Below are positions 1-64,000 of a stretch of DNA of 64,000 bases, one piece after another; position 1 is the stretch's first letter; each line of letters begins with the position of its first letter. The stretch comes from an uncultured Actinomycetota bacterium (lineage in GTDB: Bacteria > Actinomycetota > Actinomycetes > CAWDCV01), in NCBI GenBank assembly GCA_963728125.1, contig CAVSIZ010000013.1, forward strand, positions 98,803 through 162,802, written 5' to 3'. The notes beneath the pieces are model-generated. The model saw only the letters and a program-made list of their open reading frames with translations. It was not told the origin of the DNA and did no database searches. Both the position numbers and the translations under genes were made by a program.

Positions 1-476
1 TACGCCGCGGGGACGGGTCTTCATGCGATCGCCCTCGATCAGGTAGCCATCACGGCGCAAGCCGTCGACGATGTCGACCAGCCGAGGGCCGGTCGTGTCG
101 TCGAGAACGGCGGCGCGGTACCGCTCGACCTGGTCGGACGCGGTCTGGTAGTAACCGGTCGCGACGAGCAGGCCGTCGGCGTCGATGTGCACGTACAGTC
201 CGGATTCGCCCTTTGCATCGTTGATCATCGCGCCCTGATTGGTCTTGTACGGCGACTTGTCGGCGGCGAAGCGCACGTCGCGGTACGGACGGAAGACCTT
301 GACGTCGCCACCGATCGACCGGCTGGAGTTCGTCGACGAGGGCGTTCATGGGGTCGCGAATGCAGGTCTCCCAGGTCGCCTTGTGATCGGTCCAGTAGGC
401 CTTCGAGTTGTCGGCCTGCAGGCCCTCATAGAACTCGAATGCCTCGTCCGGGAAGCCGGCGAACCTCATGCGCCCT
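1..476 (-). CDS. DUF2461 (TIGR02453-family) protein; 3' end lies beyond the window start; apparent 1-nt frameshift near 305-325
   Basis: N-terminus MRFAGFPDEAFEFYEGLQADNSKAYWTDHK...DPMNALVDEL matches DUF2461. The conserved continuation SIGGDVKVFRPYRDVRFAADKSPYKTNQGAM...GLYVHIDADGLLVATGYYQ is found only in the adjacent frame downstream. Confidence 0.6.
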
Positions 477-1005
477 CTCCGTTGCTGATATCGGTGTGGA
501 ACCGGCGTTGCTCGACCGCGCGACCCATGTCCAGTTCTCGGCGACTGCCGTCGGCGGCCCACCCGGCCCCAGTCAGGAAGCCAACCAGAGCGTCGTCACC
601 GTCGAGCACCCACGTCTGTGCCCGGCGGAAGCCATCGCCCTGGAAGTGGTCGACAGCCGCAGCGAGCAAGCGCGATCCGTGACCGCGGCGCCCATGATCG
701 GCGTCGACGATCAGCGCCACCAGCTCGCCGTCGAGTAGTGCCTCACTGTCGAGGTCACCGGCTGGCCCGGTAGCGGCGACACCGACCACCGTCGCGCCCT
801 CGAGGGCGACGAGGACGCGATGTCGCGGGCTGGGCGGTCGTACGGCCGAGTCCCGCCACTGCTGAGCAACGATGGCCTCGTCGAACTGGTGAAGCGCGTC
901 GCTGGGAAGGATGTCTGCGCACGTCACTCGCCAGGTGCGCAGCTGCAGCGCGGCGATAGCAGCCGCGTCGTCCGCGCGCGCGGCGCGGACACTCGCATCC
1001 GCCAC
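466..1005 (-). CDS. GNAT family N-acetyltransferase
   Basis: 179 aa; the acetyl-CoA binding region R-x-x-G-x-G motif (HGRRGHGSRLL) and overall GNAT fold pattern are present. Confidence 0.65.
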   Translation of the reverse strand: MADASVRAARADDAAAIAALQLRTWRVTCADILPSDALHQFDEAIVAQQWRDSAVRPPSPRHRVLVALEGATVVGVAATGPAGDLDSEALLDGELVALIVDADHGRRGHGSRLLAAAVDHFQGDGFRRAQTWVLDGDDALVGFLTGAGWAADGSRRELDMGRAVEQRRFHTDISNGEGA

Positions 1006-1008
1006 GGA

Positions 1009-1614
1009 TCACGCATCCTCGGCGTCCGGCCGCTGCCGGGACCGGTAGGCGCGGGTCTTGTTGCGGTTGCCACAGATGCCCATGGAGCACCAGGTGCGGG
1101 ATCGGTTCTTGGACGTGTCGAGGAACGCCCACTGGCAGGTGTCTTCGCGGCACAGCTTGAGGCGCTGCCACGTGCCATCGGCCTCGGTTCGTGCCATCGC
1201 GACGACGACATGCCCGAGGGCAGCCCGAACCCCATCGTTCGCGGGAACCAGCACCGGATCGCCAGCGGGAAAGGTCAGCCGCATTGGCAGCTCGCTCGCG
1301 ATGCGCTCGAGCTTGGCATGCGATCGCTCGACGCCGTCGTGGTGGTCGCTCAGAGCGGACCGGATCTCTGTGCGGAGGCGGAGGGCGAGGTCGAGGGTGG
1401 CGCTATCGGCAGTGCCGCGGCGCAGCAGCTCATGCTCGCGTAGCCACTGGGTGAGGCCGGCCGGCGACTCCAAAAGATCGACATCGTCCTCGACATCGAT
1501 CGTGTTAGCGAAGTCGCGCACCAGCTCGGCGGGAGTCGTGGCCTCGTCCTGGCCCACCGGCTCGGCTGTCGTTGTTGCCATCCTCATCCCTTCATACCGC
1601 TGGTTGCGCGCCAC
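1009..1614 (-). CDS. CGNR zinc-finger (ABATE domain) protein
   Basis: C-terminal CREDTCQWAFLDTSKNRSRTWCSMGICGNRNKTRAYR is a CGNR zinc finger; the start could be an internal Met near 1587. Confidence 0.7.
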   Translation of the reverse strand: MARNQRYEGMRMATTTAEPVGQDEATTPAELVRDFANTIDVEDDVDLLESPAGLTQWLREHELLRRGTADSATLDLALRLRTEIRSALSDHHDGVERSHAKLERIASELPMRLTFPAGDPVLVPANDGVRAALGHVVVAMARTEADGTWQRLKLCREDTCQWAFLDTSKNRSRTWCSMGICGNRNKTRAYRSRQRPDAEDA

Positions 1615-1851
1615 CAGCGTATGCGGTTAGCAGGTTGCTCCTGAGCGACTTGATACACGGTCTGCGGTTGGGCGAGCGCATGCTGTCAACGAAACGATCT
1701 GAACGGCCTCGATTGGCGAAATGAGCCCCTTCGCGACAGGGCACGCACGCGAATCTTGCGGCATTCTTGCAAGGGAAACGTCGGGGGCTCTGTCCGTCGA
1801 GCCGGACGAGGAGGTGTCGGCTAGCCCGTGCCCTCCTCCAGGCACGCCGTC

Positions 1852-2649
1852 ATGAATACGCGACTCGCCCTAAGAACCGCTCTTGCGGTGGTCGCGCTTG
1901 CCCTCGTGACGTTGGTGTGGCCGGTTGGCTCCGCTGACGCGGTCGAACCCGCCGATCCTGGCGTCCCGGCAGACGCCGTCAGCTGGGCCGATCGCAGCGG
2001 TGTGCGCGCGGTCACCGAAGCATTGGCGACCAACCCGCAGTACGGCGACACCTACCTGTCCTGGACCGGGATCACCATCGGCAGCCTGCGTACCGAGCTC
2101 GCAGTCACTCCTGAGTTCGTCGCCAGCACCGGGCCGGCATCCCGAGACCAGCTACCGGTGGCGGAGTACATCGCGCCGGTCTTCTACCAGGGGGAGCTGA
2201 TCGCCGCCGTCGGCTTCCGGCGAGCGGCGGACGGCGGATGGGAGTTAGGCCCGCAGATCTACCCGGAGGAGGTTGGCGTCGCCGTCGACGACCTGGCGTA
2301 CGGCGTGGTGGTGCTCTACGAACAGACCAACGGCGCTTGGTTCGCCCTCAATGGCGAGGCGCTGAGCCCTCTGGGTCCGACGAGCGCCGCACTGCTGGAC
2401 GACGGGCCGATCGACCTGACCCGGTTGCGCGACCGGCTCGCGCAGGGTCCGACCACGCCGTCGGCTACCGCCCCGGCCGAAGCCGGGATCGTTTCTCCCG
2501 CGGCAACTGAACCCGCGCGCAGCGTGGGCCTGTGGTTCTGGCTCACCGTTGGCGCGGCCGTAGTCCTCGTGGTCGCGATCGTGCTCCAGATGATGAGCGT
2601 CCGCCGCCGCCGTAAGCGCCGGCGTCGCCACATCCGCCGCCTCGCCTAA
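1852..2649 (+). CDS. secreted/membrane-anchored hypothetical protein
   Basis: Signal peptide MNTRLALRTALAVVALALVTLVWPVGSADA; C-terminal transmembrane helix followed by a poly-Arg/Lys tail. Confidence 0.5.
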   Translation: MNTRLALRTALAVVALALVTLVWPVGSADAVEPADPGVPADAVSWADRSGVRAVTEALATNPQYGDTYLSWTGITIGSLRTELAVTPEFVASTGPASRDQLPVAEYIAPVFYQGELIAAVGFRRAADGGWELGPQIYPEEVGVAVDDLAYGVVVLYEQTNGAWFALNGEALSPLGPTSAALLDDGPIDLTRLRDRLAQGPTTPSATAPAEAGIVSPAATEPARSVGLWFWLTVGAAVVLVVAIVLQMMSVRRRRKRRRRHIRRLA

Positions 2650-2675
2650 CCCCACGGTCGCCCACCTGCCACCGA

Positions 2676-2736
2676 AATGATCACGTCTTCGTGATCATTC
2701 AGGGCGATACGCGTTCTGTAACGGGCGTATCGCCCT
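2676..2736. terminator. two adjacent perfect hairpins between convergent genes (probable bidirectional terminators)
   Basis: aatgatcacg-tcttc-cgtgatcatt (10-bp stem) followed by agggcgatacgc-gttctgtaacgg-gcgtatcgccct (12-bp stem); there is no clear U-tract. Confidence 0.4.
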
Positions 2737-2769
2737 CACTCGTCGCGTATCGCCGTACCTCCGGAGGAC

Positions 2770-3015
2770 CTAAACATTCGCGATGTGCTCGCGGGCCGCG
2801 GCAATCAGCCGTTGCTCGGCGTTCTCCCCATCGGTGTACTGATCCTTGATCAGGTCGCCGATCCACTCGCCCGCGAGGGCTAGGTAACTTGCCACGAGCT
2901 CGAGCATCTCCTGACGGCGTTCTTCCCGCCGACGAGAGCGCTGCCGCTGCCAGTCCAGAGTGGGAGCGAGCGCGGCGCCCAGGACAACGCCGATCAGTGC
3001 CAGCACCGTCTCCAT
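2770..3015 (-). CDS. small membrane protein (hypothetical)
   Basis: 81 aa with an N-terminal transmembrane helix METVLALIGVVLGAALAP; has no overlap with the thyX start. Confidence 0.35.
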   Translation of the reverse strand: METVLALIGVVLGAALAPTLDWQRQRSRRREERRQEMLELVASYLALAGEWIGDLIKDQYTDGENAEQRLIAAAREHIANV

Positions 3016-3128
3016 GGTTGTCCTCCCTGTCCGTCATGGGAGTAACGCTGACACACCTCCCAGGGGTCAAGATCGTGTCGGTGCTCGGGACTAGCCTCGG
3101 CGCAGCAATCGTGGTGAGGGAGCGGCGC

Positions 3129-4782
3129 GTGACGGATCAGTCCGACATCGAGTTCCGCAGCGATATGACGGTCGAGCTCGTCAAGGCGAACGCCAGCGAC
3201 GCCGATGTCCTCTTCGCTGCCCGGGTGTCGACCAAGGGTGAGCAATCGCTCGAGGACGTGGGCTCCGACGCAACCAGGTCTCGGGGACTCATCAGCTACC
3301 TGATGCGCGATCGGCACGGCTGCTACGACGAGCAGACCGAGGTGCTGACGAATCAGGGCTGGAAGCCCTGGCCGGACGTAACCGGGCACGAGCAGTTCGT
3401 GACCCGATCGAGCGACGGACTGATCGAGTATCAGCGGGCGTCGCATCACATTGCGAAGCGTTACGACGGACCAATGATCCGCATCGACAGCGCCGACGTC
3501 GATCTGCTGGTCACGCCCGACCATCGCATGTGGGTGGCCGGGCGACGATGACGACGACTGGCGATTCCGGCCGGCGGCGGATCTGCGCGACGGCTCCTAT
3601 CGACTCGCCACCGGTGGGGGTCACTGGATCACCAACGAGCCCAACGATGTCTACGGCACGGTTTGCGCTCCTGGGGTTCTTCCTGGCCGTCGGGGAGTTC
3701 GCAGGCAGCGCGGCGCGATTCCGGCTACGTGACGAGGCGGAGATCTCGTTCTTCCTTGAGCAGGCAGCGGCTGCCGAGTTCCCGGTCACCACTAGATCGC
3801 GGAGTTATTCCGACGTATCCGCCGACGAGGACTTCTTCCTCGCCGCGAAGAAGTGCGCTGCCGATGACAGCGCGAACGGCATTCCACGCGAGGTGCTCGA
3901 CGCTTCGCCCGAGTCGCTGGACGCGCTCCACGCCGGGTTGTTTGCGCCACATTCGTCGACGGGGGAGCGCACCCTGACAACGACCAGTCCTGTGCTTGCC
4001 GGCCAGCTCCAGGAGACGGCGCTCAAGGGTGGGCAAGTCGCAGTGGTGAGCCAGTCGGATGACGGGCGGCGTTGGCGTGTAGCGATGCGTCCTGCAGACC
4101 AGGCGCCCATACCCGCATCGGCACGACCACCGAGGCACAACGACGGCAGGTCACCGTCGAGCACTATCGCGGGCGGATCTACTGCGTCACCGTTCCGAAT
4201 GGAACGCTGTACGTCCGCCGCAACGGCAAGCCGCTGTGGTGCGGGAACAGCCCGTTCGAGCACAACTCGATGACGTTCTTCGTCAGCGCGCCGATCTTCG
4301 TCTTCCGCGAGTTCCAGCGTCACCGCATCGCGTCGTACAACGAGGAGAGCGGTCGCTATCGAGAGCTGCGGCCCGTCTTCTACGTTCCCGGCCCCGAGCG
4401 CAAGCTCGTTCAAGAGGGCAAGCCGGGCCACTACGTCTTCGTGGATGGGACGTCCGAGCAGCACGATGTCGTGGTCAGCGCCACCAAGGAGTCGTGCCGC
4501 CAGGCCTACGCCGCGTACAAGCAGATGCTCGACGTTGGCATCGCTCGAGAGATCGCCCGCGGTGTGCTGCCAGTCGCGACGTACTCCTCCATGTACGTCA
4601 CGGTCAACGCGCGCTCCCTGATGAATTTCCTGTCGCTGCGCACCAAGCGCGAGGGGTCGACGTTCCCGTCCTTCCCGCAGCGCGAGATCGAGATGGTGGC
4701 AGAGCAGATGGAGGCTGAGTGGGCTCGGCTGATGCCGCTCACCCACGCGGCGTTCAACGCGGCGGGACGTGTCGCGCCCTGA
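3129..4782 (+). pseudogene. thyX: flavin-dependent thymidylate synthase ThyX interrupted by an intein; the exteins lie in different frames (net +1), so it is either a decayed gene or assembly indels
   Basis: N-extein (V/M)TDQSDIEFRSDMTVELVKANASDADVLFAARVS...LISYLMRDRHG followed by Cys; C-extein SPFEHNSMTFFVSAPIFVFREFQRHRIASYNEESGRY carries the ThyX RHR-x7-S motif; a GTG at 3129 has a GGGAG RBS (alternative ATG at 3165); synteny with dapA and rnj. Confidence 0.7.
3321..4248 (+). mobile_element. intein within thyX, with a LAGLIDADG-like endonuclease domain; 928 nt with at least three internal frame changes and an atypical C-terminal ...WCGN
   Basis: Block A is CYDEQTEVLTNQGW; block B is LLVTPDHRMWVAG. 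In the next frame: DDDDDWRFRPAADLRDGSYRLAT. In the third frame: ALLGFFLAVGEFAG (LAGLIDADG-like). Block F/G is RIYCVTVPNGTLYVRRNGKPLWCGN followed by Ser +1. Confidence 0.65.
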
Positions 4783-4817
4783 CGAGAAGCCCGACGACTG
4801 CCGGTAGCGTGACCGAC

Positions 4818-5723
4818 ATGACCTCAAGCACCGACGCCCTCACGCCGTTCGGGCGAGTGCTCACCGCGATGGTGTCGCCCTTCACCGCGGGCGGTGAGCT
4901 CGACGTCGAGGGCGCCCAGCAGCTCGCCACGTTCCTGGTCGATAACGGCAACGACGGCCTCGTCGTCAACGGCACGACCGGGGAATCGCCCACCACGACC
5001 GACGCGGAGAAGGAGCGGCTGCTCCGTGCGGTCGTCGACGCCGTCGGCGACCGGGCCCACATCGTGGCTGGCGTCGGCACCAACGACACCGCCCACACCG
5101 TCGAGCTGGCCCGCGCCGCGGAAAAGACAGGTGTCCACGGCCTGCTTGTCGTCACGCCCTACTACAACAAGCCGCCGCAGGCCGGACTCGTCGCGCACTT
5201 CACCGCTGCCGCCGATGCGACGGCGCTCCCGGTCATGCTCTACGACATCCCCGGCCGGACCGGGACGCCCATCGCGTCCGAGACGCTGGTACGGCTCGCC
5301 GAGCACGAGCGCATCATCGCCGTCAAGGACGCCAAGGGCGATCTCGCCGAGTCCTCCTGGGTGCTGGCGCGCACTGATCTGGCGTACTACTCCGGCGACG
5401 ACAAGGTCACGCTGCCCCTTCTGTCGATCGGCGCTGTCGGCGTCGTCGGCGTGCCGACTCACCTGTTCGGCGCGCAGACCCACGAGATGATCGAGTCCTA
5501 CGTCGCAGGTGACGTCGCCGGCGCCCTGGCGCTGCACCGTCAGCTGCTGCCGGTGTTCTTCGGGTTCTTCCGTACCCAGGGCGTCATCCTCACCAAGGCC
5601 GCGTTGCGACTGGCCGGCCTCCCTGGCGGCCCCGTGCGCTCACCGCTCGTCGAGGCGACCGACGACGAGGTGGCTCGGCTGCGTTCCGACATGATCGAGG
5701 CGGGCTGGGTCGCGACCGGATGA
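4818..5723 (+). CDS. dapA: 4-hydroxy-tetrahydrodipicolinate synthase
   Basis: GTTGE motif; the conserved Lys lies in the IIAVKDAKG region; DapA/NAL family; 4-nt ATGA overlap with rnj. Confidence 0.9.
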   Translation: MTSSTDALTPFGRVLTAMVSPFTAGGELDVEGAQQLATFLVDNGNDGLVVNGTTGESPTTTDAEKERLLRAVVDAVGDRAHIVAGVGTNDTAHTVELARAAEKTGVHGLLVVTPYYNKPPQAGLVAHFTAAADATALPVMLYDIPGRTGTPIASETLVRLAEHERIIAVKDAKGDLAESSWVLARTDLAYYSGDDKVTLPLLSIGAVGVVGVPTHLFGAQTHEMIESYVAGDVAGALALHRQLLPVFFGFFRTQGVILTKAALRLAGLPGGPVRSPLVEATDDEVARLRSDMIEAGWVATG

Positions 5724-7405
5724 GTCACCCCCACCCCGAACTCGGCGCCCCTCCACCGCTTCCTCCGAATGGCCTGCGCATCGTGCCTCTCGGCGGCCTT
5801 GGCGAGATCGGCCGCAACATGACGGTCCTCGAGTACGACGGCCGACTGCTCGTCGTCGACTGCGGCGTGCTGTTCCCCGAGGAGGACCAGCCCGGAGTCG
5901 ACCTGATCCTTCCCGACTTCAGCTCGATCCGCGGCCGCCTCGGCGACATCGAAGCAATCGTCCTTACCCACGCCCATGAGGACCACATCGGCGCCGTGCC
6001 GTACCTGCTGCGCGAACGCTCGGACATCCCGCTCATCGGCTCGCGGCTGACGTTGGCCCTGGTCGAGTCGAAACTGCAGGAGCACCGGATCGATCCCTAC
6101 ACCCTCGAGGTACGTGAGGGTCAGCGCGAGCGACTCGGGCCGTTCGAGTGCGAGTTCCTCGCCGTCAATCACTCCATCCCCGACGCGCTGGCGGTTGCCG
6201 TTCGCACCGGCGCCGGACTGCTGCTGCACACCGGCGACTTCAAGATGGACCAGCTTCCGCTGGACGGACGGCTCACCGACCTGGGCGGCTTTGCGCGCCT
6301 CGGCGAGGAGGGCGTCGACCTTCTCCTATGCGACTCCACGAACGCCGAGGTGCCGGGCTTCGTCACACCGGAGCGCAACATCAAGCCGGTGCTGCGCCAG
6401 GTCGTCGCCGATGCGCGCAGACGGGTGATCGTTGCCTGCTTTGCCAGTCACGTTCACCGCGTCCAGCAGGTCCTCGACGTCGCCGCCGAGCATGGCCGCC
6501 GGGTCGCCTTCGTCGGCCGCTCGATGGTGCGCAACATGAATGTCGCACGGGATCTGGGCTATCTCACCATCCCGCCGGGGCTCATGGTCGACCTCGCCGC
6601 GATCGATGACCTCCCGCCCGACGAGGTCCTGCTCATCTCCACCGGGTCCCAGGGGGAGCCGCTGTCGGCGCTGTCGCGGATGGCCAATCGCGATCACCCC
6701 ATTCGCATCGAGGAGGGGGACACCGTCATCCTCGCCTCGTCACTGATTCCGGGGAACGAGACGGCGGTCTACCGCGTCGTCAACGGGTTGATGCGCTGGG
6801 GAGCGCGCGTCATCCATCGCGACAACGCCCTGGTCCACGTGTCCGGCCACGCCTCAGCCGGCGAGCTGCTGTACGTGTTCAACCTCGTACGGCCGCGCAA
6901 TCTCATGCCGGTCCATGGCGAGCCTCGCCACCTGCTCGCCTGCGCGGATCTCGCGGTGATGACGGGCGTGCCGCGTGACCGGATCGTCATGGCCGAGGAC
7001 GGCGTGGTGGTCGACCTGGTCGACGGCGTCGCGCGCATCGTTGGCGTCGTCCCCTGTGGCTACGTCTACGTCGACGGGCTCTCCGTCGGCGACATCACGG
7101 AATCGTCCTTGAAGGATCGGCGCATTCTCGGCGACGAGGGCTTCGTGTCGGTGTTCGTCGTCGTGGACTCCCAGACCGGAAAGATTGTCGGCGGCCCGGA
7201 GATCCAGGCGCGTGGCTCCGGCATCGAGGACGCCGCCTTCGACGAGGTCGTCGAGCGCATCCAACAGGTGCTCAACGACATGGCAGCGGAAGGGTCGCTC
7301 GATCTGCATCAAATCCAGCAGCGCGTGCGCCGCACGGTCGGCCGTTGGGTCAACGACCGCTACCGGCGCCGCCCGATGATCGTCCCTGTCGTCGTCGAGG
7401 TCTGA
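5720..7405 (+). CDS. rnj: ribonuclease J
   Basis: 561 aa; metallo-beta-lactamase HAHEDHIG motif plus the beta-CASP and RNase J C-terminal domains. Confidence 0.9.
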   Translation: MSHPHPELGAPPPLPPNGLRIVPLGGLGEIGRNMTVLEYDGRLLVVDCGVLFPEEDQPGVDLILPDFSSIRGRLGDIEAIVLTHAHEDHIGAVPYLLRERSDIPLIGSRLTLALVESKLQEHRIDPYTLEVREGQRERLGPFECEFLAVNHSIPDALAVAVRTGAGLLLHTGDFKMDQLPLDGRLTDLGGFARLGEEGVDLLLCDSTNAEVPGFVTPERNIKPVLRQVVADARRRVIVACFASHVHRVQQVLDVAAEHGRRVAFVGRSMVRNMNVARDLGYLTIPPGLMVDLAAIDDLPPDEVLLISTGSQGEPLSALSRMANRDHPIRIEEGDTVILASSLIPGNETAVYRVVNGLMRWGARVIHRDNALVHVSGHASAGELLYVFNLVRPRNLMPVHGEPRHLLACADLAVMTGVPRDRIVMAEDGVVVDLVDGVARIVGVVPCGYVYVDGLSVGDITESSLKDRRILGDEGFVSVFVVVDSQTGKIVGGPEIQARGSGIEDAAFDEVVERIQQVLNDMAAEGSLDLHQIQQRVRRTVGRWVNDRYRRRPMIVPVVVEV

Positions 7406-7430
7406 GACGTCTGCGTTTCTCTCGCCCCTG

Positions 7431-7634
7431 ATGCAACGGGGCGCTGTTGCCCTCGTGCGCCGCTACCAGCGCGGCGCAGCGCCCGACAGTCGCGCACGGT
7501 GCCGTTACCAACCGACCTGCTCCACGTACGCAATCGAAGCCATCGAGCGGTACGGCCTGCTGGTCGGAGGAACGCGCGCTTTGCGCCGCATCCTGCGCTG
7601 TCGACCACCCTTCGGCGGAGTGGACGAGCCCTGA
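7431..7634 (+). CDS. yidD: membrane protein insertion efficiency factor YidD-like
   Basis: CRYQPTCSTYAIEAIERYG...RILRCRPPFGGVDEP matches the YidD signature. Confidence 0.75.
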   Translation: MQRGAVALVRRYQRGAAPDSRARCRYQPTCSTYAIEAIERYGLLVGGTRALRRILRCRPPFGGVDEP

Positions 7635-7650
7635 GCTTCGTCGAGCAGGC

Positions 7651-7962
7651 TCAACGGTGACGCCGCGGCCCCATCGACATCAGGCACCCACCCGGGAGCG
7701 GACGGATGTCTACACCGTCCGGATTGAACAGGTCGTACGGATCCACGAGGACCAGCTCTTCCGGCGGCGGGACTTCGCGCAGCTCCCGTCGCCGCGGTGT
7801 CGGCGGAACCGGGGGCGGCGCGCTCGGGAGCGTGTTGGGCAGCCGGGTCCGAACCGCTTCGCGCAGTGCCTCGCCATGCGGCACGGTGGCCCCGCACGTC
7901 TCGCACGTGCGACCGCCTCTATTCACCGCCTCGCACACGCGGCAGCGCCACACGGCGCTCAT
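7651..7962 (-). CDS. small zinc-ribbon protein, translationally coupled to the upstream kinase remnant
   Basis: CRVCEAVNRGGRTCETC (CxxC...CxxC); ATGA overlap with the kinase-like ORF stop at 7959-7962. Confidence 0.5.
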   Translation of the reverse strand: MSAVWRCRVCEAVNRGGRTCETCGATVPHGEALREAVRTRLPNTLPSAPPPVPPTPRRRELREVPPPEELVLVDPYDLFNPDGVDIRPLPGGCLMSMGPRRHR

Positions 7963-8506
7963 CGCGCATCTCGGTCGGTGAGCTTATGCACGAGCTTCCC
8001 GATCAAGCCGCCCGTTCGAACCGGTTCGGTCGGAGACGCAGACTTCAGTGCCGTCCGCAGGCCCTTTCCGCGCAACGACGTGGGCCCCTTCGGCTTCCTG
8101 GGCATGAAGAGCGAGTCGCTCGGGGGCCGCAGCGCCATCAGGGTGGTATGCACCTCAGCGATCGTCGGTCGACGTGCTGCCTCGGCGGACATCATCCGGT
8201 CGATGAGACCGGCCAGGTCGGCATCGACGCCGGTCCGAGGGACGCGCAGCGTCCCTCCGCTGCGAACGGCCACGGCCGGCTCGTGGTACGTCGCAACGTC
8301 GAACGGGGGCGGTGCTGCAGTGAGGTACTCGGTGTAGATGAGTCCCAGCGCGAAGATGTCGGAAGCCACGCCGAGCTGGCTGGAAACTCCTTGATGAAGA
8401 AGGTTCGGCCTCCCCGCTCCGCAAACGTCCACTTGCTCAGGCCGGCGCCGACGACCTTGAAGTCCTCGAGGATGGTGTAGCCGTTAATGACGTCCCCGGC
8501 CTTCAC
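7959..8506 (-). pseudogene. Ser/Thr protein kinase remnant: Gly-loop/beta3 joined directly to the C-lobe by an internal deletion, plus a frameshift near 8381-8400
   Basis: GTG at 8506 overlaps the PP2C stop (GTGA). YTILEDFKVVGAGLSKWTFAERGGRTFFIKEF resembles subdomains I-II. A frame shift follows, then SDIFALGLIYTEYLTAAPPPFD...LAGLIDRMMSAEAARRPT (subdomains IX-XI). No HRD/DFG region is present, and 184 codons is too short for a kinase domain. Confidence 0.55.
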
Positions 8507-9645
8507 GAGGACACCTCTTCCGCCGGCGCCGCCTCGCGCGGATCGGCCTCGTGGCCTGCGGCGACGCCGTCCTCCGCCTCCGGCTCGTCCGGCCGCAGGT
8601 ACCGCTCGTACCCGGGCTTGTACCGACCCCAGATTTCGGCGATGGTGTCGTCTTGGCGCTGCCGCGCCGCCGCCAGCTGACGTTCGGCGTCGGCTACCGC
8701 TCGTGCGCGTTCCTCCATTGGCGCGATGAATTCCCGTTCGAGCTCTTCTACGCGCGACCTGAACAGCTCCTGGAACTGAGCGAACTGCGCACCGATGCCG
8801 AGCAGCGACATGGCTGCGTCGTCGCCGGTGACGGCGGTGATGTCCCTCTGCAACGCCGCCGACCAGGAGTCGGGATTTCTCGAACCGAGAAGGTGTGACA
8901 GGACCAGGTGCTCGAAGTGCATGGGAGATCGGACATAGCCGAAGCAACCGTCGGTCGCGCACGCCACCAGGAACGGAGCCTCTATCTCTGTCTTGCGATA
9001 GTTGACGTGGAACTCCGTATCCGCCGACATGGCATTGCTCACCACCGAGTCCCGGCGCAGATTCGACATCGCGTCACCCGGGTCGCGCAGATCATCGGTC
9101 GTGAGCTGGCGAACCCCTTGGGGTTCGAACGCGTAGGCCCGTGAGTCGCCAGCCCACAGGACGTGGCAGGCCCACGTCGCGCCGCCAGGTTGGGTTCGCT
9201 GCAGGGCGACGAGGGCCATCGTCGTCGGCAGCGCCCGTAGCAAGCGGGAACGCAAGCCACTCGCCGGCGCCTTGAGCTCATCAAGTCGCTCGACCAGCGC
9301 CTCTCGCACCGACCGGCGCAGATCCTCCGCGGTCGCGCGCCCGTTGAGATTCCAATCGGGCTCGAGGAGAGTCAACATCCGTCGCTCGACGACATCCCGA
9401 GCGATTCGTGATGCCAGATACGCCCCCGTGCGCGGACCATCCGGCGTCTCGTACACCGTCCCGCCGGCGCCGCCCATGCCGTCGAACACGGCGATCAGAC
9501 CGAGGTCGCGGCCATCCCGGAGGATGGGGTCTGAGTCCTCACCTTGATCGGGGATCTTGCCGAGATTGAAGGCAAACGAGATCGTCGGACCAGGTGCCGA
9601 CCCAAGGCCGGTACCCGCTGAGGGTGCGCCTGAGCTTTCGCTCAC
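8503..9645 (-). CDS. PP2C-family Ser/Thr protein phosphatase with a C-terminal coiled-coil extension
   Basis: LGLIAVFDGMGGAGG and WAGDSRAYAF are PP2C metal-binding motifs; the GTG start overlaps the vWA stop (GTGA). Confidence 0.8.
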   Translation of the reverse strand: MSESSGAPSAGTGLGSAPGPTISFAFNLGKIPDQGEDSDPILRDGRDLGLIAVFDGMGGAGGTVYETPDGPRTGAYLASRIARDVVERRMLTLLEPDWNLNGRATAEDLRRSVREALVERLDELKAPASGLRSRLLRALPTTMALVALQRTQPGGATWACHVLWAGDSRAYAFEPQGVRQLTTDDLRDPGDAMSNLRRDSVVSNAMSADTEFHVNYRKTEIEAPFLVACATDGCFGYVRSPMHFEHLVLSHLLGSRNPDSWSAALQRDITAVTGDDAAMSLLGIGAQFAQFQELFRSRVEELEREFIAPMEERARAVADAERQLAAARQRQDDTIAEIWGRYKPGYERYLRPDEPEAEDGVAAGHEADPREAAPAEEVSS

Positions 9646-10322
9646 ACCGAGTTGCCGATCGAGTCAATGATGGTGCCGTAGTCCACCTCTGACAGACCGC
9701 CTCCTGCCTGCGACGGGTGGTGCACGACGTTCTCCCACACCCCCGAGATGTCGCTCCAGCCGGGACCGTCCGGGGCGAACAAGATGAGCCGCTTGGAGCT
9801 CGATCCCATCGGTCCCTGCTCGTTCTCCCACAGATCCGTGAGGGCGCTGAAGTCGGCCGGCACCCGCGAGGACAGGTCTGCGGGCAGCACCGAGGGATCG
9901 AGCGGCTGTGCCGGTTGGTCGGTCCAGATAACGATCACCTGCCGTCGACGATCGCCGCTACTCGTCCACGGCGAGTTGACGGCTAGGGCCACGGCCTCCA
10001 GCCCCGATTCAGGTGCATCCCCGCCACCCTCGGCCAGCAGCCCGTTGACGAAGTCGGAGAAGCCTGCGCGCTCTGCCGGCAGCGTGTAGAACGCAGACTC
10101 CTGGAAGGCCGCTGCTCCGTCCGCCTTGAAGTCGCGGAACGCGAGCACGCGTACCCGCAGCTGGTCAACGTTCTTTCCCTTTTCGGTCAGGTTTTTCTGT
10201 ACGTCGTCGTAGAAGCGCAGGGCGTTGTCTTTCACCTTGTCGATGATCGGCGTCATGCTCCCGGTCACGTCGATGCAGAACACGATGTCGACCGCATAGC
10301 TCAGCCCGCGGGGCGCCGCCAT
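9642..10322 (-). CDS. von Willebrand factor type A domain protein (TerY-like)
   Basis: MIDAS motif DIVFCIDVTGSM; vWA fold of about 227 aa from MAAPRGLSYAV; the ORF stays open upstream to 10664, so the start is uncertain. Confidence 0.7.
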   Translation of the reverse strand: MAAPRGLSYAVDIVFCIDVTGSMTPIIDKVKDNALRFYDDVQKNLTEKGKNVDQLRVRVLAFRDFKADGAAAFQESAFYTLPAERAGFSDFVNGLLAEGGGDAPESGLEAVALAVNSPWTSSGDRRRQVIVIWTDQPAQPLDPSVLPADLSSRVPADFSALTDLWENEQGPMGSSSKRLILFAPDGPGWSDISGVWENVVHHPSQAGGGLSEVDYGTIIDSIGNSV

Positions 10323-10491
10323 GCTGGTTTGCTCCGTTGCGACGGGAGAGGGAGCGGCCGTGAAGCGTCGGCCGGCGGGGTACTCGTCGCTGGCCGTCGT
10401 CGTCGAAGTCTGACCCACCGTCCTTCCCGCGAACCGTCGAGCTGGCTGCGCCGTATAGGCAGCAGGTCGTCTCAGGTGTCCCGGGGGAGCC

Positions 10492-11808
10492 ATGAGTGTG
10501 ACGTCGCGATCGATCGCTGCCTGCTCGACGGTCGTGCTGCTGAGCCTGTTGAGTTCGGGCATCGCCCACGCTGGCGAGCAAGCCGACAGCGCCGAGGCCA
10601 CCGGTAGTTCGAGCCAATCGTGCGGTCGAGGTGATCGCGGCCGCTTGCTCGGCTTCGAACCCATCGCTAGCTACCCGACGCCGGCTGATGCTCGCGCCTA
10701 CTTCGAGTCGTGGGTCGACTTCTACCGCGACTTCTACGGCTTCGCAGAGGACCTCACTGCCGACGTCGCCTACGGCTTCGATGCGTACAAGGTGACGTAC
10801 TGCAGCATCGATGCGGTCCTTCCGGGACAGGACCGCGCGGAACCGACCGTTCTCACCGGCAACGTGTCCGTGCCACGCAAGGCTGGACCGTTGCCCACGG
10901 TTGCGTACGTGCGCGGCACCGGCGCGTCGTACTACGACGCACCGTCGAATCCCAACATCGCCGGCGACCTGGAGCCGCGGGGCGAAAGCTTCGAGGGACC
11001 GGCTTCGAGTCCCATCTTCGCGGGCAACGGCTTCATTTACGTGGCGCCCGATTTGACGGGGTTCGGTGACTCGACAGTGCCTCGCCATCGGTACTTCCAC
11101 GCCGACAGCGAGGCGTCCTCAACTATCGACCTGCTGGCTGCCTCGCGCGACGCGCTCAAGAGCTTGAACGTTCGGCGAAGCGATGAGCTCTTCATCTTCG
11201 GCTGGTCTCAGGGTGGCCACGTTGCCCTCGCTGCCCAACGCGCCCTCGAGCAGCGCCACGTCGAGGTGACCGCCACCGCTGTGATCGGCGCGGTGTTCGA
11301 CGTCGAGCGGTTCTTCCTCTCGGGCATCGAGGACGAGACCACGGTGACGATCCCGCTCTACGTGTCATACCTCCTGCTGGCCTACGACGACATCTACGAC
11401 GTGTACGACAAGCCCTCCGACGTCTTCCGCCGGCCGTACGCGGAGACCGTGCCCGGCCTCCTCGACATGCAGCACTACTGGGACGACATCTTGGCGGGCC
11501 TGCCGCCAACGTCCCGAGAGCTGCTCAAGCCGTCGTTCTTCCGAACGGTGACGAGCGACCCGAACCATCCATTCCGGGTCCGGATGCGGGAGAACGCGGT
11601 CGATCGCTGGCGGCCCGAGGCGCCAATCCGCGTCTACCACACGCCGACCGACGAAGAAGTGTTCTACGAGGACGCACTCGTGTCGGTGGATCGCCTTCGC
11701 AAGCGCGGCGCTGACATCAGCGTGCGGACGTTAGCGGGCCCGGACCATGTCACCAGCTGGATCCAGTCCATGCCACGAGCGGTGAAGTTCTTCCAGAAGG
11801 CGGACTGA
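10492..11808 (+). CDS. secreted alpha/beta-hydrolase (secretory lipase family)
   Basis: Signal peptide IAACSTVVLLSLLSSGIAHA; nucleophile elbow GWSQGG; 438 aa. Confidence 0.7.
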   Translation: MSVTSRSIAACSTVVLLSLLSSGIAHAGEQADSAEATGSSSQSCGRGDRGRLLGFEPIASYPTPADARAYFESWVDFYRDFYGFAEDLTADVAYGFDAYKVTYCSIDAVLPGQDRAEPTVLTGNVSVPRKAGPLPTVAYVRGTGASYYDAPSNPNIAGDLEPRGESFEGPASSPIFAGNGFIYVAPDLTGFGDSTVPRHRYFHADSEASSTIDLLAASRDALKSLNVRRSDELFIFGWSQGGHVALAAQRALEQRHVEVTATAVIGAVFDVERFFLSGIEDETTVTIPLYVSYLLLAYDDIYDVYDKPSDVFRRPYAETVPGLLDMQHYWDDILAGLPPTSRELLKPSFFRTVTSDPNHPFRVRMRENAVDRWRPEAPIRVYHTPTDEEVFYEDALVSVDRLRKRGADISVRTLAGPDHVTSWIQSMPRAVKFFQKAD

Positions 11809-11815
11809 TCCGGGC

Positions 11816-13039
11816 GTGCCGACCTCCGCGGCCGACACTGTCCAGGTGGCCACGCCTGCCCGAGTCGACTCTGCCGAGGGATGGCGCAATGTCGGCGTCG
11901 CGTTCACGTCGATGTTCGTCGTGTTCGGCGTCGCGTACAGCTTTGGCGCGTTCTTCGAATCGATGTCCGACGAGTTCGGTGCCGGCAGCGCGGCGACATC
12001 GGCGGTCTTCTCTCTGACAGCGTTCTGTTACTACCTACTGGGCCTGGTGAGCGGGCGGGCGATGGACCGGTTCGGCCCGAAGCCGTTGCTCGTCGTTGCC
12101 GCGGTCGCGATGCTCGTTGGCCTGTCACTCACCGCCGCCGTCGACCGGCTCTGGCTCGGGTACGTGACCTACGGACTCGGCGTCGGGATCGGGGTCGCCT
12201 GTGGCTACGTCCCCATGGTTGCCCTGGTGGGCGGGTGGTTCGAGCGGCGTCGCGGGACGGCGCTCGGCGTCGCTGTCGCCGGCATCGGCGTGGGGACGTT
12301 GGTGGGCGCCGCCATTGCTGCCGCAGCGATCTCGCGCTACGGCTGGCGCACGGCATACGTCGGTTTCGCTATCGCGAGTGCCGTGCTCCTGCTCGGCTGC
12401 GCCGCCCTGGCTACCCGACCGCCTCGCCCGGCCCATCAGGCGGCCTCACTGCCGCTCGGTGGCGTCGTCCGGACGCCAGCGTTCGGGTTGCTTTACGTAT
12501 CGACCTTGCTGGCCTCGCTCGCCCTGTTCGTGCCCTTCGTCCTCCTGCCGCCGTTCGCGGAGGACGCAGGCGTGCCGCCGGTAGCGGGTGCGGCCCTCGT
12601 CGGCCTGATCGGCCTGGCCAGCGTCCTGGGCCGGCTGGCCATCGGAGCTATCGCTGACCGATTCGGTCTGGTACGCAGCTATCGCGTCTGCTTCGCGGTT
12701 GTGGCGGCGAGCTTCCTCATCTGGCTCGTCGCGACGGAGTACCGCCTGCTTGTCGTCTTCGCGATCGTGCTGGGGATCGGCTACGGCGGCTGCATCGCGC
12801 TCAACCCCGCCGTCCTCGCCCAGATGTTCGGCGTCGATCGTCTCGGCGGCCTGGTCGGTCTCATGTACACCTCGGCGGGAATTGGCACGCTCATCGGCCC
12901 GCTAGCGGCCGGGTTCCTCATCGACGTGACAGGTACCTACCGCTGGGCGATTGCGGGGTGCTTCATCCTCGCCACGGCAGCCGCTCTTGCCCTCATCCCC
13001 CTCAGGCCTGGCGGATCTGTCCGAAGCCGCGCCGCCTAG
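11816..13039 (+). CDS. MFS transporter
   Basis: 407 aa with 12 predicted transmembrane helices and MFS-like loop motifs. Confidence 0.75.
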   Translation: MPTSAADTVQVATPARVDSAEGWRNVGVAFTSMFVVFGVAYSFGAFFESMSDEFGAGSAATSAVFSLTAFCYYLLGLVSGRAMDRFGPKPLLVVAAVAMLVGLSLTAAVDRLWLGYVTYGLGVGIGVACGYVPMVALVGGWFERRRGTALGVAVAGIGVGTLVGAAIAAAAISRYGWRTAYVGFAIASAVLLLGCAALATRPPRPAHQAASLPLGGVVRTPAFGLLYVSTLLASLALFVPFVLLPPFAEDAGVPPVAGAALVGLIGLASVLGRLAIGAIADRFGLVRSYRVCFAVVAASFLIWLVATEYRLLVVFAIVLGIGYGGCIALNPAVLAQMFGVDRLGGLVGLMYTSAGIGTLIGPLAAGFLIDVTGTYRWAIAGCFILATAAALALIPLRPGGSVRSRAA

Positions 13040-13131
13040 GAATGCGAGGATGTTCGGACATCTCGATGGATGGGCGGGCGCCGGGCGCGGCTCCCCGGCG
13101 ACCGGCCGCGTCGCAGGTAGCCTCCGGAATC

Positions 13132-15597
13132 ATGGCCGCCCGTACGCCCGCACGGGGAAGCTCGACGCGCTCGACGAAGCGCGGGACGAGCTCATCGGCG
13201 CGCCCCAGGCAGTCCACGTACCGCCGGCGCTCAACACCAAAGCGCGGACCGAGCGCCGCCTCAGAGGCGGCCGCGAGCACCGGTCGGGTCCTGCGCGGAC
13301 TCTGGCTCGGTATGGCCGGAGTAGTCGGCGGCGGCGCCCGGCGCGTGGGCACCAGCGCCAGCGGCCTCGATCCCGTCCATCGCCGCGACGGGTTGGGCCT
13401 GGCCTGCCTCGGCCTCGCGATCGTCGTTGCCGCGTCGGTCTGGTGGGGGCTACCCGGCGACGTCGGCGCCGGCGTCGTCGCTATCGTGCGCGGGGCTCTG
13501 GGTGTACTCGGGCTCGCGGTTCCACTGCTGCTGGTCGCCCTCGCGGTGTGGTTCATGCGCCATCCCGAGCGCAGCGCCGACACCGGTCGTGTGGTCATCG
13601 GCATGTCCGCCCTGCTCGTCGCAGTCGCTGGGCTGATTCACATCGCCCACGGGACCCCGCTGCCGCCGCAGGGTGCCACGGCGATGCGGGCCGCTGGCGG
13701 ACTGGTCGGTTTCCTCGCCTCATCACCGCTGGTATCCGGTCTCACGGCGTATGTCGCGGCACCGCTACTCGTGCTGCTCGGCGTCTTCGGGCTGCTCGTC
13801 GTCACCGCGACACCAATCCACGCCGTACCCCAGCGGCTTCGAGCCTTCGGGAACCGGCTGATCGGCCGCAGCGAGGCAGTCGATGAGGCGCTGCTCGGTT
13901 CGACCCCAGCCGATGGCGGGGCCACGGAGACCACCAAGGACCTCCCGCTCGAACCACTGCGCCGCGGCTCAGCCCGCCGCCGCGTCGGCGTTGCCGCGAC
14001 GAATGACGACGATCCTGAAGATTCCACTACCGCAGACACAGACGTGTTGTCGATCGCCCGAGAACGCCCCGGCAAAGCCCCCACGCATACGGCTGTGCCG
14101 GTCCGCACCGAGCAACTGCTGCTGTCTGGCGACATCACCTACAAGCTGCCGGCAACGGCGATGCTGCGCGAGGGGGCGCCCCACAGGACACGCAGCCGTG
14201 CCAACGACGCCGTCGTCGAGTCGCTCACTCAGGTACTCGACCAGTTCGAGATCGACGCGCAAGTCACCGGCTTCACGCGCGGCCCCACGGTGACGCGGTA
14301 CGAAGTCGAGCTCGGTCCCGCGGTCAAGGTCGAGCGTGTCACCGCGCTGTCGAAGAACATCGCCTACGCCGTCGCCAGCGCCGATGTGCGCATCCTGTCG
14401 CCGATTCCCGGCAAGTCCGCAATCGGTATCGAGATCCCGAACCGCGACAAGGAGATCGTCTCTCTCGGCGACGTGCTGCGGTCACGCGTTGCTGCTGCGC
14501 AGCATCACCCGATGATGGTCGGCCTCGGCAAGGACGTCGAGGGCGGCTTCGTCTGCGCGAATCTCGCGAAGATGCCGCACGTCCTGGTCGCCGGTGCGAC
14601 CGGATCAGGCAAGTCGTCCTGCATCAACTCGCTCATCGCGTCGATCCTGATGCGATCGACGCCCGATGAGGTACGCATGGTCCTCATCGACCCCAAGCGC
14701 GTCGAGCTCACGGCATACGAAGGCATTCCGCACCTCATCACGCCGATCATCACCAGCCCGAAGAAGGCTGCGGACGCGCTGCAATGGGTCGTGCGCGAGA
14801 TGGAGCTGCGCTACGACGACCTTGCTGCTTCCGGCTTCCGACATGTCGATGACTTCAATAAGGCCGTACGCGACGGAGCGCTTAAGGCGCCGCCCGGCAG
14901 CGAGCGCACGTATACGCCGTACCCGTATCTCCTGGTCATCGTCGACGAGCTCGCCGACTTGATGATGGTCGCGCCCCGCGACGTTGAGGACGCGATCGTT
15001 CGCATCACCCAATTGGCGCGCGCCGCGGGCATTCACCTGGTGCTGGCGACGCAACGTCCCTCGGTCGACGTGGTCACCGGGCTCATCAAGGCCAACGTCC
15101 CGTCCCGGCTGGCCTTCGCCACATCGTCGCTGGCCGACTCCCGGGTCATCCTCGATCAGGCCGGTGCAGAGAAGCTGGTCGGCCAGGGCGACGCGCTGTT
15201 CCTGCCGATGGGGGCCAGCAAGGCGATACGGATCCAAGGTGCGTGGGTCACCGAGGAGGAGATTCACGCGGTTGTCGCGCACTGCAAGCAGCAGTTGCAA
15301 CCCACCTACCGCGACGATGTCACCGCTGTGCAGGGGCAGAAGAAGGAGATCGACGAGGACATCGGCGACGATCTCGACGTGTTGTGTCAGGCCGTCGAGC
15401 TCGTCGTCACCACCCAGTTCGGATCGACGTCGATGCTGCAGCGCAAGCTGCGGGTCGGGTTCGCCAAGGCCGGTCGGCTGATGGACCTGATGGAGTCCCG
15501 TGGAATCGTCGGCCCCAGTGAGGGCTCCAAGGCTCGTGACGTCCTGATCAAGGCCGACGAGCTCGACAGCGTGCTCTTCACACTCCGCGGCGAGTGA
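13132..15597 (+). CDS. ftsK: DNA translocase FtsK
   Basis: S/T/R-rich N-terminus, four transmembrane helices, Walker A VAGATGSGKSS, a RecA-like motor domain, and a C-terminal gamma domain MLQRKLRVGFAKAGRLMDLME; the start is ambiguous (13042 or 13132). Confidence 0.85.
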   Translation: MAARTPARGSSTRSTKRGTSSSARPRQSTYRRRSTPKRGPSAASEAAASTGRVLRGLWLGMAGVVGGGARRVGTSASGLDPVHRRDGLGLACLGLAIVVAASVWWGLPGDVGAGVVAIVRGALGVLGLAVPLLLVALAVWFMRHPERSADTGRVVIGMSALLVAVAGLIHIAHGTPLPPQGATAMRAAGGLVGFLASSPLVSGLTAYVAAPLLVLLGVFGLLVVTATPIHAVPQRLRAFGNRLIGRSEAVDEALLGSTPADGGATETTKDLPLEPLRRGSARRRVGVAATNDDDPEDSTTADTDVLSIARERPGKAPTHTAVPVRTEQLLLSGDITYKLPATAMLREGAPHRTRSRANDAVVESLTQVLDQFEIDAQVTGFTRGPTVTRYEVELGPAVKVERVTALSKNIAYAVASADVRILSPIPGKSAIGIEIPNRDKEIVSLGDVLRSRVAAAQHHPMMVGLGKDVEGGFVCANLAKMPHVLVAGATGSGKSSCINSLIASILMRSTPDEVRMVLIDPKRVELTAYEGIPHLITPIITSPKKAADALQWVVREMELRYDDLAASGFRHVDDFNKAVRDGALKAPPGSERTYTPYPYLLVIVDELADLMMVAPRDVEDAIVRITQLARAAGIHLVLATQRPSVDVVTGLIKANVPSRLAFATSSLADSRVILDQAGAEKLVGQGDALFLPMGASKAIRIQGAWVTEEEIHAVVAHCKQQLQPTYRDDVTAVQGQKKEIDEDIGDDLDVLCQAVELVVTTQFGSTSMLQRKLRVGFAKAGRLMDLMESRGIVGPSEGSKARDVLIKADELDSVLFTLRGE

Positions 15598-15639
15598 TCG
15601 TCGGCTACACCCTTCTCGCGGCCCGTCTACGCTGAAGCA

Positions 15640-17031
15640 ATGCCTCGATCTGTCGCGCTCGTCACCCTGGGGTGCGCGCGCAACGAGGTCGACTCCGAAG
15701 AGCTGGCCGGCCGCCTCGTGGACGGTGGCTGGCAGCTCACCGACGACGCGGCTAGCGCCGATGCGGTCCTGGTCAATACCTGCGGCTTCATCGAGGCGGC
15801 GAAGAAGGACTCGATCGACACCCTGCTGGATGTCGCCAACGGCGATCAGACCGTGGTCGCGGTCGGTTGCCTCGCGGAGCGATACGGCGATCAGCTGGCT
15901 GCTGCGCTGCCCGAAGCCGATGCCGTGCTCGGCTTCGATTCATACGCCGATATCGCCCAGACGCTGCGTTCCATCGCCGACGGCGACGTTCCTTCGCCGC
16001 ATCAGCCGCGCGATCGGCGCGCGCTGCTTCCGATCACACCGGTCCAGCGAGCGCGCTCCACGACGCTGACGCCCGGACATGGCGACCTCCCGCCAGGCGT
16101 CGCGCCGGCGTCGGGTCCACGTACGCTGCGACGCCGTCTCCACGGCGGGCCGACGGCGCCGCTGAAGATCGCCTCCGGCTGCGACCGGCGGTGCTCGTTC
16201 TGCGCGATCCCGTCGTTTCGCGGCGCCTACCTGTCCCGCCAACCAGATGAGATCGTCGCCGAGGCGCAGTGGCTGGTCGAGCACGGCGTGCGCGAACTCG
16301 TGCTCGTGAGCGAGAACAGCACCTCGTACGGGAAGGACCTCGGCGACGTACGGCTCCTCGAGCGCTTGCTGCCGCAGCTCGCTGCCCTTGTCGACCGGGT
16401 GCGCGTGAGCTACCTGCAACCGGCCGAAGTCCGTCCAACGCTGCTCGACGTCATGACGACGACGCCCGGCGTCGTTGCGTACTTCGACCTGTCCTTTCAG
16501 CACGCCAGCGGCCCGGTCCTGCGCCGGATGAGGCGCTTCGGCGACACCGACCGGTTCCTCGACTTGTTGGAGCAGGTACGTAGCCGGACGTCTACTGCCG
16601 GCGCGCGCTCCAACTTCATCGTCGGGTATCCCGGCGAGACCGACGCCGACGTCGCCGAGCTAGAACGGTTCTTGGTTGGGGCTCGGTTGGATGCCATTGG
16701 CGTCTTCGGCTACTCCGACGAGGAGGGCACCGAAGCGGCGACCACCGACGGCAAGCTGCCGGAGTCGGAGATCCGCGCCCGGGTCGAGCATGTCACCGCG
16801 CTGGCCGAGGAGCTGACGGCGCAGCGAGCGGAGGATCGGGTCGGCGAGGACATTCAGGTACTCGTCGAATCGGTCGACGAAGGCGTGGCTGCCGAAGGAC
16901 GCGCTGCACACCAGGCCCCCGAGGTGGATGGCGCGACCACGCTGCCCGGCATTGCCGCTGCAGTCGGCGACATCGTTCAGGCTCGCGTGATTGCGACGGA
17001 TGGCGTCGATCTCATCGGTGCCGTGCGGTGA
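15640..17031 (+). CDS. rimO: ribosomal protein S12 methylthiotransferase RimO (radical SAM MTTase)
   Basis: [17 protein letters not shown]-terminus; radical-SAM CxxxCxxC (CSFCAIP); C-terminal TRAM domain. Confidence 0.8.
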
Positions 17032-17609
17032 GTCAGCCCGCGGCGGTCAGTCGCTGGAATCTGGCAAATCAGCTGACCGTGCTGCGCTTGTTGCTCGTTC
17101 CGGTTCTCGCCTGGCTGCTCTACGAGATTGGCGCGGCGTCCGACGAGCGTCCGTGGAGCATTGCCGCATTCCTCGTGTTCATCGGCGCATCGGCCACGGA
17201 CAGCGTCGACGGCGAGATTGCGCGGCGGCGTGGGCTCATTACCAACTTCGGCATCGTGGCTGATCCCATTGCTGACAAGGCTCTGACCGGAACCGCCTTG
17301 ATCGGTCTCAGCGTGCTCGGCGATCTGCCCTGGTGGGTCACCATCGCCTTCCTCGTCCGCGAATTCGGTGTCACTCTGCTGCGGTTCTGGGTCATCCGGC
17401 ACGGCGTCATCCCCGCGAGTCGCGGCGGCAAGCTCAAGACTGTGCTGCAGGTGATCGCGATCGGGCTGTACCTGCTGCCACTTACTGGGCCACTCGCCAC
17501 GGGTCGCGCATGGGTGATGGGTGCCGCGCTCATCGTCACGCTTGTCACCGGTGTGGACTACGTCGCGCGCGCTGTGCGGCTTCGACGCACCGCGACTGCG
17601 TCGTCGTGA
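17028..17609 (+). CDS. pgsA: CDP-diacylglycerol--glycerol-3-phosphate 3-phosphatidyltransferase
   Basis: CDP-alcohol phosphatidyltransferase motif [12 protein letters not shown]...[10 protein letters not shown]; the GTG start overlaps the rimO stop (GTGA). Confidence 0.85.
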
Positions 17610-17630
17610 CCTTTCGCTTTCAACTGCATC

Positions 17631-18431
17631 ATGGTGGGCACGATGACGACCATGCCTGACTTCGACGACGTCCTCTCCGCCTTGCATGGCTCCTCAAGCG
17701 ACCTTGCCCGCATCGCCGACAAGCTCGATGGCGATGCGATCCGCCAGCCCTCGTACGCCAGCGAATGGTCGATCGCGCAGGTCTACTCGCACATTGGAAG
17801 TGGGGCTGAGATCGGCCTCGCGACGGTGCAAGCTGCCCTTGGTGAGGGGCCGCCACCCGACAACGACTCGATCTGGGATCGCTGGAACGAGTACTCGCCC
17901 GAGCAGATGGTGAGTGAGTCCGTGGCAGCGGATCAGCGATACGTCGCTTTCGCAGAGGCGGTTCCCCCTGCCACCCGAGAGAGCCTCCGCGTCGACTCGT
18001 ACCTGGGCCCGATCGACCTCGCCACCTGGCTGACCCTCCGGCTGCACGAGCATGCGCTGCATGCATGGGACATCCGCGTGGCGCTCGACCCGACCGCAAC
18101 GCTGCGGGCTGATGCGGTCCCGATCCTGCTGGACGGTCCGCTGCTCATGATCGGCGGCGCCATGGCCCGAGGCGACAAGCCCGCTCAGGGGCGCCTGGGG
18201 ATCGACGTCAGCGATCCGGAGCGGCACCTGCTCCTGTCGATCGACGACGGCGTCGAGCTCGCCGCTGTCGAGGGTGACCTCGCCGACAGGACCTCGCGGC
18301 TCGTCATTCCCGGCGAGGCGCTGCTGCGCTTGACCGCGGGCCGACTCGACTCCGACCACACCCCCGACAGCGTGCGATCGGAGGGGACGCTGACCCTCGA
18401 CGACCTGCGGCGACTGTTCCCGGGCTACTGA
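17631..18431 (+). CDS. maleylpyruvate isomerase N-terminal (DinB/MDMPI-like) domain protein
   Basis: WSIAQVYSHIGSGAE signature of the mycothiol-dependent MDMPI_N / TIGR03083 family. Confidence 0.6.
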   Translation: MVGTMTTMPDFDDVLSALHGSSSDLARIADKLDGDAIRQPSYASEWSIAQVYSHIGSGAEIGLATVQAALGEGPPPDNDSIWDRWNEYSPEQMVSESVAADQRYVAFAEAVPPATRESLRVDSYLGPIDLATWLTLRLHEHALHAWDIRVALDPTATLRADAVPILLDGPLLMIGGAMARGDKPAQGRLGIDVSDPERHLLLSIDDGVELAAVEGDLADRTSRLVIPGEALLRLTAGRLDSDHTPDSVRSEGTLTLDDLRRLFPGY

Positions 18432-18444
18432 TCACATACATCGC

Positions 18445-19671
18445 ATGAGAATCGCGATCGTCAGTGTCGGCGACGAGCTTCTCTCCGGGGACACCGTCGA
18501 CACCAACTCCGCCTGGCTCGGCCAGACGTTCAGCGGCGTCGGCTTCACCGTCCTGCGCGTCATCGTCGTCCCCGACGACGTGGTTGCCATCAGCGATGCC
18601 ATTCGCATCGCCACTGCCGGCGTCGACGCCGTGCTCGTCCAGGGCGGACTCGGCCCGACGTCCGACGACCTCAGCCGCGAAGGCATCGCCGCTGCGTCCG
18701 GTGTGCCGTTGCACCGCGACGCTGACATCGAGAAACGCCTCCGGGCGTGGTACGCAGAGCGCAACCGCCCTGTCCTCGACGTATCGCTGCGCATGGCAGA
18801 CGTCCCCGATGGCGCCGAGGTGCTGCCGAACCCGCCCGGGCAGGCACCCGGGCTGCGCACTGTCCTAGACGGCTGCCTCATCTACGCCGTCCCTGGTGTT
18901 CCGCGCGAGATGCAAGCCATCGTCACCGAGTCGGTGCTGCCCGACCTGATCGCCCGCGCGACCGCGCGGCCCGATGTGCTCACGCAAACCCTGCGCATCG
19001 CCGTGCGCGGCGAGTCCGAAGTAGCGACGCTCGTTGCTGCAGGTGGGCCGACGCCGCCCGGGCTGCGCGTCGCGTACCTCGCCAGGCCCGGCGACGTCCG
19101 TTTGCGCGTCACCGGGCCGGCGAAGATCGAGGAGCCGTACGCGCAACAGTTGCGCACCCTGCTTGGCGAGCTCGTGTACGGCGAGGGAGACGACACGCTC
19201 GACGTCGTCGTCCACCGGCTGCTCGCGACCCAGGGGGCGACCCTCGCGGTCGCTGAATCGCTCACCGGTGGACAGCTCGGCGAGACCCTGACCAGGATGG
19301 CCGGCTCCTCGGCGACGTTCGTCGGGGGAGTGGTGGCGTACGAAACGCGGCTCAAGACCATGCTGCTGGGAGTCGACGGCGACGTGCTCAACCGGGAAGG
19401 TGCGGTTCACCCGGACGTGGCACGACAGATGGCCGAGGGCGTGCGGCAGCGGCTGGGGAGCACGTACGGGCTGAGCACCACCGGAGTGGCCGGTCCCGAA
19501 CCGGCGGACGGGCACGATCCCGGCACGGTCTACGTCGCCGCGGCGGGTCCGGCAGGTACGCAGGTGCGCTCTCTACGCCTCGGGGGAGGACGTGATCTGG
19601 TCCGTGACCTCGCTGTCGTCCACGCGCTCAACCTGCTGTACGGGATCCTCCGCGCCGGGAACAACGGGTAG
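18445..19671 (+). CDS. cinA: competence/damage-inducible protein CinA
   Basis: N-terminal MoCF-biosynthesis-like domain [22 protein letters not shown] plus a C-terminal CinA deamidase domain. Confidence 0.85.
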
Positions 19672-19798
19672 GGATTACATGCTTACACTGGACGTGGAAA
19701 GCAGACCGAAGATAGCGGGTCGTGTCGCACCTGCCGGGTACCGTGGGGGCAATGTCTCGACGCTGGCCTCGGTACTAGACCAGAGAAGGGAGCGCCCC

Positions 19799-20125
19799 AT
19801 GATCATGTTGCGTGGGCTGCTCGGCGCGGTGCTGCGCCGGCGTCGCCAGTGGCAGGGGCGCACCCTGCGCGAGGTGTCGGCGGCGGCCCGGGTGTCGCTC
19901 GGATACCTCTCCGAAGTCGAGCGGGGGCAGAAGGAAGCCAGCAGCGAGCTGCTCGCGTCGATCTGCGATGCGCTCGACGTGCCGATGTCCCAGGTGCTCC
20001 GCGAGGTCAGCGACGAGCTGGCCCGAGTCGAGCTCGCCCGCGCCGACGGCTCCCGGCCGACTCTCGAGCGCGTGCCCAGCGTGGCAGGCGAGCGCGCGAT
20101 GCCGGAGGTCGTGGCGGCCGCGTAG
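19799..20125 (+). CDS. clgR: XRE-family HTH regulator ClgR/PspR-like
   Basis: [47 protein letters not shown] closely matches mycobacterial ClgR. Confidence 0.8.
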
Positions 20126-20134
20126 CCTCGCTTC

Positions 20135-20719
20135 GTGCCGGCCACTGACTACACCGCATCGGCTCCACCGATCCGGGCCGCCGGCACTCGATCTCGCGCA
20201 GGCAATGCGATGGCCCGCACCCGACTCGCGGTTCTTGAGGGCGCGGCTCGCTCACTGGCATCCCAGGGCGTGCGCGGCACCACGATGACCGACATCGCGG
20301 CCACCGGTGGCGTCGCCAAGGGCACGCTCTACAACCACTTCCGGCGCCGCGAGGACGTGTTCGCCGCGTTGGCCGAACACGAGATCCGCGCTCTCGGTGA
20401 GCTGGTCCGCGAGTCAGCCGACGACGATCTCGGCGCTGCTCTCGTCCTGGCAGCCCAGCGGATCAGCACGCATCCAGCAGTGCAGCGGATCGCCGCGTCC
20501 GAGCCCGAGCTGCTCGGCGTGATGCTCGTCCCTTCGAATGGCGTACGTCGGGTAGCTGAGGACGAGATCGCCGCAACCCTGCGGGCCTCTGGTCGTGATT
20601 CTTCGCCGCCGTACGTCGACATCGTCCTGCGTTGGTTGGCGTCCTACCTGGCGCAGCCTGGCGACTCTCCTGCCGCCGGTGCCGCCGTCCTGGTCGCAGG
20701 CCTGCCGGACGCGCCCTAG
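20135..20719 (+). CDS. TetR family transcriptional regulator
   Basis: TetR N-terminal HTH GTTMTDIAATGGVAKGTLYNHF; an alternative start is at 20210. Confidence 0.75.
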   Translation: MPATDYTASAPPIRAAGTRSRAGNAMARTRLAVLEGAARSLASQGVRGTTMTDIAATGGVAKGTLYNHFRRREDVFAALAEHEIRALGELVRESADDDLGAALVLAAQRISTHPAVQRIAASEPELLGVMLVPSNGVRRVAEDEIAATLRASGRDSSPPYVDIVLRWLASYLAQPGDSPAAGAAVLVAGLPDAP

Positions 20720-21102
20720 CTCTCGGTCTGCGGTCCGCTCAACAGCGCCCACGTCTCGGTGAGGTGCGCTAGCTGCTCCGCGTCGGCCGTCTTCGCGAGT
20801 TCGGCGATCCGAGCGAGAAGCGCGGCCCGTGCCTGACTGGCAGCGCGCTGTTCGTCACTGTCATTACTGGCTACCGCTGCATCGGGAACACCGAAGCGGT
20901 TAGCCAGCGAGCGCAGGGTGGTCGACAGGGAATCGTCCTGTGTGCCCGTGAAGCCGCGTACCAGGCGCAGCACATCCTCGGGCCCGATGTCCGACCTGCC
21001 ACTCCGGCCGCCTCGAATTGGCCGTGGCTTCATCGGAGTCTCCGACGTGCCCGGCTTTACTTCCTCGACCGGATCGACTGCCTCGTCCCACGCATCGCTC
21101 AT
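20716..21102 (-). CDS. hypothetical protein
   Basis: 128-aa ORF convergent with tetR; no recognised domain. Confidence 0.35.
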   Translation of the reverse strand: MSDAWDEAVDPVEEVKPGTSETPMKPRPIRGGRSGRSDIGPEDVLRLVRGFTGTQDDSLSTTLRSLANRFGVPDAAVASNDSDEQRAASQARAALLARIAELAKTADAEQLAHLTETWALLSGPQTES

Positions 21103-21165
21103 GCAGCCATCCTGCCGCGGTGCAGAGGCATTGAGGCCGGAGTCAGGGTAGGAATCAGGTGAAGA

Positions 21166-22014
21166 TCAGGGTGTGTACTTCGTCCGCCCTGCCGGTCTCG
21201 ACGGCCGACGTCGGGTCGGCTCGGGTGCAGGTCCCGGCTGGCAGCGCGGGCACCAGTAGCTCAGCCGCTGTCGGGGCGGCTCGCCCTGCTCGGCCATCAG
21301 GATGGTGGCTCCGCATCGCCGGCACGGCTTCCCGGCCCGTTCGAACACGTAGTGCCATTGGCCGCGTCGGGTGTCACCGGTGGTGACTTGCAGGTAGGTG
21401 TGCTTGTTCGCCTCGAGCAGTCGCTTCGTGAGATCGACCAATGCGGCCATGTCCTCGACGCCGCCGACTCGCGTCCACGGCGAGATCCCGCGCAGGAAGC
21501 ACACTTCGGTCTTGTATACGTTGCCGGCGCCAGCCATGTTGCGCTGGTCGAGGATCGCCTCGCCGATCTCGCGGTCCGGATCAGCTGCCAGCCGTCGCAA
21601 CGCCTCTGCGGCATCCCAATCCGGCCCGAGAAGGTCCGGTCCCAGATGCCCGACGACGCTGTCTTCCTCATCGGTGGCCAGTAACTCGATGACCGGCAGC
21701 CGATACCCCACCGCCTGCCACTGTGCATTGGCGAGCACGGCCCGTACCTGCCAATCTGGCCCGCCGCGCCACCGCTCCCCGTCTCGATACAGATGCCAGG
21801 AGCCATCCATCTTGAAATGCGTGTGCAGCGTGAGCGCACCCTCGATACGAGTAAGCAGGTGCTTCCCCCGAGACGTCACGTTCTCGACGCTTCGGCCGGT
21901 GAGGTCGGTCGTGGCAAGCTGCGGCACCCGAAAATCGGTCGCCGTTAGGACTCGGCCCGCCAGGGCGTCGTCCATCCGCCGCCCCGCCAGCCACACCGTG
22001 TCTCCCTCGGGCAC
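21166..22014 (-). CDS. nei: Fpg/Nei family DNA glycosylase (endonuclease VIII-like)
   Basis: GTG start giving (M)PEGDTV with the catalytic Pro2; H2TH domain; C-terminal zinc finger CRRCGATI...CPRCQ. Confidence 0.8.
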   Translation of the reverse strand: MPEGDTVWLAGRRMDDALAGRVLTATDFRVPQLATTDLTGRSVENVTSRGKHLLTRIEGALTLHTHFKMDGSWHLYRDGERWRGGPDWQVRAVLANAQWQAVGYRLPVIELLATDEEDSVVGHLGPDLLGPDWDAAEALRRLAADPDREIGEAILDQRNMAGAGNVYKTEVCFLRGISPWTRVGGVEDMAALVDLTKRLLEANKHTYLQVTTGDTRRGQWHYVFERAGKPCRRCGATILMAEQGEPPRQRLSYWCPRCQPGPAPEPTRRRPSRPAGRTKYTP

Positions 22015-22119
22015 GCCGCCATTGTGCGTTGCCTGAGGTCGGCGACGACCCAACGAGGCGGCGCGGGATAGCTTCGCTGAAGAAAGTGAGAGACCGCCCG
22101 GCTGGCGAAAGGAAGCGTC

Positions 22120-23439
22120 GTGTCGGACATGGGAACCCCGGCTGCAGCAGGCATCGGGGTCGCGGGCCGGCGGTCGACGCGCGTGCACCGCGCCTGGCTG
22201 GTCGCGGCGGTCACGTTCCTCGTGCTCCTCGCGTCGGCCGCCTTCCGGTCGAGCCTGGGTGTCCTGCTCGTGCCGATCGAGGAAGACCTCGGCTGGACGC
22301 GCACGCAGACCTCGTTCGCCGTCTCGCTGAACTTGATTGTCTACGGTCTGGCCGCGCCGTTCGCCGCGGCGCTGCTCGAGCGCGTCGGTGTGCGCCGCAC
22401 GGCCGTCGGGGCGCTCCTACTCGTCGCCGCTGGCTGCCTGGCGACCACCGTCATGACCGCGCCCTGGCAGCTCTCGGCGCTGTGGGGTGTCGTCATCGGC
22501 ATCGCCACCGGCTCGATCGCCCTGGTGTTCGGCGCGATCGTCGCCAACCGGTGGTTCGTCGCGAGGCGAGGCCTGGTCATCGGCATCCTCGGCGCGGCGT
22601 GGGCAACCGGGCAGCTGGTGTTCCTGCCGCTGCTCGCCGCGGTCGTTGACGCGTTCGGCTGGCGGGCGGCGTCGCTCACGGTCGCGCTGGTGTGCGCCGC
22701 GCTGCTGCCGGTTGTGGCTCTGGTCTTGCGTGACCGTCCCGAGGATGTCGGCCTGCTGCCCTACGGCGGGGCGGCGGAGGAGGCAACCGCTGCCGACGCG
22801 CCGCCCAGCGCCAGGGCCGCCGTCGCCCACGCCGTCGTGGTGCTGCGAGAGACGTTCTGGACCCGGCCCTTCCTGCTGCTCGCCGGGACGTTCTTCGTCT
22901 GCGGGTGGACGACCAACGGGATCATCAGCAGCCACTTCGTGCCCGCGGCGCACGACCACGGCATGCATGCGACGACCGCCGCCGGACTCCTCGCCGTGGT
23001 CGGCGTCTTCGACATCGCCGGAACGATCGGATCCGGTTGGCTCACCGACCGGGTCGACCCACGTCTGCTGCTGGCGGTCTACTACGGCCTGCGGGGGCTC
23101 GCCCTGCTGGCGGTGCCGGCGCTACTCGGGCCGAGCGTTGAGCCGCCGCTGCTCGTGGTCGTCGCGCTGTTCGGGCTCGACTGGGTCGCCACCGTCCCGC
23201 CGACGGTCGCGCTGTGCCGGACGGCCTTCGGGCCGGAACGCGGCGGGATCGTCTTCGGCTGGGTCTTTGCGGCGCACATGATCGGAGCGGGCGTGGCCGC
23301 TGCGGCCAGCGGCGCGCTGCGGACGGCGTCGGGCGACTACAGCTCGGCGTGGCTGCTGGCCGGCGCGCTGGCAGTGACCGCCGCCGCAGCCAGCCTGGCT
23401 TTGCCTCGGTCCGGACAGGCCGCGGCCCAGCCGACCTGA
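22120..23439 (+). CDS. MFS transporter
   Basis: 439 aa with 12 transmembrane helices. Confidence 0.75.
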   Translation: MSDMGTPAAAGIGVAGRRSTRVHRAWLVAAVTFLVLLASAAFRSSLGVLLVPIEEDLGWTRTQTSFAVSLNLIVYGLAAPFAAALLERVGVRRTAVGALLLVAAGCLATTVMTAPWQLSALWGVVIGIATGSIALVFGAIVANRWFVARRGLVIGILGAAWATGQLVFLPLLAAVVDAFGWRAASLTVALVCAALLPVVALVLRDRPEDVGLLPYGGAAEEATAADAPPSARAAVAHAVVVLRETFWTRPFLLLAGTFFVCGWTTNGIISSHFVPAAHDHGMHATTAAGLLAVVGVFDIAGTIGSGWLTDRVDPRLLLAVYYGLRGLALLAVPALLGPSVEPPLLVVVALFGLDWVATVPPTVALCRTAFGPERGGIVFGWVFAAHMIGAGVAAAASGALRTASGDYSSAWLLAGALAVTAAAASLALPRSGQAAAQPT

Positions 23440-23456
23440 GCAGGGCGGGGAATGCG

Positions 23457-24074
23457 ATGCCGACCTACGACATCAAGAGGGAACGCAAGGACCTCTACGC
23501 GCCCAAGCCCGGCAACTTCGAGCTTGTCGAGGTGCCGGAGATGACGTTTCTCATGGTCGATGGGCACGGTGACCCCAATACCTCTTCGGCCTATCGCGAG
23601 GCGGTAGAGGCGCTCTACACCACCTCCTACGCCGTTCGCGCCGAGGCCAAGACGAGGCTGGGCAGGGTGCACACCGTGGCGCCGCTCGAAGGCCTGTGGT
23701 CAGCGCAGGACATGGAGGTCTTCCGCACCCGCGACAAGAGCGCCTGGGACTGGACGATGATGATTGCCCAACCCGACTGGATCACTGTCGAGGTGGTCGA
23801 TGTTGCACTGGCCGCCGCACAGAAGCAGCGGCTACCCGCACTCGGCCTCGTTCGGTTCGAGCGCTACGCCGAAGGTCGCAGCGTGCAGATCCTGCACCTC
23901 GGCCCGTACGACGACGAAGGCCCGACGCTCGCCCGCCTCCATGACGAGTTCCTCCCCGTCAACGGGCTCGTGCCGACCGGCCGCCATCACGAGATCTACC
24001 TCTCGGACGCGCGCAAGACCGAGCCCGCCAAGCTGAGAACCATCTTGCGCCAACCCGTCACCGACGGCCCTTGA
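23457..24074 (+). CDS. GyrI-like small-molecule-binding domain protein
   Basis: 205 aa; GyrI-like effector-binding fold pattern. Confidence 0.55.
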   Translation: MPTYDIKRERKDLYAPKPGNFELVEVPEMTFLMVDGHGDPNTSSAYREAVEALYTTSYAVRAEAKTRLGRVHTVAPLEGLWSAQDMEVFRTRDKSAWDWTMMIAQPDWITVEVVDVALAAAQKQRLPALGLVRFERYAEGRSVQILHLGPYDDEGPTLARLHDEFLPVNGLVPTGRHHEIYLSDARKTEPAKLRTILRQPVTDGP

Positions 24075-24374
24075 CTCAGAGTCGGTACAGGGGCGAAGGG
24101 GGCGTCCGGGTGCACGCCGGTCCGGCCCTCGACGAGACCCGCACGTCGGATGATGCCAACCCGTCGCTCCCGAGCCGCTCCATGACCGCCAGCGAGGCAT
24201 GGTTGCGCACCGCCCAGCTGAGCTGGAGCACCGTCTCGCCGTCGAGATCGAAGCGGGTGAAGCCGCCACGACCGACAAGAGACCTGTCCGATCGGTCGCG
24301 GGCCATCCACTCGCCGACCCCGTCGGCTGTCTATCGCGCTAACGTATTCCTATATAGATATATAATTGGGCGTA

Positions 24375-24727
24375 TGGCGAGAGCACCGACCACTGCGGAC
24401 GTGTTCAACGCTGTGGCGGAGCCGAGGCGGCGGGAGATTCTCGACCTCCTCGCCCGTGGTGAGCGACCGGTCAATGACCTGGTGGCGCAGCTGCGTCTGG
24501 GTCAGCCGCAGGTCTCCAAGCACCTTCGGGTGCTGCGTGAGGTGGGAGCGGTTGCCGTTCGGGACGAGGGTCGGCACCGGCTGTACCGACTCAACGGCGA
24601 GGCGCTCAAGCCCATCTACGACTGGGTGCAGAGCTATCAGGATCTGTGGACCGAGCGTTTCAGGAGCCTGGATGTCGTCGTCGAGGAACTCAAGCGAGAA
24701 GAGCAGGAGGACGACGGTGGTGAATAG
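24375..24727 (+). CDS. ArsR/SmtB family transcriptional regulator
   Basis: HTH VNDLVAQLRLGQPQVSKHLRVLREVGAV; an AT-rich near-palindrome tatatagatatata lies upstream. Confidence 0.8.
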
Positions 24728-25187
24728 CGGAGCGGTCGAGGTGACTCTCCCGACCGATGAGCACATCCGCATCATCAGAGAGTTCGACGCCCCCAGGGAG
24801 CTGATCTACCGGGCGTGGACGACGCCCGGGCTGGTGAGTCGCTGGTGGAGTGGGCTGCGCGGGACAGTAACGAGCGCGGAGATCGACCTGCGGGTCGGTG
24901 GCGGCTGGCGGTATGTGATGGTTTCGCCCGATGGCACCGAGGTCGCGTTCAGCGGCAGGTTCCGGGAGATCGCCCCGAGCGAGCGGCTGGTCTACACCGA
25001 GGTCCTCGAATCCCGGCCGGACGCGGAGGCGCTGACGACTGTCACGTTCACCGAGGTCGAAGGTCGTACGACGCTCGAGATTCTTATCCAGTACGGCAAT
25101 CGCCGGGACCGCGACGCCCACAGCGCGTACATGAGCGACGGCCTGCAGGAGGCACTGTCCATGCTGGAGGAGGTCGCGTCGTCGTGA
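24717..25187 (+). CDS. SRPBCC / AHSA1-like (activator of Hsp90 ATPase homologue) protein
   Basis: IRIIREFDAPRELIYRAWTTPGLVSRWW; GTG start with an AGGAGG RBS; paired with ArsR. Confidence 0.7.
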   Translation: MVNSGAVEVTLPTDEHIRIIREFDAPRELIYRAWTTPGLVSRWWSGLRGTVTSAEIDLRVGGGWRYVMVSPDGTEVAFSGRFREIAPSERLVYTEVLESRPDAEALTTVTFTEVEGRTTLEILIQYGNRRDRDAHSAYMSDGLQEALSMLEEVASS

Positions 25188-25720
25188 CGGTGATCTACTC
25201 GATGAGCGTGTCCCTCGATGGGTTCATCGCCGGACCCGATGGCGACATCGATTGGGCCGCCCCCGACGAGGAACTGATGGCCTTTCACAACGAGCAAAGC
25301 CGCGAGCTGGACGCGCACCTGTCCGGCCGCAGGCTCTACGAGGACATGCTGCCCTGGGAGACCCGGACCGATGAGTTCGCCCGTATCTGGCAGGCGATCC
25401 CGAAGATCGTGTTCTCGACGACCCTCGACAACGTCCAGGGCAATGCCAGGCTTGCCACCGGCAGCGTGACCGATGAGCTGGCACGACTCGGTAAGACATC
25501 GGTGGCCATGGTGTCCGTCGGTGGGGCCGGATTAGCGGCGACCCTCGTGCAGCAGGACCTGATCGACGAGTACCGGCAATTCGTCAATCCGGTCGTGCTG
25601 GGAGGGGGAACGCCATTCTTCCCCGAACGCCCGGAACCCCTGAAGCTCACGCTGGTCGAAACCAAGACATTCGGCTCTCGAGTCGTCTACCTCCGTCACC
25701 GCCGGAGCACCGACGAATGA
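25184..25720 (+). CDS. dihydrofolate reductase family protein (RibD C-terminal domain)
   Basis: IYSMSVSLDGFIAGPDGDIDWAAPDEE; the GTG start overlaps the upstream stop (GTGA). Confidence 0.7.
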   Translation: MTVIYSMSVSLDGFIAGPDGDIDWAAPDEELMAFHNEQSRELDAHLSGRRLYEDMLPWETRTDEFARIWQAIPKIVFSTTLDNVQGNARLATGSVTDELARLGKTSVAMVSVGGAGLAATLVQQDLIDEYRQFVNPVVLGGGTPFFPERPEPLKLTLVETKTFGSRVVYLRHRRSTDE

Positions 25721-25743
25721 CGGTTGGCCGAGCCATGTGACCG

Positions 25744-26535
25744 TCAGTTGTCGTGCGACAGAGAGCGATCGAGCCAGTCGACGAGCAACGAGCCAAAGAG
25801 TTCGGGCCGTTCGTGCATGAGCGCATGACCCGCGTCCTCGATCACGGCAAGGGTGGAGTGCGGGTAGGGCTCGAGCAGGTCGCTGGCATCGATGTACCCG
25901 GCAGCGCTGTCGCGCCGTCCCGCCACGATCAATGTCGGTCTCGGGAAGGTGTCCGACCCCACGTCGATCTTCCAATCGGCGAAGATGCGTCCCAGCGCGG
26001 CTTCGTCGACGAGCGTCGTGCCTGGCACAACATGCTCTCGGTAGCGGCGAGCGGTGGCCCGTGTGCGCACGACGAAGTACTCATCGAACCCTGCACGCTG
26101 CTCAGGCTCGAGTTCGTCGTACGCGTCGACCTCCGTTCGAACCACGCTGCGTGCGGGCACATCTCGTGAGCGGTCACCGACCGGGCACACCAACGCCAGG
26201 CCAAGCACGCTGTCCGGTCGCCGTGCGGCCACTCCCCGGGCCACATATGCGCCGTAGGAGTGCCCGAGCAGCAGCACCGGCCCGTCGACCAGATGATCGA
26301 TGAAGTGGTCGAGGAGGGTGACCACATCGTCGTTGCAGGTCACGCCGTCGGCCGTGGTGGCACCCATCCCGGGTAGATCCGGGTAAATCCGCCGGTAGCC
26401 CTCGCGGGGAGCGACAGCCTCGATCGCCGCCTCGATCTCGCGATGATCGACACCGGCGCCGTGAAGCGCAACAAGCGGCACACCGTTGCCGTGCTCGACG
26501 TAGTGGACCACTACCTCGTTGATCCGGCGCTCCAT
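25744..26535 (-). CDS. alpha/beta hydrolase
   Basis: HGAGVDHREI plus a GHSYGA nucleophile elbow; the ORF continues upstream but its probable start is MERRINEVVVHYVEHG. Confidence 0.65.
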   Translation of the reverse strand: MERRINEVVVHYVEHGNGVPLVALHGAGVDHREIEAAIEAVAPREGYRRIYPDLPGMGATTADGVTCNDDVVTLLDHFIDHLVDGPVLLLGHSYGAYVARGVAARRPDSVLGLALVCPVGDRSRDVPARSVVRTEVDAYDELEPEQRAGFDEYFVVRTRATARRYREHVVPGTTLVDEAALGRIFADWKIDVGSDTFPRPTLIVAGRRDSAAGYIDASDLLEPYPHSTLAVIEDAGHALMHERPELFGSLLVDWLDRSLSHDN

Positions 26536-26670
26536 ATCGACACCGTAATGATCGTTGAGACGACGCGGTTGAGCGCCAGCGGTGACACCAGCGCGATGCC
26601 GCGGGATGCTTTCTGCGGCTGCATGAACATCGCTCGTTCTGGACAGGGCCATGAGATCTGAGGGGGCAGC

Positions 26671-26904
26671 GTGGAACCAGCTCGGTACGAAGGACGCGAC
26701 GTCGAACCGGCCAAGAAGCTGTATCGCCGCCGAGGCGATCGAATGCTTGCTGGTGTGTGCGGCGGCCTGGCGGACTACTTCGGTGTCGACGTCACGCTGA
26801 TCCGGGTCATCTTCGTCGTCCTCGCCGTGATGGGCGGTGCCGGCCTCGTCATCTATCTGGCGATGTGGTTGCTCGTTCCGGAGGAGCCACGGACGGCGCC
26901 CTAG
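26671..26904 (+). CDS. PspC-domain protein
   Basis: MLAGVCGGLADYFGVDVTLIRVIFVVLAVMGG is the PspC signature. Confidence 0.7.
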   Translation: MEPARYEGRDVEPAKKLYRRRGDRMLAGVCGGLADYFGVDVTLIRVIFVVLAVMGGAGLVIYLAMWLLVPEEPRTAP

Positions 26905-26923
26905 CATCTGGTCGAGTGCCGCC

Positions 26924-27995
26924 ATGGGCAGAGGGGCACTCATCAAGGGAGGGGTGAAGGCGCGCAACCGCCGCATCCTTCAGGTGCTGCTATCGCTGCT
27001 GCTTGTCGCGGCGATCTTCTACCTGGTGTTGGCTCGCGTCGATCTGGCACAGGTGTGGGCGGACATCCAGGCGATGACGTGGATCGAGCTCGCCACGATC
27101 AGCGCGATCGCGTTGTGGAACTTCATGACGTATTGGGCGTTGTGGGTTGCTGCCCTGCCGGGTCTCAGCTTCGGGCGAGCGATGGTCGTGACTCAGTCAG
27201 GCACGATGGTCACCAATACCGTGCCTGGAGGTTCCGCGATTGGCGTCGGCTTGGCGTATGCCATGTTCGATTCTTGGGGATTTCCTCGATCGCGGAGCAC
27301 GATTGCGGTGCTTGTCACGGGCGGGATCAATACGGTCATCAAGCTTGCGCTTCCGGTGTTGGCATTGGCGTTGGTCGCCCTTCAGGGCGATGTGACGCCG
27401 CAACGGCTAGTGGCCGGGCTGGCGGGTTTCGGGCTATTGATCGCGCTCGTCACGGTCCTGGGCCTGGCGTTCAGAAATGAACGAGTGGCGTTCAGGCTGG
27501 GCGAGCTGTCGGCCAGCTGGGTGTCGAAGGTGAAGCCGCTGGCGCGGCGCCGGCACATTCACGATTGGGGAGCAGCCTTCGTGAATTTCCGCGCCCGCTC
27601 CCGCACACTTCTCGGCGACAGGTGGGCGATCATCATCGCGGTCGCACTGGTGAGTCATGTGTCGCTGTACCTCGTGCTTCTCGTCAGCCTTCGCCATGTG
27701 GGGGTGTCCGACGACGAGGTCGGGTGGGCACAAGTGCTGGCGGTATTCGCATTTGCCCGCCTGGTCACGGCGATCCGGTTCACACCCGGAGGTGCGGGGT
27801 CGTCGATGCTGTCCTGATCGCCGGATTGGTCACGGCAGGCGGTAACCGGGCGGCGGTTGCCGCGGCTGTGCTGATCTTTCGTTTCTCACGTGGCTGTTGC
27901 CCGTCCCTATCGGCGCGCTGGCCTATTTCGGTTGGCGTCGGCAGCAGGCTCGGCGCGCCGCTGCCGCGCAGGATCTCCCGCTCACAGTTCCGTAA
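26924..27995 (+). CDS. UPF0104 / lysylphosphatidylglycerol-synthase-TM-like (flippase-like) membrane protein; two apparent frameshifts near 27794-27803 and 27876-27890
   Basis: Multi-pass membrane protein ending ...FTPGGAG; the family-typical continuation VVDAVLIAGLVTAGGNRAAVAAAVLIFRF and then LTWLLPVPIGALAYFGWRRQQARR appear in the other two frames. Confidence 0.55.
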
Positions 27996-28013
27996 TTGCG
28001 CCGAACGCCTCGC

Positions 28014-28937
28014 TCAAGGATCGGGATCCCGACTCGGTAGGCACATCAGGAGAGCGGCGGGTGCGACCTCGACGGTGAGCCGGTCGAGGGCCGGGCCGAC
28101 GTCGCCATCATGTTCGACGGGATGAGGGATCGTGCCGCGAACATCCACCCGACGCGCACGAAAATTCTCGACTCGTACCTGCCCCCACCGGCCTCCGAAC
28201 ACGAGGCGGGACGCTACTTGAGCCCAGTCGCCCAGGGTCCGGGCGCGGATGACGGCGACGTCGAGTAAGCCGTCGTCGGCGCGCGCTCCGGGTACCACCT
28301 GAACGTCACCTTGGACCCGGCCGAGGTTGGCCACGAGTACGCAACTTGCCCGGCGTCGAAGGGAAGGCGCTCCGTCCAGGCTGATGGTGAACCAGTCCTG
28401 GGGGTACCGCAGCGCCCTTCCCGCGCTCAGTACGTAGGCGACCCATCCGTACCGCTGCTTGAGGGCGGGGCGTGCGCCGGCGAGCATGACCGCGTCGAAC
28501 CCGAGACCAGCCATGATCAGGAATCGGTGTCGGTCGTGCACCCCGACGTCGATCCGTTCCCTGGGGCCCGCCAGAGCAAGCGCGACTCCGTGCTCGAGGT
28601 CATGGGGGACGCCGAGGTTGCGCGCCACCAGGTTCCCCGTCCCCGCCGGTAGCACCGCCAACGGCAGATCCATGCCGGCAAGCGCCGTCGCACAGGCCAT
28701 GACCGTTCCGTCCCCGCCCGAGGCGACAACGACATCGGCACCGGACCGGACGGCGCGGTCAGCCGCCCCCACTCCCGCGTCCGCGGCGTCGGTCTCGAAC
28801 CAGCTGACCTGCGCTCCGGCGCGAGCAAACGCGGCCCGGATCGCAGCCTCGCGTTCGTGTGCCGGCCGACGACCGCTCATCGGATTGAAGACAACCGCTA
28901 CCCGAACGGACGGTGGATGGGAGCTAGGCATCGGCAA
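28014..28937 (-). CDS. diacylglycerol kinase catalytic-domain family lipid kinase (YegS-like)
   Basis: VVVASGGDGTV and LAVLPAGTGNLVARNLG motifs. Confidence 0.75.
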   Translation of the reverse strand: MPMPSSHPPSVRVAVVFNPMSGRRPAHEREAAIRAAFARAGAQVSWFETDAADAGVGAADRAVRSGADVVVASGGDGTVMACATALAGMDLPLAVLPAGTGNLVARNLGVPHDLEHGVALALAGPRERIDVGVHDRHRFLIMAGLGFDAVMLAGARPALKQRYGWVAYVLSAGRALRYPQDWFTISLDGAPSLRRRASCVLVANLGRVQGDVQVVPGARADDGLLDVAVIRARTLGDWAQVASRLVFGGRWGQVRVENFRARRVDVRGTIPHPVEHDGDVGPALDRLTVEVAPAALLMCLPSRDPDP

Positions 28938-30570
28938 TCACGACGAACGCGGATTGCTTGCCATGGCCGCCCCACTGCAAGTCGCCGACCGGCTCAAGGA
29001 CGATCCCGGATCCGGCCAGCAGGTCCTGGACAGTCGAGGTCGTCCACAGTGACCCGGCGGTGGCGACGTCAGCTAGTGCGAGGGCGCTGGACACACCCGG
29101 CCCTACCACCTCCGATGCGTCTCTCTCGACCTCCGCAACGTGCAGGCCCAACGCGCTGTCCGCGTGCTGTCCCAACGCGCGGATACCGGCGCGTACCGCT
29201 GTCGCAGGGCCATCGAACAGCACCACTGACCGATGATCAGGCCCTGTCCGGACCCGACCACCAGCACGGCCAAGCGCAGTCACCAAGCGGTCTGCCCCGA
29301 TGCCTGATGGCGCCAGAATCGCCGCCAGGGCAAGTGCGGGCGGGGGAGGCTCCGGCCGCGCAGACACGAAGGCCTCCACGGAATCGAGGATCTGGTCCGG
29401 ACTTCCCGACACGAAGTGGTCTTCGCCGTCCAGCTCGACCAACACCGCATCCGGTATGTGAGCGGCGAGGTACCGGCCCTCATCCACGCGGACTACCCGG
29501 TCCCCCACGCGATGTAGCACGAGGGTCGGGACACGTATCGCGGGTAGCGCTTTCCGTACGTCGACAAGGGCGTTCATGTCCATCAACGCTCGCAACGTCG
29601 ATGGTGTCGTCGCCGCTCGCGACCGCCGACCCCACCACGCGGTCATGGCGTCGTCGGCCGATGGGCAGCGAAGACGCATGTCGGCCTCCCAGTCCCACGT
29701 GGTGACCAGGTGCTCGGTGTAGTCCACACGGTCCTCGGGTGTCTGCGCCCACGGGTGGTCGGGCGCCCAGGTCCGTTTCGCGTAGGCGCCGTACAAGATC
29801 AGGCTCGATACCCGCTCAGGATGGGTGGCCGCACACAGCACCGACATCGGGCCGCCCTCGGAGTAACCAAACAGCACAGCACGCGTGGATCCGACGGCGT
29901 CCATCACCGCCAGGACGTCGTGCATGCGGGTCTCGAGATCGGGGACCCCGGCCGGACGGTCGGACATTCCCGTGCCTCGCTTGTCGAAGCGGATGAGTCG
30001 GCCGAATGTGGCCAACCGGGACAGGAACCGCGCGTGCCGCGGATCTCCCCAATCCTGCTCGAGGTGAGAGATGAAGCCGGGGATGAGCACGATGTCGACG
30101 TCCCCGTCGCCAGTGACTTGGTACGCGATGTTCAGCCCATCGCTGATGGTGTACTGCACGGGAGGCACGGCTGCGTCGGCAACCGTGGGCGGACTCGCTG
30201 CTTCCCCTGCGAAACCATGCTCGGCGACATCGGCGACGAATCGATACCCGCGACCGTGCAGGGTGCGGATCATTCGCTGTGACTGGCCGTCGTCTCCGAG
30301 GGCGCGGCGAGCCTGCTTGATGCGGCTGGTCACCGCGCTCTCGCTGACGAAGCGCCCGTTCCACACCTCGTCCATCAACTCTTCCTTTGGTACGACGCGG
30401 TCGCGATGACGTACCAGATAGACGAGAACATCGAACGCCTGCGGCTCCATCGGCACCGGCAACGATCCGCGGCGCAGTTCGTAGGCGGCGAGGTCGAGCT
30501 CCAATCCCTCGAACGCGAACACCACGCGAGCAGCCTGCTGCCAGAGCACGACCCGCCACAAGTCCTCCAC
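28924..30570 (-). CDS. transcriptional regulator: OmpR/PhoB-type winged-helix DNA-binding domain fused to an alpha/beta-hydrolase domain
   Basis: N-terminal trans_reg_C (VLVYLVRHRDRVVPKEELMDEVW...SRIKQARRAL); a central alpha/beta-hydrolase (GYSEGG); a C-terminal domain of unknown function. Confidence 0.65.
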   Translation of the reverse strand: MEDLWRVVLWQQAARVVFAFEGLELDLAAYELRRGSLPVPMEPQAFDVLVYLVRHRDRVVPKEELMDEVWNGRFVSESAVTSRIKQARRALGDDGQSQRMIRTLHGRGYRFVADVAEHGFAGEAASPPTVADAAVPPVQYTISDGLNIAYQVTGDGDVDIVLIPGFISHLEQDWGDPRHARFLSRLATFGRLIRFDKRGTGMSDRPAGVPDLETRMHDVLAVMDAVGSTRAVLFGYSEGGPMSVLCAATHPERVSSLILYGAYAKRTWAPDHPWAQTPEDRVDYTEHLVTTWDWEADMRLRCPSADDAMTAWWGRRSRAATTPSTLRALMDMNALVDVRKALPAIRVPTLVLHRVGDRVVRVDEGRYLAAHIPDAVLVELDGEDHFVSGSPDQILDSVEAFVSARPEPPPPALALAAILAPSGIGADRLVTALGRAGGRVRTGPDHRSVVLFDGPATAVRAGIRALGQHADSALGLHVAEVERDASEVVGPGVSSALALADVATAGSLWTTSTVQDLLAGSGIVLEPVGDLQWGGHGKQSAFVVIADA

Positions 30571-30625
30571 CGGGTCTCCACGCCACGGCCAAGGTTCGCG
30601 GCGACTTCGGCGGCATCGTCAAAGC

Positions 30626-31330
30626 ATGGTGTTTGCCCCGACGGCCTCGGTTTCGACCCGCGACGCGGGATCCGGCGCAGTCCACGACCTGCTCGCCGTG
30701 TTGCCGAGCATCGCGCCATTCGGCGTCGCGCTCGGCATGAGCGCCACATCACTGCACGTCGGATCGGCCGCCACCGTCCTCGGGGCTGGCCTCATCTACG
30801 CCGGAAGCGCCCAGCTCACCGTCATGACGATGCTGTCCAGCGGGGCCGGTCTCGTTGCCGTGATCGCAGCCGGGATCCTCGTCAACTCGCGGCTCCTGCT
30901 GTACGGTGCCGCGCTCGAGCCGCAGTTCAAGCAGCAGCGACTGTGGTTCCGATTATTGGCAGCGCACTTCATCATCGATGCCACGTATATCGGGGCCATT
31001 TCGCGCCCCGAATTGGAGAATCCGACCGCCTTCCGTCGCTACTGGTTGAGGATGGGGTTCGGGCTGCTGGTCATGTGGACTGCCGCTGTGTGGCTCGGTG
31101 TCCTCCTCGGGCCCGCGCTGCCGCACCTGCCGCATCTGGGCCTCGTCGGTTACGCCTTGTTCGCGGCGATGGTGGTTCCGCGACTCACCAACCGCCCAGC
31201 CTTGGTCGCAGCAGCCGCCGCGGGGGCCACCGCGCTCGGCACCTGGTCGCTTGTCCCCAGCCTCGCCGTCCCTCTCGGTGCGGTTGCCGGGGTCGCTGCT
31301 GGAACCCTTCTTCAGCGGAGGGCGTCATGA
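30626..31330 (+). CDS. azlC: AzlC family branched-chain amino acid exporter subunit
   Basis: AzlC-like topology and motifs in a 234-aa protein. Confidence 0.7.
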   Translation: MVFAPTASVSTRDAGSGAVHDLLAVLPSIAPFGVALGMSATSLHVGSAATVLGAGLIYAGSAQLTVMTMLSSGAGLVAVIAAGILVNSRLLLYGAALEPQFKQQRLWFRLLAAHFIIDATYIGAISRPELENPTAFRRYWLRMGFGLLVMWTAAVWLGVLLGPALPHLPHLGLVGYALFAAMVVPRLTNRPALVAAAAAGATALGTWSLVPSLAVPLGAVAGVAAGTLLQRRAS

Positions 31331-31647
31331 CCGAGATGGTTGCGCTGCTCGCGCTGGCCGTCGCCAGTTGGGTTCTGCGTATCGGCCTCGTCGTACTCGT
31401 CCCCGCTTCCCGGCTCCCGGATGCCATCCGTTCCAGCCTCGACCACCTCGCCCCCGCCGTGCTCGCTGCGATCCTCGTGCTCGACCTCGCTGGGTCGGTG
31501 AGCGCGAGTGCGGACGCCGTGGATGGCGTGGCCACGCTCGGTGCGGCGGGGCTCATCGCGGTCGTCGCCTGGCGAACTCGCAACCTCGCCCTGACGGCGA
31601 TCGTCGCCTTGGCCGCCGTCGTCATGCTCGACGTCATCCTGGCCTGA
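31327..31647 (+). CDS. azlD: AzlD family branched-chain amino acid transport protein
   Basis: 106-aa hydrophobic protein overlapping the azlC stop. Confidence 0.65.
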   Translation: MTEMVALLALAVASWVLRIGLVVLVPASRLPDAIRSSLDHLAPAVLAAILVLDLAGSVSASADAVDGVATLGAAGLIAVVAWRTRNLALTAIVALAAVVMLDVILA

Positions 31648-31794
31648 GGTTCCGTCGCACTATCTGCGGGCCCAACTCGGTGCATTGACAGAAGCTTGTA
31701 ACGAGACCAGGGTCGGTGCAGACGACTGTCGCACAGACCTCGGCTCGGGGCCCACGTCAGGGGGTGGCGGCAGCAGTCGGTGGCGTGACATGCG

Positions 31795-34029
31795 GTGCGC
31801 ATCGTGCGTCGTGCCCAGGATCCGGGGGTCGTCAGTGATGCGGTTGCCGGAGTGGAAGCGTGCGGGACCGGAGGGCCCAGCGTGAGCGCCGCCCGGCCTG
31901 GTGAAGCCGCAGTAAGCACGACCGGGGCTCAATCGACCAGCGATGCCGTGCCCGTCACCGCACGGGCTGGTGGCCTGAAGCGCAGGCCGACTGGCGCTCC
32001 TCCACCTCTCCCGCGGCAGCTCGGCACTAGTGGCAAGGTGTGGCTGGGCCTCGGGGGGCTTCTCGTGATAGCTCTCGTGGCCTTTATCTTGCGCGGTCAG
32101 CCGCTGGTGGCCGCCCAGTTCGAGACCTGGGTCCTCGTGTCAATCGCCTCGCTTCGGACCGACTGGCTCACCCCGGTGATGCGCGTCGTGGGCGCGATCG
32201 GCGCCGGCTGGTCAATCACGATCGTGGGTTGGGGCATGCTCGCCCTGCTGATCATCTTCCGGCGCTGGCGGCATCTGTTCACGTTCTTCGCCAGCCTGAT
32301 CGTCGCGGGACTACTCGGCACCGTCGTCTACCTGGTGATACAGCGCCCCCGTCCGTACGGCGTAACCATCATTGGCAACTGGACTGCGTTCGCGGCGCCC
32401 TCGTTCCCGATTCTCACCCTCGCGGCCTGCCTCATCGGGTTCACCTATTCGATGGTGGTGCCGGGCCGGCCTCGTGACTGGGCGAAACTCGGCACCGGTG
32501 TCGTCATTGCCGTGGTGGCTTTCGCTCGCCTGTACCTCGCGGTCGACCACCCTTCCGACATCGTCTGGGCGATCGTCCTGGGAGTGACGATCCCGCTCGC
32601 GGCCTTCCGCTGGTTCACCCCGAACGAGACGTTCCCGGTGACGTACCGGCGTGGCAAGACAGCTCACCTGGACGTCACCGGGGCCAGAGGTGAGGCCATC
32701 AGGCGGGCGATCGCGGACCAACTGGGGCTCACGGTCCTCGAGGTCAAACCGATCGGGCTCGAGGCGTCCGGTGGATCCACACCACTGCGGCTGCGGATCG
32801 CCGGCGATCCCGACAGTCATGTCTTCGCCAAGCTGTACGCCAAGAACCACGTGCGCGCCGACCGGTGGTACAAGCTCGGCCGGGTCATCCTCTACGGGGC
32901 GTTGGAGGACGAAGCCTCGTTCCAGACCGTTCGCCGGTTCGTGCAGTACGAGGACTACACCCTGCGACTCATGCAGGACATGAAGATCCCGGTGCCCGCG
33001 CCCTACGGGATCGTCGAGATCACGCCCGAACGCGAGTATCTGATCGTCATGGAGTTCTTCGAGGGCGCCGCGGAGATCAGCGAGGCGGAGGTGACTGACG
33101 AGATCATCGATGAGGGCCTTCTGCTCATCCGGAAGCTGTGGGATGCGGGCCTGGCCCATCGGGACATCAAGCCTGGAAACCTCATGATCCGTGACGGCAA
33201 GGTGCTGCTCGTGGACGCCTTCTTCGTCCAGGTGCGGCCCTCGCCGTGGCGGCAGGCCGTTGACCTGGGCAACATGATGCTCGTCTTGGCGGTCAAGTCT
33301 GATCCGGACCGGGTCTACCGCCACGCGATGAAGTACTTCACCCCCACGGACATCGCGGAGGCGTTCGCGGCGACCCGCGGTGTCGCGAGCCCCACCCAAC
33401 TTCGGCTGGTGATGAAGCAGGACGGTCGCGACCTCGTCACCCAATTCCGTCGGCTGGCACCCGAGCGTCCTCCCATCGGCATCCAGCGATGGAGCGTACG
33501 GCGAGTGGCTCTCGCGAGCGGACTTGTCGTGGGCCTCGTCGCGGTCATCGCTACCACGGTTTCCCTCCTGACCCCGAGTGGGGACATGGAGATCCCGTTC
33601 TCGCCCACCTGCGAGCCGCAGTCGGTCACCGTCTTGATGGCGCAGTCGGTCCCCACGGCGACCGCGGTTCCCTGTATTGCGACCCTCCCGACGGGATTGA
33701 CCTTCGACGGGGCGACCGCACGCAACGGCGAGGCGAGGTTCTGGCTGAGCTCGGATCGGGCTGGCGATGCAGCGGTCACCGTGACGTTCGCCGGCACATG
33801 CGACGCGGCCGCCTCGAGCGGCGGATCTGAACCGGACCGCTTCTCTCGTCTCCCCGGCGGATGCGTCACGTATGACTACTCCATCCCGGCTCGCGACGAT
33901 CCGGAGATCACCGAGGCCATCGACGACGCCCTGGGCTTCCTCGCGAGGGACGATCTGGTGGCCTACGTCAACGAAGAGACTGGCCTGACCCTGTGTGGCG
34001 CCGGCGTCACCTGCCCGGGGACCCCGTAG
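31795..34029 (+). CDS. membrane protein: PAP2 phosphatase domain fused to a Kdo/WaaP-like lipid-kinase (protein-kinase-like) domain and a C-terminal transmembrane helix plus extracytoplasmic domain
   Basis: PAP2 motifs (QRPRPYG, PSFP, DHPSDIV); the kinase catalytic loop LAHRDIKPGNLMIRDGKVLLVDAFF; a late transmembrane helix VALASGLVVGLVAVIATTV. Confidence 0.6.
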   Translation: MRIVRRAQDPGVVSDAVAGVEACGTGGPSVSAARPGEAAVSTTGAQSTSDAVPVTARAGGLKRRPTGAPPPLPRQLGTSGKVWLGLGGLLVIALVAFILRGQPLVAAQFETWVLVSIASLRTDWLTPVMRVVGAIGAGWSITIVGWGMLALLIIFRRWRHLFTFFASLIVAGLLGTVVYLVIQRPRPYGVTIIGNWTAFAAPSFPILTLAACLIGFTYSMVVPGRPRDWAKLGTGVVIAVVAFARLYLAVDHPSDIVWAIVLGVTIPLAAFRWFTPNETFPVTYRRGKTAHLDVTGARGEAIRRAIADQLGLTVLEVKPIGLEASGGSTPLRLRIAGDPDSHVFAKLYAKNHVRADRWYKLGRVILYGALEDEASFQTVRRFVQYEDYTLRLMQDMKIPVPAPYGIVEITPEREYLIVMEFFEGAAEISEAEVTDEIIDEGLLLIRKLWDAGLAHRDIKPGNLMIRDGKVLLVDAFFVQVRPSPWRQAVDLGNMMLVLAVKSDPDRVYRHAMKYFTPTDIAEAFAATRGVASPTQLRLVMKQDGRDLVTQFRRLAPERPPIGIQRWSVRRVALASGLVVGLVAVIATTVSLLTPSGDMEIPFSPTCEPQSVTVLMAQSVPTATAVPCIATLPTGLTFDGATARNGEARFWLSSDRAGDAAVTVTFAGTCDAAASSGGSEPDRFSRLPGGCVTYDYSIPARDDPEITEAIDDALGFLARDDLVAYVNEETGLTLCGAGVTCPGTP

Positions 34030-34052
34030 CAGCTACCTCCATCGCTACGGGG

Positions 34053-34712
34053 TCATGCATGCGGTGTGACGAGCCCGGATTCGTAGGCGAGGACAACTGC
34101 CTGCACGCGATCGCGCAGCTTCAGGGTGGCGAGTAGTTGCATCACTTGGATGCTCACCATGGTCGGGCTGAGATGTAGCTCGGCCGCGAGGTCCATGTCG
34201 CTCTTGCCTGCGGCGAGCAGTCTCAGGATGGTGCGTTCTCGGTCGGTCAGGCCAGCGAGCAGGTCAGCAACGTACGGGCTAGCGGTCGTGCGCGCGAATT
34301 GTTCGATGAGTCGTCGGGTGACTGAGGGCGACAGGAGCGCCTCCCCCTGGGCGACCACGCGAATGGCGTGGATGAGCTCGTCGGCCGGGGTGTTCTTGAG
34401 CAGGAATCCACTGGCCCCGGAGCGCAGCGCCTGGAAGACGTACTCGTCGCGTTCGAAGGTGGTCAGGATCACCACCTTGGTGGCGAGGTCACGCTGCTGG
34501 CTGATGCGGCGGGTGGCTTCCAGCCCGTCAACGACCGGCATTTGAATGTCCATGAGCACGAGGTCGGGACGAAGGCGTTCGGTCGCCGCGGTCGCTTGCT
34601 CGCCATCCTCGACGTCGCCTACCACCTCGATGTCGTTCTCGGTCTCCAGGATCATGCGCAGCCCTGTCCGTACCAGAGCGTCATCGTCGGCGAGGAGAAC
34701 CTGAATCGTCAT
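34053..34712 (-). CDS. LuxR/NarL-family response regulator
   Basis: REC domain (DD...D...K) plus a C-terminal LuxR HTH. Confidence 0.85.
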   Translation of the reverse strand: MTIQVLLADDDALVRTGLRMILETENDIEVVGDVEDGEQATAATERLRPDLVLMDIQMPVVDGLEATRRISQQRDLATKVVILTTFERDEYVFQALRSGASGFLLKNTPADELIHAIRVVAQGEALLSPSVTRRLIEQFARTTASPYVADLLAGLTDRERTILRLLAAGKSDMDLAAELHLSPTMVSIQVMQLLATLKLRDRVQAVVLAYESGLVTPHA

Positions 34713-35860
34713 TGCTGGTCCAGCGGAAAGATCGCGTGCACCTCATAGCCGCCACCCGGCAGTGGTCCCGCAGTCAGCCGACCGCCGTGCAGGGCGACCC
34801 GCTCGCGCATCCCGATCAGTCCGTGACCCACCCGCTTGTTGGGCACGGCGGCCTGACGCAGTCCGTCGTCGACGACTTCGACCTCGACTTCCTTCGGCCG
34901 GTACTGCACGCGCACGTGCGCAGCGGTAGCCCCCTCGGCATGCTTGATGGTGTTGGTCAGCGCTTCTTGCACCACCCGGTACGCGGACATGTCGATGCTG
35001 GTCGGTAGCACGCGCTCATCACCTTCCACTCGCACATCAATTGAGAGGTTCGCCTCGCGCAATTGAGCTGTCAGGGCGTCAAGCTGGCGCAGGTTGGGTG
35101 GCGGTGCCAACTGGTTGGCGTCGCTCTCCTGGCGCAGGAAACCAAGCAGGCGGTGCATCTCGCCCACGGCCTGGCGGCTGGAGTCCTCGATCGAGGTCAG
35201 GGCCGCGTTCGCCTTGCCCGGGTCCTGGTCCATCGTCCGCCTGGCGGCGGCCGCCAAGACGCCGATCACGCTCACATGGTGGGCGACCACGTCGTGCAGC
35301 TCACGGGCCAGCCGGGTGCGTTCCTCCGCGACCACCTGTCGTGCCATCGCTTGCTGTGCACGCTCTTGCTCCTCGCGTCGGCGGGCGGTGCTGTAGCCGA
35401 GGACCCAGGTGGCTAGCCAGATGAACAGCACGCCGATGGGCGTGAATGGTCCGGTGGAGATCGTGGTGGCGAAGTACCCGGCGACACCGGCCACAATGAT
35501 CGGCGGCCCCCACCGGGCCCGAGTCTGTGTCGCATACAGGCCCAGGGAGTACACGCCGAGCTGATTGGCGTAGGGAGAGAACACGCTGCCGATCCCCAGC
35601 AACGACTCGAGGCACAGGGCCGCGGAACTCGTCACGAACGCCGTCAGGGGGACCCGTCGCCGCAACCACACGCTCCCGGCCAGAACCAGGGTCAAGACGA
35701 CGGAAGCAACCACGGGCATGCCGCCGGGCAACGGGTCCAACACCCGGTCCACGGCTACCGCCGCAATGAAGATCAGCGCGAGCCCTGCGTCGACGGCCGA
35801 AGCTGGCATCCGGCGCAGCCGCGCCAGCCTGCGGGTCAGCCCCTCCATGGCCATCGTCAC
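34709..35860 (-). CDS. sensor histidine kinase (HisKA_3/HATPase_c)
   Basis: Transmembrane N-terminus; H-box ELHDVVAHHVSVI; ATPase domain; 4-nt overlap with the response regulator. Confidence 0.8.
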   Translation of the reverse strand: MTMAMEGLTRRLARLRRMPASAVDAGLALIFIAAVAVDRVLDPLPGGMPVVASVVLTLVLAGSVWLRRRVPLTAFVTSSAALCLESLLGIGSVFSPYANQLGVYSLGLYATQTRARWGPPIIVAGVAGYFATTISTGPFTPIGVLFIWLATWVLGYSTARRREEQERAQQAMARQVVAEERTRLARELHDVVAHHVSVIGVLAAAARRTMDQDPGKANAALTSIEDSSRQAVGEMHRLLGFLRQESDANQLAPPPNLRQLDALTAQLREANLSIDVRVEGDERVLPTSIDMSAYRVVQEALTNTIKHAEGATAAHVRVQYRPKEVEVEVVDDGLRQAAVPNKRVGHGLIGMRERVALHGGRLTAGPLPGGGYEVHAIFPLDQQ

Positions 35861-35893
35861 CTCCTGCCCGGCGATGCCGCCCGCTAGCGGAGA

Positions 35894-36412
35894 TCACTCG
35901 GTGGTCGAAACCCCGCGCTCAGCCACGGCCGGTTCGTCGACGGCACCGTAGGTCCAGTCGTAGATCACCGTGCTTCTGAACACCAGGTCCTGTATGGATG
36001 CGTTGCGTCTACTGACGAGAATCCACAGGAGCCCGGCCGGAAAGGCCAAGCAGAAGACCGCGCGCAGGAAAGCGATGATGGGACGCAGAGGTGTCCCCGC
36101 GCGACCCACCAGGCGTAGGCCAAGGACCTGCATCCCCACCGTGCGCCCGGCGATCGCCCAGCCCGCGGTGAGGTAGGCGATGGCGAGGCCGGTGGTGCCC
36201 ACCGCCTCCGGCAACCGCGAAGCTGTCGCGGCATTCAAGGGTGGACCGGTGACGAGATATCGCGCGAGCGCCAGGACGACGAGAAGGACAACACCGATCA
36301 GCGTGATCGTCACCAGATCGATGACAGCGGCACTCACTCGAGACGCAAAGCCGGCTCGGTGACCGTGGAGGGCGACTGCCGTGGAGCGGGTGTGATGCTG
36401 CGTCATCAGCAC
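35894..36412 (-). CDS. RDD family membrane protein
   Basis: RDD-domain topology in a 172-aa protein. Confidence 0.6.
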   Translation of the reverse strand: MLMTQHHTRSTAVALHGHRAGFASRVSAAVIDLVTITLIGVVLLVVLALARYLVTGPPLNAATASRLPEAVGTTGLAIAYLTAGWAIAGRTVGMQVLGLRLVGRAGTPLRPIIAFLRAVFCLAFPAGLLWILVSRRNASIQDLVFRSTVIYDWTYGAVDEPAVAERGVSTTE

Positions 36413-36413
36413 G

Positions 36414-37472
36414 TCAGGGCACTAAGGGCAGGCTGGCGGGCGGACTGGTGTCTCGACCCCCGGCTCGCAGCAGGAGGCGGTCGACGATGCGGCTCAAGAA
36501 CTGGTCGGCACGCATCCCTTGAATGCGGACGGCGTCAACGGTCTCAGCGGCCATGGCACCGCTCGACTCGCGCACGATGAGACCGACATCGACCTCGTCG
36601 AGCACTTGCTCGGTGATGCTCGCCAGGTCGACCCGATTCACCACGGCATTCACGTCCAGGCGGGCGGCGACGGCATCGAGATCCAGACGCGCGGCGACAG
36701 CATCGACATCGACCATGGCGATCACCTCGGCAGTGAGTCGCTGGAGGTCGACCCGATCCACGACGGCGTCGACGTCGAGACGGGCGGCGATCGCGTCGAG
36801 ATCCAGGCGGGTGGCGATGACATCAAGGTCCAGGCGATCGACGATGGCGTCGATGTCGACGCGAGCCACCGCCGCGTCCAGGTCCACGCGGGCGACAACT
36901 GCGTCGAGGTCGACCTCCGCCAGCACGGCGTCGACGACAGCCCGAACCACCGCCTGACCTGTCGCGAACGTGATCTGTTGATTGCGGCGCTGCTCGGCCA
37001 GCCCGTTCTCGCTCAGGTTCTCGAGTCGACGGGCGATCCCCGCCCCCGGACCTCGCGCCGACGCCACTTCGAGCACCGCCGACATTGTCGTCGCCACCGG
37101 GCCGCCGATCGATGCCGCGGCATTGAAGAATCGCCGCTGCGCTTCCACGGCCAAGCCGGCAGTGCCGACGGCGACCCGCAGCAAGGTTTGCGTGGGTGGT
37201 GGTACGGCGGCGTCCCGTGCGCCGACGTGTCGAGGACCGACAGCGGTACGCGTGGATGCCTCGAGGAGCTCCCGCAGGGCGAGTATCGCGAGTCCAGTAA
37301 GACCCAAGCCCAGACGAACGGCACTGCGCAGCGCATCGGCAGGAACGGGTGCCGCCGCAGGATCGACGAATCCGCCGGAGGTGTACGGCAAATCTCGCCC
37401 GTCGGTCCACACCGTGTCGTCATCGGCCCCCATGGAGGCCATCGTTGCAGCTAGGCGGGCCGCCGTCCTCAC
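36414..37472 (-). CDS. hypothetical protein with about nine tandem 11-residue repeats (consensus [AV]VxR[VL]D[LIV]DA[VI])
   Basis: VDLDAVVARVDLDAAVARVDIDAIVDRLDLDVIATRLDLDAIAARLDVDAVVDRVDL...; both strands are open because of the repeats. Confidence 0.5.
   Translation of the reverse strand: MRTAARLAATMASMGADDDTVWTDGRDLPYTSGGFVDPAAAPVPADALRSAVRLGLGLTGLAILALRELLEASTRTAVGPRHVGARDAAVPPPTQTLLRVAVGTAGLAVEAQRRFFNAAASIGGPVATTMSAVLEVASARGPGAGIARRLENLSENGLAEQRRNQQITFATGQAVVRAVVDAVLAEVDLDAVVARVDLDAAVARVDIDAIVDRLDLDVIATRLDLDAIAARLDVDAVVDRVDLQRLTAEVIAMVDVDAVAARLDLDAVAARLDVNAVVNRVDLASITEQVLDEVDVGLIVRESSGAMAAETVDAVRIQGMRADQFLSRIVDRLLLRAGGRDTSPPASLPLVP
36590..36900. repeat. tandem 33-bp coding repeats (the 11-aa units of the protein above)
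   Basis: Periodic gtcgac/gtcgag...gcgggcggcga units are visible directly in the DNA. Confidence 0.6.
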
Positions 37473-37496
37473 TCGTTGCGTATGAGCTCGTGCCGG

Positions 37497-40400
37497 TTAC
37501 CCGCGGAGGCGAAGGCCGCGTGGGGTGGCGTGGAAACCAGCGGCGGACAGGGCTTGGCCCAGAGTGCTGGTGAGCACGCCTTCGCCATCGGCGCGCTCGA
37601 CGGTGAGCTTGCCGAGGTGACCCTCGCGGACGGCTAAGGCGAGGGCGTCTACGGCGGGTTGGAGGCGATCATCCGCCTCGTCGACGAAGGTGAGCAGAGA
37701 GCGGCCGCCGCGTTCGACATAGAGGATGAGTGCGCCGTCGACCAAGACAGCCAGGGCACCCGCTTTCCGGCCGGGCTTGTGGCTGCCCTCTCCCTCGCGA
37801 TCGGGCCAGGGAAGTGCCGCGCCGTAAGGGTTGGCCGGGTCGGTTGCGGCGAGCACCAGGGCGCGGGGACCTTCGTCCTCGCGGTGGCGGCGGGGCGATG
37901 CCGTCGGCCGGCGCTCTGACGGGCTGACCGCCAAGGCGCGCATGCGGTCGACCGCGCCGGGGGCAGCGAACTGAGAAGCGCCGAGGCCTTCGACGAAGTA
38001 GCCGCGACGGATCCGACCGGTCTCCTCGATCGCAGCCAGCACGCGATAGGTGGCGGCGAAGCCGCCGGGAACCCGCTCGCTCGTGACGGAGCCGCGGGTC
38101 ACGATCCCGTGCCGGTCGAGGAGTGTCTCGGCGACGGCTGCTGCGCGCCGGGTCTCGTCCGTCTCGCGTTCGGGAAGCAGCGACCAGCGACCGGCAACGG
38201 AGGGCGGGCCGGTGCGGCTGGGCATCGTGGGACGGCTCCGGCTGTAGCGCGTCCGCGGCTGCGCGGGCCTGGCTCGGTGCGTGCCACGGCCGGTGCCGAT
38301 GAGCGAGCGCAGCGGCGCCAGCGTGTCGTTGGTGACGAGGCCAGCCCACACAAGGTCCCAGACAGCAGACACGAGCGTCTGGTCGTCGAGAGAGCCGACG
38401 CGATCGGACAGCGTCCGGAAGAACAGAGCCGCGCCGCCAGACAGCTCCGTCAGCACTGCGTCGTGCAGCGGTGTGCTGGAGTACTCGGCTACCGGAGGAA
38501 GAAGCAGCGGCGCTGAGTCTGTCGGCAGCAGCGTGAGCCAGCCGTCGTTGCCGGGCAGCGAGCCGCGGCCGGCCCAGACGACTTCGCCGGAGGAGCAGAG
38601 CTCGTCGAGCATCGCCGGGGAGTAACCAGCAACCCGTGTCGGGAGCACCAGCTGTTCCAGCGCGGAGGCCGGCACCGCCGCGCCCTGCAGTTGCTCGACG
38701 ACACGCAGCACGCCGTCAGGACCACGCAGCCCGCCGACGCCGACGTGCTGCCACGCCGGGAGAAAGCGGGCCAGGGCGACGGGCTCGACGGGCTCGACTT
38801 CCCGACGCAGCGCCGCCAGGGACATGCGTCGCAGCCGGCGCAGCACCTCGGCGTCGCACCATTCAGTACCGAGGCCACCCGGTCGGAACTCGCCCTCGAC
38901 GACACGACCCGATGACGACAACCGTCGCAGCGTCTCCGTAGCTACAGCAATGCCGACGCCGAACCGAACAGCAACGTCGGCGGCGTGGAAAGGTCCATGC
39001 GTGCGGGCGTAGCGCGACACCAGGTCGCCGAGCGGATCCGCGACCAGCTCGAGGAAGGCCTCGGGAATGCCGACTGGCAGCGGCACCCCCAGCGCGTCGC
39101 GCAACCGCCCAGCATCTTCGATGGCTGTCCAGCGCTCGTCGCCTGCGATGCGGACCCGAATCGCGCGCCGCACCTCCTCGAGGCCGGCGAGCCACTGTGG
39201 CGTTGCCCCCCGCTCCACCGCTTCTGCCGTCGACAGCGGCCCGAGGACGCGCAGCAGGTCGGCGACATCCTCGGCATCGCGACACTGACGATCCTCCGTC
39301 AGCCGTTGCAGTTCGCGCTCGAGCGTCTCCAGGGCCGAGGGGTCGAGCAGCTCTCGCAGCTCTGCCTGCCCGAGCAGTTCAGCGAGCAGACTCGTATCGA
39401 GCGCCAAGGCCGCGGCCCGTCGCTCCGCCAGGGGGGAGTCGCCTTCGTACATGAATGCGCCGACGTAGCCGAAGAGCAGCGACCGCGCGAACGGTGACGG
39501 CTGGGTCGTCTCGACTTCGACGAAGCGCACGCGACGCGATTCGAGGTCGCGCATCAACTCCACGAGCCCCGGAACGTCGAAGACGTCCTGCAAACACTCG
39601 CGCATCGTCTCGAGCACGATGGGGAACGAGCCGTACTGGCTGGCCACCGACAGCAGCTGTGCCGAGCGCTGTCGCTGCTGCCACAGCGGGGACCGTCGAC
39701 CAGGGTTGCGCCGCGGTAGCAGTAGCGCCCGGGCCGCGCACTCGCGAAACCGCGACGCGAACAGCGCCGATCCGCCGACCTCCTCGGTGACGAGCGGCTC
39801 GACCTCGTCGGGCTCGAACACGGCCAGCTCCGCCGGCGGCGAATCCTCGGTGTCGGGCAACCGCAGCACGATTCCGTCGTCGGAGTGCATCGCCTGCACG
39901 TTGACGCCGTACCGCTCCCGCAGTCGCGCCGACAGCGCCAGTGCCCACGGGGCGTGCACCTGAGCGCCGAATGGTGAGTGAATCGCGACCCGCCAGTCAC
40001 CGAGCTCGTCGCGGAATCGCTCGACCAGGATGGTCCGGTCATCGGGGACGTGCCCGGTCGCTTCGCGTTGCTCCGTCAGGTAGGCAAGCAGGTTGTCCGT
40101 TGCCCACTCGTCGAGCCCGGCAGCCAGTACCCGCGACCGCGCGCGATCGGCAGAGAGCTTGCCCAGCTCGCGGATGAACGCGCCGAGCGCACGGCCGAGC
40201 TCGATCGGCCGTCCTGGAGCGTCACCGTGCCAGAAGGGCAGCCGACCAGGCATCCCGGGCGCGGGTGACACGAGCACGCGATCGTGGGTGATGTCCTCGA
40301 TCCGCCACGATGTCGACCCGAGGGTGAACACGTCGCCGACGCGCGATTCGTACACCATCTCTTCATCGAGTTCGCCGACCCGCGAGGCCTTCTCGCCGAC

Positions 40401-42065
40401 GAGGAACACGCCGAACAGCCCGCGATCGGGAATCGTGCCGCCGCTGGTCACCGCGAGCCGTTGCGCTCCGGGTCGACCGGTGATCATTCCCTCGACGCGG
40501 TCCCAAACCAGGCGTGGACGCAGCTCGGCGAACTCGTCGCTCGGGTAGCGACCGGCAAGCATGTCGAGCACCGCGTCGTAGGCGCTTTGTGGCAGCGTCG
40601 CGAACGGCGCAGCGCGACGCACGACCGTCAGCAGGTCGTCGACCGCCCAGGCGTCCATCGACACCATCGCGACGATCTGTTGCGCGAGGACATCGAGCGG
40701 GTTGCGAGGGAACCGGGTCGACTCGATGGCGCCATCGCGCATCCGCTCGACGACGACAGCGGTCTGAACGAGGTCGCCGCGGTACTTCGGGAACAGCACG
40801 CCGCGCGACACTGCGCCGACCTGGTGCCCGGCACGACCCACGCGCTGCAGACCGCTGGCCACCGACGGCGGCGACTCGACCTGGACGACCAGATCGACCG
40901 CGCCCATGTCGATGCCGAGCTCCAAGCTCGACGTCGCCACGACCGCGGGGAGGCGTCCGGCCTTGAGCGCGTTCTCGATCTCTGCGCGCTGCTCCTTGGA
41001 CACCGAGCCGTGGTGGGCGCGGGCGATCTCCTGACCCGGCGGCGCCCCTCGTGAGGAGCCCGCCTGGGCCATGACCGCCGCGGGGGTGAGCGAGCCAGCA
41101 GCCGGTAGCTCGTCCTCGGCCTCCCGCTCCCAGGCGATCTCATTGAGCCGAGCCGTCAGTCGCTCGGCGAGACGGCGGGAGTTCGCGAACACGATCGTCG
41201 ATCGGTGGTCGGCGATCAGGTCGACGATGCGCTCCTCCACGTGCGGCCAGATCGAGGTTCGCTGTTCGTTGCCGGCCGCTGATCCCTCCATCTCGCCGGT
41301 CGTCTCGCCGAGCAGCGACATGTCCTCAACAGGTACGACGACCTCGAGGTCGAACCTCTTCTCTGACGGCGGTTGGACCACCTGCACCGGTCGGGTGGCG
41401 CAGAGGAAGGTGGCGATCTCCTCGACCGGCCGTACCGTCGCCGACAACCCCACACGCTGCGCAGGCTGGTCAAGGAGCTCGTCGAGCCGTTCCAGCGAAA
41501 GGGCGAGGTGAGCGCCGCGCTTGGTTCCGGCGACGGCGTGGACCTCGTCGACGATGACCGTCTCGACGCCGCGTAGCGACTCCCGCGCCTGCGACGTCAG
41601 GATGAGGAACAGCGACTCGGGTGTCGTGATGAGGATGTCGGGTGGTCGCCGACCGAAGCGCCGTCGCTCTTCTGCTGAGGTGTCCCCGGACCGGACGCCG
41701 ACGTCGATGTCGGGTTCGGGCAGGCCGAGCCGTACGGAGGCCTGCCGAATCCCGGTGAGAGGGGCGCGAAGGTTGCGCTCCACGTCGACGGCCAGCGCCT
41801 TGAGCGGCGAGACGTAGAGGATCCGGCACCGCCGCTGCGGATCCTCAACAGGTGGTGCCGTGGCCAGTCGATCAAGCGACCACAGGAAGGCTGCCAGTGT
41901 CTTGCCTGAGCCGGTGGGAGCGACGACGAGTGCATCCCGAGCCTGACCAATCGCGTCCCATGCGCCCACCTGCGCCGCGGTCGGGTCCGCGAAGGCGCCC
42001 TCGAACCAGGCCCGGGTCGCGGGAGAGAAGCGGTGTTGTTTTCCACCGGGCAGAGCTGAGACCAC
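37497..42065 (-). CDS. lhr: ATP-dependent helicase Lhr (large helicase-related)
   Basis: About 1520 aa; Walker A VVAPTGSGKTLAAFL; DEVH box; Lhr C-terminal domains; a probable GTG start giving (M)VSALPGGKQHRFSPATRAWFEGAF. Confidence 0.85.
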   Translation of the reverse strand: MVSALPGGKQHRFSPATRAWFEGAFADPTAAQVGAWDAIGQARDALVVAPTGSGKTLAAFLWSLDRLATAPPVEDPQRRCRILYVSPLKALAVDVERNLRAPLTGIRQASVRLGLPEPDIDVGVRSGDTSAEERRRFGRRPPDILITTPESLFLILTSQARESLRGVETVIVDEVHAVAGTKRGAHLALSLERLDELLDQPAQRVGLSATVRPVEEIATFLCATRPVQVVQPPSEKRFDLEVVVPVEDMSLLGETTGEMEGSAAGNEQRTSIWPHVEERIVDLIADHRSTIVFANSRRLAERLTARLNEIAWEREAEDELPAAGSLTPAAVMAQAGSSRGAPPGQEIARAHHGSVSKEQRAEIENALKAGRLPAVVATSSLELGIDMGAVDLVVQVESPPSVASGLQRVGRAGHQVGAVSRGVLFPKYRGDLVQTAVVVERMRDGAIESTRFPRNPLDVLAQQIVAMVSMDAWAVDDLLTVVRRAAPFATLPQSAYDAVLDMLAGRYPSDEFAELRPRLVWDRVEGMITGRPGAQRLAVTSGGTIPDRGLFGVFLVGEKASRVGELDEEMVYESRVGDVFTLGSTSWRIEDITHDRVLVSPAPGMPGRLPFWHGDAPGRPIELGRALGAFIRELGKLSADRARSRVLAAGLDEWATDNLLAYLTEQREATGHVPDDRTILVERFRDELGDWRVAIHSPFGAQVHAPWALALSARLRERYGVNVQAMHSDDGIVLRLPDTEDSPPAELAVFEPDEVEPLVTEEVGGSALFASRFRECAARALLLPRRNPGRRSPLWQQRQRSAQLLSVASQYGSFPIVLETMRECLQDVFDVPGLVELMRDLESRRVRFVEVETTQPSPFARSLLFGYVGAFMYEGDSPLAERRAAALALDTSLLAELLGQAELRELLDPSALETLERELQRLTEDRQCRDAEDVADLLRVLGPLSTAEAVERGATPQWLAGLEEVRRAIRVRIAGDERWTAIEDAGRLRDALGVPLPVGIPEAFLELVADPLGDLVSRYARTHGPFHAADVAVRFGVGIAVATETLRRLSSSGRVVEGEFRPGGLGTEWCDAEVLRRLRRMSLAALRREVEPVEPVALARFLPAWQHVGVGGLRGPDGVLRVVEQLQGAAVPASALEQLVLPTRVAGYSPAMLDELCSSGEVVWAGRGSLPGNDGWLTLLPTDSAPLLLPPVAEYSSTPLHDAVLTELSGGAALFFRTLSDRVGSLDDQTLVSAVWDLVWAGLVTNDTLAPLRSLIGTGRGTHRARPAQPRTRYSRSRPTMPSRTGPPSVAGRWSLLPERETDETRRAAAVAETLLDRHGIVTRGSVTSERVPGGFAATYRVLAAIEETGRIRRGYFVEGLGASQFAAPGAVDRMRALAVSPSERRPTASPRRHREDEGPRALVLAATDPANPYGAALPWPDREGEGSHKPGRKAGALAVLVDGALILYVERGGRSLLTFVDEADDRLQPAVDALALAVREGHLGKLTVERADGEGVLTSTLGQALSAAGFHATPRGLRLRG

Positions 42066-42240
42066 CTCGCCATCCTGCCTCGCCCCACCGACAGTTCTGG
42101 TTCGGCGTTGGTTGCCATGCCCGAACAGATGCCTCGTGCCGGCCCGTGTCTCGTTAGCTGGTTCCTTGCGAACGGGACACGGCGATGCGGCTGTACAGGC
42201 AGAACCAGTAGTTGGTCCGTGACCGACGTGTCCGCAAGGA

Positions 42241-42738
42241 TCACGCGACATCCGGCGGAACATCGGCCGGTGGCTCGTCGATCGACCGAGAGCCGCGCAT
42301 CGATGAGGCCTCGTCGCGGGTCAGTGATTGCCCGACAAGAGCTCGCATGGCGGTCGCGTTGTCCACGGGTTCATCGCGCTCTCGTGGCCACCCGATATGC
42401 CCGTCACCGTTCCAGCGCGGGACCAGGTGCACGTGGACATGCGGCACGCGCTGACCGCTGGCCGCGCCGTTGTTCTGCCGCACCGTCAACCCGTCCGGAG
42501 CCAGCCTGTCGTGCAGCAGCGCAGCCACCGATCGCACGGTCTGCATCAGCGCGGCCGCGGTCGCGTCGTCGAGGTCCCAGACGCTTTCGTAGTGGGCACG
42601 CGGCATGACCAGCGTGTGGCCAAGCGACGCCGGACTGGCGTCCAACACGGCAACGCATGTCTCCGACGACGCCACTACATCAGCCGAGCTGAGATCACGC
42701 ATCAGCACGCAAAAGGCGCAGCTGTCCTGTCGCTCCAC
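42241..42738 (-). CDS. HIT family hydrolase
   Basis: Histidine triad HVHVHLVPR. Confidence 0.75.
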   Translation of the reverse strand: MERQDSCAFCVLMRDLSSADVVASSETCVAVLDASPASLGHTLVMPRAHYESVWDLDDATAAALMQTVRSVAALLHDRLAPDGLTVRQNNGAASGQRVPHVHVHLVPRWNGDGHIGWPRERDEPVDNATAMRALVGQSLTRDEASSMRGSRSIDEPPADVPPDVA

Positions 42739-42791
42739 GCTGCAGATCGTGCCGGTCCGGCCGGCCGCGGAACAGTCGGATACTGAGGACC

Positions 42792-42986
42792 ATGCGGCTC
42801 ACCGACTTCTGGTCCCGGATGACGGAGCACTTCGGCGAGGGGTACGCGGAGTCGTACGCGCGCGATTTCGTCATCGCTGAGCTCGGGGACCGCACCGTTT
42901 CCCAGGCGCTCGAGCAGGGTGAGGACGCTAAGGACGTGTGGCGTGCGGTGTGCGCCGCGGAGGACGTGCCGGCGCGACTGCGATGA
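42792..42986 (+). CDS. DUF3046 protein (conserved directly upstream of recA in mycobacteria)
   Basis: MRLTDFWSRMTEHFGEGYAESYARDFVIAELGDRTVSQALEQGEDAKDVWRAVCAA matches the DUF3046 consensus. Confidence 0.7.
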   Translation: MRLTDFWSRMTEHFGEGYAESYARDFVIAELGDRTVSQALEQGEDAKDVWRAVCAAEDVPARLR

Positions 42987-44311
42987 AGGAAGCGATGCCG
43001 ACGTCGACGGCGCAGGATCTCGCCGCCGTTCAGCGACGCACGGTTGGGGTGCTGTCGTTGAGCCAGGGGTTCGCTGCGGTTGGCGTGGCGAGTGGGATCG
43101 CCGTGGGCACGTTGCTCGCGGCTGAGGTGTCGCGATCAGAGGCGCTGGCGGGTCTGCCGCAGACCGGGACCGTCCTCGGTGCGGCGCTGGCCGCCGTGCC
43201 ATTGTCGCGGCTGATGGCTGCCAAGGGGCGCCGCACCGGCCTGGTGACGGGCTACGGGCTAGCCGTGGTCGGTGCGGTGGTGGTCATCGCGGCGGCCGTT
43301 CTCTCGGCGGGGGAGACACCGTCTACCGTCGCCTTTTTGTTGCTGCTGGTCGGCATGTTCCTCTTCGGCACTGCGACGGCAGCCGGCTTGCAAGCGCGCT
43401 TTGCAGCGATGGACCTCGCCGTACCCGAGCGCCGTGGCAGCGCGCTGTCCATCGTGGTGTGGTCGGGAACGATCGGCGCGGTGCTCGGACCGAACCTGGC
43501 CGAGCCCGGCGGCGTGGTTGCCGAGCGGCTGGGCCTGCCGGCGCTGGCCGGGCCGTTCGTGTTCTCGATCGTCGGGTTCCTCGTCAGTGTGACGGTGTTG
43601 TCGGTGCTGCTTCGCCCCGATCCCTTGCTGCTGGCTCGCCAATTGGCAGGCGTTCCTGTCGACGGCGATCCGGATCGCGTGGACGCCGCACGTACGTCGA
43701 CGCCGCTGCGGGCGACGTTGGAGCTGATCGGTCGTACCCCCGCCGCCGTGCTCGGCCTGCTCGCGGTGGCCGTCGCGCACACGGCAATGATTGCGGTGAT
43801 GGTGATGACGCCGATCCACATGGATCACGGCGGTGCGCAGCTGCGCGTCATCGGGCTCGTCATCAGCGTCCATGTGGCCGGCATGTACGCGTTCTCGCCC
43901 GTTGTCGGGTGGCTCGTCGACGCTGCAGGTCGTGTCCGCATGATCGTTGCCGGCGCAATCCTGCTGCTCCTGTCCGCGGTCGTGGCGGGCCTTGCGCCAT
44001 CGCACGCGTCGGCTCAGCTCGGCATCGGGCTGTTCCTCCTCGGCCTCGGCTGGTCGTGCTGCCTGGTGGCTGGCTCGACACTGCTGAGCGAGAGCGTGCC
44101 CGTCGAGACTCGTCCGGCAGTGCAGGGTGCCTCGGACCTCGTGATGGGACTGTGCGCAGCGGTCGGCGGAGCGCTCTCCGGTGTCGTCCTCGGCGCCTTT
44201 GGCTTCGGTCCCCTCAACCTGCTGGCTGCGATTCTCGTGGTTGGTCTCCTCGTGGCCGTGACCCTGTCGCGCGGCTCTCGCTCCGAGGTTCGACCTGAGG
44301 GTTCGACCTGA
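42983..44311 (+). CDS. MFS transporter
   Basis: 12 transmembrane helices; the start is ambiguous (42983 or 42995). Confidence 0.7.
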   Translation: MKEAMPTSTAQDLAAVQRRTVGVLSLSQGFAAVGVASGIAVGTLLAAEVSRSEALAGLPQTGTVLGAALAAVPLSRLMAAKGRRTGLVTGYGLAVVGAVVVIAAAVLSAGETPSTVAFLLLLVGMFLFGTATAAGLQARFAAMDLAVPERRGSALSIVVWSGTIGAVLGPNLAEPGGVVAERLGLPALAGPFVFSIVGFLVSVTVLSVLLRPDPLLLARQLAGVPVDGDPDRVDAARTSTPLRATLELIGRTPAAVLGLLAVAVAHTAMIAVMVMTPIHMDHGGAQLRVIGLVISVHVAGMYAFSPVVGWLVDAAGRVRMIVAGAILLLLSAVVAGLAPSHASAQLGIGLFLLGLGWSCCLVAGSTLLSESVPVETRPAVQGASDLVMGLCAAVGGALSGVVLGAFGFGPLNLLAAILVVGLLVAVTLSRGSRSEVRPEGST

Positions 44312-44378
44312 TGTCTCGGGTCCTGCTGCGGGGAGGTAATGTGCGCGCGGCTGCCCGCGCCTGACGCGGGCTGCTGTC

Positions 44379-44741
44379 ATGTCGGAGCACGTCCGCGCAG
44401 GAGATTTCGTGGCAACCCAGAAGCAATCCAAGACCGCCCGCGCCTCGGTGCGCGCAGCCTCCGGCGCTGCAAACGCCGCTGTCACCGTGCTGGGCGAGTA
44501 CACCTACCTCGTTCCGCTGAACCATGGGCGCAATGCGTACGTGCGCAACCTCCTCACCGGCCGGACGCCGAACCTGCGGACCGACTCCGACGCGTTCGTC
44601 GACGAGATCCGGGCCCTCGCCGCTGCTGGTCACGGCGCCAGGCTGCGCGCCGAGGTCGAGGCGTTGAACGTCGCGTACCCGGGCGACGGCTGGGACGTCA
44701 CCCTGAAGCGCCTCGACGAGGCGGAGGCGTTCTCCGCCTAG
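44379..44741 (+). CDS. hypothetical protein
   Basis: 120-aa ORF with no recognised domain, lying between the MFS gene and recA. Confidence 0.35.
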   Translation: MSEHVRAGDFVATQKQSKTARASVRAASGAANAAVTVLGEYTYLVPLNHGRNAYVRNLLTGRTPNLRTDSDAFVDEIRALAAAGHGARLRAEVEALNVAYPGDGWDVTLKRLDEAEAFSA

Positions 44742-44845
44742 GCGGGTTCTTCGCCGGGCCGTCATTTCGTGAATCTTGAGACGTCGATATCGCTCGGGCG
44801 ACGTCGAGGGCGAATGCTCTATTGACGCGGTGTGTCGGTCCCTGC

Positions 44846-44861
44846 TCGAACACGTGTTCGG
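44846..44861. promoter_or_regulatory. LexA SOS box upstream of recA
   Basis: TCGAAC-ACGT-GTTCGG fits the actinobacterial LexA consensus TCGAAC-N4-GTTCGA; it lies about 120 nt upstream of the recA start. Confidence 0.75.
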
Positions 44862-44981
44862 CTACTGTCCACAGGGTCACCTTGTCCACAGATGTGTGTC
44901 GAGCCGAGGGAGCTGTCGGTGCCGGCCTCTAGGTTCGATCGCACGATGGCACGCACACCACGACCCGACAGGGCGGTATCC

Positions 44982-47102
44982 ATGGCAGCTCCGGCAGACC
45001 GCACCAAGGCGCTCGACAACGCACTGGCACAGATCGAGCGCTCTTTCGGCAAGGGCTCGGTCATGCGCCTCGGCGAGGAAGGACGAGCGCCGGTCGAGGT
45101 GATCCCGACCGGTGCCATCGCCCTCGACGTCGCACTCGGCATCGGCGGCCTGCCGCGCGGCCGGGTGGTCGAGATCTACGGACCCGAGGCCAGTGGCAAG
45201 ACGACGGTCGCCTTGCACGCGGTCGCGAGCGCGCAGCATGCAGGCGGCATCGCGGCATTCATCGATGCCGAGCACGCGCTCGACCCCGAATATGCCAAGC
45301 GGCTCGGCGTCGACACCGACGCGCTGCTGGTGTCGCAACCCGACACGGGGGAGCAGGCGCTCGAGATCGCCGACATGCTCATCCGCTCCGGTGCGCTCGA
45401 CGTCATCGTCATCGACTCGGTCGCTGCGCTCGTCCCTCGGGCCGAGATCGAGGGCGAGATGGGCGACAGCCACGTTGGGCTGCAGGCCCGGTTGATGAGC
45501 CAGGCGTTACGCAAGCTGACGGGCGCGTTGAATTCGTCGAGAACGACCGCGATATTCATCAATCAGTTGCGCGAGAAGGTCGGCGTGATGTTCGGGTGCC
45601 TCTCATACGGCACTCGTGTCACGCTGGCCGACGGATCGCAGGAGAAGATCGGGAAGATCGTCAATCAGCGCCTTCCCGTCGAGGTGCTGTCTTATGACCC
45701 CGATCTCGCGCGCATCGTCCCCAGGCGCGTCGTCAACTGGTTCGACAATGGCCGGACGGATGAGTTTCTTCAGATCACCATTGCTCGTCCGTCAGGCAAC
45801 GGGAGATCTCAACTCGCAGTCACGCGGAACCACCTGATCAGCACTCCCGCCGGTTGGCGAGAGGCAGGGGAGTTGCGAGTGGGTGACCGGGTCATGCTCT
45901 CGCAGCCGCACCTGCTGAGTGACTTCCAATGGCAGGTCATCCTGGGCGGACTCATGGGTGATGGCTGCCTTTCACCGGCGCGCAACGGAATCGGCGCCCG
46001 ATACCGGATGGGCCACGCGGCCAAGCAGCACGACTACTTGCAGTGGAAGTCGTCACTGCTCGCCAACCTGAAGCAGAGCCACACGAGCAATGCCAAGGGC
46101 GCCGAGTTCGTCGACGTTCAACCTCTGCCCGAGCTCGGTGAGCTACGGGATGCGGTCTACATCGCCGGAAAGAAGGTGTTGTCCTGGGAGTACCTCAAGG
46201 CGCTGACACCGCTGGCGCTGGCGATGTGGTACATGGACGACGGCAGTTTCACACTTCGCGCGAAGGGTGTGCAGGAACGCACGCGCGACGGCAGCGGGCG
46301 CAGTGACATCTGCATCGAAGCGATGAGCGAGGACTCTCGACGCCGTCTCGTCGAGCATCTTGCCGGTGCATTCGATCTGCATCCGCGGCTCATCGCTCGG
46401 GCCGGCAAGGCCGTCCTCGTGTTTCCCAAGGACGAGACGGCCAAGCTGCACGAGCTGGTAGCGCCGTACGTTCATCCATCAATGGACTACAAGCTTCTGC
46501 CGCGGTTGCGTGGTCGATTCGCTGTTCAGCCGGAGTTCGTCGAGCCGGTCCTCAAGCCCGTTCCCGCACGGGTGGTCGACATTCATGTCAAGCCTCCCAC
46601 TCGGTCCATGCAGCGCTTCGACATCGAAGTCGAGGGATCGCACAACTACCTGGCTGACGGAGTCATCGTTCACAACAGCCCGGAGACGACGACGGGCGGC
46701 CGGGCGCTGAAGTTCTACGCATCGGTACGGCTCGACGTTCGGCGCATCGAGACGCTCAAGGACGGCACCGACTCGGTCGGCAACCGCACTCGCGTCAAGG
46801 TAGTGAAGAACAAGATGGCTCCGCCGTTCAAGCAGGCGGAGTTCGACATCATCTACGGGCATGGCATCAGCCGTGAGGGCGGGTTGATCGACATGGGCGT
46901 CGAGCACAGCATCGTGCGCAAATCGGGCGCCTGGTACACCTACGAGGGCGACCAGCTCGGCCAGGGCAAGGAGAATTCGCGCGCATTCCTGCGTGACAAC
47001 CCCGACCTCGCCGACGAGATCGAGAAGCGCATCAAGGAAAAGCTCGGCATTGGGGCAAAGCTCGACGCTGAGGAGCCGTTGCCCGCGCCGATCGACTTCT
47101 AG
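44982..47102 (+). CDS. recA: recombinase RecA carrying an in-frame intein
   Basis: N-extein ...GPEASGKTT...[12 protein letters not shown]; C-extein [23 protein letters not shown]...; an alternative start is at 44949. Confidence 0.9.
45603..46676 (+). mobile_element. RecA intein (358 aa) with a LAGLIDADG homing-endonuclease domain, inserted at the RecA-a site
   Basis: Begins [13 protein letters not shown]; block B is [11 protein letters not shown]; LAGLIDADG motifs are [13 protein letters not shown] and [11 protein letters not shown]; ends DGVIVHN followed by Ser; its length is a multiple of 3. Confidence 0.9.
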
Positions 47103-47105
47103 GCG

Positions 47106-47813
47106 GTGGCGATCAGGGCCGCCGCTCGCTCACGGGGCGCTTCCGCGGCACGCGAAGACGCTGACCTTGCTGCGGACCCGGAGAGCGTCGCGCGGGCGGT
47201 GTGCCTACGGCTGCTGACCGGGGCACCCAAGACGCGGGCACAGCTGGCGGAGGCACTGCGCCGTCGCGGCGTGCCCGACGACGTCGCCGAGCGGGTGCTC
47301 GACCGGCTCGTCGATGTGCGGCTGATCGACGATGGTGCGTTCGCCGATGCGTGGGTGGACACGCGACATCGCGGTCGAGGGCTGGCGCGGAGAGCGTTGC
47401 GAGCGGAGTTGCGCCAGCGGGGCGTGGATGACGAGCTCGTCGGATCGGCGGTCGCGCGGATCGATGACGACGACGAGGCGGCAGCTGCGGCGGCGCTGGT
47501 GGCGCGCCGGCTCGCGTCGACGCGGAATGTGCCGTACGACGCGCGGGTGCGCCGGCTCGCCGGGATGCTGGCACGCAAGGGGTATCCGGGCGGGCTCGCG
47601 CTCCGGGTCGTGCGCGATGCCTTGCGTGCGGAGCAGCACAGCGGCGTCGCCGATGGCAGCGAGCCGCGGGGGAGTCGCCGAGACGCTGCCGTCGTGGCGA
47701 AGCGATTCGATGCCAAGCGATTCGATGCCGAGCCATTCGAGGCGGAGCGATTCGATGCAGATCCATTCGGGCCTGCGCTACTCGAGGCTGAGCCAGACGA
47801 CGAGGACGGCTAG
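47106..47813 (+). CDS. recX: recombination regulator RecX with an extended repetitive acidic C-terminal tail
   Basis: RecX core VCLRLLTGAPKTRAQLAEALRRRGV...; tail KRFDAKRFDAEPFEAERFDADPF. Confidence 0.8.
   Translation: MAIRAAARSRGASAAREDADLAADPESVARAVCLRLLTGAPKTRAQLAEALRRRGVPDDVAERVLDRLVDVRLIDDGAFADAWVDTRHRGRGLARRALRAELRQRGVDDELVGSAVARIDDDDEAAAAAALVARRLASTRNVPYDARVRRLAGMLARKGYPGGLALRVVRDALRAEQHSGVADGSEPRGSRRDAAVVAKRFDAKRFDAEPFEAERFDADPFGPALLEAEPDDEDG
47690..47790 (+). repeat. imperfect 15-bp tandem repeats (about 5 copies) encoding the KRFDA/EPFEA units in the recX 3' end
   Basis: aagcgattcgatgcc aagcgattcgatgcc gagccattcgaggcg gagcgattcgatgca gatccattcgggcct. Confidence 0.6.
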
Positions 47814-48169
47814 CTGCCGGCCGGTCCGACGTTGCTTCGGGCGACCGTGCAGAAGTCAGCGGGCCGGCGAGCGAGATCGGTTCCTGTTTGCTTGTTCGTC
47901 GCGCCGTCTTGACCATTTCGTGACCTAAGTCTTAGCCTCAGGCTCATTGAGGGATCACCCCGCACTGCGGGTAGCGCTATACACGAACAGAACGAACGAG
48001 CCAACGAGTCCGGCCGAGGAGGCCGGTGACCTGCACGAACACGCAACATCCGCCGCGAAAACGGTTGCACAACGTTTCTTCCCGTCTCAGCGACGGTTAT
48101 TTGGCGACCCCGTCGTCCGTGTGATCCCTCGAAGCGTGCCCGTGTGGGCTGATGAGGAGGGAGACGGCC

Positions 48170-49777
48170 GTGTTCGACGCAGGCGTCGTGGAACTAGTGG
48201 TCTTCGGTCTCCTCATCCTCGTTCTCGCTGGGGTCGTGCTCGCCCTCGTGACGGTGCTGCGCCGTGCCCGGCCTGCCGTGGCGACGGACTCGTCTGGGCT
48301 CGTGCAGGATGAGCTCGAGGCCGCCCGGCGAGAAGCGGACAACATCCGGGAACGCGCGACCATTGAGGCCGCCGACATCGCGCAGAAGGCAGAGGCGTCT
48401 TCAGTTGCCGCCCAGCGCACCCGCCAGGAGGCCGAGGACGAGATCCGGGCACTCAAGGACGACGTGCGTGAGCTGCGCCTCGATCTCGAGCGACGCGAGC
48501 ACCGGCTGGCCGAACGCGAGGAGCGCCTGGACAGCGAGCAGAGCCGCGTCGAGGAACGCGACCGTGAGCTGTTCGAGGTCGAGGCAGCCATCGACCGCAA
48601 GCGCGCCGAGCTGGAGGACGTTGAGGAGGAACGACGCCTCATCCTCGAGCGCACCGCGGGGCTGACGGCGGGGCAAGCCAAGAGTGAGCTGATCTCGGGC
48701 ATCGAGAATCAGGCGAAGCGGGAAGCTGCGATCCTGATCCGCGACATCGAGCGAGAGGCCAACGAGCAGGGCCAGGAGCGAGCTCGCAAGATCATCACCC
48801 TTGCCATCCAACGATTGGCGAGTGAGCAGACAGCCGAGTCCGTGGTCGCGGTGCTGCACCTGCCGAGCGACGACATGAAGGGTCGGATCATCGGCCGCGA
48901 GGGCCGCAACATCCGAGCGTTCGAGGCGACGACCGGCGTCAACCTCATCATCGACGACACCCCGGAAGCCGTGCTGCTGTCCTGCTTCGATCCGGTCCGC
49001 CGCGAGGTGGCCCGGCTCACTCTCGAATCGCTCGTCCTCGACGGCCGCATCCATCCGCATCGCATCGAGGAGGTCTACGACCGGAGCAAGTCCGAGGTTG
49101 AGGCCCTGTGCGTGCGAGCCGGGGAGGACGCGCTGGTCGAGGTCGGGATCACTGAGATGCATCCCGAGCTGGTCGCGCTGCTGGGTCGCTTGCGCTACCG
49201 CACGTCGTACGGCCAGAACGTCCTCAAGCACCTCGTCGAATCCGCGCACATCGCCGGCATGATGGCCAGCGAGCTTGGTCTCGACCGCACGCTGCTCAAG
49301 CGCTGCGCGTTGCTCCACGACATCGGCAAGGCGCTCACCCACGAGGTCGAGGGCAGTCACGCGCTCATTGGCGCAGAGATCGCCCGGCGGTACGGCGAGA
49401 ACGAAGACGTCGTCCACGCCATCGAGGCCCACCACAACGAGGTCGAGGTCAAGACCGTCGAGGCCGTGTTGACACAGGCGGCCGATGCCATCAGCGGTGG
49501 CCGACCGGGTGCACGGCGCGAATCGCTGGAGGCCTACGTCAAGCGGCTGGAGCGCCTCGAGGAGATCGCTCACAAACATGAGGGCGTCGAGAAGGTCTTC
49601 GCCATGCAGGCCGGTCGCGAGGTGCGCGTCATGGTCCAGCCGGACGCCATCGACGACATCCAGGCCCAGGTCCTCGCGCGCGACATCGCCAAGCAGGTCG
49701 AGGAGGAGCTGACCTACCCAGGGCAGATCCGCATCATGGTCGTCCGCGAGTCGAGAGCCACCGAGTTCGCTCGCTGA
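48170..49777 (+). CDS. rny: ribonuclease Y
   Basis: N-terminal transmembrane helix, a coiled-coil, a KH domain, and an HD domain (LLHDIGKA...HH); GTG at 48170 preceded by AGGAGGG (the annotated ATG at 48152 lacks an RBS). Confidence 0.85.
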   Translation: MFDAGVVELVVFGLLILVLAGVVLALVTVLRRARPAVATDSSGLVQDELEAARREADNIRERATIEAADIAQKAEASSVAAQRTRQEAEDEIRALKDDVRELRLDLERREHRLAEREERLDSEQSRVEERDRELFEVEAAIDRKRAELEDVEEERRLILERTAGLTAGQAKSELISGIENQAKREAAILIRDIEREANEQGQERARKIITLAIQRLASEQTAESVVAVLHLPSDDMKGRIIGREGRNIRAFEATTGVNLIIDDTPEAVLLSCFDPVRREVARLTLESLVLDGRIHPHRIEEVYDRSKSEVEALCVRAGEDALVEVGITEMHPELVALLGRLRYRTSYGQNVLKHLVESAHIAGMMASELGLDRTLLKRCALLHDIGKALTHEVEGSHALIGAEIARRYGENEDVVHAIEAHHNEVEVKTVEAVLTQAADAISGGRPGARRESLEAYVKRLERLEEIAHKHEGVEKVFAMQAGREVRVMVQPDAIDDIQAQVLARDIAKQVEEELTYPGQIRIMVVRESRATEFAR

Positions 49778-49815
49778 TGTAGTCAGCTCTCTGTTCGCAG
49801 GGACCTGGGTCGCAG

Positions 49816-50214
49816 CTAGCTCTTGTCAGGAAACGAGTGGTGCTCGTGCACGACTACCCAGCTCTCGTCGTCCTTCCGCAGCCCGAGCGTGAGCCGTAGC
49901 CGGTTGTCCGGGTCCTTCTCGAGCTCCTCCGGCATGCCACAGCGCAGCAGCGCGTATGCGAAGGCGACGTCGTCTCCTGCAACAACGTCGAGCTCGACGA
50001 TCTCGAAGGAAGCGCCCTTCGCCTGCCACTCGAAGAACGGCGGCCAAGTCGCGCGGTAGGCGGCGATGCCGCGCACGCCGTTGTCGGGCGGCGGCACGTC
50101 GAACATCACGATGTCGTCGGCGTGATCGGCCAGGACGGTGTCCAGGTCGCCGCCGTGAACCGCTGCCGCCCAGCGCTCGATCAGCGCGCGGATATCGGTT
50201 TCGTCATTGCTCAT
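49816..50214 (-). CDS. SnoaL-like / NTF2-fold (DUF4440-type) protein
   Basis: 132 aa with an NTF2-like fold pattern. Confidence 0.55.
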   Translation of the reverse strand: MSNDETDIRALIERWAAAVHGGDLDTVLADHADDIVMFDVPPPDNGVRGIAAYRATWPPFFEWQAKGASFEIVELDVVAGDDVAFAYALLRCGMPEELEKDPDNRLRLTLGLRKDDESWVVVHEHHSFPDKS

Positions 50215-50265
50215 GCTCAGTCCCCTCGGGATCGTTGCCCTGGTTCGCGCTCGCCGGCTGGTAGG

Positions 50266-50511
50266 TCAAGACGTCCGCACCGGATCGGAAAGTGGCGGAC
50301 CGATGCGTCGGGATTGGCCGCTGCGGTGGGCCAGTACGCCGAGAGAGGTTCGTACGCCTTGCGGCCGAATCATGCCGTCCAGTGAACGCAGGGTCTCGTT
50401 GATGAACTCCTCGTATTCGTCATCGACGAAGTGCCAGTCGATGTCGTGCTTCTCGTCCTCGATGTAGCCGTCCAGCGACGCGTTGATCTGAGCAATCAGC
50501 CGTCCTGGCAT
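50266..50511 (-). pseudogene. dihydrofolate-reductase-family (RibD_C) gene remnant, frameshifted and 3'-truncated
   Basis: MPGRLIAQINASLDGYIEDEKHDIDWHFVDDEYEEFINETLRSLDGMI, then in the +1 frame FGRKAYEPLSAYWPTAAANPDAS; only about 90 of the roughly 180 expected codons fit before the next gene. Confidence 0.55.
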
Positions 50512-50565
50512 CCCTGGTCCTCCCTCATCGCGGCTTGTCGAGTAGACCGCTGTGAGAGCGAGAAC

Positions 50566-50982
50566 TCATCGCTGCGTCGGGACCAGATGAAGCCATACCA
50601 AGACGACCAGCTCGTCGTCACCGACCTCGACGTCGTCGGCTTCGCGCCAGTAGCGACGGTGACCCTCGCGCCACTCCTCGATCGACGTATCACCCTCGTT
50701 CTCGGCGGCCGCGAATTCCCACGGCACCGTGCCGAACGGCATCACCTCAACGCGGTCTACCTCCACGAGAGCGAGCCGCTGGAGCTCGTCGTCGACGAGA
50801 ACGAGCTGCTCGCCAACCTGCTCGAGCTCCTCTCCCTCGGCCGCGTAGTCGGCGAGCCTTCCCGCGGTGGCCTTCTTCTCGCCTCGGAGCACGAGGTCGT
50901 TGAGCCATTGTCGCTGGGTGCCCGGCAGCCCGAGCTCGAGAACGCGCAGCCCGTCGATACGCGGCCACACCGGCTGACTCAC
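50566..50982 (-). CDS. ASCH domain (PUA-like) protein
   Basis: 138 aa; ASCH-like beta-barrel motifs (VEVMPFGTVPWEFAAAENEG...YWRE). Confidence 0.6.
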   Translation of the reverse strand: MSQPVWPRIDGLRVLELGLPGTQRQWLNDLVLRGEKKATAGRLADYAAEGEELEQVGEQLVLVDDELQRLALVEVDRVEVMPFGTVPWEFAAAENEGDTSIEEWREGHRRYWREADDVEVGDDELVVLVWLHLVPTQR

Positions 50983-50986
50983 GCCC

Positions 50987-51883
50987 TCAAGCGGAGCCGA
51001 CGCCGGATTCGACTCGCTGCGCTTCGAGGGCGCTGTCAGCCTCCTCTGGTTTACCCGCTCGGCTACGGCTGAGCCGGCGCTCGACGTACACCGCGAGCTT
51101 GCTCAGTAGGTAGTTGATAGCGATGAAGATGACCGCGACCAGCAAGTAGGTCTGGATCGGGTTCGCGAGGTTCTGCACGATGATGTTGCCGGTACGCAGC
51201 AGCTCCTCGTAGCTGATGAACGCGCCCAGTGAGGTGTCCTTGAGCACGACGACGAGCTGGCTGATCAGGGCCGGCAGCATGATGCGGAACGCTTGAGGCA
51301 GCAGGATCATTCGCAGGGTCTGACCGCGCGTCAAGCCGATGGCGTACGCCGCCTCGGTCTGTCCCTTGGGCAGTGCGGCAACACCGGAGCGGATGATTTC
51401 GGCGATGACCACCGAGTTGTACGCCGTCAAGCCGATGACGAGGTACCACAGCAGCGGCAGGTCGACGCCAACCTCGGGCAGTACGCGGGAGGCGAAGAAG
51501 ATGGCGATGACGACGGGGATCCCGCGTAGCAGCTCGATGACTCCGACGACGGCCCAGCGATACCACCGCGCCGCGGTGATGCGAGTCACGGCCAGCAGCG
51601 TCCCGATGACCAGCGAGAAGAGCATCGCGAGTGCTGCGGCCTTCAGCGTGTTCTGCAGGCCCTGCCATAGCAGTCGCCAGACTTGCGGAAACAGCGGATC
51701 GTTCGGGTCGAAGAGTGGCGCCCACAGCGCGGCCTCGAACTGGCCCTGTTCATCCAGGCGGCGATAGACCAGGTAGGCCACCGCGAGCAGGAGGACGAGC
51801 GCGACGAGGCTGCCGATCATGATGCGTCGACGAGTCCGTGGTCCGGGTTCGTCGTAGAGAACTGCGCTCGTAGAGGTACTCAT
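50987..51883 (-). CDS. gluD: amino acid ABC transporter permease
   Basis: Polar amino acid permease with an EAA-like loop; 4-nt overlap with the upstream permease. Confidence 0.8.
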   Translation of the reverse strand: MSTSTSAVLYDEPGPRTRRRIMIGSLVALVLLLAVAYLVYRRLDEQGQFEAALWAPLFDPNDPLFPQVWRLLWQGLQNTLKAAALAMLFSLVIGTLLAVTRITAARWYRWAVVGVIELLRGIPVVIAIFFASRVLPEVGVDLPLLWYLVIGLTAYNSVVIAEIIRSGVAALPKGQTEAAYAIGLTRGQTLRMILLPQAFRIMLPALISQLVVVLKDTSLGAFISYEELLRTGNIIVQNLANPIQTYLLVAVIFIAINYLLSKLAVYVERRLSRSRAGKPEEADSALEAQRVESGVGSA

Positions 51884-52530
51884 CTCGCGATCGCCACCCG
51901 CCGCTCGAGGACGCCGAGCGCCAATCCGGCGGGGATGGTGATGGCGAGATAGCCGATCGCGACACCGGTGAACACTGGTAGCGCCGCATAGCCCTGAGCG
52001 CTGGTCAACGTCGCGCCAGCACTGAACAGGTCACCACCGACGCCGAAGGCACCGACGATCGCCGAGTTCTTGATCATGGCGATGATCACGCTGCCCAGCG
52101 GCGGGACAACCGAGCGCAGTGCCTGCGGAAGGACCACGATCTGCAGCGACTGGCCGAACGTCATACCGATCGAGCGAGCCGCTTCGGCTTGCCCCGCCGA
52201 CACGGCGTTGATGCCGCTGCGGATCGCTTCGCAGACAAACGCCGAGGTGTAGAGGATGAGCCCGGTTACCCCGAACCACAGGTACTCGCCGTTGACGCCG
52301 ATCTCCGGCAAGCCAAAGGCCACGAAGAACAGCACGACGGTCAGCGGACAGTTGCGGAAGACGTTGATCCACGACGTCCCGAACCACCGCAGGGGCGGCA
52401 CCGGACTGACCCGGAATGCCGCCAGGATGGTGCCGAGGACGAGGGAGCCGATCGCGGCGTACAGGCAGATCTGCAGCGTCTTGAGGAACCCGTTCCAGTA
52501 CAGGTCGAAGTTGTCGATGAAGACGCTCAC
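51880..52530 (-). CDS. gluC: amino acid ABC transporter permease
   Basis: 216-aa HisM/GlnP-type permease. Confidence 0.8.
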   Translation of the reverse strand: MSVFIDNFDLYWNGFLKTLQICLYAAIGSLVLGTILAAFRVSPVPPLRWFGTSWINVFRNCPLTVVLFFVAFGLPEIGVNGEYLWFGVTGLILYTSAFVCEAIRSGINAVSAGQAEAARSIGMTFGQSLQIVVLPQALRSVVPPLGSVIIAMIKNSAIVGAFGVGGDLFSAGATLTSAQGYAALPVFTGVAIGYLAITIPAGLALGVLERRVAIAR

Positions 52531-52610
52531 GTCAGGGCCTCCTCCGCAGCGGCACGCCCGGGGCGTCGGATCTCAGCGAGTCCGACGCCCCGGGACGCAT
52601 CATGCAGCCG

Positions 52611-53498
52611 TCAGGTGCAGGGGGCAGCCGCCGGCAGTTCAGGTGCCTCTTCCTGCACCTTCCCCGCGGTTTCCTCCCACGCCGTGGTGTAGGCGCTGTC
52701 ATCAGCCGCTGTCTGCAGCGTCTCGTTGATGAACTCGCAGAACGCGACGTCACCCTTGGTAATACCGATGCCGTACGGCTCCTCGGTGAACGCCTCACCC
52801 ACGAGCTCGAACTTGTCGGCGCTGGCGTCGATCAGCCCGAGCAGGATGACGTTGTCGGTCGTCACCGCATCGACCTGGCCCGTGCGCAGCGCATCGGCGC
52901 ACTTGGAGTAGACGTCGAACAGCACCAGCTGGTCAGGGCTACCGAGGTACTGCTTGATGTTCTCGCTCGGCGTCGAACCCGTGACCGAGCACACCTTCGC
53001 GCCGTTGGTCTTGAACGAGTCGGGGCCGGTGATGTCCTTCGGGTTGTCCGCGAGGACCATGATGTCTTGGCCGGCCACGTAGTACGGGCCAGCGAAGGAG
53101 ATCCGCTCCTTGCGCTTGTCGTTGATCGTGTAGGTCGCGACGACCATGTCCGCGCGCTTCTGCTCGATGACCTCTTCGCGAATCGCCGACGGGGTCTCGA
53201 TGTAATTGATGTTCTCCGGGCTGATGCCCATCGCGCCGGCGATGATCTTCGCGATCTCGACGTCGAAGCCCTGCGGCTTGCCGTCCAAGCCCTTGAGCCC
53301 GAACAGCGGCTGGTCGAACTTCGTCCCGACCGTGATCGAGCCCTTCTCCGACAGCGTCGCCATCGTCGTGCCAGCCTCGAACGTCGGGGCTGACTCGACC
53401 TCGGTCTCGGGTTCGGCCGAGTCGTCACTGCCACATGCCGCCAGCGTGAGCGACAGCGCTACCGCTGCAGCCGCCGCTGCGATCCTTCGTACCCGCAT
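52611..53498 (-). CDS. gluB: amino acid ABC transporter substrate-binding lipoprotein
   Basis: Lipobox LTLAAC; family 3 SBP fold. Confidence 0.8.
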   Translation of the reverse strand: MRVRRIAAAAAAVALSLTLAACGSDDSAEPETEVESAPTFEAGTTMATLSEKGSITVGTKFDQPLFGLKGLDGKPQGFDVEIAKIIAGAMGISPENINYIETPSAIREEVIEQKRADMVVATYTINDKRKERISFAGPYYVAGQDIMVLADNPKDITGPDSFKTNGAKVCSVTGSTPSENIKQYLGSPDQLVLFDVYSKCADALRTGQVDAVTTDNVILLGLIDASADKFELVGEAFTEEPYGIGITKGDVAFCEFINETLQTAADDSAYTTAWEETAGKVQEEAPELPAAAPCT

Positions 53499-53544
53499 CT
53501 CGTACGCACCTTCCTTGTGAGTTTTGTGCTGTACGCAACTTCCG

Positions 53545-54309
53545 TCAGTGAGTCAAGATCTTGGACAGGAAGTCCTTTGCACGGTCCGTCGACGGCGTCG
53601 TGAAGAACGCCTCGGGGGCCTGCTCCTCGACGATCTTGCCGTCGGCCATGAACACGACGCGATTGGCCGCACGCCGTGCGAAGCCCATCTCGTGGGTGAT
53701 GACCACCATCGTCATGCCATCGCGGGCGAGCGATGTCATGACGTCGAGGACCTCGTTGATCATCTCGGGGTCGAGAGCGGACGTGGGCTCGTCGAACAAC
53801 AGGACCTTGGGATCCATCGCCAACGCCCGCGCGATGGCTACCCGCTGCTGCTGGCCGCCGGACAACTGAGCCGGATATTTGTCGGCCTGGTTGCCGACGC
53901 CCACCCGGTCCAGCAACTCGCGGCCGCGCTTCTCTGCGGCGGCTTTGTTCAGGCCGCGGACTTTGATGGGGCCGAGCGTGACGTTCTCGAGCACGGTCTT
54001 GTGGGCGAACAGGTTGAACGACTGGAAGACCATGCCGACGTCGGAGCGCAGCCGAGCAAGGTCCTTGCCTTCCTTCGGCAGCGGCTTGCCGTCGACTTCG
54101 ATGTTTCCCGAGCTGATCGTCTCGAGCCTGTTGATCGCCCGGCACAGCGTCGACTTGCCGGAGCCTGACGGGCCGATCACGACGACGACCTCGCCGTGGT
54201 GAACCGTGAGATCGATGTCCTGCAGGACATGCAGGTCACCGAAGTACTTGTTGACCTTCTCGAGCACGACCAGCGGTTCGCCGGTGGGCGGGGTGGCATC
54301 TTTCCCCAT
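53545..54309 (-). CDS. gluA: amino acid ABC transporter ATP-binding protein
   Basis: Walker [10 protein letters not shown]; signature [15 protein letters not shown]; Walker [12 protein letters not shown]; the start is MGKDATPP (the long upstream ORF extension is spurious). Confidence 0.85.
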
Positions 54310-54471
54310 CTCGCCCTGCTCGGAAGTTACTGTCACATCGGGCAAACTACCTGCCCGGCTGCTGGCGGAGTACCGCTGGGCGATCACGGTACGGATACGG
54401 CCACCGTCCCTGGGCTCGCTGTCGCTTCCTCGCTTCGCTCGTCGCTGCGCTCGCCATACCCTGGCCTGGAC

Positions 54472-55935
54472 ATGCCCACCTACGAGATCCGCACCTACGG
54501 GTGCCAGATGAACGCGCACGACTCCGAGCGGCTCGCCGGCCTGCTCGAGGAGGCCGGGTACGCGCGCACGTCTGGACTGCCCGCTGGCGACGCAGACGAC
54601 CCGCACGTGGTCGTCTTCAACACCTGTGCGGTCCGGGAGAACGCCGACAACCGGCTGTACGGCAACCTCGGCCACCTCGCGCCGGTCAAGGCGGCGCATC
54701 CTGGCATGCAGATCGCGGTGGGCGGCTGCCTGGCGCAGAAGGACCGCGGAGAGATCCTGCGGCGTGCGCCGTGGGTCGACGTGGTCTTCGGCACCCACAA
54801 CATCGGCTCGCTCCCGGCACTGCTGGAGCGGGCGCGGCACAACGCCGAGGCACAGCTGGAGATCCTCGAGTCGCTCGACGTCTTCCCCTCGACGCTGCCG
54901 ACACGCCGCGAGTCGCCGTACGCCGCCTGGGTGTCGATTGCGGTCGGCTGCAACAACACCTGCACGTTCTGCATCGTCCCCGCACTGCGCGGGAGGGAGA
55001 AGGATCGGCGTCCGGGGGAGATCCTGCGGGAGATCTCGGCGCTGGTCGACGAGGGCGTCCTCGAGGTGACGCTGCTCGGGCAGAATGTCAACTCTTACGG
55101 CGCGGAGTTCGGCGACCGGCTGGCGTTCGGAAAGTTGCTGCGAGCGTGCGGCTCCATCGACGGGTTGGAACGCGTGCGGTTCACCTCGCCGCACCCGAAG
55201 GACTTCACGGACGACGTCATCGCGGCGATGGCCGAGACGCCGAACGTCATGCCACAGCTGCATATGCCGCTGCAGTCGGGGTCGGACCGCGTGCTGCGGG
55301 CAATGCGCCGCTCGTACCGGCAGGATCGCTATCTCGGCATCCTTTCTCGGGTGCGCGCGGCGATGCCGGATGCCGCGATCACTACCGACATCATCGTCGG
55401 GTTTCCTGGCGAGACCGAGGACGACTTCGAGCAGACGCTGCACGTCGTACGCGAGGCGCGCTTCGCCGGCGCCTACACGTTCCAGTATTCGAAGCGACCG
55501 GGCACCCCCGCGGCGTCACTGCCCGATCAGGTGCCGCGCGACGTCGTGCAGGAGCGGTACGAGCGACTGGTCGCGCTCGTCGAGGATGTGGCCTGGGAAG
55601 AGAACAAGAAGCAGGTCGGTCGACGCGTCGACGTGCTCGTCGCTGAGGGAGAGGGGCGCAAAGACGCCGCGACGCTGCGGTTGTCGGGGCGTGCTCCAGA
55701 CAATCGGCTCGTCCACTTCACGCCGGGCGAAGCCGGTCCGCGACCCGGCGACGTCGTCACGGTCGAGATCACGTATGCGGCGCCGCACCACCTCGTTGCC
55801 GACGGCGAGGTCGTGCAGGTGCGTCGTACCCGAGCTGGCGACGCCTGGGCCGCCCGCACAACGCCAGCGCGCTCTGGTGTCTCCCTCGGCATGCCCACGA
55901 TGTCGCGCACTGCGGCTGGATCGGCTGGGTGCTAG
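54472..55935 (+). CDS. miaB: tRNA-2-methylthio-N6-dimethylallyladenosine synthase MiaB
   Basis: [20 protein letters not shown]-terminus; radical [11 protein letters not shown]; TRAM domain. Confidence 0.9.
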
Positions 55936-57134
55936 CGGTTGAGGGACTCCTCGGCCTGAGCAAGCCAGCCACGTTGAGTCGCCAGCGTCTCCTCGATCCG
56001 CGCCACGTCGGCGGCACGGCCCGCAGTGCGGGCGCCGTCGAGCTGGCGCTCCAGCTTGGTGACGGACTCGCGGAGCCGGGTGACGAGCGGGTTCGTTTCC
56101 GCGCTGGGACGGGACACGGCAGTGTCGGCGGCGGCTCGGATCCGATCCTCAGCAGCGCGCAGTCGGGCATCAAGACTCGCCATCGCCTCGCGCGGAACCC
56201 GGCCGGCCTTGTCCCACCGCTCGTGAATGTCGCGCATCGACCGACGGGCGCCCTCGAGGTCGCGGCTCGGATCGAGCGCCACCGCTTCAGCGAGTAGCGC
56301 CTCCTTGGCGGCCAGGTTGTTGCGTAGGCCCGCCTCTCGTTCGGCGAACACCGCAGAGCGGCGGGCGAAGAATGCGTCCTGCGCGGCGCGGAACCGCTTC
56401 CATAGCGCCTCTTCCGAGTCGCGCTGCGCGCGCCCGGCCGCCTTCCACTCCTGCATGAGCTGCTTGAGCCGGTTGGCCGTCGCCTGCCACTCCGACGATT
56501 CGGCGAGCTGCTCGGCCTCGACGACGAGTTCCTCCTTGCGCGCCGCGGCCTCCTTGCGCTGCTGATCCAGGGTCGCGAAGTGCGCTCCGCGGTGACGCTC
56601 GAACGTGCTCCGCGCCGCGCGGATCCGCTTCCACAGCTCGTCGTCGGTGTGCCGATCGAGGCCGGGGACCGTCCGCCACGAATCGGCGATCTCCTTGAGC
56701 CGATCGCCGGCTGACTTCCACTGCGTGCTCTCCGCGAGCTGCTCTGCTTCCTCGGCCCAGCCCTGCTTGGTCTGCTGCGCCTGAACCCGAGCTTCCGCCC
56801 GCGCGGCCGACTCAGCCTCGATGCGCGCCTCGATCGCGCCGCACACACCATCGATCCGGCGAGCCAAGCCGTCCAAGTCACCTACGGCGTTGACCGTGTC
56901 GAGGGACTGCTTCAGCTTGCCAGCGCTGCGCAGCATGGCTCGCGCGTCGCCGGTGCGGGCGCGGGTGCGCTGCTCGAGCAACTCCACCTCGGTGACGAGA
57001 GCATCGAACCGGCGGGAGAAATGCTCGAGGCCCGAGCCTGGATCACCGGCGTGCCACGAGCCGACGGCACGCTCGCCGGCGGACGTGCGCACGTACACGG
57101 TGCCGTCCTCGGCGACTCGGCCCCACTGGCTCAC
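55932..57134 (-). CDS. DUF349 domain protein (Ala/Arg-rich repeat protein)
   Basis: Repeated [14 protein letters not shown] / [14 protein letters not shown] units typical of DUF349. Confidence 0.7.
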
Positions 57135-57181
57135 GTACTCATCCCATCACAGCGCACGGGTGTCGCGGGTAGCGTCCGGTC

Positions 57182-57889
57182 GTGCTCGTGTCAGCTGCGG
57201 TGTGCCCGCATCCGCCCCTCATGGTGCCCGAGCTTGCCGCGGGCGCGGCGACCGAGCTGGACGCGCTGCGCGCGGCGTGCGACGACGCTGTCCAGGGGAT
57301 GGTGGACAGCGGGCCCGATCTGGTCGTTGCGGTGGGCCCCGATGTCGAGGGTTCGGGGGTACGCGAATTCCCGGCTGACGCCTACGGCAGCTTCGCTGCG
57401 TACGGCGTCGATATCGGCGTCGGTTCGCCTTATCCCGGCCAGCAACCGTTACCGCTGTCGCTCACTGTCGGTGCGTGGTTGCTGCGGCGTTGCGCGTGGG
57501 ACGGACAGCCGTTGTTCGTGGCCCTCGGCACCGACGTCGACCCAGACACCTGCGTGGGAATGGGCAAGCAGCTCGCGCAGGGCGCGGATCGAGTTGCGTT
57601 GCTCGTCCTGGGCGACGGCAGCGCGCGGCGCAGCGAGAAGGCTCCGGGCTACGTTGACGCGCGCGCGGTTCCATACGACTCGGAGATCAGACGCGCACTC
57701 GAGCTCGGTGACGTCCGCGCGCTCGCAGAGCTGGACCCAGAGGTGTCGGCGGAGCTACTGGTGGGTGGGCGGACCGCGTGGCAGGTGCTGGCCGGTGCAG
57801 CAGAGGGTCTCGACGTCAACGCGACCCTGTTGGCTCAGGAGTCTCCCTACGGCGTCGCATACGTCGTCGCCTCCTGGGTCGTGTCGTGA
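57182..57889 (+). CDS. LigB/MEMO1-like (class III extradiol dioxygenase-like) family protein
   Basis: N-terminal AVCPHPPLMVPEL motif. Confidence 0.45.
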   Translation: MLVSAAVCPHPPLMVPELAAGAATELDALRAACDDAVQGMVDSGPDLVVAVGPDVEGSGVREFPADAYGSFAAYGVDIGVGSPYPGQQPLPLSLTVGAWLLRRCAWDGQPLFVALGTDVDPDTCVGMGKQLAQGADRVALLVLGDGSARRSEKAPGYVDARAVPYDSEIRRALELGDVRALAELDPEVSAELLVGGRTAWQVLAGAAEGLDVNATLLAQESPYGVAYVVASWVVS

Positions 57890-58800
57890 CGAGAGTGGTT
57901 GCGGTCGTCGGCCCAACGGCTGCAGGAAAGTCCGACCTCGCCATCGAGCTGGCGCGAACCCTTGACGGCGATGTCATCAATGCCGACAGCATGCAGCTGT
58001 ATCGGGGCATGGACATCGGCACCGCGAAGGTGCCGCGCGACCAGTGGTCTGGTGTGCCGCATCACCTGCTCGATGTCTGGGACGTCACACAGACTGCGAG
58101 CGTCGCGGAGTACCAGCGGTTGGCACGTGACGCGATCGGCATGCTCCGCGCCGTTGGTCGAGTACCGGTGCTCGCGGGCGGTTCCGGACTGTACGTACGC
58201 GCCGCGCTCGACGATCTCGACTTCCCCGGCACCGATGCCGCGTTGCGTACGCAGCTCGAGCGGGAGCTGGATGAGAAGGGCTCGGCCTCTCTGCACGACC
58301 GACTCGCGGCGGCAGATCCCGTTGCGGCACAGACAATTCTGCCCAGCAACGGTCGCCGCATCGTCCGAGCGCTCGAAGTGGTGCTGCTGACCGGCGAGCC
58401 GTTTGCGGCGTCGTTGCCGTCGCCGACCTACGTGATCGACGACACGGTTCAGATCGGTCTCAGCGTTCCGCGCGACCGATTGGATCAGCGCATCGACCAT
58501 CGGGTGACAGTCATGTGGCAGTCCGGGTTCGTCGACGAGGTTCGTCGACTGGAAGCAGCGGGGCTTCGCCAGGGGCGGACGGCGAGCCGAGCCCTGGGTT
58601 ACGCGCAGGTGCTGCGCTTCCTCGCGGGTCAGGGAACCGAGGAGGCGGCAAAAGCGGAAACGATTCGGGCGACGCGGCGGTTCGCGCGCCGACAGGACTC
58701 GTGGTTTCGACGCGATCCGCGGGTGACATGGCTGGCGTACGACCGGCCGGACCTGCTCGACGCCGCGGTGGCTGTGGTGCGCAGCGCCGTACCCTCGTGA
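57886..58800 (+). CDS. miaA: tRNA dimethylallyltransferase MiaA
   Basis: P-loop VVGPTAAGKSDLAIELA; the GTG start overlaps the upstream stop (GTGA). Confidence 0.9.
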   Translation: MTRVVAVVGPTAAGKSDLAIELARTLDGDVINADSMQLYRGMDIGTAKVPRDQWSGVPHHLLDVWDVTQTASVAEYQRLARDAIGMLRAVGRVPVLAGGSGLYVRAALDDLDFPGTDAALRTQLERELDEKGSASLHDRLAAADPVAAQTILPSNGRRIVRALEVVLLTGEPFAASLPSPTYVIDDTVQIGLSVPRDRLDQRIDHRVTVMWQSGFVDEVRRLEAAGLRQGRTASRALGYAQVLRFLAGQGTEEAAKAETIRATRRFARRQDSWFRRDPRVTWLAYDRPDLLDAAVAVVRSAVPS

Positions 58801-58803
58801 GCC

Positions 58804-59646
58804 GTGCGGTTCGTCAAGGGGCATGGGACCGGAAACGACTTCGTCGTGCTCGTCGATCCGGAGCGACGTGTCGATCTGACTCCGGATCTCGTCCGACGCA
58901 TCTGCGACCGGCGGCGCGGCATCGGCGGTGACGGCGTCCTACGCGCCGTGCTCTCGGCCACGGACCCCGAGGGTTCGGTGATGTCCGATGCAGCGCGCTG
59001 GTTCATGGACTACCGGAACGCCGATGGCAGCGTCGCGGAGATGTGCGGGAACGGCATCCGCGTCTTCGCACGGTTTCTGGTCGACAGCTGGTTCGAGCCG
59101 GCCGGTGAGCTGCGCATCGCAACTCGCGCAGGGGTGAAGACGACGAACGTCGACCCGATAGGCGACGTGATGGTGAACCTCGGCCCGGCAGAGCTGCCGC
59201 ACGTGCCTGGCGCCGAGACTCACGTCGGACCACGTACCTGGCCGGTGACTGCAGTCGCGATGCCGAACCCGCATGCCGTGGCTTTCGTGAAGGACCTGGA
59301 CGATGCCGGCGATCTCGCGTCTGCACCGGCAGTCTCGCCCTCGTCGGCCTTTCCTGACGGAGTCAACGTGGAGTTCGTCGTCGTTCGAGGCACCGCTCAC
59401 GCTGCCATGCGCGTGCACGAGCGCGGGGTGGGGGAGACGGACTCCTGCGGAACGGGAGCGGCAGCGGCGATCGTCGCCACCCGCCGGCGGCTGGGAGCCG
59501 AGGCACCCCGCACCTGGCAGCTCGACGTTCGCGGCGGCACGCTCGTTGTGACTGAACGGGTCGACGATTCGGTGGAACTGAGAGGTCCGGCCGTCCTCGT
59601 GGCCGCGGGTGAGCTGAGCGAATCCTGGTTGGCCGGGAAGGACTGA
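58804..59646 (+). CDS. dapF: diaminopimelate epimerase
   Basis: (M)RFVKGHGTGNDFVV N-terminus and two catalytic Cys regions (EMCGNG, SCGTGA). Confidence 0.9.
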   Translation: MRFVKGHGTGNDFVVLVDPERRVDLTPDLVRRICDRRRGIGGDGVLRAVLSATDPEGSVMSDAARWFMDYRNADGSVAEMCGNGIRVFARFLVDSWFEPAGELRIATRAGVKTTNVDPIGDVMVNLGPAELPHVPGAETHVGPRTWPVTAVAMPNPHAVAFVKDLDDAGDLASAPAVSPSSAFPDGVNVEFVVVRGTAHAAMRVHERGVGETDSCGTGAAAAIVATRRRLGAEAPRTWQLDVRGGTLVVTERVDDSVELRGPAVLVAAGELSESWLAGKD

Positions 59647-59689
59647 CCAGATTTATTCAACTGACTGGTTGACAATCCCGTTCTCTCCT

Positions 59690-59721
59690 CGCTAGTTTAT
59701 CAACCGTTCGGTTGAATACTC
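59690..59721. promoter_or_regulatory. putative ArsR operator palindromes upstream of the ArsR gene at 59739
   Basis: tcaaccg-tt-cggttga is a perfect palindrome, and an upstream tcaac-tgactg-gttga lies in the 59650-59700 region. Confidence 0.4.
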
Positions 59722-59738
59722 GCGAGGAGGGGATCGAC

Positions 59739-60083
59739 ATGGAGGATCGCCTGTCGCGAGTGTTCTCCGCCCTCGCCGACCCGACCCGGCGCGACATCGT
59801 CGCCCGGCTCGCGGTCGGGGATGCGACGGTCGGCCAGCTGGCCGAGCCGTACGACGTCTCGATCCAGGCGGTCTCCAAGCACCTCAAGGTCCTGGAGGAC
59901 GCCGGCCTCGTCAGCCGTACACGCGACGCACAGCGTCGACCCTGCCATCTGGAAGCCGAGGTGTTCGACCTCATGACGAAGTGGATCGAGCGGTATCGCC
60001 AACAGGCCGAGGAACGGTTCCAGCGTCTCGACGAAGTCCTCGCCGAGATGACAAACGACCCCGGGAAGGGAGCACCATCATGA
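59739..60083 (+). CDS. ArsR/SmtB family transcriptional regulator (second copy)
   Basis: LADPTRRDIVARL...VGQLAEPYDVSIQAVSKHLKVLEDAGLV. Confidence 0.8.
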   Translation: MEDRLSRVFSALADPTRRDIVARLAVGDATVGQLAEPYDVSIQAVSKHLKVLEDAGLVSRTRDAQRRPCHLEAEVFDLMTKWIERYRQQAEERFQRLDEVLAEMTNDPGKGAPS

Positions 60084-60568
60084 GCAGCACCACCACCAAC
60101 GAGACCAGGATCGAAGCAGATCCGACGCTGCCGACGATTCGCATCATCCGCGAGTTCGACGCCCCGAAGGACCGCGTGTTCCGCGCGTGGACCGACCCGG
60201 AACTCGTCGCTCGCTGGCTGGGACCGAAGAGCACCACGATGAAGATCGACAGCTGGGACGCGCGCACCGGTGGCAACTACCGCTATGCAGCGCTGCAGGA
60301 CGGTCAGGAGGTCGCGTCGTTCTACGGTTCGTTCCACGAAGTACGTCCGAGCGAACGGCTCGTGCAGACGTTCACCTGGGAAGGTGCGCCCGACGGCGTC
60401 TCCCTCGAGACCATAACGTTCGAGGACATCGGCGATGGCCGGACGCGTGTCACCGGCCTCTCGGTCGTCGACACCATTGAGACCCGCGACATGGTCATGT
60501 CGAGTGGCATGGATAGCGGAGTGATCGAGGGCTACGAGAAACTCGACGCGCTCCTCGCTGAGGGGTAA
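60080..60568 (+). CDS. SRPBCC / AHSA1-like protein (second copy)
   Basis: IRIIREFDAPKDRVFRAWTDPELVARW; paralogous to the 24717-25187 gene. Confidence 0.7.
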   Translation: MSSTTTNETRIEADPTLPTIRIIREFDAPKDRVFRAWTDPELVARWLGPKSTTMKIDSWDARTGGNYRYAALQDGQEVASFYGSFHEVRPSERLVQTFTWEGAPDGVSLETITFEDIGDGRTRVTGLSVVDTIETRDMVMSSGMDSGVIEGYEKLDALLAEG

Positions 60569-60589
60569 CCCACCGGCCTCGGCGGCGCC

Positions 60590-62539
60590 TCAGTGAGGCG
60601 CCGCCGACGTGGCCGTGGTGTGGCAGGCGTCGCCATCGACGCCTCCGTGCGACTGAAGTGATGGTGCCACGTCCAACGACGGGTTGCGGTCGAAGAAACC
60701 GAACGGCTTGAGCCAGAACGCAACGGTGTCGACCGGCATGATGGGCCAGTCCTCGACTCGGGTGATGTGGTGAATGCCGAAGACGTACCAGAGGACGACG
60801 TCGACATCCTCGAGCGGTTCGTTGTCCGCGATCCACCGGGTCATTCCGCCGTCGGCATCCGACTGTGTCGGGTACGCGCCGCACGGCCAACGTTCGTCCG
60901 GATGCTCGCGCGTCACCCAGAGCTGGTGGCCGATCACCGGCGCCCGCACGTACTGAGGTGTCGACGCATCCATCATTGGTGGGATGCACGCTGTCGGCAC
61001 CAGCTTGTAGGCCACCGAGTCGCCGTGCGAGTTCGGCCGCGAGGGATTGACGACCTTCCAGGCCCGCTGCGTCGACCAGTCAAAGTCGCGGCCCGATTCT
61101 GACTCTCTGCGTACGGGTGTCGCCCGTGTCGTCACCGCGAGCCCGTACGGATTGTCCGGCGACACCGGTGAGGCCAGTGAGTCCAGCTCGTACACGGTGT
61201 TCTGCTCGCCGTCCACGTCGAGGTCGAGCCGCGCCACGAGGAAGTGCTGGTGGTACGGCGCATACGTGCGCGCGTCGACGAGCGTGCCGTATGGCGGCTG
61301 CTCAGCACCCTCGGCGAACGGTGTCGTCACCATGATGCCCGTCGCGCGTACCTCGCACTCGATGTTGCCGTCCTGGTAGAAGCGCCAGTAGATGAGGTAC
61401 TCGTAGTTGGCGACCGTCACGTGACACGAGACGACGAGCCGCCGTGTCCGGCGCACCTCCGCCCCCGTTATCCCGTCGACGTGCTTCCACAGGACGGCGT
61501 TGTCCTCCTCGTGGATGCAGATGGCGTTCGTGATCTCGTACGGCTCGCCCCTCGTGTCGTGGAGCACGGCGTCGACATACCGGATCTCGCCCAGGCAGTC
61601 GCAACCGAGCTCGAGTGACGTCGTCATGAAGCCGAGGCCCCACTCGCCGATGTCGTAGGCCGTGCGCCGGTAGTGGTCGAATGTCGGGTCGCGGTACGGC
61701 ACGACCATCTCCGCAAACGACATCCGGTAAGCGATATCGCGACGCTCGCCCTGATCGTCGTACTGCACCTGGTAGATGACCGGACCCTCGCGGTAGTTGA
61801 ACCCCAGGCGCATCGACCACCGCTGCCACCGCAATTCGCCGTCGTCGAGGGTGAACGAGACACCGTCCGGCTGAGTGATGTGCAACGGTGTGAGATCGTC
61901 ACGCAGCGTCTGCCCCGGCACGAGGTTGGGCGTGTACTCGCCCATCACGGGCGCCTCGTCGATGCTGCCGTTGTCGTCGATCTCGAGCAGCTGCATCGTG
62001 TTCATGTCGACGATCAGCTTGAGACCGGCCATCAGGTGGGCGTACGGGTTGCCGTCGGGCACCGAGCGGTACCACACGTCGCACCATCCGAGGCGGCGGT
62101 CCCGGTACTGCTCTGGCATCAGTGCCTTGCCGTACGTCCAGACGTCGAACAGCACCAGGTCGAGGTCGGTAACGCCACGTCGCGCCAAGGCCTCCTTGAC
62201 CTGCGGGTCGGCACGCATCGCCTCGTCGCACTCGTGCCATTCGTCGACAGTGAAGTTCGGGACGACGTTCGGCACCGCTGTCCACGATTCGACGGTGTTG
62301 CCGGTGAGGTCGATCACAGCTTCGTAGGTCATGCCATCGCTGCGATCCCAGAGCACGGCGAAGGACGTGCGCGGGACAGGTTCGCCCGGCGACCACGACT
62401 TCACGGCGGCCTTCGTCGGCTCCTGCAGTTCGATCGATGCGAAGCGGTAGGCATCGGTGATGCCGCGCTCGCGGCGCAGGATCTCGGCCGTCTGCTGGAA
62501 CTCGTCCGCGCTCAGCGGCTCGAGGGGATGCGATGCCAT
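60590..62539 (-). CDS. copper-containing primary amine oxidase (TPQ cofactor)
   Basis: TPQ consensus TVANYEY and three His copper ligands in a 649-aa protein. Confidence 0.85.
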   Translation of the reverse strand: MASHPLEPLSADEFQQTAEILRRERGITDAYRFASIELQEPTKAAVKSWSPGEPVPRTSFAVLWDRSDGMTYEAVIDLTGNTVESWTAVPNVVPNFTVDEWHECDEAMRADPQVKEALARRGVTDLDLVLFDVWTYGKALMPEQYRDRRLGWCDVWYRSVPDGNPYAHLMAGLKLIVDMNTMQLLEIDDNGSIDEAPVMGEYTPNLVPGQTLRDDLTPLHITQPDGVSFTLDDGELRWQRWSMRLGFNYREGPVIYQVQYDDQGERRDIAYRMSFAEMVVPYRDPTFDHYRRTAYDIGEWGLGFMTTSLELGCDCLGEIRYVDAVLHDTRGEPYEITNAICIHEEDNAVLWKHVDGITGAEVRRTRRLVVSCHVTVANYEYLIYWRFYQDGNIECEVRATGIMVTTPFAEGAEQPPYGTLVDARTYAPYHQHFLVARLDLDVDGEQNTVYELDSLASPVSPDNPYGLAVTTRATPVRRESESGRDFDWSTQRAWKVVNPSRPNSHGDSVAYKLVPTACIPPMMDASTPQYVRAPVIGHQLWVTREHPDERWPCGAYPTQSDADGGMTRWIADNEPLEDVDVVLWYVFGIHHITRVEDWPIMPVDTVAFWLKPFGFFDRNPSLDVAPSLQSHGGVDGDACHTTATSAAPH

Positions 62540-62549
62540 GGCGGCTCCT

Positions 62550-64000
62550 TCAGTCCTCGACCACGAGCGCAGGCGTGTCCTTGACCAGAGTCTCGCCGCG
62601 GAAGAACGCCGGATCTCTGCTGCGCTGCCACAGCATGAACAGCAGCCCGATGGCGATCAGCCCGAGACCGAGGACCAGGACCAGTCCGACGCCGAGAACA
62701 CTTGCGCCGCTGCCGTAGTCGGGAGAGGCGCTGTCGCGCAACGTGATGAAGAAGACCAGGGCAAGGCCGAGGCCACCCAGCAGCGGAAAGAGCAGCTTGT
62801 AGACGAAGTCGGACGTGCTGCGCGTCAGCTCGCGCCTGAAGTACCAGATGCACGCGAACGCGACGAGACCGTAGTAGAAGCAGATCATGATGCCCAGTGA
62901 GTAGATCGTGTCCGTGAGGACGTTCTCGCTGACGAACGTCAGCACCGCATAGAAGGTCGCAGCGCCGACGCCGGCGGCTAACGTCGCAAAGGACGGCGTC
63001 TGAAAGCGCGGATGTACCGTCGCGAAGCGCTGGGGGAAGGCGCGGTACGTGCCCATCGCCAGCATGGTGCGTGACGACGGAAGGAACGTGGTGATGAGGC
63101 TGGCGGCGCTCGACGCCAGAACGGCGAGGAAGAGGAACAGATTGAGCGGGCTCCCCAGCACGGGTTCGGCCAGCGCACCGAAGACGTTCTCCTCGATCTC
63201 TGGATTTCCGAGCCCCAATCCTTCCTCACCCACGCCGGCATACATCTGCGTCGCGATGGCGACGAGCAGGTAGGTCAGCAGGATCGATATCACGCAGAGC
63301 AGCGCTGCGCGGCCGGGCGTCGTGTCGCTGTCTTTGGATTCCTCGTTCACCGTGAGGCTGGTGTCCCACCCCCAGAAGGCGAAGATCGATCCGGACAAGC
63401 CAGCGATGAACGCTGACAGCGTCAGTCCGCTGGGACTGAACCACGACCACGAGAACGGCAGGCCAGTGTCTGACGATCCGGACTTGGCCAGTGCGGCTAT
63501 GGCGAAAACCACCAGGAGGACCATCTGGAAGCCCACGAGGATGAACTGCACGCGCTCGGTGGTCGTAATGCCGCGGTACGCCACGAAGGTCGCGATGGCC
63601 AAGAACGCCAAGCACGTCACGACATTGACGAGGCGGTTCTCCCACAGCGTCGAGATGCTCTCACTGCCGGTGATCTCGCCAATGAACTGGTAGAAGAACT
63701 GCACGGCGACCCCGGCGAGATTCGACAGCACGATGACCGTCGCCAGAATCGCTGCCCAGCCGCCGATCCAGCCGACGTACGGGCCGAATGACTTCGTGGT
63801 CCAGGTGAATGACGTGCCGCAGTCAGGCGCCACCTTGTTGAGCTCGCGGTACGCGTACGCCGCGAAGAACATCGGCAGGAAGCCGGCAATGATGACAACG
63901 GCCATCTTGTCGCTCGCCTCGGCGACGAGGATGCCGATGGTCGCCGTGAGCGCGTAGGCCGGCGCCACGGACGAGATCCCGAGGACCACGCCGCCGAGCA
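62550..64000 (-). CDS. APC-family amino acid/amine permease (5' end beyond the window)
   Basis: Multi-transmembrane APC permease lying immediately upstream of the amine oxidase on the same strand; the ORF remains open to the window edge. Confidence 0.75.
   Translation of the reverse strand, partial: LGGVVLGISSVAPAYALTATIGILVAEASDKMAVVIIAGFLPMFFAAYAYRELNKVAPDCGTSFTWTTKSFGPYVGWIGGWAAILATVIVLSNLAGVAVQFFYQFIGEITGSESISTLWENRLVNVVTCLAFLAIATFVAYRGITTTERVQFILVGFQMVLLVVFAIAALAKSGSSDTGLPFSWSWFSPSGLTLSAFIAGLSGSIFAFWGWDTSLTVNEESKDSDTTPGRAALLCVISILLTYLLVAIATQMYAGVGEEGLGLGNPEIEENVFGALAEPVLGSPLNLFLFLAVLASSAASLITTFLPSSRTMLAMGTYRAFPQRFATVHPRFQTPSFATLAAGVGAATFYAVLTFVSENVLTDTIYSLGIMICFYYGLVAFACIWYFRRELTRSTSDFVYKLLFPLLGGLGLALVFFITLRDSASPDYGSGASVLGVGLVLVLGLGLIAIGLLFMLWQRSRDPAFFRGETLVKDTPALVVED

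Follow-up and report, generated by a model that had tools for sequence, protein, structure and literature searches.

The window analysed here, a 64-kb stretch of actinobacterial DNA, carries a gene for the flavin-dependent thymidylate synthase ThyX that is interrupted by an intein-like insert, and the reading frame is broken within that insert. The question that this locus raises is whether the gene is in decay or whether the breaks were introduced when an intact gene was assembled. A first-pass annotation of the sequence had offered both answers, with thyX and its intein either decaying together or disfigured by assembly indels within a real intein.

An intein in the active-site motif of ThyX

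The thyX gene occupies positions 3129–4782 of the + strand (GTG start at 3129, stop codon at 4780–4782) and is followed by dapA and then by the RNase J gene, rnj, giving the synteny thyX-dapA-rnj. The insert divides it into an N-extein (3129–3320, +), which starts at the GTG and ends ...GLISYLMRDRHG, and a C-extein (4249–4782, +), which begins SPFEHNSMTFF, contains RHRIASYNEESGRY and runs to the stop codon. When the exteins were joined conceptually, they matched the Pfam profile Thy1 with 171 bits (profile positions 2–190 of 191) and the thyX profile TIGR02170 with 204 bits (positions 2–211 of 211; cut-off 87.9), scores that are far above chance. TIGR02170 is a curated equivalog model, and the RHR...S signature region of ThyX was found in RHRIASYNEESGRY. 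The flanks of the insert therefore rejoin to an uninterrupted conserved host protein, as is required of an intein. The insert splits the motif RHG/SPFEH (the slash marks the insertion point), and the last residues of the N-extein, ...YLMRDRHG, end at 3320. The first-pass annotation had placed the insertion within thyX at RHG/S and had named a failure of the flanks to align to ThyX as the observation that would speak against it; the flanks instead cover both profiles nearly completely, and the placement holds.

The intein (3321–4248, +) is 928 nt long as assembled (309 × 3 + 1) and 924 nt long in the intact orthologue L005, to which we return below. It begins with Cys1 (TGC, 3321–3323), and its 3' end reads AAG CCG CTG TGG TGC GGG AAC (KPLWCGN), with the terminal Asn codon AAC at 4246–4248 and the Ser+1 codon AGC at 4249–4251. 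The N-terminal splicing region, from block A onward (3321–3485, +), and the block B motif VTPDH (3510–3524, +) lie in the N-extein frame. The C-terminal splicing region (4142–4248, +) lies in the C-extein frame and includes blocks F and G (4174–4248, +), within which are the block F Cys (4183–4185), the penultimate Gly (4243–4245) and the terminal Asn. The HINT fold that characterises inteins was found. A search of NCBIfam with the conceptual intein gave no intein-domain match, and a promoter and terminator scan of 2600–4900 found nothing. These results bear out the boundaries given earlier for the 928-nt insert, with its Cys start and its ...WCGN end followed by Ser, to the nucleotide; blocks A, B and F, joined here by G, and a LAGLIDADG-type middle domain with the motif ALLGFFLAVGEF at 3665–3700 are likewise as first described.

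Using the frame-corrected insert as a query against 5.8 billion proteins, we found many ThyX proteins with a homologous insert at the same position, RHG/C ... GN/[ST]PFEH, examples being P0002 (542 aa), P0003 and P0018, a 151-aa mini-intein form. Scans of reference genomes and of metagenomes from JGI yielded 89 loci in which both junctions are present, 85 of them open and a multiple of three in length. The family defined by the RHG/[ST]PFEH site and a Gly-Asn end thus comprises about 85 loci from actinobacteria, which contribute most of them, and soil metagenomes. The scan of JGI metagenomes gave about 80 family members, none with more than about 50% identity to the window's species, and yielded no copy of this locus from short reads. 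Related inteins also occupy a second thyX site, NVSRVF/C.

Motifs were counted in 79 intact inteins that read in frame. Cys1, RHG at −1, the penultimate Gly and the terminal Asn are each present in 79/79, VTPDH in 73/79, Cys at block F position 4 in 74/79 and the ending W[CS]GN in 74/79; at +1, 56 inteins have Thr and 23 have Ser. Cys1, TPDH, the terminal Asn and Ser+1 of the window fall on positions that are invariant, or nearly so, among these relatives. As Gly-Asn ends all 79 intact inteins at this thyX site, the terminus is not atypical, and the contrary view taken in the first-pass annotation is not sustained. A penultimate Gly is also a documented functional variant of inteins (PMC5050341). 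The insert is a genuine intein, apparently of the class 1 type, that combines a HINT domain for splicing with a homing-endonuclease domain of the LAGLIDADG kind and is lodged in the RHG/SPFEH active-site motif; judged from its sequence, it is probably splicing-competent.

The middle domain is homologous to LAGLIDADG enzymes, since the family profile matches PI-PkoII (2cw7; E = 1.3e-3, profile positions 119–261); in addition, many homologues carry precomputed PF14528 matches. A LAGLIDADG endonuclease has two motifs with a catalytic Asp or Glu at the end of each, and this residue is missing from both motifs of the window. In the degenerate motif 1, LLGFFLAVG (3668–3694, +), the catalytic Asp is replaced by Val, and in the degenerate motif 2, LHAGLFAPHSS (3926–3958, +), the Asp of the family SDGS is replaced by His. 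Across the family, motif 1 reads [LVI]xG[FL]F[IV]GDG and keeps the Asp in 66/79 inteins; motif 2 reads SDGS or GDGS, with Asp in 61/79 by pattern and also in most of the 15 that the pattern leaves unmatched. The intact sister sequence L005 has the same LAVG in motif 1 and ARQSS in motif 2, so that both catalytic Asp are gone there too. Pfam LAGLIDADG_3 gave no match to this form of the intein, which we call the S allele, whereas it matched P0003 with 34.7 bits. The decay is limited to the endonuclease domain, where both catalytic Asp have been lost, in the intact sister allele as well. From the established enzymology of LAGLIDADG proteins, the endonuclease of the S allele is presumably dead, and, as both catalytic Asp are lost, the intein would have no homing activity and be non-mobile.

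Frame breaks and allelic variation in the intein interior

In a three-frame translation, the N-extein frame carries intein sequence as far as a TGA at 3549–3551. The sequence then continues in the +1 frame with DDDDDWRFRPAADLRDGSYRLATGGGHW and in the +2 frame with ARFALLGFFLAVGEF ... VAMRPADQ, and a last switch back to the +1 frame gives TRIGTTTEAQRRQVTVEHYRGRIYCVTVPNGTLYVRRNGKPLWCGN/SPFEH... and leads on through the C-extein, which is +1 relative to the N-extein, as had been noted. A single continuous frame through both exteins and the intein is present in L005 and in 85/89 loci of the family; in the window it is interrupted by three breaks, with one resulting stop, most likely as an artefact of assembly.

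L005 is the metagenome-assembled genome MFD04850.bin.1.9, which is about 94.5% identical to the window at the nucleotide level over 13 kb and has the same S allele uninterrupted, with 924 nt and 308 codons in a single open frame. A transporter gene is frameshifted in L005 and intact in the window. Compared with L005, the window has exactly four extra bases in its thyX intein, G3544, C3645 and GC at about 4103–4104, which make up the three frame breaks that the first-pass annotation had reported, as insertions of 1 nt, 1 nt and 2 nt. The extra G of the first break (3544, +) creates the TGA at 3549–3551; in a six-way alignment the co-occurring long allele, L, has an extra base in that column, and in the related assembly L001 a different +1 lies about 5 nt from it. 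The extra C of the second (3645, +) equals the L-allele base at its column. The two extra bases of the third (4103–4104, +, with placement ambiguous within 4102–4105) are not at an L-allele indel column, and L001 carries a +1 at the same place. Of the ranges first proposed for the breaks, the first and third contain the true sites, and the second, 3655–3665, lies about 10 nt too far downstream.

When the four bases were deleted from the window, a stop-free ORF of 1650 nt and 549 codons resulted that is colinear with L005, and the corrected thyX shows no other sign of decay. In the corrected frame, dN/dS against L005 is 0.04 for the N-extein, 0.03 for the C-extein, 0.07 for the N-terminal end of the intein and 0.35 for the endonuclease remnant. 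The corresponding dS is 0.18 for the remnant (0.08–0.20 for interior segments) and 0.16–0.20 for the exteins; since the interior dS equals that of the exteins in this comparison, the mutation rate in the interior is not raised.

The same species is represented by the window and by L001, L002, L164 and L165, four ENA assemblies with Flye-style contig names that are syntenic with the window and have flanks 98–99.9% identical to it. All five are frame-broken, each differently: there are three breaks in the window, 6 in L001, 5–6 in L002, 11 in L164 (plus two stops) and 10 in L165, and their positions mostly differ. Across 7.4 kb of six assemblies, every coding indel lies in the intein interior, 3486–4141, with the exception of one at 317 in the window. 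Compared with the other assemblies, the window shows 0–2 SNPs and 0 gap columns in the N-extein (192 nt), 0–1 SNPs and 0 gap columns in the C-extein (534 nt), and 0–3 SNPs in the intein ends (165 + 107 nt; N-end 0–3, C-end 0–2) with 0–1 gap columns, the single one being in the C-terminal intein end of L002. The exteins and intein ends together, about 1000 nt, hold 0–6 SNPs, against 27–203 SNPs and 4–75 gap columns in the intein interior of about 650 nt. Homologous recombination may have homogenised the flanks as far as the border of a segment whose divergence prevents it.

The exception at 317 (−) is a 1-nt insertion in a DUF2461 gene, where the sequence is GATCGACC in the window, GATC-TCC in L001 and L005, and GATG-ACC in L002. 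The bases of both observed haplotypes are present in GATCGACC, which shows that the assembly of the window contains hybrid-haplotype indels. To count further frameshifts, GC3 was plotted by frame across the window, but at 65–68% GC the plot was too noisy. Contrasting k-mers for the breaks are GGCCGGGCGACGATGAC versus GGCCGGGCACGATGAC, CCCAACGATGTC versus CCCAAGATGTC, and ACCAGGCGCCCAT versus ACCAGGCCCAT (or ACCTGGCCCAT, as in L005).

There are two real alleles of the intein, the short S allele, in which the LAGLIDADG motifs are dead, and the long L allele, in which they are kept. The S form is carried by the window, L001 and L005, and the L form is clearest in L165. Despite ten ±1 frameshifts, the frame-corrected translation of L165 is free of stops, keeps LLGFF-GDG and LLDGLWHSD, and aligns over its full length with an intein encoded on a JGI contig from short reads (P0004/P0046). 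The interior of L164 is a block mosaic of the two alleles, with 111 S and 108 L states in 55 runs where 110 are expected (z = −7.5), and L002 has a similar mosaic (z = −5.8). The interleaving of S and L states in L164 was at one point taken by itself as proof of chimerism, an argument that we dropped because a genuinely intermediate allele would also interleave. Chimerism of L164 is supported by the runs test together with its window-like flanks (2 of 478 positions differ from the window in a hypervariable intergenic region) and its excess length, L164 being longer than either allele, with bases of both at the junctions. Spread over about 700 alignment columns, the 55 runs average about 13 nt; blocks of this size are not credible as products of recombination, and a majority-rule consensus built from mixed reads yields just such blocks. 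The indels specific to L001 fall exactly on sites at which L005 and the window differ. As a source of the variation we also weighed a diversity-generating retroelement and rejected it, since the changes include indels and are not A-specific, and neither a template repeat nor a reverse transcriptase was seen near thyX.

Explanations for the broken frame

We consider it probable, from the sequence comparisons above, that the locus holds a real, probably splicing-competent intein with a dead endonuclease, and that its frame breaks are artefacts of a mixed-haplotype consensus. Co-occurring strains would have identical flanks and two diverged intein alleles, the short S and the long L, and the reads of S- and L-bearing strains would have been collapsed into one long-read consensus, so that the breaks (+1 at 3544, +1 at 3645 and +2 at about 4103) would be in no cell's DNA. 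The precursor would be translated straight through the intein. By established intein chemistry, excision would then proceed through Cys1, block B (TPDH), blocks F/G and the terminal Asn, and would join ...RHG to SPFEH.... Even with a non-mobile intein, splicing would still be required to make ThyX. Assembly indels are favoured because the lesions in all five assemblies keep clear of the exteins and of the ends of the intein, because removal of four bases restores the ORF, and because the assemblies bear mixed-haplotype signatures. Of the two answers offered at the outset, assembly indels in a real intein accordingly fit the data much better than does decay of thyX with its intein.

The origin of the assemblies is consistent with such artefacts. 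The Microflora Danica genomes, L005 included, were assembled from Nanopore reads only, with metaFlye and one Medaka round, and microdiversity was acknowledged as limiting (PMC12313526); it is well known that Nanopore consensus sequences retain some frameshift indels (PMC9262707). The window, L001, L002, L164 and L165 appear to come from the same project as L005, and contig naming, the ENA accession range and the title of L005 point to a Nanopore, metaFlye and Medaka origin for the window. Broken thyX-intein loci occur in 6/13 Flye-named contigs versus 1/78 other assemblies (Fisher p = 1.7e-5 per locus, 0.027 per species). Two observations weigh against artefacts of this kind: the inserted bases do not have the form of classic homopolymer errors, and the third break lies off the L-allele indel columns. 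The artefact reading also needs S and L to co-occur in all five samples. None of the five assemblies of the species has a clean open S or L allele, a result that a long-dead gene would also give.

Such a gene is the main competing explanation. Here thyX would have been inactivated by frameshifts in the intein and be decaying, with dTMP supplied by thyA or by salvage encoded elsewhere. That all five assemblies of the species are frame-broken would follow directly, and the first two lesions lie at similar places in the window and L001, like a shared ancestral lesion, although the two sequences differ at those sites. The inserted bases, being unlike homopolymer-type errors, and an endonuclease domain already dead in the common ancestor with L005 also agree with it. 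After a first frameshift, however, the whole gene should drift, and a dead gene should gather lesions everywhere; their confinement to the interior argues strongly against decay of the whole gene. The 3–11 frameshifts per assembly all lie within about 650 nt, with none in the 726 nt of the exteins and one gap column (L002) in the 272 nt of the intein ends. Lesions and relaxed constraint over the whole gene, the marks of a pseudogene, are absent from the exteins, which have 0–2 SNPs and no indels, and the four-base correction leaves no stop and a dN/dS of 0.35 for the endonuclease remnant in the correct frame. The fine S/L mosaics of L164 and L002 are moreover implausible as recombination products. 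A tblastn search of the 64-kb window with E. coli ThyA as query did not find thyA, which has little bearing on the rest of the genome. On balance, we regard a true pseudogene as unlikely.

The remaining explanations accept the variation as present in cells. Repeated S/L gene conversion or local mutagenesis might make the interior truly hypervariable, with the mosaics and some of the indels real; divergence there is 10- to 100-fold above the flanks in every pair, and S and L are both real alleles (S is intact in L005, and L165 resembles the P0004/P0046 short-read contig). This is very unlikely, given that blocks of about 13 nt are far below known conversion tracts, that L164 is longer than both parent alleles with bases of both at its junctions, and that interior dS between the window and L005 equals extein dS. 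A fractured gene, whose halves are translated separately and trans-spliced across an endonuclease remnant that serves as a spacer free to frameshift, would explain why the lesions are interior only and why splice-junction regions and exteins are intact. In the window the N-fragment stops just after block B, and an ORF from TTG 4072 spans blocks F/G and the C-extein. In L002, L164 and L165, however, the first frameshift is upstream of block B (TPDH), so that their N-fragment would be without an essential splicing motif. The strands that follow block B (WRFRPAADL...GGGHW), retained even by the mini-intein P0018, are out of frame with both fragments of the window, the TTG-4072 ORF does not stay in frame in L001, and the scan found no promoter-like site. 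A split intein has an N-fragment that carries blocks A and B in the N-extein frame and a C-fragment that is translated on its own, and this arrangement was not found across the assemblies. A functional split intein had first been drawn from the identical flanks and diverged interior, and was rejected on account of the lesions upstream of block B; we now find a fractured gene barely credible. It is also highly improbable that the frameshifts are real, that selection maintains the exteins and splice junctions, and that ThyX is made by a frame-tolerant route, such as complementing fragments or recoding, around a dead endonuclease acting as spacer. More likely than this frame-tolerant route are two deeply diverged alleles, S with a dead endonuclease and L retaining its motifs, at one thyX site of one soil species with identical exteins.

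Implications and comparison with known systems

The locus adds little to biology, where ThyX inteins, degenerate LAGLIDADG domains and Gly-Asn termini are already familiar. It offers instead a caution, namely that Nanopore-only metagenome assemblies may collapse the diverged alleles of co-occurring strains, lying between identical flanks, into a chimeric and frameshifted consensus that mimics gene decay. The analysis also defines a sizeable thyX-intein family, some 85 loci that share an invariant Cys1, the RHG/[ST] site, the Gly-Asn end and a Cys in block F, and it indicates a within-species dimorphism of S and L alleles. Their coexistence, if true, would capture the homing cycle at one moment in a population. 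If the frameshifts were true, dTMP would be made without ThyX, or ThyX would be made by an unfamiliar route.

Among known systems, the window resembles the Ter ThyX intein of Trichodesmium erythraeum, which splices efficiently in E. coli (PMC3620165), and the mycobacteriophage inteins that sit in the active centres of ThyX-like thymidylate synthases (PMC5050341), in that a flavin-dependent thymidylate synthase is interrupted. Compared with PI-PkoII and PI-PfuI, both LAGLIDADG intein endonucleases, the S allele of the window has Val and His in place of the Asp residues and leaves LAGLIDADG_3 unmatched. Its Gly-Asn C-terminus is shared with the RDF intein of mycobacteriophage Bethlehem, in which the penultimate Gly gives fast splicing and a change of Gly to His slows it (PMC5050341); unlike in that case, the Gly is invariant across a whole bacterial family (79/79).

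The best structural match is a class 3 intein. Class 3 inteins (WCT, for example AceL NrdHF) use the block F Cys as nucleophile and have the triplet Trp(B12)-Cys(F4)-Thr(G5), of which the family has Cys F4 in 74/79, with residues numbered by eye. Since Cys1 is invariant, the class 3 Trp of block B is not conserved and G5 is Cys or Ser rather than Thr, the family does not appear to fit the WCT definition as written; the family-wide block F Cys and the class 3 structural match are a lead on mechanism and no classification. As assembled, the locus is finally similar to fractured split-intein genes, whose halves lie on either side of an endonuclease ORF, with an N-fragment that extends past block B, a C-fragment that begins ahead of block F and the endonuclease remnant between them, and it differs from such genes in that several of the assemblies have essential splicing elements outside the required frame.

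Sequence breaks and variation around thyX in the window

The gene for a DUF2461 protein at the left edge of the window (about 1–467, minus strand) carries a frameshift caused by a 1-nt insertion at 317. This insertion was found only in the window and was absent from the four other assemblies of its species (L001, L002, L164 and L165), in all of which the gene is unbroken and encodes 220 aa. The stretch that contains the insertion, GATCGACC, merges both haplotypes found elsewhere, GATC-TCC and GATG-ACC.

Directly 5' of thyX, window positions 2650–3128 are hypervariable across assemblies; both SNPs and indels (1–58 nt) are numerous there. A small minus-strand ORF of 81 aa (2770–3015) lies inside this region, and the corresponding calls in relatives differ in length or are missing altogether.

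Downstream of rnj, a segment of approximately 3 kb (about 7386–10394) encodes a 103-aa ORF, a Ser/Thr kinase and a PP2C-like phosphatase, among others. We found this segment in the window, L001, L002 and L164, while it was missing from L165 and from the sister MAG L005, in both of which a hydrolase gene directly follows rnj. Within the Ser/Thr kinase gene, 502 nt that are present in L001 and L002 are missing from the window at 8382/8383. The gene encodes 349 aa in both of these assemblies, and the call in L164 is also this 349-aa gene. In the window the kinase catalytic core is lost and, as 502 is not a multiple of 3, the frame is shifted. When the 8382/8383 junction was inspected for a direct repeat, no obvious one was found. 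The missing 502 nt reflect a genuine deletion or else an error of assembly.

Broken frames in relatives of the intein

L005, whose intein is intact, has an MFS-type transporter gene split by a 1-nt deletion at the equivalent of window position 12198; its counterpart in the window is a single 407-aa ORF. L005 therefore also has its own sporadic frameshifts. Besides the window's species, two members of the thyX-intein family have a broken frame. L044, the Flye-named MAG MFD05454.bin.2.75, has isolated 1-nt shifts at 6127 and 6608 in an otherwise intact intein, and L147 has a single frame shift at 571, adjoining a short deletion.

Among the protein-search matches, P0004 and P0046 are two called ORFs on a JGI 3300067032 contig, a relative with thyX-dapA-rnj synteny and an intein that resembles the long allele, with intact LAGLIDADG motifs. 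The two share one frame and lie on either side of an in-frame stop (GKRT*), the only one in this intein, where a conserved Tyr is expected. The 433-aa protein P0015, on an 83-kb ENA contig, has an open frame overall, and its endonuclease region resembles a frameshifted form of that of its relatives (SSISGRNARSRSSL versus FNLRKLRERSFL). P0015 looks like a case of endonuclease decay via compensated frameshifts.

Host genes and splicing residues of the family

Among protein-search matches P0022–P0109, inteins of this family (CYDxxTEV... start) also occupy a second ThyX site, NVSRVF|C. Other hosts in this set are MCM-like helicases (KEKFG|C) and GTP cyclohydrolase I (AEHL|C), along with DNA methyltransferases and a single ThyA-domain protein, P0075.

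Across the thyX-intein family (L003–L144), Cys1 is invariant, as is the Gly-Asn of the W[CS]GN end (window 4240–4248), and position 4 of block F (window 4183–4185) is Cys in 74 of the 79 inteins read in frame. The best solved-structure match of the family is the AceL NrdHF intein, a class 3 intein. Taken together, this residue pattern and structural match raise the possibility that the family uses class-3-like chemistry.
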